This document shows positions 1 through 54,970 of a DNA stretch of 54,970 nt, piece after piece (position 1 is the first letter of the stretch; every line of letters begins with the position of its first letter). Under the pieces are notes generated by a model. It was not told the origin of the DNA. It was given only the letters and a program-made list of their open reading frames with translations, and did not search any database. Source of the DNA: an uncultured virus (IMG/VR IMGVR_UViG_3300044617_000992) (taxonomy: Duplodnaviria > Heunggongvirae > Uroviricota > Caudoviricetes); the IMG/VR virus record IMGVR_UViG_3300044617_000992. The stretch is one strand, 5' to 3'. Made by a program: the position numbers and the translations under genes.

Positions 1-2148
1 TAAAGGTTCTCCTGCATGTGCATTTTGAAACCTTCCATTCATACCGTGACTTTCCCATTCTGTAATTTTCATTCCAATAATTTCCTCAAATTTTTCTTTG
101 AGACCTGGAAATAAAAATTGCTTATCTGTCCTACGTCCGATGAATCCTCTACCGAATCCACCTTCAACATATTCTTGATTCAATGCAAATTCTCTTACTG
201 CATCAGGATTTTCGTAGAAGTTATCTACAGACCAAACAGTGTTTTGAGTTTTTTCACTTATAGAAAAAATTTTTCTATTCGAAGATTCTGTTTGATTTTT
301 AAAATATACTTCATTATATCCCAGATTAATATTTTTAGTATATCCGATAGAATTCATAAATTTTTCATATTCAATATTTTTTTCAAAATTTTCCAAAACT
401 ATAACTTTCGGATTATATTTCAAATGATCGAACCCCATCAATACTTCAAGTTCCCATCCCTCAACATCAATAGAAAGAATATCAACTTTTTCTATTGATA
501 ATTTTTCAAGAAGAGTATTCAATTTTATTCGTTCGACTTCTATTGTATTTTGAGTATTATGTTCCGGAACTCCATCATATCTAATCTCCAATGCAGAGAA
601 ACTGACCCCATCATGAGTTTCTGAGTACCAATGATCATTATTTAAATTTATTGTGAAATTAGATTTCCCCTCGGTGTTTGAACAAGCATATTGATATACT
701 TCACTTCCAAGGTTTTTATGCTGTTCCACAAATTTTGGATTTGGTTCGATGCAAATTGACCTCCAACCATGATCTCTAAAGAATTTAGAGTTACTCAAAA
801 ACTCTGGTGGTCCTGCACCAACTTCAACTATAACCCCATTATAAGTTAAGTCTGGGAAAAAGTTTTCAAAAATGTACTTATCAGTTTCAAATTCGGCATA
901 AAATTTCTTATTGAGAAAGTATTTTTCAATTTCCTTTATTTCATCAGAAGTATCTTTCATAATTTGTATTACATTATGATCAACTAAATCAGGATGAACC
1001 CACCAATCTTCATAAGAACATACACCGTCAGAAGATATATCAGAAACAACTAAAATGTATCCATTAGACTGTAGATATTCTCTAGACTTTTCTCTACATT
1101 TTTTAGTTGCATCCACATAATGATCATGTTCGTATGTAATCACTGCGAATTTATATTCATCAAAAGGAATTTTTAACAGAACTTCATAAGTATTTTTTGC
1201 AGGTTCAATATCAAGTTGAAGATAATCAATAGTTTTTGTAGAAAATTTTTCTTTCAAGAGAGATCGATAATCTATCTTAAGAGCATCGGCACAAATAGCA
1301 GTTGGCAATCTCTGAGAATTATGAGAATTAACTAGATCTTCTTTAAATTCAATGGACACTCCTGACCATTTAAATTTAGTTTCAAGTAAAGCAGTGTTAC
1401 TTCCATCAAATGGATGGCAAGATCCAACCTCAAGGTAAGTTCCATTCTTCTTTCCCTTCAACATAGAAAGAACAAACATATCTTGATAAACTTGAGAATA
1501 ATTTCTATCAATAGTTTCTAAACCTGGGAAATTATATCTTAATGAATGATACTTTGTTTTATCATACTGTAAAAATGATTGCGTTCTAGATGTATATCCC
1601 AATCTAGAAATATGGTCTATTACTACTTCTTTGGACTTTTCATCAAGAACATCCCAATATTCTTCAAATAATCTTCGGAATAACTTTCTCGATTCATCTT
1701 TCTTTCCCCACCACCAAGAAGAAACTGCCTTTTCAAAAATTAAATCATGATAACCTGAATATCCAACATTTTCACATAATTTAGTATCATCAAAATCACA
1801 GATATTAAGAGCAATTTCTATCGTCGAATATGCCTCATGATGAATACTAGTTTCCCTATGGATTTTTGCTAATAGATAATATGCTTCAGGTCTTTTTGGT
1901 AGGATTGTTATTGCCTGCTGATATGCCCCTTTAACAGTTTGAATTCTTCCCCCCTGCTTTTGGAAGCATAATGCCATTTTAAGGATTGAAGTGTATGACA
2001 ATTCAGGATCTTCACTTCTTTCTGCTGCTCTTAAGTAAAAGGAAATAGCAGAGGCAGTTTGTCCTATCTTGTCATATTCTAATGCCAAATTAAAGTTATA
2101 TTTCGAATTTTCAGTATCTAGACAGTATTCATTTAGTACATCAAGCAT
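1..2148 (-). CDS. Multidomain protein, partial (runs off left edge): TPR region + two FkbM-like methyltransferase domains + start of a DUF6445/2OG-Fe(II) oxygenase-like domain
   Basis: Not in the ORF track; hand-translated open frame from ATG at 2148 (MLDVLNEYCLDTENSKYNFNLALEYDKIGQTASAISFYLRAAE...). Motifs YLEVGS...YLQLDIE and IVEVGAG...ILSIDVEGWE, then VDNFYENPDAVREFAL. Confidence 0.8.
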   Translation of the reverse strand, partial: MLDVLNEYCLDTENSKYNFNLALEYDKIGQTASAISFYLRAAERSEDPELSYTSILKMALCFQKQGGRIQTVKGAYQQAITILPKRPEAYYLLAKIHRETSIHHEAYSTIEIALNICDFDDTKLCENVGYSGYHDLIFEKAVSSWWWGKKDESRKLFRRLFEEYWDVLDEKSKEVVIDHISRLGYTSRTQSFLQYDKTKYHSLRYNFPGLETIDRNYSQVYQDMFVLSMLKGKKNGTYLEVGSCHPFDGSNTALLETKFKWSGVSIEFKEDLVNSHNSQRLPTAICADALKIDYRSLLKEKFSTKTIDYLQLDIEPAKNTYEVLLKIPFDEYKFAVITYEHDHYVDATKKCREKSREYLQSNGYILVVSDISSDGVCSYEDWWVHPDLVDHNVIQIMKDTSDEIKEIEKYFLNKKFYAEFETDKYIFENFFPDLTYNGVIVEVGAGPPEFLSNSKFFRDHGWRSICIEPNPKFVEQHKNLGSEVYQYACSNTEGKSNFTINLNNDHWYSETHDGVSFSALEIRYDGVPEHNTQNTIEVERIKLNTLLEKLSIEKVDILSIDVEGWELEVLMGFDHLKYNPKVIVLENFEKNIEYEKFMNSIGYTKNINLGYNEVYFKNQTESSNRKIFSISEKTQNTVWSVDNFYENPDAVREFALNQEYVEGGFGRGFIGRRTDKQFLFPGLKEKFEEIIGMKITEWESHGMNGRFQNAHAGEPL

Positions 2149-3115
2149 TGATCATTTCCTCCACAATTCTTTCAGGAACACTTAAAATATATGCAGCATT
2201 ATCTTGGAAACCAAAACTAATCAAGAAATCATTTTCTCTCTTTGCTAATCCACAAGAAAATTCAATCTTACCCCCAAGAAACTCAAAGTTATCTGAATGA
2301 GAAATTACATTCCAATTCTTATCCCAATAAGTAAAACGATGCCTATAAGTACCATCCTTTCTACCTGCCTCACTGTTGTAAAGATAAGTCTCATGATTTA
2401 AAGTAAGGTATCCATTTTTATATGGGATGACTTGAGAACCACCCCGAAGATCAGCTGGCATTTGTTTATGTTCACCAAGGTGAACTTGAGTAGTTGTCTG
2501 AGATTGCAAATCAAACTTAACAACTTCTACTGGATTAGTCCATTTAACAAAGTGGTATGGCTGATCCAATATTGGCATCCAATTTTTCTCACAATAAGAT
2601 TTATTATCTCCAGGAGCAGGTATTCTAACTCTAGAAATTTCTTTTATTGTATTATTGCTAATTTGAAGTTCGGACAATTCCATCCTCCCCTCACCATGAG
2701 TTGTGGTATCTCTACGAACACCACACAGATATAACTTACCTTCCCAATTAAATAACCTAGCATCTTCAAGACCAACAAACTCCCAAATTGGTTTAACATC
2801 CAATAAGGAAGTATCTACTTGACCAAATGATTGTATGTCTAAATTTGAATCCAATCTACAAATATAATTTGTAGTTGTCAATGTAAGATCATTCTCTGGA
2901 TGAAGATAAACTAATGGACCCCACTGATGTTCATATCTGTTTAATTCTGCATGATATAAAGTGTATTGAATATGTCTTATATTTACAAGTATATTTCCAT
3001 ATTCATCTATAAAAACTGAAGGATTGAGTAATCCTGTTCCTTGAGTTAATTCTGATGGTATGATTAAGGGTTTAATATATCCACCATTATCTAAAACTTT
3101 TTTTACAAATCCCAT
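2141..3115 (-). CDS. Five-bladed beta-propeller glycosidase/phosphorylase-like protein (GH130/GH43-like)
   Basis: Motifs NPSVF, GLEDARLF, EKNWMP, LRGGSQ, IEFSCGL, SFGFQD. Confidence 0.65.
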   Translation of the reverse strand: MGFVKKVLDNGGYIKPLIIPSELTQGTGLLNPSVFIDEYGNILVNIRHIQYTLYHAELNRYEHQWGPLVYLHPENDLTLTTTNYICRLDSNLDIQSFGQVDTSLLDVKPIWEFVGLEDARLFNWEGKLYLCGVRRDTTTHGEGRMELSELQISNNTIKEISRVRIPAPGDNKSYCEKNWMPILDQPYHFVKWTNPVEVVKFDLQSQTTTQVHLGEHKQMPADLRGGSQVIPYKNGYLTLNHETYLYNSEAGRKDGTYRHRFTYWDKNWNVISHSDNFEFLGGKIEFSCGLAKRENDFLISFGFQDNAAYILSVPERIVEEMINA

Positions 3116-3142
3116 ACTATTTTATAGTCATCCTAGTATATA

Positions 3143-4840
3143 TTAAGGTATTATAGCATCCAAACTAAGGTTTTTGCCAATTGTTTTCCACCAATTCAGA
3201 ACACTAATATTAGAGTAAGTATGGAAAGAATTCTGACTTTCATCAGTTACCCAAGTGCTTTTGAAGTTTAATGATTCCAAAAATAATGGAATAAAGTAAA
3301 TAGAGTTTTCTTTGAAATAAGAATACACCATTGATTCTGGAGTAGGAATTAACCATCTATGGTCAGACCTTTCTCTACCTTCATAATCAATTCCTTTATA
3401 CTCCAAAATAATTTCATCACCATTAAAATAATTTTCTACTATATTTTTAGCGTGCGATCTTTTAATTAGATAAGCACAGCAAGACCAATCGCACCAATCT
3501 CTATATCTAAAGACATGGTTTGCATCATATAATCTACTATCAGTGTACCAATCAGCAGTGCTAATAAAGCATAGTTGGACGCATTCCCAATTTTCGGGAA
3601 GTTTGTTAAAAAATTCTTCCCAGGTAAAATTCCAATATTGAACAGATTCAAAACTTAAATCATCTTCACAAAAGAAGGCATAATCTTCATTTGTAGTTTC
3701 ATACCACTCCTTAATTGCCTTTAAGTGAGAAGTTACTGGACCTCTATGATGTTTCGGTATTAAAAAATCACAGTCTTTACCACTTATTTGATGATCCATA
3801 TCATTATATCTTTTGTAGATATGGGGAGTTATATTTGGTAATTTATATTTTTCAAAACTATTATAAAGTAATTTTCTCCTGTCTTCGGATTCTTCAATAC
3901 TTACAAAATTTATAGGAGGAAAATCCTTTAGTTTATTTTTTATTAGGTTGGTGAATAATACTTCCTTTACTTTATTCCTTACTTTATTAATTCTTGTCTC
4001 CCACCATATTAAGACATCATATTGAATCAATTGAAGTTTTTCTTTATCTTCAAGAAGTTTTAAACATTCAATTGATGCATCTTCCCAACTATCAAAAAAT
4101 AACCAAGGAGGATTTTCCTCATACTTAAAAGTACATTCTATCTCATCCTTTGAACCTACTACTACTGGGATTGCCCCACAAATAGATGCCTCATATAATC
4201 TGAAGCAATTCAATGATGAATTACCTCTACCACATGGAACAAAGATAGAATTATTATATAAGTTTATCATATCGGATTTTGATATTCCACAAACTTGCCA
4301 ATGTGGATAAATCTTTTGAAACTGATTCAACATTTCATACCTATCAGTTTTTACTTCTCCTGCATGTGTCCAAGAATAATATCTTTGAGAAATTGGAGTT
4401 ACTGATTCTGGGAATATACACCCAGTTCCATATCCAAGAGGAATTTGAATTGTATTTGAAGTATATTCATAATTAGAAAAATGATGTTGCCTCAAAAACA
4501 ATTCACAGTATCTTCCCAATTGATTATGTTCTTGCAAATTTTCAAAGTCAAATTCATCGGAAAGTTGAATTATAATTTTAGGGTTAGTTATCATAACGCA
4601 TTCAAAGATATCTTGATATGTTGGCATATATCCCCAAGGATAATTATTGGGATCTCTACAACTATAAACAAGTACATCGAATGTTTGATTTCTAATTTTA
4701 AGTTCTTCTAAAGATAAAATAAACTCGCAGGTTTCTATCTCAAACTCATTTAGAATTTGGTCTTGAATGTAATCATATTCCCAAATTCCATCTTTTTCAG
4801 ATCTTCCAAAATAAAGAAGTTTTATCATATTGATATCCAA
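3143..4840 (-). CDS. Two-domain glycosyltransferase (exostosin/GT47-like N-terminus + GT25-like C-terminus)
   Basis: SIFVPCGRGNSSLNCFRLYEASICGAIPVV; C-terminal SHLKAIKEWY...FCEDD...AYLI. Confidence 0.65.
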   Translation of the reverse strand: MDINMIKLLYFGRSEKDGIWEYDYIQDQILNEFEIETCEFILSLEELKIRNQTFDVLVYSCRDPNNYPWGYMPTYQDIFECVMITNPKIIIQLSDEFDFENLQEHNQLGRYCELFLRQHHFSNYEYTSNTIQIPLGYGTGCIFPESVTPISQRYYSWTHAGEVKTDRYEMLNQFQKIYPHWQVCGISKSDMINLYNNSIFVPCGRGNSSLNCFRLYEASICGAIPVVVGSKDEIECTFKYEENPPWLFFDSWEDASIECLKLLEDKEKLQLIQYDVLIWWETRINKVRNKVKEVLFTNLIKNKLKDFPPINFVSIEESEDRRKLLYNSFEKYKLPNITPHIYKRYNDMDHQISGKDCDFLIPKHHRGPVTSHLKAIKEWYETTNEDYAFFCEDDLSFESVQYWNFTWEEFFNKLPENWECVQLCFISTADWYTDSRLYDANHVFRYRDWCDWSCCAYLIKRSHAKNIVENYFNGDEIILEYKGIDYEGRERSDHRWLIPTPESMVYSYFKENSIYFIPLFLESLNFKSTWVTDESQNSFHTYSNISVLNWWKTIGKNLSLDAIIP

Positions 4841-5589
4841 TGATCAACATCTAATAAATTTTCATTTCCATTAAACCATACTCTTGGTTTTACAACTCTT
4901 TTGCTGTTTGCCAACCATGCTCCCCACCAACTAAAAGAACTATTAGCAATAATATGATAATCACATAAAGTCTGTAAGCATAAATCTACTGCATTATTAT
5001 TATTGCGAGAGAAGAAGAATCTATTGTCCTTAAACAATAATTGATCACAAGACCAATCTATATCATCAGAAAATATTAAAACCTTTATATCATCATCAAA
5101 AAACTTAAGTGCTTGAGAATAATATTCAATACCATGAATAATATTATGATTCCAATCAAAATAATCAGTTCTTCTAATGTGTAGAGATATTACTTTTTGA
5201 TTAGAAAAGCAAGATCTAAAAGTATTATTTGCAGTTTGAAAAATCTCTGGTTTGAACGTAAAACATTTTTTAATATCTTCAGAATTATTTTCTATGTACT
5301 TAACATCCTGAAAGTATCCTTGAAGATCTATATTATCAGGACACTTATAATATAGATCTTCATTAAACCCAAGATCTTCTAATATAATTTTATAAAAATT
5401 AGTATTTGCTCTAAGTTCATTATCCAATAAAAAGCAATCAAATAAATTAAAGTCCTCATTATTTAATCTAGGATTAATAGGAAGACAATATTCATAGTTA
5501 TTCTTTTTAGCAATACTACGAAGAGCAGCATATTGAAACATTTGATTGCCAAGTCTTCCAATAGCACCAAGACAATTCATTGATATCAT
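4825..5589 (-). CDS. GT11 alpha-1,2-fucosyltransferase-like protein
   Basis: GRLGNQMFQYA, GYFQ, SLHIRRTDY, FSDD, ANSSFSWWGAWL. Confidence 0.88.
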   Translation of the reverse strand: MISMNCLGAIGRLGNQMFQYAALRSIAKKNNYEYCLPINPRLNNEDFNLFDCFLLDNELRANTNFYKIILEDLGFNEDLYYKCPDNIDLQGYFQDVKYIENNSEDIKKCFTFKPEIFQTANNTFRSCFSNQKVISLHIRRTDYFDWNHNIIHGIEYYSQALKFFDDDIKVLIFSDDIDWSCDQLLFKDNRFFFSRNNNNAVDLCLQTLCDYHIIANSSFSWWGAWLANSKRVVKPRVWFNGNENLLDVDHWISI

Positions 5590-5593
5590 ATAA

Positions 5594-6238
5594 TTATTCC
5601 TCTAAATTCTTAATAAAAATTGTATTAATATGATCCTTATAAACTTCAATATACTTTGATTTTCCTATTCTTCCCCTCAAATTTCTATGAACATTTGAAA
5701 TGTCATATTCAGTGAACTCGGGATGATTGTCCATTAATTCCACTATAATCATTTTAGGATTCCAAAAATTTAAATCAAACGAATTAAATACATCATCTTC
5801 ATTACCTTCAACATCTACGACTAAAAGATCAAATCCTGGGATTATTTTAAATTTATTTAAAATATTTTCCAGTCTATATTGCTTGCAAATATTTTTTCCA
5901 ACTGCATTATTTTTTAACCATTTCAAATGATCTAAATTGGATGTAGATAGTGCCCCATGGATATACATCTCAATTTCCTTTTCATCTGATCCAATAGAGC
6001 AATTCACAACACTAACATCATTATCATGATGCCGTTGTGAGCAATATAAACAATGCTCAAGTATTGGATCTATATACAAACCATTCCACCCAACATCAGC
6101 AAGGCATGAAGTATTTGAGTAAGATTCTCCATCATATGCTCCAACTTCAACGAAAGTTCCTTTTGATGGATATCCAAAATATTTTAAGTAAATTGAATTG
6201 AGGTTATTAATTTGACAAGTCTCAGATAATTTATACAT
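5594..6238 (-). CDS. FkbM-family methyltransferase
   Basis: FVEVGAYDG...SN, LLVVDVEGNE. Confidence 0.82.
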   Translation of the reverse strand: MYKLSETCQINNLNSIYLKYFGYPSKGTFVEVGAYDGESYSNTSCLADVGWNGLYIDPILEHCLYCSQRHHDNDVSVVNCSIGSDEKEIEMYIHGALSTSNLDHLKWLKNNAVGKNICKQYRLENILNKFKIIPGFDLLVVDVEGNEDDVFNSFDLNFWNPKMIIVELMDNHPEFTEYDISNVHRNLRGRIGKSKYIEVYKDHINTIFIKNLEE

Positions 6239-6515
6239 AAAAAGGTTCTTGTTGATTATCGGGAAATTTGGTAAAATAAGTCTTTAATTTTTTTGGTTCA
6301 GTCTTTTTAGAAACAACGATTTCATTAGTAGGAAGTGCCTTAGGAATTTCTATATCAACAACAGGACCCATTAAAAACTTATTTTTTGTAATAGTTCTAT
6401 TCTGAGGATCAAATGAAACCATCAACAAAGCATCTTCCTCTTCACCACAATCAGCAATTTTTCTACCTGTTTTGGTTTCAATTACTGAAAAATATTCCTC
6501 ATTATACTTTTTCAT
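6231..6515 (-). CDS. Hypothetical phage protein
   Basis: 94-aa ORF overlapping both neighbours on the coding strand. Confidence 0.7.
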   Translation of the reverse strand: MKKYNEEYFSVIETKTGRKIADCGEEEDALLMVSFDPQNRTITKNKFLMGPVVDIEIPKALPTNEIVVSKKTEPKKLKTYFTKFPDNQQEPFYV

Positions 6516-6624
6516 TTTTAGAAGTCTTTTGACTATTATAGGTCACTTGAGGTTTTCTGTAAAGACCAGGCCAAGTATCCCTAATAATTTCTGCAAGTTT
6601 GTAAGGAGTTTCTGATGCAATCAT
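6502..6624 (-). CDS. Small hypothetical protein (40 aa, MIASETPYKLAEIIRDTWPGLY...)
   Basis: Hand-translated; ATGA overlap with the upstream 24-aa ORF. Confidence 0.55.
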   Translation of the reverse strand: MIASETPYKLAEIIRDTWPGLYRKPQVTYNSQKTSKNEKV

Positions 6625-6695
6625 AGGTCTTGTGTAATCGACATTATAAACATAAAAAGTCCAAAGAGTATGAAACTTATAAGGATGAAGAACAT
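6621..6695 (-). CDS. Very small hydrophobic protein (24 aa, MFFILISFILFGLFMFIMSITQDL)
   Basis: Hand-translated; single transmembrane-like segment; stop overlaps next start. Confidence 0.4.
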   Translation of the reverse strand: MFFILISFILFGLFMFIMSITQDL

Positions 6696-6721
6696 AAAAA
6701 AAGGAGTTCCAAAGAACTCCT
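6696..6721 (-). terminator. Intrinsic terminator after psbA
   Basis: GGAGTTC-TTTG-GAACTCC followed by T7 on the minus strand. Confidence 0.75.
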
Positions 6722-6744
6722 CTATTTATTTTTTAAGTTTTAAC

Positions 6745-8028
6745 TCAACCAATTGCAGGTGCAGTGAGAGCAACAGGAGTGCTATCAGCAGCAGCAAGAT
6801 CAAGTGGGAAGTTGTGAGCATTCTTGAAATCCCTCTGTCGCCAGGGGCAAGGACTATATCATCACTCATAAGAGTGTCGGACGCTAATGGTGTATTACAT
6901 GTGGAGATCGCCACAAACCACCTAGTCTCTGAACCTTCCTTACACGCTTGCAAGGCTTGGCTGCTGATTGTCTACAAGAGAGTTCCAGCAATTCATCCGA
7001 TTTAACGAGCGCCATGCGGACACAAAACGCTCGTGCATTACCTCCATCCCCAGTCCAGCACGATTGAGTACATCAGCCCAAGTGTTAATAACTTTGCCTT
7101 CAGAACTCATGATGCTCTGGTTGAAGTTGAAACCATTCAGGTTGAATGCCATCGTGCTAACTCCAAGAGCAGTGAACCAAATACCAACAACAGGCCAAGC
7201 AGCCAAAAAGAAATGTAGAGAGCGAGAGTTGTTGAAGGACGCATATTGGAAAATCAAACGACCAAAGTAACCATGGGCAGCAACAATGTTATAAGTCTCT
7301 TCTTCTTGACCAAACTTATAACCATAGTTCTGTGACTCATTTTCAGTGGTTTCACGAACCAGTGAAGAAGTAACCAGAGAACCATGCATAGCAGAGAACA
7401 GTGAACCACCAAAGACACCAGCAACTCCAAGCATATGGAAGGGGTGCATCAGGATGTTATGTTCTGCCTGGAACACAAGCATATAGTTGAAAGTACCAGA
7501 AATGCCAAGAGGCATAGCATCAGAGAAAGAACCTTGACCAAAAGGATAGACCAGGAATACTGCAGAAGCAGCAGCAACAGGTGCAGAGTATGCAACACAG
7601 ATCCAGGGACGCATACCTAGACGGTAAGAAAGTTCCCACTCACGACCCATATAGGCATAGATACCAATCAGGAAGTGGAACACTACAAGTTGGAAAGGTC
7701 CACCATTGTAGAGCCATTCATCTAGGGAAGCAGCTTCCCAGATGGGGTAAAAGTGCAGTCCAATAGCATTGGACGAAGGAACAACAGCACCAGAGATAAT
7801 GTTGTTTCCATACATCAGAGAACCAGCAACTGGTTCACGAATTCCATCAATGTCAACAGGGGGAGCTGCAATGAAAGCAACAATGAAGCAGATAGTTGCT
7901 GCAAGCAATGTTGGAATCATCAGGGTTCCAAACCACCCAACATAAAGTCTGTTGTCAGTTGAAGTAACCCAGTTGCAGAATTGTTCCCAAGTATTAGATT
8001 GTCTTTGTTGTGAAATTGTAGCAGTCAT
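6745..8028 (-). CDS. psbA: Photosystem II D1 protein, two exons: 8028-7027 (334 codons) joined to 6822-6745 (25 codons + TGA); 359 aa when spliced
   Basis: Canonical D1 up to ...MEVMHER; the missing C-terminus [25 protein letters not shown] resumes at 6822; Glu130 (MGREWE). Confidence 0.97.
6823..7026 (-). mobile_element. Group I self-splicing intron, 204 nt, no internal endonuclease ORF
   Basis: Exon ends in U and pairs with the internal guide (ACGAGCGU/GCGCUCGU, U-G at splice site); P AAUUGCUGGAA (6983-6993), Q AAUCAGCAG (6961-6969), R GUUCAGAGACUA (6923-6934), S AUGAUAUAGUCC (6851-6862); P3 UCGGAU/GUCCGA; terminal G at 6823. Confidence 0.95.
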
Positions 8029-8037
8029 TTTTTAAAA

Positions 8038-8147
8038 GAGTAAGTAGATCCATCAGGGAAATGGTGGAGTTACTTATTTCCTAGACACCCTTATTCTAGG
8101 ATATGAGAGACTTGATTTATACTCCCCATAGGTCTCGGTTAATGGGA
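8038..8147 (-). ncRNA. Structured psbA 5' leader, PhotoRC-II-like RNA motif
   Basis: Stems GAGAC/GUCUC, UCCUAGA/UCUAGGA (loop contains AGGG), CCAU/AUGG (loop contains CCCU); position upstream of a cyanophage psbA; family named from memory. Confidence 0.65.
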
Positions 8148-8191
8148 GTTACAAAGATTAAAGAACTGTAACATTCCTTAACCTGTTGATG

Positions 8192-8225
8192 TATTTATCA
8201 TAGCATTGTCAGGAAATCCTGTCAA
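8192..8225 (-). promoter_or_regulatory. psbA sigma70-type promoter overlapped by a T4-late-type element
   Basis: TTGACA-17 nt-TATGAT (8225-8197); GATAAATA at 8199-8192. Confidence 0.8.
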
Positions 8226-8274
8226 TGGTTCAATTTCTGAACTGGGATAAATACTTAAAACTGCTTCTCCCTGT

Positions 8275-8466
8275 ATGCCAAGGGAATGGAACACTCCCAA
8301 AAGGGAACCTTGGAATGCTCCTATACATAACATTCTAAAAGCAATAGATAATCACACTCAAGAATACTTCAAGAGTGGTGATATGTGGCATCTACAAAAA
8401 GCAGATCTGTTGAGACAATACTTAAGGGAACTCAAGGATTTTATACATAAGTCAGAAGGAAGATGA
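8275..8466 (+). CDS. Hypothetical phage protein
   Basis: 63-aa ORF divergent from psbA, preceded by late-type ATAAATA near 8247. Confidence 0.7.
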   Translation: MPREWNTPKREPWNAPIHNILKAIDNHTQEYFKSGDMWHLQKADLLRQYLRELKDFIHKSEGR

Positions 8467-8633
8467 AAAAGATTTTTCTTATTGGATTGTTGGCTATGAG
8501 ATTAATCACCAACGAGGGAGTATTCAATGAGAATAGGAGACCGCAACCAAAAAGACAGTTCCCAGAAATCATCAGATTCATCAGAAGACCAGCAAAAAGA
8601 GGTAGGAAAAAAGCAAAGTTCTATCTTGAATAA
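8463..8633 (+). CDS. Small basic protein (56 aa, MKKIFLIGLLAMRLITNEGVFNENRRPQPKRQFPEIIRFIRRPAKRGRKKAKFYLE)
   Basis: Hand-translated; ATGA coupling with the upstream ORF; hydrophobic N-terminus, Arg/Lys-rich tail. Confidence 0.45.
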   Translation: MKKIFLIGLLAMRLITNEGVFNENRRPQPKRQFPEIIRFIRRPAKRGRKKAKFYLE

Positions 8634-8856
8634 ATTAATCTTTGCTGTTTGCTGTTCTATTATTGGATTTGTTGGTTTAAATTTTGTTGCCTGCAATTTT
8701 ATGATCCCAGGTACAACAAACTATGCAAATCTTTTAGGTGGATTAAAAAATCCTCCTCCAACAGATTGCAAAGAATCTGAAAGAAGAGGATTTGAAACTT
8801 TATTAACTATATTAACTACAGTGATTGCATTAAGAACTAAAGTAGAAGAAGATTAA
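8527..8856 (+). CDS. Membrane protein with two hydrophobic segments (holin- or spanin-like candidate); start uncertain
   Basis: LIFAVCCSIIGFVGLNFVAC and FETLLTILTTVIAL; converges on the lysozyme gene. Confidence 0.55.
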   Translation: MRIGDRNQKDSSQKSSDSSEDQQKEVGKKQSSILNKLIFAVCCSIIGFVGLNFVACNFMIPGTTNYANLLGGLKNPPPTDCKESERRGFETLLTILTTVIALRTKVEED

Positions 8857-9473
8857 GACTTCCAAAGATTACCTTCTGCTTTTCTTCTTCTTGCTAATCC
8901 TGCTTCAACATTAGTACCAGGATTTCTATAAAGATATAAAGCATCAGGAACTTTGTCCCATTCTTTATTCTTTAGGCATTTAGTAATAGTATTAAAGTTA
9001 GAACCACCGTAAAAACCGGCACCAAGATTATAAGCAAAGCTGAGCAAAGCACCTCTTTGGCCATCAGTCATCTCACTCCAATAAGGTATTTTTTGTAGAG
9101 AAGGAAGAAACTCCCTTCTCAATTGATAATACAATAGATCATCTGCTTCATCTTGAGTGATTGTATTACCAATCATAAATCTAGTTCCATCTTTTCTTCT
9201 GGTACTTCCCCAACCTATTGTGATAGGTAATCCACCAGTAAGAGGATCATAATATGCCTTAAGATGACATCCTTCAAATTCCTTAATTAAATCGACACCC
9301 CTTTCAGGAAGACCTTCCAGTGTTGGTTCAATCTTTTGATTTCTAAATCTTCTAGAAAATTCATCTAGAATTTCTTTATGAACTGATGCTTGAAGAAAAT
9401 TCCAGGCATCTAGTTGATGTGGAAGATCTTGATGATGTTTTACAGCATCAATAAATTTAATAGTCATAATCAA
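8853..9473 (-). CDS. GH24 lysozyme (endolysin)
   Basis: LIKEFEGCHLKAYYD...TIGWGST, ALLSFAYNLG, GLARRRKAEGNLW. Confidence 0.92.
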   Translation of the reverse strand: MIMTIKFIDAVKHHQDLPHQLDAWNFLQASVHKEILDEFSRRFRNQKIEPTLEGLPERGVDLIKEFEGCHLKAYYDPLTGGLPITIGWGSTRRKDGTRFMIGNTITQDEADDLLYYQLRREFLPSLQKIPYWSEMTDGQRGALLSFAYNLGAGFYGGSNFNTITKCLKNKEWDKVPDALYLYRNPGTNVEAGLARRRKAEGNLWKS

Positions 9474-9982
9474 CCTTCTTGATAAACAGAAACAAAAACA
9501 GTTCCCTTTTTAGTAAGTGGAAGCAGGTGATCTTTCAGATGTTGGTTATGCATTCTAACACAACCATGAGTTGAGAAAAGTCTCTGCATTGGTGCCCAAG
9601 CACCAGGCCATCCACAAGCAGATCCTCCACCATGAACCATAATTCCAGCACGACCATATTTTGCTTCTTGACTTTCAAGTTCTACAAGATCAAAACTATA
9701 CCAACCATATGCCATTAAAGTTCTATCATATGGAGGATTTGCACCCACATTTTCATAGTCCTTATAGATGGTTCCAATCTTATAAAGACCAGGAGGAGTA
9801 TCTGTATTTGTTAGTTTAAACTCAAAGTCACTTCCTTGTCCTCTTGCCAATGCAGGAAGTTCCCACAAAAGTTTTCCAGTAAAATCATATGCCTTTGCCG
9901 TTTCTGAAATATCATTCACAATGATATGAGTATCACCAGATTTAAATCCAAAATCTTGTGGTTTCTTTTTAGGTCCAATCAT
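9470..9982 (-). CDS. L,D-transpeptidase (YkuD) domain protein
   Basis: TPPGLYKI, GIMVHGG...STHGCVRM catalytic motif. Confidence 0.8.
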   Translation of the reverse strand: MIGPKKKPQDFGFKSGDTHIIVNDISETAKAYDFTGKLLWELPALARGQGSDFEFKLTNTDTPPGLYKIGTIYKDYENVGANPPYDRTLMAYGWYSFDLVELESQEAKYGRAGIMVHGGGSACGWPGAWAPMQRLFSTHGCVRMHNQHLKDHLLPLTKKGTVFVSVYQEG

Positions 9983-9991
9983 TTGTTTCTC

Positions 9992-10147
9992 CTAAATTCT
10001 AAATTCTTCTAATCTATCTAGTATCTGATTGAAATGTTTATTTGCAAATGACTTACATTCTTCAGAACAATGCTCATAGTTAAGTTTATTTTTTTGCTGT
10101 AAGATAAGAACCTTCAATTGGTCCTTCGTAAGTTGTCCTCTTGGCAT
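9992..10147 (-). CDS. Small hypothetical protein (51 aa, MPRGQLTKDQLKVLIL...)
   Basis: Hand-translated; fills the gap; its stop overlaps the AGGAG RBS of the next gene. Confidence 0.6.
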   Translation of the reverse strand: MPRGQLTKDQLKVLILQQKNKLNYEHCSEECKSFANKHFNQILDRLEEFRI

Positions 10148-10185
10148 AAAAAATAAAACTCTGCCTCTTATTTAGAGACAGAGTT
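10148..10185 (-). terminator. Terminator-like hairpin with late-promoter TAAATA in its loop
   Basis: AACTCTGTCTCT-AAATA-AGAGGCAGAGTT followed by a T-rich tract. Confidence 0.65.
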
Positions 10186-10205
10186 AAGATTTATTAAGTG
10201 TTATT

Positions 10206-10751
10206 TCAAACAGTAGTACCAACCTTGATTGTAGATTGTACATACTCTAGAACTGCTTCCGGAGTAGTTGCAACATAAGGGTCTTCAGGTGCATTATCTC
10301 TTTTGCCAGGTTCTTCAAATAGTTTTTCAATCAAACCATTATCTACCACAGCAGCATATCTCCAAGAACGCTCACCAAAACCAAGATTGGTCTTGGCAAC
10401 GAGTTGACCCATAGAGCGAGTGAAATAAGCATTGCCATCTGGAATGAGTTTTACATTTTTGATCCCTTGGTCTTTCTCCCAAGCATTCATCACAAATGCA
10501 TCATTAACAGAGATGCAATATATAGCATCAATACCAAGAGCATCAAACTCTTCATATCTCTCCTCAAAACCAGGCAGTTGATAAGCACTGCAGGTAGGAG
10601 TGAAAGCACCAGGAAGTGAAAAGATGATTACACGCTTTGCAGCAAAAAGATCATCTGTTGTTTTAGTTACAAACTCACCATTTTCCCTAAAAATAAATTC
10701 AACATTAGGGACAGTATATTGTTCTTTACGCACTTTAACCTCCATATTCAT
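10206..10751 (-). CDS. Peroxiredoxin (Prx5/type II)
   Basis: FSLPGAFTPTCS, ISVNDAFVMNAW, PDGN, GERSWRYA. Confidence 0.93.
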   Translation of the reverse strand: MNMEVKVRKEQYTVPNVEFIFRENGEFVTKTTDDLFAAKRVIIFSLPGAFTPTCSAYQLPGFEERYEEFDALGIDAIYCISVNDAFVMNAWEKDQGIKNVKLIPDGNAYFTRSMGQLVAKTNLGFGERSWRYAAVVDNGLIEKLFEEPGKRDNAPEDPYVATTPEAVLEYVQSTIKVGTTV

Positions 10752-10891
10752 TTAAATTTTATATTTACAGCAATTATTTTTGCTTTTGGATTTCTTGCAA
10801 GTGCAGTTTGTTTTGCATCTTGATAGTTTACTGCTTCAACTGTTTCATAAAATACTGTGCCTCCAACATACAATTGCACTTCATACTTCAT
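10748..10891 (-). CDS. Small hypothetical protein (47 aa, MKYEVQLYVGGTVFYETVEA...)
   Basis: Hand-translated; ATGA overlap with peroxiredoxin. Confidence 0.65.
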   Translation of the reverse strand: MKYEVQLYVGGTVFYETVEAVNYQDAKQTALARNPKAKIIAVNIKFK

Positions 10892-10892
10892 C

Positions 10893-11012
10893 TCACCAAA
10901 TGCCAGGAATAATTTGACCTGTGGTGAGATAAGTGCCTACAGCAATTACAAATCCTAGCATTGCCAGTCTTCCATTCAGTCTTTCGTTTTCTTCAGTCCA
11001 TCCAAATTTCAT
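10893..11012 (-). CDS. hli: High-light-inducible protein (39 aa)
   Basis: Hand-translated [39 protein letters not shown]; ExxNGRxAMxG motif. Confidence 0.93.
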   Translation of the reverse strand: MKFGWTEENERLNGRLAMLGFVIAVGTYLTTGQIIPGIW

Positions 11013-11239
11013 TTGTTTTCTCCTTGATAAGGGTGTTTTTGTTTTAATTCTGGGTTTGGATTACAAACCAATTTTTCTTTGATAGGTTTAATAACAATAA
11101 ACTTATCATTCTTAAGAGTGCCAGCAATCTTGACTTCTAGTTCTACGTTTCGATCCCAGGCACCACTATCAACCAATTCTTGAAGAGCAATTGAGAATTG
11201 CCCTAACATATCAACAGATGATGGGTTGATTGCCGTCAC
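11009..11239 (-). CDS. Hypothetical phage protein
   Basis: 76-aa ORF coupled by 4-nt overlaps on both sides. Confidence 0.65.
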
Positions 11240-11529
11240 AGGTTCTCTTCCTGTTCAGTAAGGATCACACAATCACTGGTGGGATATGCTACGCAAGTGA
11301 GGACCCAACCATCTGCCATTTGTTCATCATCAAGGAACGATTGCTCCTCATTATCTACGGTGCCAGAGATGAGTTTTCCTGCACAAGCAGAACAAGCACC
11401 TGCTTTACACGATGAAGGAAGGTCAAGACCTGCATCCTCTGCTGCTTCAAGAATGTACTGGTCATCTCGACACTGGACTGTAGTTTCTGTTCCATCGGGT
11501 GTTTGAAGAGTAATATTAAAAGTAGTCAT
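11236..11529 (-). CDS. petF: Plant-type [2Fe-2S] ferredoxin
   Basis: [16 protein letters not shown]...[12 protein letters not shown]. Confidence 0.96.
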
Positions 11530-11615
11530 TAATAAGTCTCACAAATTTTTTCTACGGATGCTGCCAACAAAACAAAAAAGGCAACAGATGTTATTGTAAA
11601 GATGATTGAAGTCAT
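11529..11615 (-). CDS. Small membrane protein (28 aa, [28 protein letters not shown])
   Basis: Hand-translated; AGGAGGT RBS upstream; TAATG overlap with petF. Confidence 0.55.
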
Positions 11616-11631
11616 TGTCAATACCTCCTAC

Positions 11632-11826
11632 TTAGAAGATTCCGAAGAATAGATTACCAGTGACCATATAAGAAATAGCACCACAAATAATACCGACCAT
11701 TGCCCAGCGCCCATTATACTTCTCCTTTACTTGATTGGGAGTGTCCATACCATAGTTTTCATAATACATAGTGGGTTCTTTTGCCCACATATTCTGTTGT
11801 CCACGATCATTAGTCGTTACAGTCAT
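11632..11826 (-). CDS. hli: High-light-inducible protein
   Basis: QNMWAKEP N-terminus and EKYNGRWAMVG motif. Confidence 0.9.
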   Translation of the reverse strand: MTVTTNDRGQQNMWAKEPTMYYENYGMDTPNQVKEKYNGRWAMVGIICGAISYMVTGNLFFGIF

Positions 11827-11835
11827 TTCCGTTTT

Positions 11836-11882
11836 ATTACGAATTGTTACATCAGTATATATGCCTATTGGTGGTTTGTCAA
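11836..11882 (-). promoter_or_regulatory. sigma70-type promoter of the hli-petF-prx unit with an HLR1-like repeat over the start site
   Basis: TTGACA-17 nt-TATACT (11882-11854); TTACGA-N4-TTACAT at 11837-11852 on the plus strand. Confidence 0.7.
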
Positions 11883-12658
11883 GAGGGATTTGTTATCCTT
11901 CCAAGATATGGATCATAGTTCATGATGTCACTTATACTTAAATCAGGTCCATTTTGCTTCCAAAAGTTTAATATTCCCTCATAACTTTGCTTATGAAACA
12001 TATCAATATGTTCTGGATGAATTGAAGAACCTAGGTCTAATTTATACAGTAACAATGGAATACTAAAGGTATTCCCACTATTGTAAATCAAATCATCTGC
12101 AACTGCCCTAGGTTTAACTCCGTTATCAAGTTTATATTTTTCCTTTCTGACATGATGCTTGAGCAATTTAGTTGCATGGTGACGAGTAATTAAATAAGCA
12201 GCCGTGGAAAAATCATTCACAAACCTCTTGTGAAGTTTTACGTGAATGTTTCCAGTGCAAATAATAGATAGTTGAATTACATCAAAGTCATATGGCACTT
12301 TGGATATCACTTCGTTCCAAGTAAAATTCCAATATTTAACTGGTTCTAAATTACAATCATCTTCCATAATGATTGCATAAGGAGCATCAGTGGTCTCATA
12401 CCAATGTTTAATTGCTTTAAGATGAGAAGTGGTGCAACCAATTTCACCAGATGTCATCATTTCGGGATATCTTCCAGAAATAACATCACTTAAATCATCT
12501 TGACGACCATCGTATGCAGAAATTCGAGTATAATTTTCAATTTCCCAATACTTAAATTGATCCTCCATATATTCTTTTCTCTCTGGCTGCCCATCCAGAT
12601 TTAGATAATATACGTGAGGAAGATTTTTGAGTTTATAAGTTGATTTATTTTTATCCAT
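11879..12658 (-). CDS. GT25-family glycosyltransferase
   Basis: YYLNLD...ERKEYM, RISAYDG, GEIGCTTSHL, IMEDD, STAAYLI. Confidence 0.85.
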   Translation of the reverse strand: MDKNKSTYKLKNLPHVYYLNLDGQPERKEYMEDQFKYWEIENYTRISAYDGRQDDLSDVISGRYPEMMTSGEIGCTTSHLKAIKHWYETTDAPYAIIMEDDCNLEPVKYWNFTWNEVISKVPYDFDVIQLSIICTGNIHVKLHKRFVNDFSTAAYLITRHHATKLLKHHVRKEKYKLDNGVKPRAVADDLIYNSGNTFSIPLLLYKLDLGSSIHPEHIDMFHKQSYEGILNFWKQNGPDLSISDIMNYDPYLGRITNPS

Positions 12659-13541
12659 TTTTAATTTGCCCTTTAATCCAATCTAGTACTTGAACATTGC
12701 AATTCCATTGAAGATGTGTTTTGATTTTATCAATATTTGCTCTGGAATGAAGAACTTCACCAGTTCTTTCTGGAATAAAAATTTGATACGATGAAATAAT
12801 ATCAGCAATATCTTTTATGACTATTCCTTCTCCAGTTCCAACATTAAAAACTTCTCCATAATTATCAAGACTTTTTTGAGATGCAAGTATGTTTGCATAA
12901 ACAACATCAGACACATGAATAAAATCTCTTGTCTGATATCCTTCACCAATAATAGTTAATGGTTGTCCACTTTTTTTCTGATTCATAAAAATAGACATAA
13001 CAGGAGCATATTGACCTGTTTTATGTTGTCTTTCTCCATATACATTGAAGTACCTGAACATTATAGTTTTCAATCCATAAAGTTCACAATACATTTTACA
13101 TAATTGTTCGCCAGTATATTTAGATATAGAATATGTATTTAAACAATTAATTTGATTTGTTTCTAAACTGGGGATAAAGAAAGTATTTCCATAAACTGCG
13201 GAAGTTGAGGAAAACATAAATCTATCAATATTATGAATTCTAGAACATTCAAGAGCATTCATCGTAGATAACGTATTGTTTGCCATACTCTCATTTGGAT
13301 TTTCTACACAAAAAGGAATAGAAACATCCGATGCCAAATGAAAGACATTACTAACACCTTCAAAGTGATGAAGATATTTAAAATAATTCTCCGAAAGATC
13401 TTGAATATAATACTTTGCTTTAGGATTTTGGTGGACTGGTTGGACTCTATCCAATACTATTACATCATGCCCAATATCAACTAAACGATCAACCAAATGT
13501 GATCCTATGAAACCACAACCACCAGTGACTAAACTTTTCAT
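12651..13541 (-). CDS. NAD-dependent nucleotide-sugar epimerase/dehydratase (extended SDR)
   Basis: TGGCGFIGSHL, SSTSAVYG, YSISK, RYFNVYG, RDFIHV. Confidence 0.92.
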   Translation of the reverse strand: MKSLVTGGCGFIGSHLVDRLVDIGHDVIVLDRVQPVHQNPKAKYYIQDLSENYFKYLHHFEGVSNVFHLASDVSIPFCVENPNESMANNTLSTMNALECSRIHNIDRFMFSSTSAVYGNTFFIPSLETNQINCLNTYSISKYTGEQLCKMYCELYGLKTIMFRYFNVYGERQHKTGQYAPVMSIFMNQKKSGQPLTIIGEGYQTRDFIHVSDVVYANILASQKSLDNYGEVFNVGTGEGIVIKDIADIISSYQIFIPERTGEVLHSRANIDKIKTHLQWNCNVQVLDWIKGQIKNG

Positions 13542-14293
13542 ATCAGTTTTGCAGGTAAAAAATATCCAGGAATTCCATTAACATCTCTCATTTCAATGAG
13601 AGGTTTTAGTGGAGATTTAAAGGTTTCATTTATTTTATAATAATTACTATCTTCTGTCAATATTTTTTTATATAGTTTTTCCGATGTACCTTTATCAATT
13701 GAAACTTCACTTATTTTACCCGTAGTTACTGCACTCCATTCATATTGCCTGAATAGAGGTTCATCAAAAGAATAAACATTATAAAATTTATGAATCTCTG
13801 CAAATCCAATATCTAAATGATTCTCAATTTCATATCCAAAGTGATATGAAATTCTTTTACAAATATCAACATACTCATCACTTAGATACATGATTGCATG
13901 AGTTGCAAGCATATTATAAACTCTTACAATATTTTCATCAACTCTTTCTGTATGAACATAAGGACCGGAATGATTTAAATATCTACCCCAATGTGATATT
14001 CCTAAGTATAAAGCATCTGCATTATCTGGCACATCGATCTCAGAAACAAACTCTCGATTTAGATCGCAATCATCTTCAAGTATTATAAATGGTGGTTTAA
14101 TTTTTTTACTTAAAATCTCACAATGAGATCTAGCACAACCAATTATTCTACCAGCATCATGTCTAATAGCAGAAAATCTTTCGACATATTTGAACCCCAA
14201 TTTCTTCAACAAAGATTCGGTTTGTTTTCTTTTTTGATCCTGATCATCTAGATTGATGTAGTATATAGGAACTTCTAACAAATTAATTTTCAT
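13538..14293 (-). CDS. GT25-like glycosyltransferase
   Basis: YYINLD, IGCARSH, ILEDD, ATHAIMY. Confidence 0.72.
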   Translation of the reverse strand: MKINLLEVPIYYINLDDQDQKRKQTESLLKKLGFKYVERFSAIRHDAGRIIGCARSHCEILSKKIKPPFIILEDDCDLNREFVSEIDVPDNADALYLGISHWGRYLNHSGPYVHTERVDENIVRVYNMLATHAIMYLSDEYVDICKRISYHFGYEIENHLDIGFAEIHKFYNVYSFDEPLFRQYEWSAVTTGKISEVSIDKGTSEKLYKKILTEDSNYYKINETFKSPLKPLIEMRDVNGIPGYFLPAKLI

Positions 14294-15122
14294 TTAAATA
14301 CGGATTTAATTTAGAATTAAAAAGATCATTATTACCATTCCAATATCTAAAAGAATGAGACATAATTTTATTATATTTTGATATGTATTTGTGGTTTATA
14401 ATATTTTTTATTTTTGATTCAGAAAGTGCTTTATTTAACCACTCAGTTTTAACAAATTCATAATCAGAAGATCTTTGATCCCAATTAGTTCCCCTATAAT
14501 AATGAAGAAAAGAATTTTCTATAAGTTGACACCCAAATGAAGGATCATAATCAATATTAAATGACTGATCATCTGTTTGATGAATCAATGCTGAAGTATG
14601 ATTCATCCACTTAACATTCTTAGTTTCAATATAAAATCTAGTATTTCCCCCAACATCACAAGAATCTCCAGGAGTAGTTCCAAAGTCAAGTGAAGAAAAA
14701 TCGGAATTTTTATTTACAATAACAACAAAAGGAGCAACATACTCAATATTAAAATTATCTCTTTGCTGATAGACTCCAGATATATTATAATCTTTTAGGT
14801 AATTAATAAAAGAAAATTTATTAATTAAAAATACATCAAATTCTAAAATTACATTAAAATCGATATCATTGGTTATTGTCTTTATGGAATTTAAAGTAGG
14901 AGAATGATCCCAAGCAGTTCCTGTTATTTCATAATTAGAAAATCTAACATAGTTAACTCCAAGATTCGAACATTCTCTTTTAATCTCTTTGGACTTTGAT
15001 GAATCGCAAAAATTATCTATACAATAATATTGAAACTCATCTTCACAAAAAAATCTCAAATGATCTACATGAAGTTTTAAAAAATCGGTTCGTTTAGCAT
15101 GAACTGAAAATATTTTAATCAT
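14283..15122 (-). CDS. Putative GT-A fold glycosyltransferase
   Basis: Cluster context; ILEFDVF (DxD-like), DVGG, HYYRGTNW. Confidence 0.45.
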   Translation of the reverse strand: MIKIFSVHAKRTDFLKLHVDHLRFFCEDEFQYYCIDNFCDSSKSKEIKRECSNLGVNYVRFSNYEITGTAWDHSPTLNSIKTITNDIDFNVILEFDVFLINKFSFINYLKDYNISGVYQQRDNFNIEYVAPFVVIVNKNSDFSSLDFGTTPGDSCDVGGNTRFYIETKNVKWMNHTSALIHQTDDQSFNIDYDPSFGCQLIENSFLHYYRGTNWDQRSSDYEFVKTEWLNKALSESKIKNIINHKYISKYNKIMSHSFRYWNGNNDLFNSKLNPYLNEN

Positions 15123-16033
15123 AATACAGATAACAAAGAATTAATTCTATTTACGTATGTATGATTATTCTTAATATAGTTCATGTTATCTCTTAGAATA
15201 TTTTCATCACTTTTTTTATAATCCTCAACAATAGATTTATATAATTTTTCTAAATTGCCATTGATAGTAATTCTATCACCAAAAAACTTATCAAGTTTTG
15301 TTGAATTAGATCCTGTCCATTTTCCATAACTGATATTTTTGAAAATCCTACATGGGACATAACCATTTTCCAAATGATTTTTTTCTCGAATGTCAAATGA
15401 AATGTATGAATTTCTCACAGCATCAATACTTCTATCATAGTCATAGAATGGAATTCCACGTTCTTCATCATCAAATCCAGTATAACCACCCAAATTAACA
15501 AAGGTCTTTCCATTATTAGCACATACGTGAGCAAAATCTATTAGATTATTGCCTTGAATTGTTCCCACAAAAAGTACTTCATCTTTTGTATCATCATACA
15601 AACAAGGACTTACATCATCTATTTCGTCAGGAAGTAAATCTGTGGCCCACATTATAACTGGAGTTTTTGTTCTTTCGCAATACCAGAAATAATCATCTAC
15701 TTTTTTTACATTATTCCATGAATAATTTTCGTGATAAACTAGGTAGTTGTGAACGTTATCATATTCAGTCTCCTCAAAGTCTTCTCTATAATTATGAATA
15801 AAATAAGTTGCAGTATCTTTAATTTGTAAATTACTAACTGCATTCTTTTCTCCAATTACAATTGCATTATCCAAGTCAATGTCAGAGTTTTCTTCAGAGT
15901 CATCTACCCAAACTACATCATATCCAAGAAATTTGAAAGCTTTGTAAAACCCATAATGAATATATGAATGAGTATGAGTATGATCAGGATATCCCCAAAT
16001 TACGATTTTACGATCCACTTCTAACCTCTGCAT
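15119..16033 (-). CDS. Putative GT-B fold glycosyltransferase (CgeB-like C-terminus)
   Basis: FVGT, YVPCRIFKNISYG, NHTYVNRI. Confidence 0.55.
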   Translation of the reverse strand: MQRLEVDRKIVIWGYPDHTHTHSYIHYGFYKAFKFLGYDVVWVDDSEENSDIDLDNAIVIGEKNAVSNLQIKDTATYFIHNYREDFEETEYDNVHNYLVYHENYSWNNVKKVDDYFWYCERTKTPVIMWATDLLPDEIDDVSPCLYDDTKDEVLFVGTIQGNNLIDFAHVCANNGKTFVNLGGYTGFDDEERGIPFYDYDRSIDAVRNSYISFDIREKNHLENGYVPCRIFKNISYGKWTGSNSTKLDKFFGDRITINGNLEKLYKSIVEDYKKSDENILRDNMNYIKNNHTYVNRINSLLSVL

Positions 16034-16718
16034 GATTTTTTTCTAAAGCAATGATTTTTGGTTCAAAGGGAACATTCCATCCCATTGGATTAAATCTAAC
16101 TGCTTCGGGATAACAATAAGAGGGAGTTAATTCTACAGTTGGAGGATTATTAATCAAATACCTATTCATATGACTTTCATCATGCCATACGGCAATTAGA
16201 TTATTCTCAAAATCTTTCTCAACATTATTAACAATCGTTTCTGCCATCTTTAAAAAATAACCTGGTTTTCCACCATTAAATCCACCAGCATAATACATTT
16301 TCCCCTCACCATATGGAACATATGCAGTGGACCTTTCTCTTCTTTCATAAGAGAATTCATCTGGACTTTTAAACCAAAATCCAGGATGTTGAGTAGCAAC
16401 TAAATCACCAAGAATTTCATCTCCAACTTTATCTTCGATTCGCATATCAACATCCATGTAGAAGCAATAATCAAATTGAGAAATATATTCTTTCTCTTTC
16501 ATGAAGTAGTGATATCTTTTTAATGTGGGGATAGGCCACTGCTCATGCTCAATCTGAGAGATTTTTACATTATCAGAAACTTCTTCAATTTCATGATTTG
16601 TAAAAACCAATGCAGAAATTTCGTGCCCGTTCAAAAAATTTTCTTCTACAGAATTTAGAAGTTGTTCGACAAATTGAATATATTTATTTGTCGCAATGTT
16701 TAAAATACAAATTTTCAT
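16008..16718 (-). CDS. GT6-family alpha-1,3-Gal/GalNAc transferase-like protein
   Basis: IATNKY, YMDVDM, YERR..STAYVP, YYAGGFNGG, AVWHDESHMNRY, LTPSYCYP. Confidence 0.9.
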   Translation of the reverse strand: MKICILNIATNKYIQFVEQLLNSVEENFLNGHEISALVFTNHEIEEVSDNVKISQIEHEQWPIPTLKRYHYFMKEKEYISQFDYCFYMDVDMRIEDKVGDEILGDLVATQHPGFWFKSPDEFSYERRERSTAYVPYGEGKMYYAGGFNGGKPGYFLKMAETIVNNVEKDFENNLIAVWHDESHMNRYLINNPPTVELTPSYCYPEAVRFNPMGWNVPFEPKIIALEKNHAEVRSGS

Positions 16719-16719
16719 T

Positions 16720-17322
16720 TCAATTAACGTTAATTACTAGTGCATTTTCATTTTGATTAATATCCATCCACTCAAAAGATTTTACCTTTTTATTTCTTTT
16801 CAAGTATGCTTCAAGATCAGATTTTTTATAGTGGTTATGATAAAGATTTTCCTGTTCCCAATGATCAATCTTTTCTTCGTCATTAGGTTTAATAAAAAAG
16901 ATATGAACTACATATTTACTTGCAACTCTAATCATTTCATTTAAAGCATCTTTATATGTGGGAAGATGCTCAAAAACATGACGAGAATATGAGAGTTCAT
17001 ATGAATTGTCATCAAGACCAGTATTCTCTACTGGCGCTTGAAGGAAATTAATTCCCCTCGATTCATTTAGTTCTTTCAAGTGAACACATGAATCAATTCC
17101 AAGATAATTAAATTCATAACCATCAGAAGTAAGTGCGTTATATTCTACACAAGGACCACACCCAAAATCAGCAATTGATTTAATTTCCAAATCTTTAATA
17201 TTTTCTCGAATAAAAACTCTAGACTCTGCATTTTCATTTCCCAACCATCCAAGATACTCATTGAATTTCTGAGTGTCGCTTAGATTGTTGTCCCACCATG
17301 TTTGTTTGAATAAGTTAACCAT
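16720..17322 (-). CDS. Class I SAM-dependent methyltransferase
   Basis: ADFGCG, GIDS, SRHVFEHL, LNEMIRV. Confidence 0.85.
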   Translation of the reverse strand: MVNLFKQTWWDNNLSDTQKFNEYLGWLGNENAESRVFIRENIKDLEIKSIADFGCGPCVEYNALTSDGYEFNYLGIDSCVHLKELNESRGINFLQAPVENTGLDDNSYELSYSRHVFEHLPTYKDALNEMIRVASKYVVHIFFIKPNDEEKIDHWEQENLYHNHYKKSDLEAYLKRNKKVKSFEWMDINQNENALVINVN

Positions 17323-17332
17323 TTTAATTCTC

Positions 17333-18133
17333 CTATAGAATAATCCAGTCTGAACAATACAAATCGTCCGTATTATGATTTATACAATCACCACCAAACC
17401 AGTTTTTGGGGGCAATTGTTTTTTTACTATTTGCCAACCAAGACCCCCACCAAGAAAAGGAGGAATTGGCTATAATATGATAATTGCAAAGTGACATCAA
17501 ACACAAATCAACATTTGTGTTTCCCAAATCAGAAACAAAGAATCGATCATCATCAAAAATACTTTGTCGGTTGCACCATTTTGGATCATCAGAAACTATC
17601 AAAACTGGAAAATTTTTATCCAGTAGATCTAAAGAATTTTTATAATAATCCAAAGATTGTACCGGATGATTTGGATTTACAATGTAATCCCCTCTACGAA
17701 TATGTAAAGAGATTACTTCAGAACCAGAAAAAAATTCCTCAAACTTACTTTTAGATGGTTCAAGTATTTCAGATTTAAAGGAAAATTGTTTTTTTATATC
17801 ATCCTTAATGTGTTTGAAATATTTTTCTGTCTGAAGATATCCATTAATATTTGTTCTATCTTCGCAGAAATTAAATAAATTTTTATCAAAAGCAAAACTT
17901 GATTCTTGCCTGATTTTATAATCAGTTATCCCAATATTTTGGGGGTTAATATCAAAACACTCATATAAATTAGTGTCGGAAGATTTTACCAAAGAATCAA
18001 ATTTACCAAAAACGTGTTTCGGGGGGATACAATATTCCATTTCACGATTACTTGCAATCCCCATCAAAGAAGCATATTGAAACATCTGATTGGCAAGTCT
18101 TCCTAAATTACCAAGATAATTAAATGAAATCAT
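17333..18133 (-). CDS. GT11 alpha-1,2-fucosyltransferase-like protein
   Basis: GRLANQMFQYA, GYLQTEKYF, LHIRRGDY, SDD, ANSSFSWWGSWL. Confidence 0.9.
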   Translation of the reverse strand: MISFNYLGNLGRLANQMFQYASLMGIASNREMEYCIPPKHVFGKFDSLVKSSDTNLYECFDINPQNIGITDYKIRQESSFAFDKNLFNFCEDRTNINGYLQTEKYFKHIKDDIKKQFSFKSEILEPSKSKFEEFFSGSEVISLHIRRGDYIVNPNHPVQSLDYYKNSLDLLDKNFPVLIVSDDPKWCNRQSIFDDDRFFVSDLGNTNVDLCLMSLCNYHIIANSSFSWWGSWLANSKKTIAPKNWFGGDCINHNTDDLYCSDWIIL

Positions 18134-18134
18134 A

Positions 18135-19181
18135 TCACTTCAGATCAATTTGTTGCTTAATCCAGTTATAAGTCTCACGAATTCCCTCTTCTAGAGTTTG
18201 TGAATAATCCCATCCAAGTTTTTTACGAATCAGATCATTATTAGAATTGCGACCACGAACACCAAGAGGTCCATCAATATGGACTTTATTTACTTCTTTG
18301 TTGGCAACTTTAGCAGCAGTATCTACAAGTTGATTGATAGTAACCATTTCCTCAGAACCAATATTGACGGGACCTTGGAAATCGGAATCCATCATTCGAC
18401 GGGTTGCTTCGATGCATTCATCAATGTACAGGAAGGAACGAGTTTGTAGGCCATCTCCCCACACCTCGATGGATCCACCTTCTTCTGGAAGATAGGCAAC
18501 TTTACGGCAGATTGCTGCAGGTGCTTTCTCTCTTCCACCTTCCCAAGTTCCTTCAGGTCCAAAGATATTATGATACCTAGCAACCCGAACAGGGATCCCG
18601 TAATTACGAGAATAAGCGAAAAACAACCGCTCTGAGAACAGTTTCTCCCAACCATATTCAGAATCGGGTGCTGCTGGGTATGCTGATTCTTCACGGCAAT
18701 CTGGGTTATTTGGATCGAGTTGATTGTGCTCAGGATACATGCAAGCAGATCCAGAGTAGAAAATTTTAGTCTTATTTACACCGTCTCTTTCATTACGTTC
18801 CTTTTGCATTTCCAGAACATTCAAATTAATCGTTGCAGAGTTGTGCATGATGTCTGCATCGTTCTCACCAGTGAAGACAAATCCTGCACCACCCATATCA
18901 GCAGCAAACTGATAGATCTCATCAAATGATTGAATGTGATTATCTGGAACTAATTGATAAAAATTTCCCAAGTAACCTTTGAATTGAAGACAAGCAGCAA
19001 CGAATTTTACATCCCGAAGATCTCCAAGAATAAACTCATTTGCCTCTGTTTCAGAAAACTCCGGGAGTTTCAGGTCTACACCCCGAACCCAGTATCCCTC
19101 AGAACGAAGTCTCCTAACCATATGACTTCCAATGAAACCACCAGCACCAAGGACCAGTGCTGTTTTAATATACTCACTCAT
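18135..19181 (-). CDS. GDP-mannose 3,5-epimerase-like extended SDR
   Basis: GAGGFIGSH, FAADMGGAGF, SACMYPE, YGWEKL, RYHNIFGP.GTW.GGREKAPAAICRK, GVRGRNS. Confidence 0.85.
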   Translation of the reverse strand: MSEYIKTALVLGAGGFIGSHMVRRLRSEGYWVRGVDLKLPEFSETEANEFILGDLRDVKFVAACLQFKGYLGNFYQLVPDNHIQSFDEIYQFAADMGGAGFVFTGENDADIMHNSATINLNVLEMQKERNERDGVNKTKIFYSGSACMYPEHNQLDPNNPDCREESAYPAAPDSEYGWEKLFSERLFFAYSRNYGIPVRVARYHNIFGPEGTWEGGREKAPAAICRKVAYLPEEGGSIEVWGDGLQTRSFLYIDECIEATRRMMDSDFQGPVNIGSEEMVTINQLVDTAAKVANKEVNKVHIDGPLGVRGRNSNNDLIRKKLGWDYSQTLEEGIRETYNWIKQQIDLK

Positions 19182-19204
19182 AATTTTTTTTGTTATGTAT
19201 TATC

Positions 19205-19233
19205 ATTATACCTATAATTGGTGTCATAATCAA
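19205..19233 (-). promoter_or_regulatory. sigma70-type promoter of the nine-gene glycan cluster
   Basis: TTGATT-17 nt-TATAAT. Confidence 0.6.
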
Positions 19234-19279
19234 GAGGTATGACAACAAAAATAAAGTAACTGGATTATTTAGAATGAAT

Positions 19280-19432
19280 TTAACTACCCCAACCATTTAA
19301 AAATTTCTCCAAAGGATCTCTGCCAGTTTTAACGATTTCACAAGCTCTTTTGTAAAACATATTATTAGTGTTGCCAGATTTTTCAAAAGTTTCCTTTATC
19401 TTAATCCAGTTATTAAGAGTATGATTGTCCAT
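19280..19432 (-). CDS. Small hypothetical protein (50 aa, MDNHTLNNWIKIKETFEKSGNTNNMFYKRA...)
   Basis: Hand-translated; TAAATA element upstream. Confidence 0.6.
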   Translation of the reverse strand: MDNHTLNNWIKIKETFEKSGNTNNMFYKRACEIVKTGRDPLEKFLNGWGS

Positions 19433-19482
19433 CTAAAAATGGCAAATGATTTACTATTTACCATCGGTATCAATTTATACTC

Positions 19483-19734
19483 TTATTTGATTTCAAATTC
19501 TAACTTTCGAACTTTACGAGTTCTTCGTTCTTCTTGATAAGCTAGATCTTCTCTGCTGAAAGATGACTTTGATTTTTTAGTTTGATTTGTAGTAATTAAT
19601 TCTACTAAACTTAAATCTAAAGCAGTAATTGTTTCCCCTTTGACAGTAGTTAAATTATCACATCCACAGCATTTAGTTCTTGATGGATGTGATTCTAATG
19701 TTATGTTGCAACTCTTGCATCTTATTGTTAACAT
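19483..19734 (-). CDS. Putative zinc-binding protein
   Basis: CKSC...CCGC; TATAAATA at 19753-19760. Confidence 0.7.
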   Translation of the reverse strand: MLTIRCKSCNITLESHPSRTKCCGCDNLTTVKGETITALDLSLVELITTNQTKKSKSSFSREDLAYQEERRTRKVRKLEFEIK

Positions 19735-19762
19735 TGTTCCACATAATTTAGATATTTATAAA

Positions 19763-19833
19763 TGGCGGGTGAGGGAATTGAACCCCCTCCTGAAGCTTAT
19801 GAGACTTCTGTGCTACCTTTACACTCACCCACG
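19763..19833 (-). tRNA. tRNA with CAT anticodon (Met), atypical
   Basis: Cloverleaf: D stem GTGT/GCAC, anticodon arm GAAGT-CTCATAA-GCTTC, T arm GGGGG-TTCAATT-CCCTC. Confidence 0.8.
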
Positions 19834-19862
19834 ATGAGGAGGCATTTTGCCTCCAATATTTA

Positions 19863-21329
19863 TCAGAACTTAAATGTTGTCTGAATTACACCACCCCAGT
19901 TGGAAGAGTTGCCAACCAGACGTTGGTTGTCACTTCCATAGATGATAGCAGGAATAACACTGATGTTATCAGATACTTGATACTTGTAGAAGATCTCAAG
20001 CATAGTTGCTTTCTCCAGATTTTCACCAGTAGGTGCTTGACCAATAGCAACACCAGCAGCGTTACCATCAACAAATACATCTTCCCACTGAAGACCAGCA
20101 AACCAGGACTGACTGTTGGTAGCAGCACTTTCAGTACCACTTACAGTGTTCCAACCATAACCTGCAGAGATGGAGGGAACCCAACCAGATTGAGTAGGTT
20201 GCCAGTATGCGTTCAGAGCATAACCATTAGAGGTTTGACCAGGAGCAAGAGCACCTGAAGCACCATCAAAACCATTATAGGTACGAACACGAGTGCCTTC
20301 AGTACCATAACGATAACCAAATGCAGCACCCCAGTTATCACCACGATAACCAATTTGTGCCAGAGTATTCAGAGCACCAGAACGATCAAACTCACCAGTA
20401 GAACTATCAGCACCATTTTGTGCAACATAGTTTACACCAGCAATAAGACCTTTGGTTCCATACTGAACACCAAAACCTGAACCAACTGCTTTGTTATAAA
20501 CTCCAGGAGCACCAGCAACTTGGAAGAAGTCAAGGATCTTGGAACTATAAGCAGTAGGGAGCCAGGAGATTTCAGTGTTACGAACCAGAGCACCAGCAGT
20601 CAGAGTAGTGCTACCATTGAACACAGGGAACTGATAGTACAGACGATCAATAACTACATTATTGCCATTCTCACCAGTGGTGTTGTCTGCTTTATCCAGT
20701 TTGAAGATTGAAGAACTGGATCCAAAAGGATTGCTACTAAAGTTAGAAGAACGCAGACGAGTACGAAGCAGGTCCTTACCAGTGAATGAAGTATCCAGGT
20801 TCAGACGCAGATCATAGTTAAATGCTGTATGAGTGATATCACCATCTTTGCTTTGGTAATTATCTACACCACCAAGAACAAAGTTTGCCTCACCACGCAG
20901 TTTAGTAGTTGTAGAGAACTGTTGTGCTTCAAGTGTAGTCACTTGTGCTTCCAGTTTATCAACACGACCACGAAGAACTGCAAGTTCAGAAGCAAACTCA
21001 TTGGTAAGACGCTTGAGTTCATCAGTAACTTCAGTTACACGATCCAGACAAGCATTCAGAAGTGCTGCTGCCTCATAACGAGTCATAGCACGACCACCAC
21101 CAAAGGTGCCATTGGGATAACCAGCAACACAACCATAACGCTCTACTAGTTGTGAGAGTGCTTGATATGCCCAGTCAGTTGGTTGCACATCAGAGAATTG
21201 AGTGACACTTGTAACCTGTTCTGAAGAATATTGAGTTACTCCACCCATATTGAGTTCTGCAGCATTCACAGCAGGAGCAACAATCCCCAGAGCAACAGGT
21301 GCAAGCATCAGTTGTTTGAAAAATTTCAT
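19863..21329 (-). CDS. Cyanobacterial-type outer-membrane porin (signal peptide + SLH domain + OprB-like barrel; SomA/iron-uptake porin family)
   Basis: QVTSVTQFSDVQPTDWAYQAL...YGCVAGYP...TRYEAAALLNACLD, QFSTTTKLRGE, C-terminal TTFKF. Confidence 0.93.
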   Translation of the reverse strand: MKFFKQLMLAPVALGIVAPAVNAAELNMGGVTQYSSEQVTSVTQFSDVQPTDWAYQALSQLVERYGCVAGYPNGTFGGGRAMTRYEAAALLNACLDRVTEVTDELKRLTNEFASELAVLRGRVDKLEAQVTTLEAQQFSTTTKLRGEANFVLGGVDNYQSKDGDITHTAFNYDLRLNLDTSFTGKDLLRTRLRSSNFSSNPFGSSSSIFKLDKADNTTGENGNNVVIDRLYYQFPVFNGSTTLTAGALVRNTEISWLPTAYSSKILDFFQVAGAPGVYNKAVGSGFGVQYGTKGLIAGVNYVAQNGADSSTGEFDRSGALNTLAQIGYRGDNWGAAFGYRYGTEGTRVRTYNGFDGASGALAPGQTSNGYALNAYWQPTQSGWVPSISAGYGWNTVSGTESAATNSQSWFAGLQWEDVFVDGNAAGVAIGQAPTGENLEKATMLEIFYKYQVSDNISVIPAIIYGSDNQRLVGNSSNWGGVIQTTFKF

Positions 21330-21360
21330 ATAGTTTGTTAAGAATTACAACTACAGTGTT

Positions 21361-21368
21361 TATTTATA
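21361..21368 (-). promoter_or_regulatory. T4-type late promoter upstream of the porin
   Basis: Exact TATAAATA 32 nt before the ATG. Confidence 0.6.
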
Positions 21369-21389
21369 ATTCCCAGATGTTTCTGGGGA

Positions 21390-21460
21390 AGCGGGTAAGG
21401 GGATTCGAACCCCTGACTACAACTTGGAAGGATGGCATGTTACCACTACACTATACCCGC
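21390..21460 (-). tRNA. tRNA-Gly(TCC)
   Basis: GCGGGTA/TACCCGC acceptor, U73, loop CTTCCAA, AGGGG-TTCGAAT-CCCCT; CCA not encoded. Confidence 0.9.
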
Positions 21461-21474
21461 ATATGTAAGGGAGT

Positions 21475-21503
21475 ATTATAACTCCCTAGTATTCAGTTGT
21501 CAA
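21475..21503 (-). promoter_or_regulatory. Consensus sigma70 promoter for tRNA-Gly
   Basis: TTGACA-17 nt-TATAAT. Confidence 0.85.
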
Positions 21504-21512
21504 GTATGTATA

Positions 21513-21875
21513 TTATACCCTAGTATAGCATACATTGGCAACCCCTTGTCCAGGAGATGCGATTTTACTAAATGCACCATAGGACAAATCAAGAGATCTA
21601 CCAGCAACAAAAGGTCCTCTGTCATTCACTTTTACAATTACAGAACGACCATTTGATTGGTTGGTAACTTTTAATTTAGTACCGAAGGGAAGAAATTTAT
21701 GGGCAGTTGACAACCCATATGCATTATATCTTTCTCCATTGGCAGTAGTTTGTCCGTGATATCCATCACCTACTCCATAATGTGATGCAAGGGAACATCC
21801 GCTTGCTGCCTTTGCTGTGATGGGTGCCAGTCCAACAAGACCAAAGGCAAGTATTGAAATTGTTTTAAAAAGCAT
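21513..21875 (-). CDS. rlpA: RlpA-like lytic transglycosylase (DPBB domain) with signal peptide
   Basis: ASHYG...TANGERYN...AHKFLPFGTKLKVTN...VNDRGPFV.GRSLDLS; likely start MLFKTI at 21875. Confidence 0.88.
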   Translation of the reverse strand: MLFKTISILAFGLVGLAPITAKAASGCSLASHYGVGDGYHGQTTANGERYNAYGLSTAHKFLPFGTKLKVTNQSNGRSVIVKVNDRGPFVAGRSLDLSYGAFSKIASPGQGVANVCYTRV

Positions 21876-22006
21876 TAAATTTAATTGAATTCTACATCCC
21901 AATAGAAGGGGGGTACACCACACCTCTCGGTAGGCACCTTCCTGGGCTCTAATTTCATAATCAAAGACTCATTCTAAAAATCATTATGAGTGATTATTTA
22001 GTAATT

Positions 22007-22195
22007 CTAAAGAATGTCTGAAATATACTCTAGTGATACCACTTCAAGTTCCTCATTTTGAACTACCCATTCTTGAATTTCAAGATACAAAGCAGTTGCT
22101 TCTTTAGACTTACCATTCAAACACAATTCGTGCATTCTGTCAATTCTTCGATCAATTTCAAGTCTACACAATTCTCTCAACTCAAGTCGATTCAT
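22007..22195 (-). CDS. Hypothetical phage protein
   Basis: 62-aa ORF overlapping the upstream gene. Confidence 0.6.
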   Translation of the reverse strand: MNRLELRELCRLEIDRRIDRMHELCLNGKSKEATALYLEIQEWVVQNEELEVVSLEYISDIL

Positions 22196-22610
22196 AATAA
22201 TCTTTCCTGAAGTATCTCCCTAGGATATTGCTATTATAGTACCTAGGCTCTCCAGTGTCAAGAGATTCAGTTAAAACATTGTTCAGAAACAACTGTTTAG
22301 TTTCTTCGTAATTAGTTTTACCTATTGTTTTATGTAATGATAGTATGAATCTTTTAAACTTATCCTTACCATACTTCTTTACATCTTCTTTTAATTCTGG
22401 ACAGGATCCATAATACTTTTTCCAATCACTTTCCTGTTTAACTTTTCTAGACTTACCCTTCGGTTTTCTAAAAGACCAAAAATACTTTCTCCCCAAATAA
22501 ATTCTGGAAGTCTCAGTGCATTCAATACGATAAACAAAACCAAAGTAATCCAATATGTCAGGTGAATCAAACACCTGTCCTTGATATATCCAAGGGTTCT
22601 CATAGGTCAT
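22182..22610 (-). CDS. T4 NrdA.1-like / GIY-YIG-like protein
   Basis: GFVYRI...YLGRK, ESDWKKYYGS, YYNSNI. Confidence 0.75.
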   Translation of the reverse strand: MTYENPWIYQGQVFDSPDILDYFGFVYRIECTETSRIYLGRKYFWSFRKPKGKSRKVKQESDWKKYYGSCPELKEDVKKYGKDKFKRFILSLHKTIGKTNYEETKQLFLNNVLTESLDTGEPRYYNSNILGRYFRKDYYEST

Positions 22611-22646
22611 AAAGCCTTTAATAATTAAGCCTTATTTATCCTTCAT

Positions 22647-22688
22647 CCCTAACAGAGTGATTCTAACGACCTATGAGAACAATGTCAA
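22647..22688 (-). promoter_or_regulatory. sigma70-type promoter followed by CACTCTGTTAGGG
   Basis: TTGACA-17 nt-TAGAAT. Confidence 0.7.
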
Positions 22689-22691
22689 GTA

Positions 22692-24023
22692 TTACTTTGT
22701 TGCTTGATAAGAACGTACCTTAGATTCACCAGTTTTCTTATCTGGTGCTACCATGTGAGTTTTGATTTTCTTTGATACTGGTGCGTTCTGCTTTTCCTTC
22801 TCAAATGCCTTATGAACTTTGGCAGCATCATCATACATATGGATTTTCTTAGCACCACTTTGCTTTGCCACTGCATTAGCAACCTTCACTTTCTTCTCAC
22901 CAACATCACCACCTTGCATTCCACCAGTGTAGTGAATTTTTGACTTATCTACATCAACACCGTGCTTCTTGAGGTGTCCCTGGAATTCACTTGGTTTATC
23001 AAACTTGGAACGAGCAGTGATGATGTGAACGTTCTGTCCTCTTGCCTGCTTTCTCTTAACATCTTTAATTACTTTCTTATTTGGACTAGCAGTTTGAGAA
23101 AACTTCTTCGCACTTTGGAACTCACTAAAATCATAAGAATGTCCCTTTTCTAACTTATGAGTATTGAACTCTTGGTTGCTTAGACTCTTAACTCTCTTTC
23201 CTGATGCATCATTAACGTGAACCTGAACGTTTGGTTTACCCTTTTTACCATGTCCGAAGAGAGTTTCGTCAACATCATATGCATGAACTGTTTTCTTAGG
23301 TCTAGTTCCTCTTGCCTTTTCTAAAAGATATTCTTCATCTACTTTCTTTTTATTATATTGCTTCCAAGCAGTCGCATAAGCAATTGCTCTTTCTCTATCG
23401 GTCAGTCCATCTTTGGAGTAACCTTTCTTGATATGCTTCACCATCCTTTCGGATTTTGCCCCAGGAGGTGCCTTCTCTGCCAATTCCACCTCTTCCTCTG
23501 TAACAAGATCCAAAACGGTTTCATAGTTGGTTTTCATTTCATGGAGGATAGATCTCATTCTATCTCTAGATGCTTCAACTTCTTCCTTATTATGCATTGT
23601 TTCCCAATATGAATCCCATTTTTTCTTATCTTGTTTTGCCTGCTCTCTTGATGATGGAGTAAATGAAGATGCCTTATTTCTAGTACCTTGTCCCAATGGA
23701 ACTCTCTTTTTAGGACCAGATGCTGCTGCTCTTTTTGCCATTTTCTGAATTTCTGGATCTGAACCAGTTCTCTTTACACTGCCAATTGTTTTAGTTACAG
23801 GATCCCAATGTGCTTCACCAAGTTCAACTTCTTCAATATTTACTTTAGGCAGTTTCACTGCTGCTGCCTTTTTCTTTTGGAGTTCTACTGCCTTTGGTCC
23901 CAACTGTCTTGCTGCACTTGGAGTGAGGGCTCCTGCACCAGAAGATTTCCTAACTTCAAAACTAGGAGACTTAGCTTCGTAAACCTTACTATATGCTTCT
24001 CTAATATTATTAAGACCAGACAT
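22692..24023 (-). CDS. Basic low-complexity protein with a C-terminal HAD-superfamily phosphatase domain
   Basis: HAD motifs YDVDETLF, IITARS, EKK, MYDD; TATAAATA at 24044-24051. Confidence 0.7.
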   Translation of the reverse strand: MSGLNNIREAYSKVYEAKSPSFEVRKSSGAGALTPSAARQLGPKAVELQKKKAAAVKLPKVNIEEVELGEAHWDPVTKTIGSVKRTGSDPEIQKMAKRAAASGPKKRVPLGQGTRNKASSFTPSSREQAKQDKKKWDSYWETMHNKEEVEASRDRMRSILHEMKTNYETVLDLVTEEEVELAEKAPPGAKSERMVKHIKKGYSKDGLTDRERAIAYATAWKQYNKKKVDEEYLLEKARGTRPKKTVHAYDVDETLFGHGKKGKPNVQVHVNDASGKRVKSLSNQEFNTHKLEKGHSYDFSEFQSAKKFSQTASPNKKVIKDVKRKQARGQNVHIITARSKFDKPSEFQGHLKKHGVDVDKSKIHYTGGMQGGDVGEKKVKVANAVAKQSGAKKIHMYDDAAKVHKAFEKEKQNAPVSKKIKTHMVAPDKKTGESKVRSYQATK

Positions 24024-24051
24024 AATACTCTTACTTTTTACAAGTATTTAT

Positions 24052-24077
24052 AAAAAAAGAGGGTCCGAAGACCCTCT
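24052..24077 (-). terminator. Intrinsic terminator after nrdB
   Basis: GAGGGTC-TTCG-GACCCTC + T7. Confidence 0.88.
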
Positions 24078-24080
24078 AAA

Positions 24081-25259
24081 TCAAAGTTTAAATCCTGCAA
24101 AAGTATCTGTCTTCACATCTTGCTTAATGCCACCAACAACATAAGATTCAACTTCTGTTTCTTGTGGTGCTACTTGAAGACCTTTAGAACTAATCCAATG
24201 CTCCGTCCAAGGAAGTGGATTATTTTTAGCAGCAATATCATAAATTGGTTTGATTCCAATTGCTCTCATTCTTCGATTAGCAATCCACTCAACATAATTG
24301 TTGAGTAGTTTATCATTCAAACCAATCATAGAACCATCTTTGAATAGATACTGTGCCCACTCCTTTTCCTGATCTACGCAATTCCTGAAGGCAGAGATTA
24401 CCCAATCTTGTTCTTCTTTAGCAATTTGCTGCATTTCTGGATCATCCCCTTCACTCCACTTATTGAGGATGTTTTGAGTAATGACAAGGTGCTGATTTTC
24501 GTCTCTTGCGATGAGAGAGATAATTTTAGCGGATCCTTCCATAAGTTTGAGTTCACCAAACGCAAAGCTGCAAGCGAACGAGACATAAAACCTGATACCT
24601 TCGAGAATGTTGACATTGGCAATTGCTCTGTAAAGTTTTCTTTTAAGTTCAATTCTATCTTCCCTGGCAGAACCTGCACGTTCTTGTGCATACAACCAGG
24701 CATTAGAAGTTCCATACTCCTGTGCAGAGTTAATGAATTCATCGTAAGATTCTGTCACTGATGATGCTCTTTCTAGAATCCTTTCATTATTCAAAATAGT
24801 ATCAAACACTTCAGAAGGATCTGAATATACATTCTTGATAATGTAAGTATAGGATCTAGAATGGATCATCTCCATAAATTCCCATACAGTCATACATGCT
24901 TCCAGTTCAGGAAGGGAGCAGTATGGAATAAATGCCATACCAGGACCACGACCCTGAACTGAATCTAGAAGAATCTGATACTTCAAGTTAGATGTGAAAA
25001 TGTGCTTCTGTTCTGGTCGCAGTGTATGGTAATCGGCACGATCCTTTTGGAGGGAGACCTCCTCAGGTCTCCAGAAGTATCCAAGTTGTTGTTGAGTTAA
25101 TTTATCAAAGACTGGATATTTGTATTGATCGTATCTTTGAACTCCAAGAGGATTGCCAAAAAACATTGGTTGCTTTTTGGAATCCACTTGTGATGTGTTG
25201 AATACTGTCATTCCCATAGTAGACTCTTCCGAATTAACTCTAAATTTTGCAACTTTCAC
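24081..25259 (-). CDS. nrdB: Ribonucleotide reductase class Ia beta subunit
   Basis: FWRPEEV, LLDSVQGR, EMIHSRSYT, LEGIRFYVSFACS, RDENQH, QVAPQETE. Confidence 0.97.
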   Translation of the reverse strand: MKVAKFRVNSEESTMGMTVFNTSQVDSKKQPMFFGNPLGVQRYDQYKYPVFDKLTQQQLGYFWRPEEVSLQKDRADYHTLRPEQKHIFTSNLKYQILLDSVQGRGPGMAFIPYCSLPELEACMTVWEFMEMIHSRSYTYIIKNVYSDPSEVFDTILNNERILERASSVTESYDEFINSAQEYGTSNAWLYAQERAGSAREDRIELKRKLYRAIANVNILEGIRFYVSFACSFAFGELKLMEGSAKIISLIARDENQHLVITQNILNKWSEGDDPEMQQIAKEEQDWVISAFRNCVDQEKEWAQYLFKDGSMIGLNDKLLNNYVEWIANRRMRAIGIKPIYDIAAKNNPLPWTEHWISSKGLQVAPQETEVESYVVGGIKQDVKTDTFAGFKL

Positions 25260-27540
25260 AATCTTCTTCTCCAGATGAACTTAAGATGTCGTCAATTAAA
25301 TCATTAATATTTTGAGATGGTTCTTTGATCTCATCAGTCTTATTATCATATGTGTTTTGATAATAAGAAGTCTTCCATCCATACTTATAAGTTGTCAAGA
25401 AGTCTTGTGCCATCACACTAACAGGAACTTCGTTATCTGCATAGTTTTCTGGATTATAACTCCAGTTTCCGGAAATTGCTTGGTCGAAAAACTTCTGCAT
25501 CACAGCAACAACATTAATATAACCACGATTAGACTCCATATCCCAAAGGAGAGTGTAATTGTTTTTAAGACTCTGATATTGAGGGACAATCTGCTTAAGA
25601 GGTCCTTTTTTGGACTTTTTAACGGACAGGAATCCCCTAGGAGGCTCGATGCCATTGGTGGCATTTGACACAACGGAACTGCTCTCCGATGGCATTTGTG
25701 CGGACAACGTGCTATGTCGTAATCCATATGTCTGAATGTTGGTACGTAAAGTTTCCCAATCATGCTCTAATGGGATAGAAGAAATTTCATCTACATCTCT
25801 CTTGTATGTATCAATCGGCAGAATTCCATCAGAATATTTTGTTCTTCCAAAGTACTCACAATAACCCTTTTCTTTGGCAAGTTGATTAGATGCCTTCAGA
25901 AGATAATATTGGAATGCTTCGGTTAAACCATGAACTGCATCCCATGCCTCTTGAGAGTCATAATTGAACCCAAGTTTGGCAAGATAGTGTGCGAGACCAA
26001 TGAAACCGATTCCAAGGGACCTACGTGCCTTTGTAGCAATCTCTGCTGCCTTTACAGGATAATCCTGATAATCAATCAGTTCATCCAATCCACGAACAGA
26101 AAGATCACAAAGTTCTTCAAGTTCTTCATCGGACTTTACCTTACCAACATTGATGGCAGACAGAATGCAAAGAGCAATCTCCCCCATATCATCATCAATA
26201 TGCTGAAGAGGATCTGTAGGAAGAGTGATCTCCTGACAAAGATTACTCATATTCACTTTATCCTTAAAGGATGAGTGAGAGTTGCAGTGATCGATATTCA
26301 TGATGTAAATACGACCAGTTTCTGCACGTTCTTTCAGAAGATTGAGAATGAGTTCTTGACCTCCGATAGTTTTTCTTGGAATAGATGGATCTCGTTCATA
26401 ACCCACATATAACTCGTCAAATCGATCAGTGCCAAAAGCATCATACAAACCAGGAACGTCGTGGGGGGAAAAGAGTGAAATCTCTTCGTTTTGGATAAAT
26501 CGTTCATAGAACAGTTTGCTGATTTGAATAGAGTAATCTAACTTACGAACACGGTTATCTTCAGTTCCTTTATTGTTCTTAAGGACAAGAATGTCTTCTA
26601 TTTCTTGATGCCAGATTGGAAAATGGACCGTTGCAGATCCACCTCGGATGCCATTTTGAGTGCAGCATCGGACAGTTGCCTCAAATTTTTTGAGAAACGG
26701 TACAACACCAGTATGGGCAACCTCTCCGCCTCTAATTTTACTGTTGATGCCACGGATGCGACCTGCGTTGATACCGATTCCCGCCCTTTGAGCAACATAC
26801 CTGCCAATAGCCATGTCACTACTAAAGATGCTGTCGAGGGTGTCATCAACATCAACAAGAACACAGCTTGCAAATTGTCTAAGAGGTGTTCTAACTCCTG
26901 CCATGATGGGAGTTGGGATGTTGATTTTGTGCTTTGAGATTGCATTGTAATACCTATGAACGTAGTCTAAACGTTTCTCTTTTGGATACTCTGCAAAAAT
27001 AGTCAGAGCAATCATAATATACATGAACTGGGGAGTTTCATACACTTTACCAGCACTTCGATCTTGCACTAGATACTTGTCAACTACCTGACGAAGACCT
27101 GCATAGGTGAAGAGCATGTCACGATCATGGTCGATAAAACCATTGACCTTATCAATATCTTCCTTTGAATATTTAATAAAGATATCACTATCGTAAATAT
27201 TTTTCTCAACACAAGAATAAATGTGCTGCTCTAGATGGGGGAATTCTTTGATTCCTCCATAAAGACCTTTTCTCAAAGAGAACAGAAGAAGTCTAGCAGC
27301 AACAAATTGATAATTTGGATGATCCAAATCAATCAAATCACTAGCACTTCGGATTAAGATTTCTTGAATCTCTGCCGTAGTAATGCCATCATAGAATTGA
27401 ATACCAGATTGCATCTCAACTTGACTTGCAGAAACCCCTGCAAGTCCCTTACATGCCTCTTCTACCATCAAATGCATCTTGTCTAGATCAAGTGGTTCGA
27501 TGGATCCATCTCTCTTATTAACTTTTAGTCCGTTGCTCAT
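25240..27540 (-). CDS. nrdA: Ribonucleotide reductase class Ia alpha subunit
   Basis: ATP cone VNKRDG, PTPIMAGVRT, SCVL, SNLCQEI, C-terminal CESC; likely start MSNG at 27540. Confidence 0.97.
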   Translation of the reverse strand: MSNGLKVNKRDGSIEPLDLDKMHLMVEEACKGLAGVSASQVEMQSGIQFYDGITTAEIQEILIRSASDLIDLDHPNYQFVAARLLLFSLRKGLYGGIKEFPHLEQHIYSCVEKNIYDSDIFIKYSKEDIDKVNGFIDHDRDMLFTYAGLRQVVDKYLVQDRSAGKVYETPQFMYIMIALTIFAEYPKEKRLDYVHRYYNAISKHKINIPTPIMAGVRTPLRQFASCVLVDVDDTLDSIFSSDMAIGRYVAQRAGIGINAGRIRGINSKIRGGEVAHTGVVPFLKKFEATVRCCTQNGIRGGSATVHFPIWHQEIEDILVLKNNKGTEDNRVRKLDYSIQISKLFYERFIQNEEISLFSPHDVPGLYDAFGTDRFDELYVGYERDPSIPRKTIGGQELILNLLKERAETGRIYIMNIDHCNSHSSFKDKVNMSNLCQEITLPTDPLQHIDDDMGEIALCILSAINVGKVKSDEELEELCDLSVRGLDELIDYQDYPVKAAEIATKARRSLGIGFIGLAHYLAKLGFNYDSQEAWDAVHGLTEAFQYYLLKASNQLAKEKGYCEYFGRTKYSDGILPIDTYKRDVDEISSIPLEHDWETLRTNIQTYGLRHSTLSAQMPSESSSVVSNATNGIEPPRGFLSVKKSKKGPLKQIVPQYQSLKNNYTLLWDMESNRGYINVVAVMQKFFDQAISGNWSYNPENYADNEVPVSVMAQDFLTTYKYGWKTSYYQNTYDNKTDEIKEPSQNINDLIDDILSSSGEEDCESCKI

Positions 27541-28538
27541 ACTCGTTTCCAACCAATAAGTTTTGCTTTTGCTTCTAATCCACAATAAGTGTTTGATTTT
27601 AACATAGACTGAACGTTTAGTCCAGACAAAATCATATCATTAATATCCTTTTGCTGGATATCATTAGGCCAAATGACGATGGGCAATTTTAATTCAATTG
27701 CTTTTGTCATCTTATCAACAATCTGTTTATTCCGTTTTTCATTATCATAAACAACTACAAAATCAACTTCATAATTCGAAAGTAAAAACATATGATCGAT
27801 ATCAGAACCAACCATAGCAATTGAGTTGTCTATAAACATACTATCAAAAGGACCTTCAACAATATAAACTGTCTTGTCCCAATCAACATTATCTAGTCCA
27901 TAAATTTTTGGATGTGAATCATTCAAAATGATTGTAATGTATTTAACCTTCGAATTTTTCTTCAAACTTCTTCCTTGAAATCCAAAGATTTCACCTTTGT
28001 TTATTAAAGGAATAATAATCCTCGGTTCATCATTTTCAATGGAAGTGAATGTTTGCTTTTGAGAATTAGTCCATTCTTTAAATCTATCACAATAATATAA
28101 TTGCGATAGATATTTTTCTGGAATTTTTCTGCTACTTAAATACTTTTTTGCGGTATGATCTTCCGGAAGTTCTAATATAGTAGGGAGATCAAAAGACTTT
28201 TTTGAAAATTTTGGAGCAGTAAAATTGAATTTTGGATCAGCAGTGTTTGAGTTTTTTCCAGTCAATCCATTTTTATACCTCTCCATTACATATTGATCGT
28301 AAAGGACATTATCCATATCCTTTAAGAAGTTTGTAAAAGACCTAGATACACCACAATTATGGCACTTGTAATTGTGATCGTTCTTTGACTGGTAGATATA
28401 CCCCCTTGCTTTGTTTTTATACCTCTGCGAATCTCCACAGTAAGGGCATCTGAAATTATAAAGATTGTTTTTTACTTGCTTAAATTTTTGAAGCCTAGAT
28501 GAAATAAGTCCAATGTATTTGGAGTCAACAAAACTCAT
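27537..28538 (-). CDS. gp61: DNA primase
   Basis: CPYCGDS...CHNC zinc finger, VEGPFD, DNE, KDIND. Confidence 0.95.
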   Translation of the reverse strand: MSFVDSKYIGLISSRLQKFKQVKNNLYNFRCPYCGDSQRYKNKARGYIYQSKNDHNYKCHNCGVSRSFTNFLKDMDNVLYDQYVMERYKNGLTGKNSNTADPKFNFTAPKFSKKSFDLPTILELPEDHTAKKYLSSRKIPEKYLSQLYYCDRFKEWTNSQKQTFTSIENDEPRIIIPLINKGEIFGFQGRSLKKNSKVKYITIILNDSHPKIYGLDNVDWDKTVYIVEGPFDSMFIDNSIAMVGSDIDHMFLLSNYEVDFVVVYDNEKRNKQIVDKMTKAIELKLPIVIWPNDIQQKDINDMILSGLNVQSMLKSNTYCGLEAKAKLIGWKRV

Positions 28539-28549
28539 TACAAGATAAT

Positions 28550-28963
28550 CTATTTGCTAGATTCTATTCTAGCAGGTTGCTGGTCTGGTGTCAAGATATC
28601 CACCACTATATGAGATTGTGATACTGCGAAGGATAAGAGGATTGCTGCTCCTGCGATTATCCAACGAAATTTTCCAAGGTCTTCTACTTTAGTCTCTAAT
28701 GAATCAATTCTTTTAGAAACTACTTCATGCTGATCTTTATTTTCTATTTTTAATTCTTCAATTAATCTTCCAACATAATCATCTGCTCTATGGCACTGTT
28801 CTATCTTTTCCTCATGAACAGCCAACATCTTACTGATATTCTGACTTGTCCTTCCCATAATTTGAATTGCTTCATCTATCTTTTTCAATAGCAATTCATA
28901 AGATGAAAGTCTTTCTTCAAGCACGGCAATTTTGGTGTCTGCAGAAGTATTTTGGTTAAACAT
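28550..28963 (-). CDS. Coiled-coil protein with a C-terminal transmembrane segment
   Basis: Heptad pattern then WIIAGAAILLSFAV; 3' end carries TTGACA-17 nt-TAGAAT ahead of primase. Confidence 0.7.
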   Translation of the reverse strand: MFNQNTSADTKIAVLEERLSSYELLLKKIDEAIQIMGRTSQNISKMLAVHEEKIEQCHRADDYVGRLIEELKIENKDQHEVVSKRIDSLETKVEDLGKFRWIIAGAAILLSFAVSQSHIVVDILTPDQQPARIESSK

Positions 28964-29173
28964 TTACTTGGACCGTCTTTGTACCTTTGCTAAATTTTTA
29001 AAAAAAGGATTCCAAGTTCTATGCTTCTTTTTACGTAAATCAACTGGTGGATTTCCAGGATCTGCCTCGGGAGTTCCTGCAATCTTACCAGTGCCAAGGT
29101 TCATTGTTGGAGCATCTTCACGCAAATTCGTTCTAATAATATTTATTATTTCGTCTAATTTGTCCGATTTCAT
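28964..29173 (-). CDS. Hypothetical phage protein
   Basis: 69-aa ORF abutting neighbours. Confidence 0.65.
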   Translation of the reverse strand: MKSDKLDEIINIIRTNLREDAPTMNLGTGKIAGTPEADPGNPPVDLRKKKHRTWNPFFKNLAKVQRRSK

Positions 29174-29174
29174 T

Positions 29175-29546
29175 TTAGATTGAATTTAGGATATCTAAAC
29201 ATTTATGGTCTATGGGTATATCGTCGATCATCGACTTTGGATATTCCGGAATTCTATTCAAAAATAATAAAAATGTCTTAATAGAAGACCACAGTTCCCT
29301 CTCTAATTTGTAAAAGAGAAGTGGAACTGCGGCATCATTAAAGACATTGAATATGATAATGAAGTGGTTGATTAAAAGATCAACTCTCAATTCACCACCT
29401 CTTACATATTTCCGAAGCAGTTTCTTTATATACTTAAATCTACTTAAGTCTTCAAAGAAATCATCTTGCGTAACTGCTTGAGGATTATCATAATATTTAA
29501 TAGCAAACAATATATAATTCTCTTCGTTCAACTCATCAAACTTCAT
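29175..29546 (-). CDS. Conserved T4-like phage hypothetical protein
   Basis: ELNEENY.LFAIKYYDNP...EDL.RFKYIKKLL...LLINH. Confidence 0.75.
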   Translation of the reverse strand: MKFDELNEENYILFAIKYYDNPQAVTQDDFFEDLSRFKYIKKLLRKYVRGGELRVDLLINHFIIIFNVFNDAAVPLLFYKLERELWSSIKTFLLFLNRIPEYPKSMIDDIPIDHKCLDILNSI

Positions 29547-29552
29547 ATATTA

Positions 29553-30389
29553 TCAGCTAACGGTCATTGTTGCAATTCCAGAAGTCGAAGACACATTTCC
29601 AGAGGTAAGAACGACACGATACTTATAATTATTCTTGCTTGCATCAGTATTCGCAATGCTTACACTAGTTGAGGTTTGACCCGCAAGGTTAGCAAATGTT
29701 CCGGTATTAGGATCTTGTTGCCACTGATAAGAAAGTGGTGCGTAAGAAGGAGTAATTGATGCACTTACACTAAACGTGGCAGTTGCTGTAGTTCCAACAC
29801 CTACTGATTGTGGTTGAGTGAGAATTGAAATAACGGCATCAACATATACAGAATCGTCAGCAGCATCACCAGCAGCAATATATGTTGGAAGAGTTCCACC
29901 AGTGATTTCCGACATAGCAACAAGAGTTTCCGATTTAACTCTCAAGTTGCCGTGCATATCAACATAAGTATGAACCCCAACCCATCCTGCGTGTGCTACA
30001 GCATATTTAGTTGTTGTTGCTGCTCCTGCCTCATTTACATCAACACCATACACAACATTGGTAGAAGATGAATTTCCTGCCCCAATAATTGTTGCATAAT
30101 TTATGTCTTCAAGGGTATAGATTGGTCTTTCAGTAATCGAATATCCAATTCCAGAAATTGCTGCTCCAGACAAGTATTGAGTAGTAGCAATTGAAATCGA
30201 AGTATCCGATGTAATTGCAGAAATTACTGCAGAACCAAAAGTTCCACCAGCTCCAATTACAATTACATCGCCAGTGGAAATTCCAGCAGCAGTGAATGAA
30301 GTTCCGGTTCCGGTGATAGTTTTATTTCCATAATTAACTGCGATTGTTCCTACAGAATAAAGACTATCTGATTTTCCCCAAAGAGCCAT
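29553..30389 (-). CDS. Putative virion structural protein with C-terminal Ig-like domain
   Basis: MALWG start, HAGWVG...RVKSETLVAM, TQPQS...LSYQWQ...YKYRVVL; TATAAATA at 30424-30431. Confidence 0.7.
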   Translation of the reverse strand: MALWGKSDSLYSVGTIAVNYGNKTITGTGTSFTAAGISTGDVIVIGAGGTFGSAVISAITSDTSISIATTQYLSGAAISGIGYSITERPIYTLEDINYATIIGAGNSSSTNVVYGVDVNEAGAATTTKYAVAHAGWVGVHTYVDMHGNLRVKSETLVAMSEITGGTLPTYIAAGDAADDSVYVDAVISILTQPQSVGVGTTATATFSVSASITPSYAPLSYQWQQDPNTGTFANLAGQTSTSVSIANTDASKNNYKYRVVLTSGNVSSTSGIATMTVS

Positions 30390-30430
30390 TTGTTTTACCT
30401 AACTAATTTTTTTATTCTTGAATTATTTAT

Positions 30431-30458
30431 AAAAATGGGGGAGTGAGTTCTCCCCCCA
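30431..30458 (-). terminator. Intrinsic terminator
   Basis: GGGGGAG/CTCCCCC stem followed by ATTTTT. Confidence 0.6.
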
Positions 30459-30483
30459 GTAATTTTAGTGTGAATAGTAATTA

Positions 30484-30654
30484 TCAACCTTTCTTTAAAA
30501 GGGACTTTCTTACCGTAGATGCAATTACATCATCAATATCATTATCTGTAGATTGAACGTACTTATCAATCAAATCACAAACTAATTTTTTAGTTTTTCT
30601 ATTAGATGCTAAAGAAAAAAGTAAAGGTCTGACTAAACTTACAGCTACTCCCAT
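30484..30654 (-). CDS. Small hypothetical protein
   Basis: Likely start MGVAVS after GAGGT; STDNDIDD motif. Confidence 0.65.
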   Translation of the reverse strand: MGVAVSLVRPLLFSLASNRKTKKLVCDLIDKYVQSTDNDIDDVIASTVRKSLLKKG

Positions 30655-30688
30655 GATTACCTCTTGTATTATCCTATTATATAGGAAA

Positions 30689-31369
30689 TCACCCATTAAT
30701 ATTATATCTATTTTGAAGATATAATATTACTGATTCATTTGTAGATCCAGATTGTGCTTTTGCTTTTGCAAGTTGAACATCAGCAAGTTCTTTCTTGACT
30801 TGCATCTGAGCTGCCTTTCTCTTGGCAGAAGAATCTACAGTTACAGTTTCTGCATCACCTTTAGGTGGAATGGCAGTTGAGTTTGCCTCATCCAATTCAA
30901 ACTCCTCTTTAGGAACGCAGTTAGGTACAGTTCTGCCACCCTTCTTCTTGGTTCCTACTGGTTCGTATCCTTTCCAGCAAGGATTAGTATTTCTTAAAGT
31001 CTTTTCCTTCTTTTCTTCTTCAATACTTGGTTTTGTATTGATTTTATTTTCTACATTTCTAACATCAATTTTTTTATTCTTTTTAACCTTACCAGGTTCA
31101 ACCTCTTCCTTTCTCATTGCCTTTTTGATGGCACGATCTTTTACTCCAGCATACTCATCTGCTTCATCTTCCACTTCACCGTCACCATCATAATCTTTAG
31201 ACTTTTTTCCAGTCTTCTTATACTTATGCTCTTCATCTTCACCAGCATCATCTTCATCATCATCTTCCTTCTCGGATTCCTTTTTACCTTCAGTTAAGGT
31301 ATAAGGATCTTCAATATTAAAAAATGGTTCTCTAAGTTCTTTAAAAGAATCAGTCCAAATGTTAGTCAT
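30689..31369 (-). CDS. Highly charged low-complexity protein, possible internal head protein
   Basis: KDYDGDGEVE...EYAGVKDRAIKKAM and PCWKGY..VGTKKKGGRTVPNCV modules; TAAATA upstream. Confidence 0.65.
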   Translation of the reverse strand: MTNIWTDSFKELREPFFNIEDPYTLTEGKKESEKEDDDEDDAGEDEEHKYKKTGKKSKDYDGDGEVEDEADEYAGVKDRAIKKAMRKEEVEPGKVKKNKKIDVRNVENKINTKPSIEEEKKEKTLRNTNPCWKGYEPVGTKKKGGRTVPNCVPKEEFELDEANSTAIPPKGDAETVTVDSSAKRKAAQMQVKKELADVQLAKAKAQSGSTNESVILYLQNRYNING

Positions 31370-31404
31370 TGATTTTCTGTGCTTTTGCTTCTTTTATTTA
31401 TTTG

Positions 31405-32529
31405 TCAGTTAACTTCACAAACATCCTTTATCCAAGATTTAAACATTATACCATCATCAGTTACACAAATTAGATGGTTTGTCCCAGATCTAATAATATT
31501 CCCACGAAGTCCTGTATTACAATTCTCCACTAAAGACCCAACAGTAAATATTTTTTTAGTGACATAATTTTCACGAAGACCTCTCCAATCCAAATCTGGA
31601 GAAATTTCCCAAATAGAATAACCTTCTTTAATATTCATAGCATCTCTCAAATCCATAAAGAGTTGCTTAATTATTGATTCATCAACATTTGAAGGCATTG
31701 TTTTTTTAAAGGTCTGATAATCCCCTTCTGCAGCAGAACTTCTAGCAACAGAAGATGTCCCAGTTTCGGAATCAGAGTCTTTTGGTCCCGCAGAAACTAC
31801 GTTAATTGATTGGAACTGATATAACTGCCCGTTTGCCTTTGCAGTCAAACTATCAAGTTCAGCAACTCTTTCCTCTCCACAGACTACATTGGCAGAAGTA
31901 TATCCTTCTTGATTTAAGAAGGTCAGTGCATCAAATACAGTGTTAAACTCATCACTGTCAATAATCCGATCAGCATAATCAGGAAACATTTCCCTCATAT
32001 ATTGGATCTTTAATTCAGGATCCAATGGATTTCTTTTTTTATCCTGGGTTCTACTTGGGAATATATAAAAGTTTCCTCCAGCAGATACTTGAGACATTGC
32101 TTTAAACAATGCTTCGTGTCCTTTGGTTGGAGGATTAAACTTACCGAAGGCAACTGTAACTATATCATCACGAACTTGCTGTTGAGATTGACCGTATCCA
32201 GATGCTGAAGAAGATGCTGCTGAAGCAGCAGAAGATCTCTGAGATGCTGCTTGAGGAGTTTTGCCAAGTCTTACTTTTCCCCCTTTATAAGCAGAAGGTT
32301 TTTTACCAGTAATGGTTGCTGGTTCTTGCCTTTCAGTCTCATCCTTATCTTTCTTCTGAGATGCCTTTCCACTAAAGACTTTAAGTTGTCCCTTTACAGT
32401 TTTTGCTACTAACTTTCCCTTTGAATCATACCAGTCTCCGTGACCGTTTCCCACAAGTCCCATCCTTTTCGCTTGAGCGGATGCTTGTGTTTCTACTGCT
32501 TCTTTGATAAAGGTTAAGAAAGTTTTCAT
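31405..32529 (-). CDS. Cytidylyltransferase-like (HxGH) nucleotidyltransferase
   Basis: VAFGKFNPPTKGHEAL, NPL, VVCGEERV, SSVARSSA. Confidence 0.8.
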   Translation of the reverse strand: MKTFLTFIKEAVETQASAQAKRMGLVGNGHGDWYDSKGKLVAKTVKGQLKVFSGKASQKKDKDETERQEPATITGKKPSAYKGGKVRLGKTPQAASQRSSAASAASSSASGYGQSQQQVRDDIVTVAFGKFNPPTKGHEALFKAMSQVSAGGNFYIFPSRTQDKKRNPLDPELKIQYMREMFPDYADRIIDSDEFNTVFDALTFLNQEGYTSANVVCGEERVAELDSLTAKANGQLYQFQSINVVSAGPKDSDSETGTSSVARSSAAEGDYQTFKKTMPSNVDESIIKQLFMDLRDAMNIKEGYSIWEISPDLDWRGLRENYVTKKIFTVGSLVENCNTGLRGNIIRSGTNHLICVTDDGIMFKSWIKDVCEVN

Positions 32530-32750
32530 TTATTAATTTGAGAATATATAAAGTCTTGATTATCAAGAATATAGTTGAGACCTGATTTTTTCAATTGTAA
32601 GTATTTATCTTTCTTATCTTTTGTATCTTGATTAGATTCAATAAAAGATATAAAAAACCTAGAAAAATTTTCTATGGTCCTTCTTTTCAATTGTTTAATA
32701 CGAACTTTAGTCTTGTATATTTGTATTAATTCTAAAAATAATTGCTTCAT
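32526..32750 (-). CDS. Hypothetical protein
   Basis: 74-aa ORF with ATGA overlaps at both ends. Confidence 0.65.
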   Translation of the reverse strand: MKQLFLELIQIYKTKVRIKQLKRRTIENFSRFFISFIESNQDTKDKKDKYLQLKKSGLNYILDNQDFIYSQINK

Positions 32751-33475
32751 ATTATGTTAATGTTTCTATCTAGATCTTCATTTGATGCGGGAAGTCCTTT
32801 TGTGTAAAGTGCATAAGAAAAATTATATTTTCCAGATCCTTTTGGTTGAACTCTAACTCTTATAAAGGTCTCCTCTGGAGTAAATTGTTTGAGATCTTTT
32901 GAAATATTCAAAGGATCTTTAACACCAAACCAGTACAAACCTCTTCCTCCAATTTGGATATAATGAGATTCTTTACTTGTATAGTAATCTACTATATCAC
33001 TATAACTACATTTAATTTTTATTTCCGACAATGCCTCCAAATCTTGCTTCCCCCTCTTATCCCTAGGTATTTTTATAACATTCTTGAAGGGGTGGGTTTT
33101 CTCCTCTTCTAAGTATAGAGGATAATATTTATCATTATCTAAATACCACTTCTTATTAACCACCTCTGTAACTTTATATTTTCTAGCAATATTTCTCATT
33201 ATTTCTTTTGAGGTATTTTCATCATCAAGTTCATTGGATTCAGTCAATACCCAAGGCAATTTATTTGGGGAGTTATCAAATTTTAAAGTTCCAGAACCAA
33301 AGGCAGCAGATAAATTTAATTTAATCTCCAATCCACTAGTACCAAAACGATTTTCAACAGTAACATCTTGTCCTGGAATTTGTTCTACATCATTAACATC
33401 AAGAGGAATTTTTCCAGCATTCTTCAATTCTTTGAATAACTTTCTCTCATAAAGTTGCCCCTTATTGAATGCCAT
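32747..33475 (-). CDS. Putative PD-(D/E)xK endonuclease
   Basis: G..YE N-terminal helix, QD...LEIK catalytic pattern, YIQIG. Confidence 0.55.
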   Translation of the reverse strand: MAFNKGQLYERKLFKELKNAGKIPLDVNDVEQIPGQDVTVENRFGTSGLEIKLNLSAAFGSGTLKFDNSPNKLPWVLTESNELDDENTSKEIMRNIARKYKVTEVVNKKWYLDNDKYYPLYLEEEKTHPFKNVIKIPRDKRGKQDLEALSEIKIKCSYSDIVDYYTSKESHYIQIGGRGLYWFGVKDPLNISKDLKQFTPEETFIRVRVQPKGSGKYNFSYALYTKGLPASNEDLDRNINII

Positions 33476-33476
33476 A

Positions 33477-33509
33477 AAAAATCCCGTTTCCTTTATTTAG
33501 AAACGGGAC
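33477..33509 (-). terminator. Hairpin with an embedded late-promoter TAAATA
   Basis: GTCCCGTTTC-TAAATAAAG-GAAACGGGAT followed by TTTT-ATG. Confidence 0.65.
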
Positions 33510-33513
33510 CTTA

Positions 33514-33924
33514 TTAAATATCTCCTACTTCTCGGTTCTCGGAATAATAAACATCAAAGAAACCATCTGGATATCGTTTCATCAGTTTATCAATATTAGT
33601 TTGAATAACTTGATCGAAAGAAACCTCAAGAGCAATGCAAGCTTGTGCTACATACCACATCGTATCACCAAGTTCTTTGATTAGGTGAGTGCGAGTTTCA
33701 TCATTCCAGGATTTACCCTGGAATACCATTTTCTTTACGATTTCCATAAACTCACCACCTTCAGCATTAATACCAACAGCAGCAGTTAGAAGACGTTCAA
33801 TATTTGCTCCTTTCTGATCTAGTTCGACCATTCGATCAGATAGTGCTACAAAATCTTTTGATGCATCAGAAGTAACAGCATCAACAAAATTTTGGTATTT
33901 GTCAAAATCAATTTTTTGTGTCAT
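33514..33924 (-). CDS. mazG: MazG-like NTP pyrophosphohydrolase
   Basis: GINAEGGEFMEIVKK, ELGDTMWY, NIDKL..RYP. Confidence 0.9.
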   Translation of the reverse strand: MTQKIDFDKYQNFVDAVTSDASKDFVALSDRMVELDQKGANIERLLTAAVGINAEGGEFMEIVKKMVFQGKSWNDETRTHLIKELGDTMWYVAQACIALEVSFDQVIQTNIDKLMKRYPDGFFDVYYSENREVGDI

Positions 33925-35303
33925 TAGAATTTTAATCCAGCAAATTTATTAGTTTTTTTAGTATCTTCTTCATAATCATACTCTTCTTCTTTACCAGAGT
34001 CAAGTATGTTATCTTGAGCACTTTGCTCACAATCATAAAGTCTCATCTTCGCACGATCAATACCAACAACAAATCGTTTATTGACCGTAGGATCATTATA
34101 CCTATTCTTAAGTTGCTTAACCATAATCTGACCCATTTGTTCTAGTTCTTCAGTACTAATCAAAGCAAACATAAAGTCTGCAGTAGCAGGAAGACCAAAG
34201 GATTCAGAAGTGTCCGTCAGTTCTACATCAGAGTTGCCATATCCACTACGAGTAGTTTGAGTGGCACTGACGATTGGAACATTAAACTCCACAGCAAGAC
34301 CACGGAGTTCTTCAGCAATTGCCTTTACATAAGAATAAGAATTCACAGAGAAATTTGCCTTGTATCTAGAAGAAGCACAGATATTAAGATAATCAATAAA
34401 GATAATATCTGGTTTAAATGATTTCTTCAAAGACAACTCATTGAGTAGTGATTTGAAATGTCCCGAATGTGCCGAAGCAGTAGGATATTCTTTAATGATT
34501 AACTTACCTTGAGTTTTTTTGTTAAGAATATCAATCTTCTTCTCAAACATATTTTTGGAAAGATCAACAATATCTTTGATATTTACATTCAAGAGGTTCG
34601 AGTCAATTCTTTCAGCAATCCTGTTCTCTGCCATTTCAAGTGTAATGTAGAGAACATTGCGTCCTTGCAGGAGGACGGAGCTAGCCATGTGGCACATGAA
34701 TAGACTTTTCCCGACACCCGTACCAGCAAGAGCGACGTTGAGAGTCTTATTAGGTAGACCACCTTTTGTAATTTTGTTGAAGTATTCAAGGTCGAATGGT
34801 ATTTTATCTTCTTTTCTGTGATAAGATTCATATCTTTCTAGGTAGTCCTGTAAATAATCATGTCCGATGTGGTCATCAAAACTAACGGCAAGTGCGTTCT
34901 GAAGAATTGATGGAATAGCATCTCGGTTTTTCTTTTCGTCCTGTCCGTCAGCAATTTTAATGCTTTCCATCAGTGCGAGATAAATTGCTTTATCTCTGCA
35001 CCATTTTTCAGTTGTATCAGTTAACCACTGATCGTCAACACTAGAATCATCCAGTGCCTTTACATAATCACAAATGACTTTATAAGTGTCCTCTGTGATA
35101 TCTGTCCTTTTTTCAGTTTCAATTAATACAACTTCTTTGGTGGCAAGATTGTCATAGTTAAGAATGAACTTACAAATCTCTTCAAATACTACACGTTCAT
35201 GAGTGTTATCAAAATATTCATTTTTAAGAAAAGGCAAAACCTTTCTACAATAGTCCCCATTGAAAATGAGATTTCTTAGAATTGTAGTTTCAATCTTTTC
35301 CAT
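33924..35303 (-). CDS. gp41: Replicative DNA helicase
   Basis: AGTGVGKS, ITLEMAE, IKEYPT, IDYLNIC, SATQTTR, KNRY. Confidence 0.96.
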   Translation of the reverse strand: MEKIETTILRNLIFNGDYCRKVLPFLKNEYFDNTHERVVFEEICKFILNYDNLATKEVVLIETEKRTDITEDTYKVICDYVKALDDSSVDDQWLTDTTEKWCRDKAIYLALMESIKIADGQDEKKNRDAIPSILQNALAVSFDDHIGHDYLQDYLERYESYHRKEDKIPFDLEYFNKITKGGLPNKTLNVALAGTGVGKSLFMCHMASSVLLQGRNVLYITLEMAENRIAERIDSNLLNVNIKDIVDLSKNMFEKKIDILNKKTQGKLIIKEYPTASAHSGHFKSLLNELSLKKSFKPDIIFIDYLNICASSRYKANFSVNSYSYVKAIAEELRGLAVEFNVPIVSATQTTRSGYGNSDVELTDTSESFGLPATADFMFALISTEELEQMGQIMVKQLKNRYNDPTVNKRFVVGIDRAKMRLYDCEQSAQDNILDSGKEEEYDYEEDTKKTNKFAGLKF

Positions 35304-36307
35304 TACCCTCCGTATAAGAATTCTTTTTGTGCTGCTTCATCCAATGCCTGCATTACTTCACCTGTGAAGTATTTTTCTGGATTTTCCATTATGGTTTTCC
35401 CATATTGCGATCCGAACGCAGTTTCGTACCTAGTCCCAGACTTTTTGAATATTTCATATTTCTCAGCCAAATCAAGAAGACCATAATACTTATCAAGACC
35501 ACGATCATCATAATACAACCTTACCTCCACTGTTTTGTTTTCTTTACTAAGTCTGGACTTATGAGTTGTTGCTTTAATAATGTTTCCAACAACTTCTCTA
35601 CCATCCTTTTCTTTCTTCTTAGAAAGGTAGATGATTGTAGATGCTGCATACTTAAGTCCAGAACCACCACTCATTTCTTTAGTTGGAACATAGGCACCAA
35701 CAACATCATAGGTATGATTGGTGACAATCATTGGAATGTTTGCTTGACCCAGTTTCAAGGTTAGCATCCTGAAGGCACCTTTGACAAGTTGGGATTTAGT
35801 CATATCTCTAACTTGCTTTTCATTTAGTGCGTCAGTAATTTCCTTTTCAGTAGAAAGCATTCCAAGAGAATCAAGAACAAACATACAAGGACTTCTATCT
35901 TCTTCCTTCTTCTTCAGATACATATCGACTGCCTTGAGTGCTTTAGATCGAAACTCCTCAATAGTAACTACATTCAGTACAACGATTCGTTTAACATCCA
36001 TTCCCCTGGATACTAGTAATGATTTGTTGATAGCAGCCTCAGTGTCAAAGTAGAGACAGTAACCATCGGGATTAGTATCAAGAAAGTTCTTAACCACTGC
36101 GAGAGAGAAAAAAGTCTTTCCAGTAGAAGACTCTCCAGCAATAGCAGTAATCTTATTCCCAGATACACCGCCAAGTACACTACCTGAAACCAGTGCATTA
36201 AAAATGTATGAACCTGTATCAACATAGTTTTCTGTTTCCTCTATATCAGATGCTAATGATGCATATTCACCACCAACTTCTTTAATTATATCCTTTAAAA
36301 AATCCAT
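35303..36307 (-). CDS. uvsX: RecA-like recombinase
   Basis: [31 protein letters not shown]. Confidence 0.95.
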
Positions 36308-36427
36308 TCAATTGTCTCCTGTAAATAATAGTCTCCATAGTTTGTAATATAACTCTCGATCTTTAGTAGGTTTCAGATAATTTAATATTTCTTTCACCTC
36401 TTCCTTTTTAAGTTTTATAGTTATCAT
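36308..36427 (-). CDS. Small hypothetical protein (39 aa, MITIKLKKEEVKEILNYL...)
   Basis: Hand-translated; ATGA overlap with the gp43 stop; fills the gap to uvsX exactly. Confidence 0.55.
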   Translation of the reverse strand: MITIKLKKEEVKEILNYLKPTKDRELYYKLWRLLFTGDN

Positions 36428-38919
36428 ATGAAAAGTGATTCAATTGTATTTGTCTTTTCAACTCTCCATCCAATGCAATGAAGTATAATTTTCAATGGAT
36501 CTAGAAAACTCTTCTCGAATTGCAAATCATAATCAACATACCTTTCCAAATTTAATTCCTTTGGGAATTTTTGAATGAATGAAATAACATTTTCGTGAAT
36601 TGTATTTGGTTTCTTGAGATAGCAGAACTTTACTTTCTCTCCATTGTTGATAGTTGGATATTTTGAATCCAACTTGTTCTTCCTCACATAGTAATTATAT
36701 AACAAAGAACCTCTGATATGAATAGGAGTCCTTTCTATGTAAATTGAATGTGCCGATTTATATTTCCCAAGATTATTAGCAGTTCTAGGGAATGATATAT
36801 CTTCTGGAAGTAGTGAATTGAATTCCTTCTTACATTTAGACACAAAATCAATTAGATCATCCTCGGTTTTAGTCATAATGATTTTAAGAGCATCTTTAAT
36901 CATTTGACGACAAGGTGCAGGAGTAGAAGATTTAACTGCTTCAATTCCCATAATCTTTAGTTTTGGTTCAGAGTATCGAACTCCTTCACTGTCCCATACG
37001 TTAAGGATATAACGTTTCTTGGCAGTCCAGATTCCACGGTCAGCAATATTCTCCCGTTTCATCTGCATCTTTTGATCGTATGCGTTCACATAGTCAGCCA
37101 GTTCTTGGTAGCAACCTTCAATATATTTTTCAAGTTCCACACTACAGATCTTATCAAGGAACGAAACAATGCTTTCAGTAGTTTTCTCTCTTCCTTGGTA
37201 TATACGTTCAACCAAAGGACCCATATTAAGGTAAATAGAATCAGTATCTGAAGCAATAACATAATCAGCATTTTCAGTCTTGAGAAGTTTATTTAGATAT
37301 GTATTCATTTTATTCTCAATCCATCGGATTGAAACCTGACCCGAAAGAGTAATTGCTTCAGCATTTTCAATAAGAAAATACCTGAAGTATTCATTTCCGA
37401 CAGCACCATAAGCAGAGTTAAGTTGGATCTTTCTTGCTAATTGAATGTTGTTACAACGAGCAATTTCCTTTTCCAAATCTTTCGTTGGGGTCTTTTCATA
37501 TTGCTGCTTTGCAGCAAGCATCTTCTTCTTGTAGATGGTTCGTTCACTATAAATTTTATCCATCAACTCAGGCAAAAATCCTCGGATGTCCTTACGATAC
37601 TGGGCACCATTAGCACACACAGAATAAGGATAATCCTTTGGTATTTCGACTTCCTTATTAAGAATTTTATTCACAGAAATTCCTGGAAACTTTCCATCTA
37701 CCAATGTTTCGGGACTTACATTGTATTGCATAATCAAGTGTGGATAAAGACTATTCAAGTCAAAACTCACAACATAATCATACTTTCCTGGAACTGGTTC
37801 CTTAACATATGCACCTTCATATCTTTGATCCTTTTTAGAATCTTTCTTGAAAGGTATTACTACATTTTTAGTAAGAAGGTAATTGTAGATGATTGCATCC
37901 CACATTCTAACTTGATAGAACACGTCGTTAAAATTACTCTTGGCATCATATGCCATAGTGATAGCAAGTTCAATGAGACGCATTTTATCCTCAAGTTTGT
38001 CCACAAGTTGAACGTCCTTGATGTTATACTCTACAAATTTCTGCCAATCTTTGGAATAAAATTCTTTAAAGGTATCATACTCCGAGTGGTCCAATTTATT
38101 CTGACCGAGTTCCACAAAGGCAATGTGGTCCAAACGATATGATTCTTGATTGGTATATGTAAATTTCTTATACAAATCAAGATAATCTAGAATGGTAGTT
38201 CCAGCAATATCATATCTGATTTGAGGTCTGCCATTTATAATTGCTTCATTCTCAGTTACTATTCCCCAAGTGGAAAGTTGTTTGGCAACTTTCTCACCAA
38301 GAACTCTAGAAATTCTTCTATAGAGATAGGGGATATCATAATATTCGCAATTCCATCCAGTAATAACTTCGGGACAATTATTTTCCCAATAGAACATAAA
38401 TCTATCGAGGAGATCATATTCACTATTGCACTGAATGTATTTTACGTTTGGATCATTGTTTTCAAAGGATTTGATTCCCCAAGTAGTAACCTTCTTCGTA
38501 GAATAATCCTGAATGGATATTGCCAATACTTCTTCTTGGGCAGATTGAACATCAGGGAATCCAATTTCAGAAGCAACCTCAATGTCAATCGTGATTAATT
38601 TAATTTTTGAAATATCAAACTTGATAACTTCATCCCTATAGTTCTCTGTGATATATTGATTGATATATCGAGTATTTCCATAAAGTTGAAAGTTATCAAT
38701 CTTTTGATACTTATCAATGAATTCTCTAGTTTCCCTAATAGTTCCCGGTTTAATTTCTTCTACATAATTACCCTCAAGAGTTTTGAATTTAGTTTTTTTA
38801 TTACTTGTTACATATAAGGTTGGATAAAACATTTCCCTATTTTGAAAATGCTCTCCATTCTTAAACCCTCTGGAAAGTATTTCGTTTCCGACAAGAACTA
38901 CGTTGGTGTAAAAATTCAT
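36424..38919 (-). CDS. gp43: Family B DNA polymerase
   Basis: DIEV exonuclease motif, SFDLNSLYP, KIQLNSAYG, SDTDS, KKRY; uninterrupted. Confidence 0.97.
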   Translation of the reverse strand: MNFYTNVVLVGNEILSRGFKNGEHFQNREMFYPTLYVTSNKKTKFKTLEGNYVEEIKPGTIRETREFIDKYQKIDNFQLYGNTRYINQYITENYRDEVIKFDISKIKLITIDIEVASEIGFPDVQSAQEEVLAISIQDYSTKKVTTWGIKSFENNDPNVKYIQCNSEYDLLDRFMFYWENNCPEVITGWNCEYYDIPYLYRRISRVLGEKVAKQLSTWGIVTENEAIINGRPQIRYDIAGTTILDYLDLYKKFTYTNQESYRLDHIAFVELGQNKLDHSEYDTFKEFYSKDWQKFVEYNIKDVQLVDKLEDKMRLIELAITMAYDAKSNFNDVFYQVRMWDAIIYNYLLTKNVVIPFKKDSKKDQRYEGAYVKEPVPGKYDYVVSFDLNSLYPHLIMQYNVSPETLVDGKFPGISVNKILNKEVEIPKDYPYSVCANGAQYRKDIRGFLPELMDKIYSERTIYKKKMLAAKQQYEKTPTKDLEKEIARCNNIQLARKIQLNSAYGAVGNEYFRYFLIENAEAITLSGQVSIRWIENKMNTYLNKLLKTENADYVIASDTDSIYLNMGPLVERIYQGREKTTESIVSFLDKICSVELEKYIEGCYQELADYVNAYDQKMQMKRENIADRGIWTAKKRYILNVWDSEGVRYSEPKLKIMGIEAVKSSTPAPCRQMIKDALKIIMTKTEDDLIDFVSKCKKEFNSLLPEDISFPRTANNLGKYKSAHSIYIERTPIHIRGSLLYNYYVRKNKLDSKYPTINNGEKVKFCYLKKPNTIHENVISFIQKFPKELNLERYVDYDLQFEKSFLDPLKIILHCIGWRVEKTNTIESLFI

Positions 38920-39182
38920 TTAATAGTTTTCAAATAAAGTTCAACTTGATCTGGTGTTGGATCTACAATAGTAAAGATTGAGTCTGAATGAATTTTAAGT
39001 TCCCTCTGGTCTGTAAATACAGGCCATCGTCTCATCTCATAAGTATTACGATCAGAGACTATCATTTGAACTGGGTTTACCAATTTACAATCAGGTTCTC
39101 CAAGATCAGATTCGGGAACTTCATGAACTTCTGATACTAAAATAGCATCATTCTTCAGAATTAGAATTTTCAGGTTTTGCAT
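38916..39182 (-). CDS. Hypothetical phage protein
   Basis: 88-aa ORF; LGEPDCKLVNP. Confidence 0.7.
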   Translation of the reverse strand: MQNLKILILKNDAILVSEVHEVPESDLGEPDCKLVNPVQMIVSDRNTYEMRRWPVFTDQRELKIHSDSIFTIVDPTPDQVELYLKTIK

Positions 39183-39441
39183 TAATTCTCTCCATATAAG
39201 AGTTTAAAATTTCATCTTTGGGTTCTAGCACAGATACTACCCAATCACACGGAATAGGAACAGAAGTGTCTTTAGAAAGAGGGGCATAAGGATAGAATCC
39301 AACTTGACTTCCATCAGAACTCAAAGACACAACATATGGATTGACAAGAACATATCCAATAGTCTTGTCAGAAGATACCATCTCCTTTACATCTGCGATG
39401 ACATCTTCCATCGACTTAAGAATTACAATTTTTACTGACAT
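39148..39441 (-). CDS. Hypothetical phage protein
   Basis: Likely start MSVKIVILKS; resembles its downstream neighbour in pattern. Confidence 0.7.
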   Translation of the reverse strand: MSVKIVILKSMEDVIADVKEMVSSDKTIGYVLVNPYVVSLSSDGSQVGFYPYAPLSKDTSVPIPCDWVVSVLEPKDEILNSYMERINAKPENSNSEE

Positions 39442-39475
39442 ACTCGGTCTAACATCTCCAGTGTATTCTAGCAAC

Positions 39476-39517
39476 AAAAAAAGGAGGAGTCAACCTGGAT
39501 TTTGCCAGGTGCTCCTC
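39476..39517 (-). terminator. Terminator after hsp20, overlapping a sigma70-type -35 box
   Basis: GAGGAG...ACCTGG-CAAAAT-CCAGGT...CTCCTC + T-run; TTGACT-17 nt-TAGAAT. Confidence 0.7.
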
Positions 39518-39540
39518 GCGCCGACGATATTCAATTATAT

Positions 39541-39975
39541 TTATAGATAATCTTTACGTGCGTGATGTTCTGGAACAATCTTTCCTAGTCGAATGACAAG
39601 TAATCCATCTTCAAAGGTGACTTCTCTAACTTCTGTGTCGTCCGATAGGGTCCAGGTTCTTTTGAAATCTCTGCTAGCCAAGCCCTTGTGGATAAACGTC
39701 CCGTCCGACTGATTGTCAGGTTTTTTTCCTTCGACAAAAAGTTTTCCATACTCTGTGAAGACATGAACCTCCTCCTTCTTAAATCCTGCAAGAGCAATCT
39801 CTAGACGAGATTCTACATTATTTACCTGAACTAGATTGTATGGGGGATAATTCGATGTAGTTTCGTGAAGACTAAAGATACGATCAAAATATTCATCAAG
39901 TCCAATAGTGTTGCGATTAATTCTTTCCAGCAAAGCAGGAAGATCCGAAGCTTGATATTTCATCAGATTAGTCAT
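39541..39975 (-). CDS. hsp20: Small heat-shock protein (Hsp20/IbpA-like)
   Basis: NYPPYNL, EIALAGF, HKGLASRDF, FEDGLL. Confidence 0.95.
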   Translation of the reverse strand: MTNLMKYQASDLPALLERINRNTIGLDEYFDRIFSLHETTSNYPPYNLVQVNNVESRLEIALAGFKKEEVHVFTEYGKLFVEGKKPDNQSDGTFIHKGLASRDFKRTWTLSDDTEVREVTFEDGLLVIRLGKIVPEHHARKDYL

Positions 39976-40028
39976 TATGGTAGCTCCTTTGTAAGCGAGT
40001 TTGTGTTTTGTGGACCCCTAAGGCATCC
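39976..40028 (-). promoter_or_regulatory. ROSE-like RNA thermometer candidate in the hsp20 leader
   Basis: CUC-G-CUU-ACA-AAGGAG hairpin pairs UCGCU with the SD; upstream hairpin GGAUGCC-UUA-GGGGUCC. Confidence 0.5.
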
Positions 40029-40050
40029 ATTAGTAATTATACAAGATACG

Positions 40051-40131
40051 AAAAAAAGAGGTATCGGCAAAACCGAACCTCTTTTTAGGGTGTTCCGACT
40101 TTCGTAGAGACCGCACGAAAGGTCTCGTACT
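40051..40131 (-). ncRNA. Candidate structured small RNA between regA and hsp20 (abiF-motif-like?)
   Basis: ATAAATA at 40138-40132; interleaved pairings GAGACC/GGUCUC and CUUUCGU/ACGAAAG; terminator AAAAAGAGG...CCUCUUUUUUU. Confidence 0.5.
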
Positions 40132-40134
40132 TAT

Positions 40135-40575
40135 TTATTCAGATTCTTCAGTTCTACGTTTCTTGGATCCGATATTATACTTGGTCTCAAGAACCCAGTC
40201 GTCCTTATCTTTGTAAGAAAGAACTTTGATTTGATTCAATGGTGCGATGTCTGAAATTTGATCGACATTAACAACACTAATAAGACCCCAATCAGCCAAA
40301 AGTTGGATGATACGATTACGTCTTTGGAAATCATTTACCGTAATATTTGCGTGCTTTCCATCAAGAGCAAAGAGTTCCTTAAAATGTGTAATATAATATT
40401 TACCTTGCTTATGAAGAATATGGCAAGATTGATAGATCTTTTTCTCCTTCCGAGAAGCAACTCCAATTCGAGTTAATGTTTCTCTGACTTTAAGAAAATC
40501 ATCAGGTTCATTCAAAATGACTTCCACCATTTGAGATGGAGTCCAATCTACTTTTGGCTCAATAACAACACTCAT
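40135..40575 (-). CDS. regA: Translational repressor RegA
   Basis: DFLKVRETLTRIG, YQSCHILHKQGKYYI.HFKEL, RRNRI..LL.DWGL. Confidence 0.95.
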   Translation of the reverse strand: MSVVIEPKVDWTPSQMVEVILNEPDDFLKVRETLTRIGVASRKEKKIYQSCHILHKQGKYYITHFKELFALDGKHANITVNDFQRRNRIIQLLADWGLISVVNVDQISDIAPLNQIKVLSYKDKDDWVLETKYNIGSKKRRTEESE

Positions 40576-40958
40576 TTCATTCCTCCAATTTCAGATTTCG
40601 ATTTTATAAAGTTAAGTTGTTCTTGTGTGAGAATTTTCAAAGCTTGGAGTGCTTTTTCATTACTATAACCATAGTAAGATTTCACTATATCAAGATCTTT
40701 GATTTTTTCTTTTCGGATCCAAGGAGAAAATCTTTTCCTTTTCCTAACAATATTTATATAAAAATCATATTGCATTTTTTTATCTAATGAATGGTTCATA
40801 TTCATTTCATTAGAATACATCAAAGTATCAATATGACCTGACATACATCTATTAATAATGAACGGTGGATACTCCCGTTCATTTGATATATCTTCTTCAA
40901 TAATACTCTTTTTAGTAGTATTAATTGAGTTCAACCAATCTTTAAGTTCTATCTTCAT
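40572..40958 (-). CDS. gp62: Clamp loader small subunit
   Basis: YPPFIINR, EMN, QYDFY...RKRKRF.PW, YYGYS; likely start MKIELKDW. Confidence 0.9.
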   Translation of the reverse strand: MKIELKDWLNSINTTKKSIIEEDISNEREYPPFIINRCMSGHIDTLMYSNEMNMNHSLDKKMQYDFYINIVRKRKRFSPWIRKEKIKDLDIVKSYYGYSNEKALQALKILTQEQLNFIKSKSEIGGMK

Positions 40959-41106
40959 TGGAATAAACTGGAGGATGAAAATTGCAATATTCGTTAAACA
41001 CAATCTTACATTCTTTTTGAGTTAGATTGCAATAATCTGCTGCCTTTGGCAAATTCCATTTGGCATTAAAAAGCATTTCCATTGCCTTTCTTGTTTCAGG
41101 TCTCAT
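40942..41106 (-). CDS. Small hypothetical protein (54 aa, MRPETRKAMEMLFNAKWNLPKAA...)
   Basis: Hand-translated; ATGA overlap with the gp44 stop. Confidence 0.6.
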   Translation of the reverse strand: MRPETRKAMEMLFNAKWNLPKAADYCNLTQKECKIVFNEYCNFHPPVYSNEDRT

Positions 41107-42053
41107 TTAAAATTCACCTCAACCATAATTTCAGTTAATGCTGCAAGAAGATTAATTTCTTGGTCTGCCACAAATGCACTTTGATATTGATACTTTGCTA
41201 CAATCAAAACTGCAGCAGCAATACTTGGACCATCAACTTTCTCATAAAGAGCATCATAAACTTTCCTGAGAATTGTTGATGAATCATTATCCATATTCAG
41301 AGAAACCCATTTCCTAACCTCTGGGAAATTTTTTTCCTTTAGGTTCTTAATTAGGTCAGTTACTGATACATCAGAGAATGTGGTTAGAATTCCAGAGTCA
41401 ATCTTTCCACTTACAGAGTATCTTTGACACTCATTGAGGACCCTCCTCCAGTCTGGGAAATGACTGTTGATAATTTGTGCCAGAACTTTTTGCTCAAATT
41501 CAATGCTCTCTTCCTCAAGAATAGACCCGAGACGCTTGAAGAACTCTCCTGCAAGTTTTGTTTTTTCCTTCCCTTTAATTGAGAAATCAACAACTGCACA
41601 TCTTGAATGTAGGGGTTCGATGATCTTGTTCTTATAGTTGCAGGTGAAGATGAATCTACAGTTTTTATAGAACGTCTCAATATTTGCCCTAAGTAAGAGT
41701 TGTACATCTGTGGTGGTATTGTCTGCCTCATCAATAATGATGACTTTATGTTTTCCAGTTGCTTGAAGTGATACGGTCGAAGCAAAGTTCTTTGCTTGAT
41801 TCCTGACAGTATCGAGAAATCTCCCTTCATCTGATCCATTGATGACATAATAATCTACTCCCAACTCTTCACATAGTGCTTTTGCTACTGTGGTTTTACC
41901 ACATCCTGCAGGACCAGCAAGAAGAAGATTAGGAACTTCTCCTTTATCTACAAAGTCCTGAAATGTTTTCTTAATGCCTGCTGGCAAAATACAATCTTCA
42001 ATTTTCTTTGGTCGGTATTTTTCGACCCAGAGGAAGTCTTTACTCATAATCAA
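41103..42053 (-). CDS. gp44: Clamp loader large subunit (AAA+)
   Basis: WVEKYRP, GPAGCGKTT, IDEAD, LHSRC. Confidence 0.96.
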   Translation of the reverse strand: MIMSKDFLWVEKYRPKKIEDCILPAGIKKTFQDFVDKGEVPNLLLAGPAGCGKTTVAKALCEELGVDYYVINGSDEGRFLDTVRNQAKNFASTVSLQATGKHKVIIIDEADNTTTDVQLLLRANIETFYKNCRFIFTCNYKNKIIEPLHSRCAVVDFSIKGKEKTKLAGEFFKRLGSILEEESIEFEQKVLAQIINSHFPDWRRVLNECQRYSVSGKIDSGILTTFSDVSVTDLIKNLKEKNFPEVRKWVSLNMDNDSSTILRKVYDALYEKVDGPSIAAAVLIVAKYQYQSAFVADQEINLLAALTEIMVEVNFK

Positions 42054-42577
42054 ATCCAGTCAGGTTTTCTAGATGGGATGCGAAGATAATTATCCGCAAC
42101 CCAAGGTTTTGAAGCAATATATCTCTTATATGCCTCAAAGGTGTCAATAGTATTGTCGTGCTTCCATTCGTCTGGCATTGCACGGGTGAATGACTTCACA
42201 TTCTTATGAATATAGATGGTATCACAAGTTTTCATTGTGAATATGTATTCTGCTTCGTGCAGTCCATCAAAACAAGAATGTTTCTTGCCATATCGATTTT
42301 TATATTCATTGCAGAGAGCATATCCGTGCCGAATCAACCAGGCAAGGTTTTCATATGACTCTGCTGCCCATTGAGTGCAAGGATGATTTCTAAATGCTCC
42401 CTTTGCGGTGCTATAGGGGGTCCCATCCTTCTTAGGAATAGTTCCCCAGTTATGATACCAGGGACTGTAGATAATAGAAATCATCTGACAGCACTCCAGA
42501 GGCATCTTTACAATATGTTTATCTGGAAGTGCTGCAGCAGATAGAACTGGACATTCATCCGTCACAAAAATGTTCAT
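42050..42577 (-). CDS. Pyrimidine-dimer DNA glycosylase-like (DenV-like) protein
   Basis: MNIF...DKHIVKMPLE..Q, NHPCTQW, EY..RYGK.H, AMPD. Confidence 0.7.
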   Translation of the reverse strand: MNIFVTDECPVLSAAALPDKHIVKMPLECCQMISIIYSPWYHNWGTIPKKDGTPYSTAKGAFRNHPCTQWAAESYENLAWLIRHGYALCNEYKNRYGKKHSCFDGLHEAEYIFTMKTCDTIYIHKNVKSFTRAMPDEWKHDNTIDTFEAYKRYIASKPWVADNYLRIPSRKPDWI

Positions 42578-42595
42578 AATAAAAAAATTAAACAA

Positions 42596-43261
42596 TCAAC
42601 CAAAAGTGGAATCAGGTTCAAGGGCAATAAAATAAGTCAATTTATATTTTTGACTCATAAATTTCGCAGACAGTTGTTTTGAAATTACTACATCATAACT
42701 TCCTGGAATAATTTTAATATTCTCTTCCTTGAAGTTGAGAGTAAATTCTTCATCAGTCTCCCCTACCTCTAGGGAATATTCATTTGAGGTATCATTGTTC
42801 TTATCTCGAACCACAATACGTATCGTACCATCCTTCCCGATCACTGACAAGTCAGGAAGTTTATAGACTGCTGCTGCTTTCTTAAGTTTGTCCAGTTGAG
42901 AATGCTCCACTTGGAAACAAACATCTTGAGATGGGAGTTCGATTTCCTTTTCTGGAGGACAGACAATTACTTCTGGATCTGCATAGAAATATTTAACTTT
43001 TCTCTTACCTTCTTTAATTTGAACATATGAATCATTATCAAAATCTAGATCTGGATCTTGGTGCAATTCAATTCCATTCAAAAATTCATTGAGATCATAA
43101 ATTGCGAAGTTTTTTGGAAATGTTTCAGTAACTTCAACTTCAGCATAAATGTTCTTAAGAATTGAAATGGTTCTAATTTTGGAACCAGATTTAATCAAAA
43201 TAGATTGATTAATTGTAGAGAAGTTTTTGAGGATGTTAATTGTATGTGCTGATAGTTTCAT
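42596..43261 (-). CDS. gp45: Sliding clamp
   Basis: MKLS..TINILKNFSTINQS, FAIYDLNEFL, YFIALE. Confidence 0.95.
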   Translation of the reverse strand: MKLSAHTINILKNFSTINQSILIKSGSKIRTISILKNIYAEVEVTETFPKNFAIYDLNEFLNGIELHQDPDLDFDNDSYVQIKEGKRKVKYFYADPEVIVCPPEKEIELPSQDVCFQVEHSQLDKLKKAAAVYKLPDLSVIGKDGTIRIVVRDKNNDTSNEYSLEVGETDEEFTLNFKEENIKIIPGSYDVVISKQLSAKFMSQKYKLTYFIALEPDSTFG

Positions 43262-43596
43262 TTATTTTCAATGAGATTGAGGTGATTGATGAGGAGAATA
43301 GTGTAATGAAGGACCTTAAACAAGTCGGCACGAGGAGTTCCCTTAGTGTCATACCTGTCGATGTATTTGGTAACATTCCCAGCACAAAAACCTTCCCTAC
43401 GATTATGTTTAATTTTGTCTAGAGTCTGTTCTGTGCCACCTCCAGTTCTATCAACATAATGCTGTCCATACGTAGACTTAATATATTCTTCCAACTGCTT
43501 GAGGATTTTATCCTCATTATATTTCCAAAAGTTATTCAAATTTTTAGATTCCTCCTTAAAGTCAAAATTAGAAATCGAAATAAAATCATCATTCAT
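43258..43596 (-). CDS. DUF3310 / T7 gp1.7-like nucleotide-kinase domain protein
   Basis: QHY...GFCAGNVTKYIDRY..KG...DLFKVLHY; TTGACT-17 nt-TAGACT upstream. Confidence 0.6.
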   Translation of the reverse strand: MNDDFISISNFDFKEESKNLNNFWKYNEDKILKQLEEYIKSTYGQHYVDRTGGGTEQTLDKIKHNRREGFCAGNVTKYIDRYDTKGTPRADLFKVLHYTILLINHLNLIENK

Positions 43597-43641
43597 AGTA
43601 AAGTAAAGTATCTCTTAAACAGTCTATCAAATCTGAAGGGG

Positions 43642-45357
43642 TCAGTCAAGCAGTACCCCAAATCCTTTTTGTTTCTGGAAGGATAGTATTGATTCAAACT
43701 TATCTTCCAATTCATCTTTCTTATGTGAAATCACAAAGACATTAGAATTTTTAATAACATATTTAATAATTTTAGTAAAGTTGTCAGTTCCAAATTCATC
43801 CAATGAACTATCAAATACTTCATCGAGAATTAGTAGGTTAGTATTCACAGAGTTTTTAACTTTAGCAACTTCCCTCCAGGTGAAAAGTAGTGCCAGGTCA
43901 ATTCTCATTTTTTCACCTTCACTAAAAGAATCATATGAAAAGTCTTCATATATTGGGTTCAATGCCTTCTCATTAAACTCTTCGTCCAATGTAAAGTTTA
44001 CTGGGAATTCCATCAGATCAAGATACTTATTTAAGTTCTGATTGATGATCGGAATATACTTTTTAATGATGCTAGTCTTTGCTCCCCCGTCTTTAAGTAG
44101 TAGATGAATGAACTCGCAATTTAATAGTTCTTCTTTTTTAGAGCAAATCTCTTCTACAATCTCATCTAACTTAACCTCAAATCCTTTTAGTTTTTCATAC
44201 TCAATATTAGTTCCTGTGCTTTTGGTGATAAGTCTTTGAATTTCAGATTGGAGTTCTTTCTTCTGTTTCTCCAATTGAGATATTTTAATTTGGTCCAAAC
44301 TAATTTGACTATTGGATTTGGTAATTTCATCTGATATTTTTAGAAATTTAGATTCATTTTTCTTCTCATTACGAATGTTAGTTTCAAGTTCTTCACAAGC
44401 AACTTTCAATTCATCTTGCTTACCTTTAATACTAGCAATCTTATTTAACCTAAATTCATTTTCAATAGATTGAGTGCAGGTAGGGCAAGTATCATTATTC
44501 TCGAAGAAGTCACAATCTTCAGTAAAATTAGATACCTTTTGAAGTAATTTTGCTTTTAGTATGTCTAACTTTTTAATTTTGGATTGTGATTTAGATACTG
44601 CCTTTAACTCATCCTGCTTATCAGATACAAAAGAAAGATTCTTAGTAATTTTATCTTGAAGTTGAGATACTTCTAATTCTATTTCAGATTGCTTTCTTTC
44701 CTTTTCCTCAACATCTTCCTTGTTTCTGTTTTCAAGTTCAGCAATGAGTGTCTTTTGTGATTCAATTTTATCTTCAATATTTTCTTTTTTGTATTCAGTT
44801 TCTTTGATATCATCTCTTAAACTCCTAATTTTATTTTTAGTGACATCATTCATCGAAGAAAATATTTTGATGTCTAGTAAATCTTCGACCACTTCTCTAC
44901 GATGTTGAGAAGAAAGTTGCATAAATGGAACAAAATTTGATGACCCGAGTATTACAATCTGAGTAAAAGATTTATAATTTAGTTTTAATAAATTTTGCTC
45001 CAACCATTTTTGCTGATCGGTAGAAGACGATAGTTCGTCCAATAACTTTCCGTTCTTTTCAATTTTGAATATACTAGGTTTTATTCCTCTTATAATTTTA
45101 TACTGATCTGCGTTTACCAAGAAATCAATTTCAACTACACAATCCTTTTCATTTACAGTGTTTACTAGTTGACCTTTGGTTATCTTCCGAAAAGGTTTAT
45201 TGAATAAAACAAAAGTTAAGGCATCCAGTAATGTACTTTTTCCTGCTCCATTTTGTCCAATAATTAATGTGGAATTGTTCTTCAGTAAATCTATAGTAGT
45301 CCAATAATTACCAGAAGATAATAAATTTTTATAACGAATTTTTTGAAATTTTATCAT
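43642..45357 (-). CDS. gp46: Recombination endonuclease ATPase subunit (Rad50/SbcC-like)
   Basis: GQNGAGKST, CPTC zinc hook, FSEGEK, LDEVFD, ISH. Confidence 0.95.
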   Translation of the reverse strand: MIKFQKIRYKNLLSSGNYWTTIDLLKNNSTLIIGQNGAGKSTLLDALTFVLFNKPFRKITKGQLVNTVNEKDCVVEIDFLVNADQYKIIRGIKPSIFKIEKNGKLLDELSSSTDQQKWLEQNLLKLNYKSFTQIVILGSSNFVPFMQLSSQHRREVVEDLLDIKIFSSMNDVTKNKIRSLRDDIKETEYKKENIEDKIESQKTLIAELENRNKEDVEEKERKQSEIELEVSQLQDKITKNLSFVSDKQDELKAVSKSQSKIKKLDILKAKLLQKVSNFTEDCDFFENNDTCPTCTQSIENEFRLNKIASIKGKQDELKVACEELETNIRNEKKNESKFLKISDEITKSNSQISLDQIKISQLEKQKKELQSEIQRLITKSTGTNIEYEKLKGFEVKLDEIVEEICSKKEELLNCEFIHLLLKDGGAKTSIIKKYIPIINQNLNKYLDLMEFPVNFTLDEEFNEKALNPIYEDFSYDSFSEGEKMRIDLALLFTWREVAKVKNSVNTNLLILDEVFDSSLDEFGTDNFTKIIKYVIKNSNVFVISHKKDELEDKFESILSFQKQKGFGVLLD

Positions 45358-45610
45358 AATTTGGAGGAACAACTAGATCATTTGGAGTAATTATAACATA
45401 TTCATAGTTGAATGTTTCACAAGCAATTATTACAGTTTCCCTTTCTACTTCTGTGATTTCCATTTCGGGATAATCCAATTCATCCAACATTGAAATATAT
45501 CTTTCAGCATCATCATATTCTTCAAAAATCATCAGGACATTATCACCATACTCATCTTCGATGGCAAATGCTCCTTCATTTTGATTTGATGCCAGAGTAA
45601 GAATATACAT
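45329..45610 (-). CDS. Acidic hypothetical phage protein
   Basis: 93-aa ORF between gp47 and gp46; FEEYDDAERY. Confidence 0.7.
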   Translation of the reverse strand: MYILTLASNQNEGAFAIEDEYGDNVLMIFEEYDDAERYISMLDELDYPEMEITEVERETVIIACETFNYEYVIITPNDLVVPPNYDKISKNSL

Positions 45611-45612
45611 TA

Positions 45613-46659
45613 TTATATCTGATAAGACTCTTGATATATTGAATTGATTAATCTCTTAATCTCATTCTTATTTAAACTAACTTCAGATTCATCTACATAC
45701 CGTTTTAGTAAAGATAAAGTATCCTCGGATTCGGCATTAGATTCTGGTAGTTCTATATTAGTATTAATTATACAAGATTCTATCAGTTTCAATTCATATG
45801 GATTACATTTAACTAATTTATCAAGATATTTCTCATACTTCTTTTGATCGTTTTTATTTTTTACAACAACCTTTACGATGCAATTTTCGTATTCATTAAG
45901 ATCTTCATTTAGGTTATCTTCATCATATTCAATAACTTTAAAAATATCATATGGATTATTGATATGCTCGTGTTCCATAGTATCAGTATCGAACACAGTA
46001 AACCCTCTAGGGTCTCCTAAATCACTCCAGAAGAGGTGATAAGGGTTTCCTACGTAGAATATCCTTCCGTTGTTCGATCTAGTGTGAAAGTGTCCCGAGA
46101 AGACACGTTGGAACTTGTCAAATAGTTTGCTCTCCAGACCGTGCTCCATGATGATTTGTTTATTAACTCTAAATCCTTGGAACTCAAGGTGCCCCATCGC
46201 ACACGGGCAAGTTGTGTTTTGAATAAGGTTGAAAGTAGTTTTTTCATTCTCTTGATTGATCCAGGGTAAAAATAAAATGTCAAGTCCGTCAATATTAACT
46301 TCTGTCGGTGAAGATATTTTGATTACGTTATCGTAATCTTGTAGAAGATATTCTAATGAATTTAAAGAGTTTGTATTTTTATAATAGATATCGTGATTAC
46401 CAACAATATTATAAACAGTAATTCCTAATGTCTCTAGGGTATCATAAAATATATCCTGTGCCCACTTCAGGGACCAATAATCAATACCTTTACGATTATC
46501 AAAGGAATCTCCCAAATGAATAACCGTATTAATATTATTCTTAATTAGGTATGGATGAAAAACATTCTCATAAAACTTTTGAAAATAATCATGAAATATT
46601 TTATTCCCTTTCTTAAATCCAAAATGGGTATCAGTAATTAGACAAACCTTCACTTGCAA
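45613..46659 (-). CDS. gp47: Recombination endonuclease nuclease subunit (Mre11/SbcD-like)
   Basis: TDTHFG, LGDSFD, GNHD, GHL, SGHFH. Confidence 0.95.
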   Translation of the reverse strand: MQVKVCLITDTHFGFKKGNKIFHDYFQKFYENVFHPYLIKNNINTVIHLGDSFDNRKGIDYWSLKWAQDIFYDTLETLGITVYNIVGNHDIYYKNTNSLNSLEYLLQDYDNVIKISSPTEVNIDGLDILFLPWINQENEKTTFNLIQNTTCPCAMGHLEFQGFRVNKQIIMEHGLESKLFDKFQRVFSGHFHTRSNNGRIFYVGNPYHLFWSDLGDPRGFTVFDTDTMEHEHINNPYDIFKVIEYDEDNLNEDLNEYENCIVKVVVKNKNDQKKYEKYLDKLVKCNPYELKLIESCIINTNIELPESNAESEDTLSLLKRYVDESEVSLNKNEIKRLINSIYQESYQI

Positions 46660-46668
46660 TCTCCAAAA

Positions 46669-47145
46669 TCATGTAAATCTATAATTGATACCATCCTTAA
46701 TGCTATTCATATTGCCATGATCATATCCAACATCAGAACTATCTGCACTAAAAACTTCTTCAAATCCTGACTTTTCTATAATTTTTGTTTTAATTTCCAG
46801 TTGTTTCTTTTCTTTTGCAATCCTTCTCAAGAAGGCATAGTAAATTACTTGAGTGAAATAGGCAAAAGGATTCTTTTTAGTCACATCAAAGTTATGGATG
46901 TATAACACACAATTTTCAATTCCATCACATATCATATCATCCTTAAACATATAATTCACAAAGTTCGGTTTATATGATAAGTGAGTGGCAATCTTCAAAA
47001 AGCATTCTCCAATATAATTTGGAATTTTTGGTTTTGGTAGATTTTTATCTTTTGCTTCATCTACAAGTTTTTTATAATCAACCAAAGCTTGATGAAAGTC
47101 TTTATTGCTTACATAATGTTCTGATCTTTTTCTTTCCTTAACCAT
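46669..47145 (-). CDS. gp55: Late transcription sigma factor
   Basis: HYVSNK, YIGECFLKIA..LS.KPNF.NY, DMI.DGIE, NPFAYFTQ; likely start MVKERK. Confidence 0.95.
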   Translation of the reverse strand: MVKERKRSEHYVSNKDFHQALVDYKKLVDEAKDKNLPKPKIPNYIGECFLKIATHLSYKPNFVNYMFKDDMICDGIENCVLYIHNFDVTKKNPFAYFTQVIYYAFLRRIAKEKKQLEIKTKIIEKSGFEEVFSADSSDVGYDHGNMNSIKDGINYRFT

Positions 47146-47223
47146 AACTTTTAAAAACATATTAAATTTTTTAATCCTAACATTGCTGATACTCTACTCT
47201 AAAATTAGTCCTTTGACAAGTGC

Positions 47224-47264
47224 TTGACAGGAAACGAAACCTTGAGTAGGATCACTCTGTTGGG
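47224..47264 (+). promoter_or_regulatory. Antisense-oriented sigma70-type promoter followed by CACTCTGTTGGG
   Basis: TTGACA-17 nt-TAGGAT with no plus-strand gene downstream. Confidence 0.55.
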
Positions 47265-47284
47265 TTTCAAGATTAGTTATATCT

Positions 47285-47662
47285 TTAATTACTTTTATAT
47301 AGTCTTTCTAAGGTTTCTCTCGCAGAATCAACTTTAGAGATGAGACCCATTTGCTTGGTTACTTGTACTTGAGCACTTGGACGATTAAATCTTTTATAGA
47401 TTGATATTATGTTTGCATCCTTAATTTCAGTCATAGTAAGTACTTTATCGAAGTTAAGAATAAACATTTCATCATCAGAGATATTAACCCAGGGAACAAC
47501 TTTGTATCCCATAGTACGACTGGATTTAGATTGAATAGGAGTAATAATAACTGGATTATCCAGTATCAAAAATCTTCTATCATCTTCCTCACTAATGCAT
47601 ACCAAGGAAAATATCTCTTCTCCTGATACTAATTTAATTGTTGCATAAAAGTCTTCTTCCAT
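47285..47662 (-). CDS. Conserved hypothetical protein between uvsW and gp55
   Basis: Likely start MEEDFYATIKLVSGEEI. Confidence 0.75.
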   Translation of the reverse strand: MEEDFYATIKLVSGEEIFSLVCISEEDDRRFLILDNPVIITPIQSKSSRTMGYKVVPWVNISDDEMFILNFDKVLTMTEIKDANIISIYKRFNRPSAQVQVTKQMGLISKVDSARETLERLYKSN

Positions 47663-49124
47663 TTGTTTTGAAGTTGATGGTGATAATTTCATAATCAAAG
47701 TTTTCTTCATTGTAAATTTTAATTCTTTCAATCAAATGATTTAAAGTATAATTTCTTTTTGATTTGTATTTAACTTCATCAGCAATATCATATAAGGTTG
47801 CTGATACTTTTTCTTTTCCCTTTCGGAGAACTCTTCCAATTGATTGGAGATTTCTTATTCTAGATTTTGAAGGTGATGCGAAGACAATATTGTGTAAGTT
47901 TCTAATATTGATACCTGTACTAAAAGTGCCATAAGAAGCAACAATAATCGCATTGGATTCTTCCTCGGTAATTTTTCTTACCAATTCTCTCTCTTCAGTA
48001 TCCACTCCACCATGAATAAAAAATATTTTTCTATTTTCACTGGCACTCTTATTTATGAGTTCATATAATGGTTGACCATGAGTTGCAACACGATTAAACA
48101 ATACAAGAGTATTTCCCTTTAAATCCAAAACTAAATTTTTTATAAAATTATTTCTTTTACCGTTTCCAATTAAATATTGAACTTCTTCTTCATAATCATT
48201 AAATTCATTATCGTCATGAGATAGAAGAAGAACTTTAATTTTTAATTGAGATAGATAACCCTTTTTAATGAGGTCATCAGTCTTGATAAGTTTATATGTT
48301 GGACCAAACAATCCTTCTAAAACTAGTTTGTGAGTTTGAGATCCATCTAAAGTACCAGTAAATCCAAATCTATATTTTGCATCGTGAAGTTTATCCATAA
48401 TGCTGATTAAAGATTTAGATTTGAATTGATGTGCCTCATCTCCAATGACTACATCATAGTTTTGGAAATAAGATTTATCTAATTTGTATATTGATTGCCA
48501 AGTGGATATTGTAACTGGTTTTTCTGCCTCTCTAGACATTCCACCATAGATTTTGTGGCAATATGCCTCAGAGTTCCATCCATAGTCTTCAAAGTCCTTA
48601 TACATCTGTTCTACGAGTGATGTGGTAGGGACTATGAGGAGTATGTTCTTTCCTTTCTCGACAAAATATCTAACCACAGAGTAAATCATTAAAGATTTTC
48701 CAGATGCAGTTGGAGAAAGAATTAACTTTCTTTTATATTTTAATGCATCATAAACTCCTTGTATTTGATAATCTCTTGGTTCGTGAGAGCATATACTTTT
48801 CATATAATCTTTCACTCCCTCCATAGAAATAGTAGAATCTACTTCTCCAGGAAATCCATAATATTTGTTTTCTTTGAACTCAAACTTATAGTTATGATTA
48901 TCGCAAAAAGTAATTAGTTTATCCAATAGACCAACATAGATCTCTCCAGTTTGAACGTTGAATAATCTAATTTTTCCATCCCAATGCTTGCTCCTGAATT
49001 GAGGCATAAACTTTGCCCCAGGAACATCAAAAGTAAATTGATCACTCAGTTCGTATTTGATATGAGGTTCGCATTCTACTTTTAAATATATTTCATTTTT
49101 CTTGGATATAATAAGATCTGCCAT
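47634..49124 (-). CDS. uvsW: SF2 RNA-DNA/DNA helicase
   Basis: PRDYQ, SPTASGKS, DEAH, TGT, QSIGRVLR. Confidence 0.96.
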   Translation of the reverse strand: MADLIISKKNEIYLKVECEPHIKYELSDQFTFDVPGAKFMPQFRSKHWDGKIRLFNVQTGEIYVGLLDKLITFCDNHNYKFEFKENKYYGFPGEVDSTISMEGVKDYMKSICSHEPRDYQIQGVYDALKYKRKLILSPTASGKSLMIYSVVRYFVEKGKNILLIVPTTSLVEQMYKDFEDYGWNSEAYCHKIYGGMSREAEKPVTISTWQSIYKLDKSYFQNYDVVIGDEAHQFKSKSLISIMDKLHDAKYRFGFTGTLDGSQTHKLVLEGLFGPTYKLIKTDDLIKKGYLSQLKIKVLLLSHDDNEFNDYEEEVQYLIGNGKRNNFIKNLVLDLKGNTLVLFNRVATHGQPLYELINKSASENRKIFFIHGGVDTEERELVRKITEEESNAIIVASYGTFSTGINIRNLHNIVFASPSKSRIRNLQSIGRVLRKGKEKVSATLYDIADEVKYKSKRNYTLNHLIERIKIYNEENFDYEIITINFKTNGRRLLCNN

Positions 49125-49125
49125 A

Positions 49126-49557
49126 TTACATTCCCGATTGGAATCTTAAGAAGTCAATTGAATTTTTAATTTGATAAGTTCTGTTGGAAATCATTTTTAT
49201 AATTTCCTCCAAATATTTTAATATTATATCATAATATTCAATTTTCATAAAAATATCTGATAGTTTCTGATCTGCTTCCAGATATCTATTCATACCTTCT
49301 TTATCTCTTACTTTGTAAGGGAATGGTTCTTCTTTATAAACTTCTGGAGCAGATTTGCCGTTGTAGTAATTGTATCGTTCTAACTTCTTCTGCTTGTACT
49401 GAAGTTCTGATCTTTTTCTTAATAAGGAAACATTATTGTAAATTTCATAATATTTTGAGTGTAGAGATGCTACCTTTAAGGATTCGTTGTGAAGATCATC
49501 AATGTTGATTTGAGAATCTTCTTTCCACATCTCTTGAATTTTTTCAAGGTCAATCAT
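49126..49557 (-). CDS. uvsY: Recombination mediator
   Basis: D..I....L..ES......LHSKY...YY.G pattern; synteny gp3-uvsY-uvsW. Confidence 0.9.
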   Translation of the reverse strand: MIDLEKIQEMWKEDSQINIDDLHNESLKVASLHSKYYEIYNNVSLLRKRSELQYKQKKLERYNYYNGKSAPEVYKEEPFPYKVRDKEGMNRYLEADQKLSDIFMKIEYYDIILKYLEEIIKMISNRTYQIKNSIDFLRFQSGM

Positions 49558-50108
49558 AAATTCGGAATAATTTTATAATAAGTATATTTGAAATTAACTT
49601 GTGCTGTAAAATAATTAATATTTTCTTCTGTTGCGTCAAATTCCAAAGATGATAATGAAGTAGGATACATCCCTGTAAATTTAACTGAAAATGTTGGATT
49701 GAAATTACTATTTAAAATTTGCAATGTAGCATCTGATTGTTCGTAAAATTCAGTTGAATTATTTGATTCTGGATTAGAAATCTTAGTAGATTTCATCAGG
49801 TCATCATACTGTTCTAAACTATAAGGAAATCCTAAACCAGTCATCCAATTCCATATTTCCAAATAGTTCTCTAGATTTTCATCAACTAAAAATCTTAGAT
49901 TGAAATCCCCAAAGGTCATCTTATCTCCAGGGATATCAATATTTTTTCCATACCTTGTTTGGATTGCAGATCCTAAAGATATTGCTGGTATGTTCGCAGC
50001 ATTGGAATAGAAATCAACCTTAGGTGCCTTATTCAGGTTAAACTTAAACCCAGTTGGTGATAGGAAATTTTTATTTGATGGTTGCCCACTCCAAGTACTA
50101 TTCGTCAT
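49554..50108 (-). CDS. gp3: Tail completion / tube terminator protein
   Basis: NFLSPTGFKF, ANIP.I.LG, PGDK, FLVDENLENY, SDATL.IL. Confidence 0.88.
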   Translation of the reverse strand: MTNSTWSGQPSNKNFLSPTGFKFNLNKAPKVDFYSNAANIPAISLGSAIQTRYGKNIDIPGDKMTFGDFNLRFLVDENLENYLEIWNWMTGLGFPYSLEQYDDLMKSTKISNPESNNSTEFYEQSDATLQILNSNFNPTFSVKFTGMYPTSLSSLEFDATEENINYFTAQVNFKYTYYKIIPNL

Positions 50109-50138
50109 AATTTTGTGTTTTTAACTATTTATTTGCAT

Positions 50139-50163
50139 AAAAAAAGAGGGTCCGAAGACCCTC
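50139..50163 (-). terminator. Intrinsic terminator after gp23
   Basis: GAGGGTC-TTCG-GACCCTC + T7. Confidence 0.9.
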
Positions 50164-50182
50164 CCCGAAACTTGTGAATGGC

Positions 50183-51607
50183 TCACATAAGGTTCTTGAT
50201 TTGAACTCTTCTGTAGTAACGGTTTGTGTTCTGTTGAATTCTTCCCAGACCAGCACTGGTGCCTTCTGCGAATGGGTTGGCAACCATACCGTATCTGGTC
50301 TTGAATCCAATCTTGGGCTGGAAGGTGTCCTGACCAACAGCACGAACCATCTGGAGAGGAACGTAAGGGCAATAGAACAGACCAGCATCATAAGGATTAG
50401 TTCCCTTGTAACCAACAACGTAATACTGCTCAGCAGCAAGGTTGGCAGCAAATGGGTCAATATAAACTCTGAACTTACCGTTGAGAACACCAGCAAAAGT
50501 ATTGCCAGTATCATCAACGTTCAGGTTGGCATTGAGAGCAGGAGTATAATCCAGCAGACCAGCCATGGTCAGAGCAGAAGCAACGTCAGCAGAACAAAGG
50601 ATAACGTTACCCTTTCCTCTACGAGTTCTTTGTGCGATTGCGTTGGCATCTCTTTCCAGTTGGAAAAGAAGACCCTTGAACTTCTCAACGGACCAACGAC
50701 CGTTTGAGTCAACATCGAGGTCGAAGATACCAGCAGTTGCTACGTTGGTTTGAGCACCAGCTTCAGCAATCTTGTAGATAGTACGGATAACTTCACGGTT
50801 GATTTCAGCAAGAATCTCAGTTGAGAGAATGTTTGCTAATTCAGCCTCAGCATCCAGACCGTGGATTGCCTTAAGGTCTTGTGCCAGTTCCAGAGTGTAC
50901 TCTGCCTTGAGTGCTCTTGACTTGGCAGTAACAGCAATCTTTTCGATGCTGAATGCCATCTGGTTGAACTGATCTCCAGCAGCACCACCAAGTGCTTCAG
51001 CAGCTTGAGTGCTCATACCCTGACCAACTCTGTAGTCAGTTCCAACAGCACCTGCACTGTTCAGAAGAGCAGGGTTAGTACCAGCAGCAGTACCACCACC
51101 AACGAAACCAGTGGTTCCGAAACCAACGGAAGCACCACCGTCACTTCCTCCGGTGTAGTCGCCTTGAGCCAGGTTGTAACCGTCGTCCTGACCTGAGTAA
51201 GCAGTATCAGGCTCGTTGTACAGAGCTTCAGTACCGTCCTGATTTACATACTTGCTTCTCATTGCGAAGATCAGTCCAGTAGGACCATTCATTGGCTGAA
51301 CGCCAGCAAGATCATAAGCAACCAGGTTAGGCATTGAACGTCTGATCAGTGAGATCAGAACTGGATCGAAACCTGCAACTGGAGCAGATGCACCACCAGA
51401 GAAACCGGCGGCACCAGTAGCACCTGGGTCAGTGTTGATGTTAGGGGCAGCCTCGGTGAGGAAACCTCTCTCTTCTTTTAAAAATCTTTCTTGGTTTTCG
51501 AGCAGAACTGCAGTAACCGCTTTTCTATAAGGATCCTTGATGTCATCAAGGCCGTTTGCCTCAAGAAGTGGTTTCCACTTATTCTGCAATTGTTCTGAAA
51601 GGAACAT
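50183..51607 (-). CDS. gp23: Major capsid protein
   Basis: LLENQE, FDPVLISLIRR, GVQPM.GPTGLIFAMR, SRALKAEYT.ELAQDLKAIHGLDAE, FYCPYVPL, GFKTRYG. Confidence 0.98.
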   Translation of the reverse strand: MFLSEQLQNKWKPLLEANGLDDIKDPYRKAVTAVLLENQERFLKEERGFLTEAAPNINTDPGATGAAGFSGGASAPVAGFDPVLISLIRRSMPNLVAYDLAGVQPMNGPTGLIFAMRSKYVNQDGTEALYNEPDTAYSGQDDGYNLAQGDYTGGSDGGASVGFGTTGFVGGGTAAGTNPALLNSAGAVGTDYRVGQGMSTQAAEALGGAAGDQFNQMAFSIEKIAVTAKSRALKAEYTLELAQDLKAIHGLDAEAELANILSTEILAEINREVIRTIYKIAEAGAQTNVATAGIFDLDVDSNGRWSVEKFKGLLFQLERDANAIAQRTRRGKGNVILCSADVASALTMAGLLDYTPALNANLNVDDTGNTFAGVLNGKFRVYIDPFAANLAAEQYYVVGYKGTNPYDAGLFYCPYVPLQMVRAVGQDTFQPKIGFKTRYGMVANPFAEGTSAGLGRIQQNTNRYYRRVQIKNLM

Positions 51608-51674
51608 TTGCTTTTCTCCTTGTTTAGTCTTGTTAAAGTGTTTTTAACTACAAATATTTAGTATAATGTAGATT

Positions 51675-52811
51675 TCACTTGGCATATTTACCAAGTGCTT
51701 TCAAATAAGCATTCATTTGGGGACCGTAATCCTCATCTGCTTGCTCCAAAAGAATTTCTCCTTTTGATGAAGATACTGGAATTTTTGTGAAGTATGACTC
51801 CTTTAGGGTCTCCAGTCTCTCACGATAGTCTTCTTCACTTTCAAACTCAACACTTTCAGCAAGACTTGCAAGCTTTTCCTTTTGAGTTAAAGCTAATCCT
51901 TCAGCAACATCATTTAAAATGGTGTCACTAACTGCCTCACTAAGTCTTCTATTTAACTGAACATTTCTTTCGATCTGTTCGTTGAGTTTTTCTTCCATTT
52001 CATCTAGTCTTTCGACCATTCCTTCTAGGACATCATATTTCTCTTCAGGGATTTCTACATAATGATCTTCAAAAAGTCCTTTGAGGTTGGTTAAGAACGA
52101 TTCTGCTAATTGTGATCTGATACCAGTCTCAATCTGCAGTGAGTTCTCGACCATCCACTCTTCGGAAACGTATTCCAGATAAGAATCAACTCTTTCAGTC
52201 AATTCGTTTCTGATTTCGGTAACTTCTTCTACAAGTCTTTGAGCATACTCTTCTTCGTATGCTTCAACGATTGCGATTAACTTTTGCTTAATCGCAGCTT
52301 CAAAAATGATTGCTGCCTTATTCATAAACTCAGGGGAAAGATCCTCTCCTTCCATCAGAGCATTGATATCGTCAGAGTAATCTACTCTTTCAGATACAAT
52401 CTCATCGAGTTTCTCTTCTAATGAAAGAATATCTTCAGCAATCTCTTCTACTTCTTCAGTCTCAATCTCTTCTTCTTCAGAGATGTACTCTTCATCCTCA
52501 AGTTCAGTCTCCTCATAACTCATAGCACCTTTGTTAGCAACGGGCATAGGATCGGGAGCCTTGGCACCCTTATTTACGACGTTGCTAACTCTGGAAAGAG
52601 TTCTTGCAGGAGTCTTGAGTTTGTTCGACTCATCTTCTGGTCTTGAATTTTGAGGAGTGGGACCTCCGAGATCTTCTACAGAATTATTAAGACCTTCACC
52701 TGGAACTGTGCCTTTTGGCATTCCTTCAGCAGGCTTAGCACCTTTGTTTACTGCAGTAGTAGATTTTTTAGTAGATACTTCCATTTCTTGTAAATCGTTA
52801 CCGACACTCAT
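51675..52811 (-). CDS. gp22: Prohead core scaffold protein
   Basis: Acidic coiled coil; IFEAA, VDSYL.YV.EEW; between gp21 and gp23. Confidence 0.93.
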   Translation of the reverse strand: MSVGNDLQEMEVSTKKSTTAVNKGAKPAEGMPKGTVPGEGLNNSVEDLGGPTPQNSRPEDESNKLKTPARTLSRVSNVVNKGAKAPDPMPVANKGAMSYEETELEDEEYISEEEEIETEEVEEIAEDILSLEEKLDEIVSERVDYSDDINALMEGEDLSPEFMNKAAIIFEAAIKQKLIAIVEAYEEEYAQRLVEEVTEIRNELTERVDSYLEYVSEEWMVENSLQIETGIRSQLAESFLTNLKGLFEDHYVEIPEEKYDVLEGMVERLDEMEEKLNEQIERNVQLNRRLSEAVSDTILNDVAEGLALTQKEKLASLAESVEFESEEDYRERLETLKESYFTKIPVSSSKGEILLEQADEDYGPQMNAYLKALGKYAK

Positions 52812-52864
52812 TTTTATTCTCCGAATAAAATCTTTAATTAATTTATTCTATATTTATTTATAAA

Positions 52865-53515
52865 TTATAGATTTGAAAGATAGTCGTTTAATAGTTTGAG
52901 TTTATTATGCTCACTCAACTTTCTTGCTTTGGTAAGTCTTTCAATTTTCTGTCTTGTTTCTGCCGCATTCATTTCCTTTAGGATTCCACCATCCCATACC
53001 CATTCCTTTCCTTCCATAATTCCTTGAACGAAGGCATCAGGTGCAGATGGATCAGCAACAATGTCAGCAGCAGTTGCCAACATAAAATCTTCACCCACAT
53101 ACTTAATACCATTCTTCTCAACTAAAGAACCAATTCCTCTAGATGAAACTCCAAGAGTTACTCCCTCACCCAAAAGTGACTTTGCAATGTTTCCCATTGG
53201 AGTATCAAGAAGTTTTGCCTTTCCAATGAAATTATTACCCTCTCTATGAAGAGAAGTAATCATATGAGAAACTCTATCTAAATTTACAGTTGGACCATCT
53301 GGATGACCGAGTTCACCAAGTGCTCTTCCTTTGCAAATAAAACTATCGTTATATCTTTTTACTTCTCTCTCCATAATAGAAAGAGGATAGTTTCTACCAT
53401 TTCTGTTAGTAACTTCTGCTTGAAGGAAAGGACCTTGAATATACAGGGTCTTTATACCATTCTTTTCTTCAGTAATAATTTCTACTGATTCGATTTCTTC
53501 TGTGATGAGTTTCAT
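52865..53515 (-). CDS. gp21: Prohead protease
   Basis: NRNGRNYP, ALGELGHP, DTPMG, GVSSRGIGS, DIVADPSAPDA. Confidence 0.96.
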   Translation of the reverse strand: MKLITEEIESVEIITEEKNGIKTLYIQGPFLQAEVTNRNGRNYPLSIMEREVKRYNDSFICKGRALGELGHPDGPTVNLDRVSHMITSLHREGNNFIGKAKLLDTPMGNIAKSLLGEGVTLGVSSRGIGSLVEKNGIKYVGEDFMLATAADIVADPSAPDAFVQGIMEGKEWVWDGGILKEMNAAETRQKIERLTKARKLSEHNKLKLLNDYLSNL

Positions 53516-53517
53516 TT

Positions 53518-54048
53518 TTATGCCTGGGATGAGATTTGTACTTCTGAAATAAAGACATTCGCAGTTCCACCTTGACCCAAGGCAGAAACTTTTACACTTC
53601 TTGCAACTACCGCACCTGTTACTGTAATTACTCCAACTACTGAAGATGAGTCGTGATTAATGGTAATTGACCCATCAGTCTTTGCAGTTACTGCTACGTG
53701 CGAGGTGTTGATACCAGATGTAGTTGCACCTTCTATCGATACATAATCCCCAACTACAAATGGATTTCCGTAGTTTTCTCCGAATAGAACTATAGTGGTT
53801 GCTCCAGTTGTAATACCTGAAATTTGCTGTCTAGCAACTCTTTCCTTCAGGACTTCTGGTTGAGAAGTTACAATATGAAAATCTGATGAGGTTGCAGTTG
53901 GCGCAGTTCCAATAGCAACATTTGCATTTGCTGCAGAAGTTGAAATTCTCAAAACACCACTTTTCAGTGAAATGGCATCACTAGTTGATGCTGATCCAGT
54001 TGTGACACCAGTTAATGGTGCAATTGTTTGCACTATTTTGTATGACAT
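53518..54048 (-). CDS. Putative virion structural protein (Thr/Ser/Gly-rich)
   Basis: 176-aa ORF in the head module; CTAAATA upstream. Confidence 0.65.
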   Translation of the reverse strand: MSYKIVQTIAPLTGVTTGSASTSDAISLKSGVLRISTSAANANVAIGTAPTATSSDFHIVTSQPEVLKERVARQQISGITTGATTIVLFGENYGNPFVVGDYVSIEGATTSGINTSHVAVTAKTDGSITINHDSSSVVGVITVTGAVVARSVKVSALGQGGTANVFISEVQISSQA

Positions 54049-54089
54049 TCTTATAATTTGACAATATTAAGTATTTAGTAAATCCTAAA

Positions 54090-54970
54090 TTACCTACTAA
54101 TTTCTTCCCAGTCCATAGATGCGTGAATATCTGCACCATTAGCATCAGAGGCACATACGATAGAAAGTTCATAGGGTGTCCCAGTTAGTGCATCTCTTTC
54201 CAACTGGAACTTAAATAATGCCTCCTTGAGAATATCTACTGATGTTGAACCTTGATTGGAACCATATGTATATCCAGATGCTAGTATTCTTCCACCAGTA
54301 TAAGTTCCTCCACCAATCTTATATTCAACAGCACTATCGAGACCAGCATCAGACCAAGTTCCACCATTAGATGTTCCACTTGCTCTTACTTGCCAATTAT
54401 AAGTTGCATTGTTTGTAATACCTAAAATAGAAAGTGCAGTTAGAATTACGATTGCATCTAATCTATTTGGTATTGCTTTAAGACGAATTGATGCGACTGT
54501 ATAATATGTTCCTGCCGTTGTTAAATCAACTGGTGTTTGAACTGGTGTTCCTATTGCTTGTTGCAATCCACGAAGTTCATAACCACCCTCTGAAATTACA
54601 GTGGAACAAACTTGTTTTAATGTGCTCGCACTCGTTGTAATTCCAGTATTTGCAATCTCATATCTCAAAGGTAATGATGCTGTTGTGATATAAGTTGTAT
54701 TGATAAGATTTGCGTGATGGAATGAGTGGCAGTGAATAAACTTACCATCAACTACAAATCCTAGTCTTACCGTTCCAAGTCCCAACCATTCAATATCCAT
54801 CCACATAATTTGTGCTTTGGAAATATCTAATGTGACACCAGATGGATTGAGATGCCCAGGACCAAGCATCGTATCAACATTCCAACTTGCTTGTGATACT
54901 CTTGTTTCTGTTGTAATTCCTGGAACATATGTTCTTTCTACAAAATATAAATTACTTCCATCAAGTTCTA
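54090..54970 (-). CDS. Putative virion structural protein, partial (frame open to the right edge)
   Basis: In-frame extension ELDGSNLYFVERT... beyond 54869; DIEWLGLGTVRLGF, LPLRYEI, CSTVISEGG. Confidence 0.7.
   Translation of the reverse strand, partial: ELDGSNLYFVERTYVPGITTETRVSQASWNVDTMLGPGHLNPSGVTLDISKAQIMWMDIEWLGLGTVRLGFVVDGKFIHCHSFHHANLINTTYITTASLPLRYEIANTGITTSASTLKQVCSTVISEGGYELRGLQQAIGTPVQTPVDLTTAGTYYTVASIRLKAIPNRLDAIVILTALSILGITNNATYNWQVRASGTSNGGTWSDAGLDSAVEYKIGGGTYTGGRILASGYTYGSNQGSTSVDILKEALFKFQLERDALTGTPYELSIVCASDANGADIHASMDWEEISR

Follow-up and report, generated by a model that had tools for sequence, protein, structure and literature searches.

To our knowledge, the described targets of bacterial and phage small RNAs are mRNAs or proteins. 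The targets of loop-presenting antisense RNAs such as CopA/CopT, RNA I/RNA II, and OxyS are an mRNA or a primer, and pairing with rRNA is known from snoRNAs and archaeal guide RNAs. A linked AbiF/HEPN toxin gene is a feature of abiF systems. Among the phage-borne mimics of type III antitoxins, the pseudo-ToxI RNA of PhiTE has tandem repeats (PMC3475682, in part). A phage factor directed at the 50S subunit is PhiKZ014, an early protein that acts on 5S rRNA (PMC10914614, in part). The non-coding RNAs CfrI, PhotoRC-II, wcaG, manA, and glnA of T4-like cyanophages are cis-regulatory or cis-antisense (PMC9602691, PMC12197685, PMC2864571, each in part); CfrI is located at the psbA 3' end.

We analyzed a stretch of 54,970 nucleotides from an uncultured virus (the window), which by its gene content is a T4-like cyanophage. 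Its minus strand encodes a predicted small RNA between regA and hsp20. Like abiF RNA (RF03085), the type III antitoxins, and pseudo-ToxI, the element is small, structured, and phage-borne, lies in a toxin-free neighborhood, and could form a pseudoknot; unlike them, it has a single copy, matches no model, and has conserved bases that complement rRNA. As in CopA/CopT, RNA I/RNA II, and OxyS, a stem would show an invariant loop seed from which pairing then extends, but the putative target is rRNA, and a phage-encoded RNA would meet a host RNA. Like snoRNAs and archaeal guide RNAs, it complements a conserved rRNA site in two parts; it differs in its bacterial host, in the absence of any C/D or H/ACA box that we could see, and in having no known partner proteins. 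PhiKZ014 is also a phage factor aimed at the 50S, whereas the element is an RNA, apparently directed at 23S rRNA, with a predicted late promoter. None of the cyanophage RNAs listed above that have an Rfam model matched here.

All features of the locus are on the minus strand. The (A)TAAATA motif at 40132..40138 (ATAAATA read from 40138 to 40132) overlaps the regA stop codon, and from the T4 late-promoter consensus we take it to be a late promoter. The predicted small RNA of ~76 nt (40051..40126) would start about 5–6 nt past this motif. Its core, between promoter and terminator (40126–40088), contains helix P1, GAGAC(C)/(G)GUCUC (40107..40126), which is assigned from covariation and displays an invariant loop. 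Antisense block 1 (40111..40122) is a 12-nt complement of 23S 1962–1973 and includes a near-invariant 7-nt core (40119–40113) that matches 23S 1964–1970. After a variable A-rich linker (40100..40106) follows antisense block 2 (40092..40099), an 8-nt complement of 23S 1954–1961, at the loop edge and 3' strand of helix 71. The tail ACCC (40088..40091) complements 23S 1948–1951 past a 2-nt bulge, as judged by sequence and cofolding. A sequence-variable hairpin with a U tract forms the intrinsic terminator (40051..40087). The upstream neighbor, which is not obligatory, is the regA translational repressor gene (40135..40575, PHROG 242); downstream is hsp20 (39541..39975, PHROG 432), whose own −10 box, TATAAT (40041–40036), lies beyond the small-RNA terminator. 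Positions in 23S rRNA are given in E. coli numbering throughout.

An earlier note on this DNA had pointed out the ATAAATA at the regA stop, two helix-forming words, and a strong terminator. All of these are present, the quoted helix sequence at 40130–40088. The terminator has a fold z of −5.38, and 0 of 200 shuffles were as stable. The fold of the RNA core alone is unremarkable (z about −1.2), and a hairpin pattern with up to two mismatches has a chance expectation of 0.81 occurrences; the reality of the element therefore rests on its conservation. Rfam 15 gave four matches at gathering score in the window, none of them at the small-RNA locus. Two RNA runs held just 0.04 of the contig words, and in these the element had no cover. 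The note had called the small RNA free of ORFs; an 80-codon plus-strand ORF (39865–40107), probably a shadow frame, overlaps its 3' half and the hsp20 start. The hsp20 5' leader (40032–39970, minus strand) has a small hairpin, an A/C-rich spacer, and a CUCGC motif ahead of the RBS, conserved across relatives. A weak ROSE_3 thermometer match (24 bits against a cut-off of 43) falls in this leader and is not the small RNA. At psbA the window carries a group I intron and a PhotoRC-II RNA (6831–7076 and 8066–8161, minus strand); the latter also has GAGACC and GUCUC words, probably by coincidence.

The family is widespread. A 70-nt query matched 234 cultured-phage records, one match per record, and all of these are named Synechococcus, Cyanophage, Prochlorococcus, or Marine. 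The viral loci retrieved held 222 distinct copies, and 216 of the 222 have the U tract. An upstream ORF was present for 205 copies; these ORFs fell into 23 clusters, the regA cluster accounting for 138 of the 205. Annotated copies sit behind regA, gp32, a Phage_OMP gene, or a 2OG oxygenase gene, and psbA is also among the unrelated loci. When the promoter was left out of the search pattern, 120 matches were obtained, 114 of them family members, and every one of the 114 had a late promoter at most 14 nt upstream. At the sequence level, the element is a stand-alone small-RNA gene, as had been proposed, with its own late promoter and terminator and unrelated upstream genes. We consider the portable small-RNA gene, common to many cyanobacterial viruses, to be real on these comparisons. 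It is apparently undescribed, as the note had supposed, and absent from Rfam 15. Our search of the literature found no account of this RNA, nor of any phage RNA that pairs with 23S rRNA, and supplements outside that search could list it unnamed. In the Weinberg 2010 supplements (in part) the first two places per term were unrelated matches only, and Ocean-VI differs; the part of the Fremin 2023 supplement that was searched (files 1, 2, and 4 lie outside it) gave 0 matches. The comparison literature also includes PMC5737381, PMC10690425, PMC12801897, PMC6596454, and PMC5082946 (each in part).

The element had been placed in the core genome, which the distribution did not bear out. It occurs in 16 of 65 distinct regions upstream of hsp20 (counted by eye) and in 3 of 78 regions downstream of regA, where a fourth flag (L628) was a false match. 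Most regA–hsp20 loci have a plain terminator instead, and the hsp20 promoter is kept either way. The cultured phages P-HM2, P-SSM4, S-SM2, and S-RIM8 are carriers, the P-SSM4 copy being weak yet recognizable and the P-HM2 copy lying at 5886–5960 of NC_015284. A family search of the Syn9, S-PM2, P-SSM2, and HTVC008M genomes did not find the element; pattern matches in Syn9, S-PM2, and P-SSM2 concern the matched strings alone. The window has one significant copy, and each of five phage records examined had a single copy. The element is an optional single-copy cassette and not part of the core genome. Upstream of hsp20 in one locus (L188) is a relic with the linker, a changed block 2, and a family-type terminator, from which the stem-loop is gone; this suggests loss or gain of the cassette through recombination. 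A metagenomic sequence (L711, 601–645) combines the promoter and the loop core with a longer stem and a tail reading GGAA-AUCCC, and is possibly a divergent member for another host; the pattern used in the metagenomes was too loose, most of its 118 matches being due to chance. Among 151 genomes of wider cyanobacteria there was one weak match, without block 1.

We fitted 75 variants to a structural model, in which rows of the GUGC type remained partly out of register. The note had seen two interleaved helices. Covariation supported the first, GAGAC/GUCUC: 20 cells were changed on both sides, a count that none of 500 shuffles reached and that exceeded all six slid controls, in an alignment that had been fitted to this helix before counting. 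The second, CUUUCGU/ACGAAAG, did not hold, as it can form fully in only 7 of the 75 variants. Stem, linker, and terminator vary, and changes are rare in the loop core of 7 nt and in a downstream core of 5 nt; both cores were partly fixed by the search patterns, and each still holds when only the other is selected.

The note's main proposal, that the RNA mimics an AbiF or type III antitoxin, was not supported by these comparisons and is in our view unlikely. The Rfam abiF model had no match at E ≤ 10 in scans of 351 and 111 nt at the locus, nor in five phage records, four of them from carriers of the family, and we rejected this identity. Helix 2 is not conserved, and instead of the tandem repeats of ~36 nt that mark type III antitoxins there is one significant copy in the window and a single copy in 5 of 5 records. 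As the note had observed, no toxin gene is adjacent: the neighbors are regA and hsp20, and no toxin gene is annotated beside eight cultured-phage copies. The cyanophage abiF that it mentioned is a 37-nt match in S-CREM1 (10531–10567; PMC9964418, in part), of a family to which the element has no match.

What the invariant bases do share is complementarity to host 23S rRNA. We compared the element with 34 cyanobacterial rRNA loci, a subset of the 146 of 201 picocyanobacterial-family genomes with a match, plus one from Nostoc. Blocks 1 and 2 (12 + 8 nt) are together the exact complement of the contiguous 23S positions 1954–1973, in helices 70/71, in 32 of the 34 loci. The match score was 20; among 5000 dinucleotide shuffles the highest score was 18, and 0 of 5000 came within one base. 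In a control over the whole 55-kb window (blocks of at least 6 nt, span 45, two 7-kb operon loci), the element ranked first of all stretches on both strands, by thin margins of 20 versus 19 and 21 versus 19; the three next scores of 19 in one operon locus (L804) fall beyond the 16S and 23S spans. The cofold gain was −22.4 at the site and −14.8 elsewhere in 3.1 kb, about 7.6 kcal/mol ahead of the next. According to the Rfam LSU model, 1963–1971 is unpaired and 1945–1961 is helix 71. Across five host genomes the 23S site was the sole shared match to the 5- and 7-nt cores, and in two of them the sole match at all; the core target had no match within the window. When only one block was selected the other was also present in 113 of 114 cases, the exception being at a contig end. 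Both blocks were present in 88 of 119 exact-core matches and in 2 near variants, and the other 29 were chance-like. The 23S site ranked best for 75 of 75 variants, a result that is partly circular because the blocks had served to collect the family.

Two rare changes in the core, one in L207 and the other in L505 and P-SSM4, retain a G.U pair with the target, and one variant (L026) breaks a pair. The CUAC at the 5' edge of the linker could pair with 23S 1930–1933, weakly, over 4 nt; GTAG at 1930 is the best block for 39 of the 75 variants. The host site is invariant, and we saw no covariation of the element with host 23S rRNA. Variants that fit U1971 (6/75) or U1963 (5/75) mismatch picocyanobacterial 23S; U1971 occurs in 2 of 301 genomes, probably contaminants. 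Four rRNA contigs in picocyanobacterial assemblies (L413, L414, L648, L649) have non-cyanobacterial 23S variants and are probably contaminants too. A search for versions tuned to proteobacteria-type 23S gave 23 matches, none resembling an RNA gene. Among 70 matches to other-host versions, only L830 (two copies) and L850 are members, of the cyanophage type.

The best non-circular support for 23S pairing, as far as sequence comparison goes, is that different tails appear to reach adjacent rRNA. Tails complementary to 23S 1929–1954 occur in 195 of 199 copies, which are related, so that these counts are not independent events: 157 end in ACCC, 21 in CUUA (complementary to 1951–1954), 10 in CACC, 5 in CGCUA, and 2 in CUAC, the remaining 4 of the 199 having other sequences. 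They lengthen the match to 1948–1953 or to 1929–1942. The CGCUA type, found in S-SM2, differs in its stem and forms a subfamily; a pattern for this type, which included the CGCUAC tail and left out the promoter, gave 120 matches, 46 of them with a late promoter. Cofolding puts the 3' part of the S-SM2 type on 1929–1942, so that helix 71 is clamped from both sides. In L884, L896, and other copies of this type, a 6-nt complement of 1930–1935 mostly occurs twice, in linker and tail.

Copies also exist in hosts. Of 201 picocyanobacterial-family genomes, 8, all of 1.7–1.9 Mb, had the core together with a terminator and one more hairpin on the 5' side; a control pattern was present in 1 of 201. Genome size and RNA content suggest that these hosts are Prochlorococcus. 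The model found the host copy in 7 of 151 genomes, one of them new. It lies near Cyano-1/Yfr2 and weak Yfr10 matches in an sRNA-rich island, a setting shared with the Prochlorococcus Yfr RNAs (PMC2518516, in part), but it differs from these in that no Rfam Yfr model matches it. Yfr13 (RF02364) was rejected as its identity, since Yfr13 maps to other coordinates in genomes G112 and G131. In L630, a 40-nt direct repeat (1386–1425 and 1620–1659, 83% alike) lies on either side of the host copy and includes a word that differs from the phage late promoter at one base; it may be the scar of an insertion or a promoter that a phage can induce.

Several other explanations have to be weighed against pairing with 23S rRNA. 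The two blocks could pair with each other: loop UUUCG and CGGAA further downstream would form a 5-bp helix, which with P1 and the A-rich linker would make a self-contained H-type pseudoknot. Such a fold would bind a ligand or a protein, perhaps to distract a nuclease of host defense, which is a general form of the note's proposal, and the rRNA match would be incidental. RNAalifold pairs block 1 with block 2, 97.3% of cells are paired in this helix, and the length and A content of the linker suit such a fold. Across the 75 variants, however, no pair of the helix is changed on both sides, its U.G pair is constant in 75 of 75, and 9 of 75 break the U-A at columns 22/56. Both ToxI and pseudo-ToxI fold as pseudoknots (PMC3475682, in part), but the lack of an abiF match and a single copy with no expansion of repeats speak against such a decoy. 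Nor does the pseudoknot account for the classes of tail or for what remains of the 20-nt match; it may simply be the unbound fold. We regard this explanation as improbable, and prefer 23S complementarity to a decoy because it accounts for far more of the conserved bases.

A snoRNA-like guide would likewise pair with 23S rRNA, so that an enzyme of the phage or the host could modify or cut it at the 1960–1963 junction or near 1942. E. coli 23S is methylated at C1962, the bipartite pairing flanks a small gap, and the positions opposite 1960–1963 are less conserved or engaged in P1, all of which would suit a guide. A fixed partner gene is lacking, with 23 upstream clusters, no box motif was seen by eye, and the register of pairing is another one in the S-SM2 type, so we give this role only a slight chance. 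Slighter still is the chance of a cis element, be it a stabilizer of the regA 3' end, a terminator enhancer, an hsp20 regulator, or a site acting at the DNA level. The element always lies directly behind a gene, regA for the majority, and extends to the terminator of that gene, so that a read-through transcript would contain it. Nevertheless, it takes its own promoter to unrelated loci, the hsp20 promoter is kept at the many regA–hsp20 loci without it, and stem covariation with G.U pairs speaks for an RNA. The earlier note had itself named a regA 3' UTR or an hsp20 cis element as alternatives to its stand-alone RNA; most probably the element is neither a 3' UTR of regA nor a leader of hsp20.

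We return to pairing with 23S rRNA. With a promoter and a terminator of its own, the element appears to present a conserved, exposed seed whose match to a conserved target exceeds chance, and it probably acts in trans, as a late phage small RNA that base-pairs with helices 70/71 of host 23S rRNA. The covarying 5' stem would display the invariant loop, and the loop core would nucleate on the unpaired 23S 1964–1970. In the main type, block 2 and the tail would then invade helix 71; in the S-SM2 type, the RNA would clamp 1929–1942 on the other side of this helix. The target may be a nascent, immature, or dissociated 50S subunit, since helices 70/71 lie at the subunit interface and dock last, and a bound 50S would be unable to join the 30S. 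Helices 67–71 are unstable in late 45S precursors (PMC3737534, in part), and in E. coli, both under starvation and in quality control, RNase E cleaves 23S at 1942, which starts 23S decay (PMC4931109, in part); these two facts make an unjoined 50S the likely target. RNase E is reportedly up in infected Prochlorococcus (PMC2518516, in part). The S-SM2 type would cover 1942, and the main type would leave it single-stranded.

The weakest step is the purpose. The phage may control what becomes of idle large subunits next to the site of the 1942 cut. Parking or shielding them is a reasonable candidate, with slightly less than an even chance; sending them into decay, as a source of nucleotides and phosphorus, is plausible at a somewhat lower level, and another outcome would be unlikely. 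A late block of ribosomes could harm the phage, and the host copy fits better with a benign role. From the comparisons made here, we lean toward the reading that T4-like cyanophages and one host clade encode an RNA-only ribosome factor that would invade or clamp 23S helices 70/71 and decide between maturation, storage, and the 1942 cut of the free 50S, as one of a broader class of anti-rRNA RNAs in phages.

The proposal is directly testable: cultured carriers can be compared with the apparent non-carriers Syn9, S-PM2, and P-SSM2, and the predicted duplex specifies the bases to mutate. If it is true, a small RNA that pairs with rRNA where the subunits meet would control translation in a new way and be a natural case, in the bacterial world, of a small RNA that targets rRNA. 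Ribosomes are the largest store of RNA and phosphorus in infected cells, and the carriers are abundant viruses of picocyanobacteria, so the finding would bear on how ribosomes are managed in these cells during infection.
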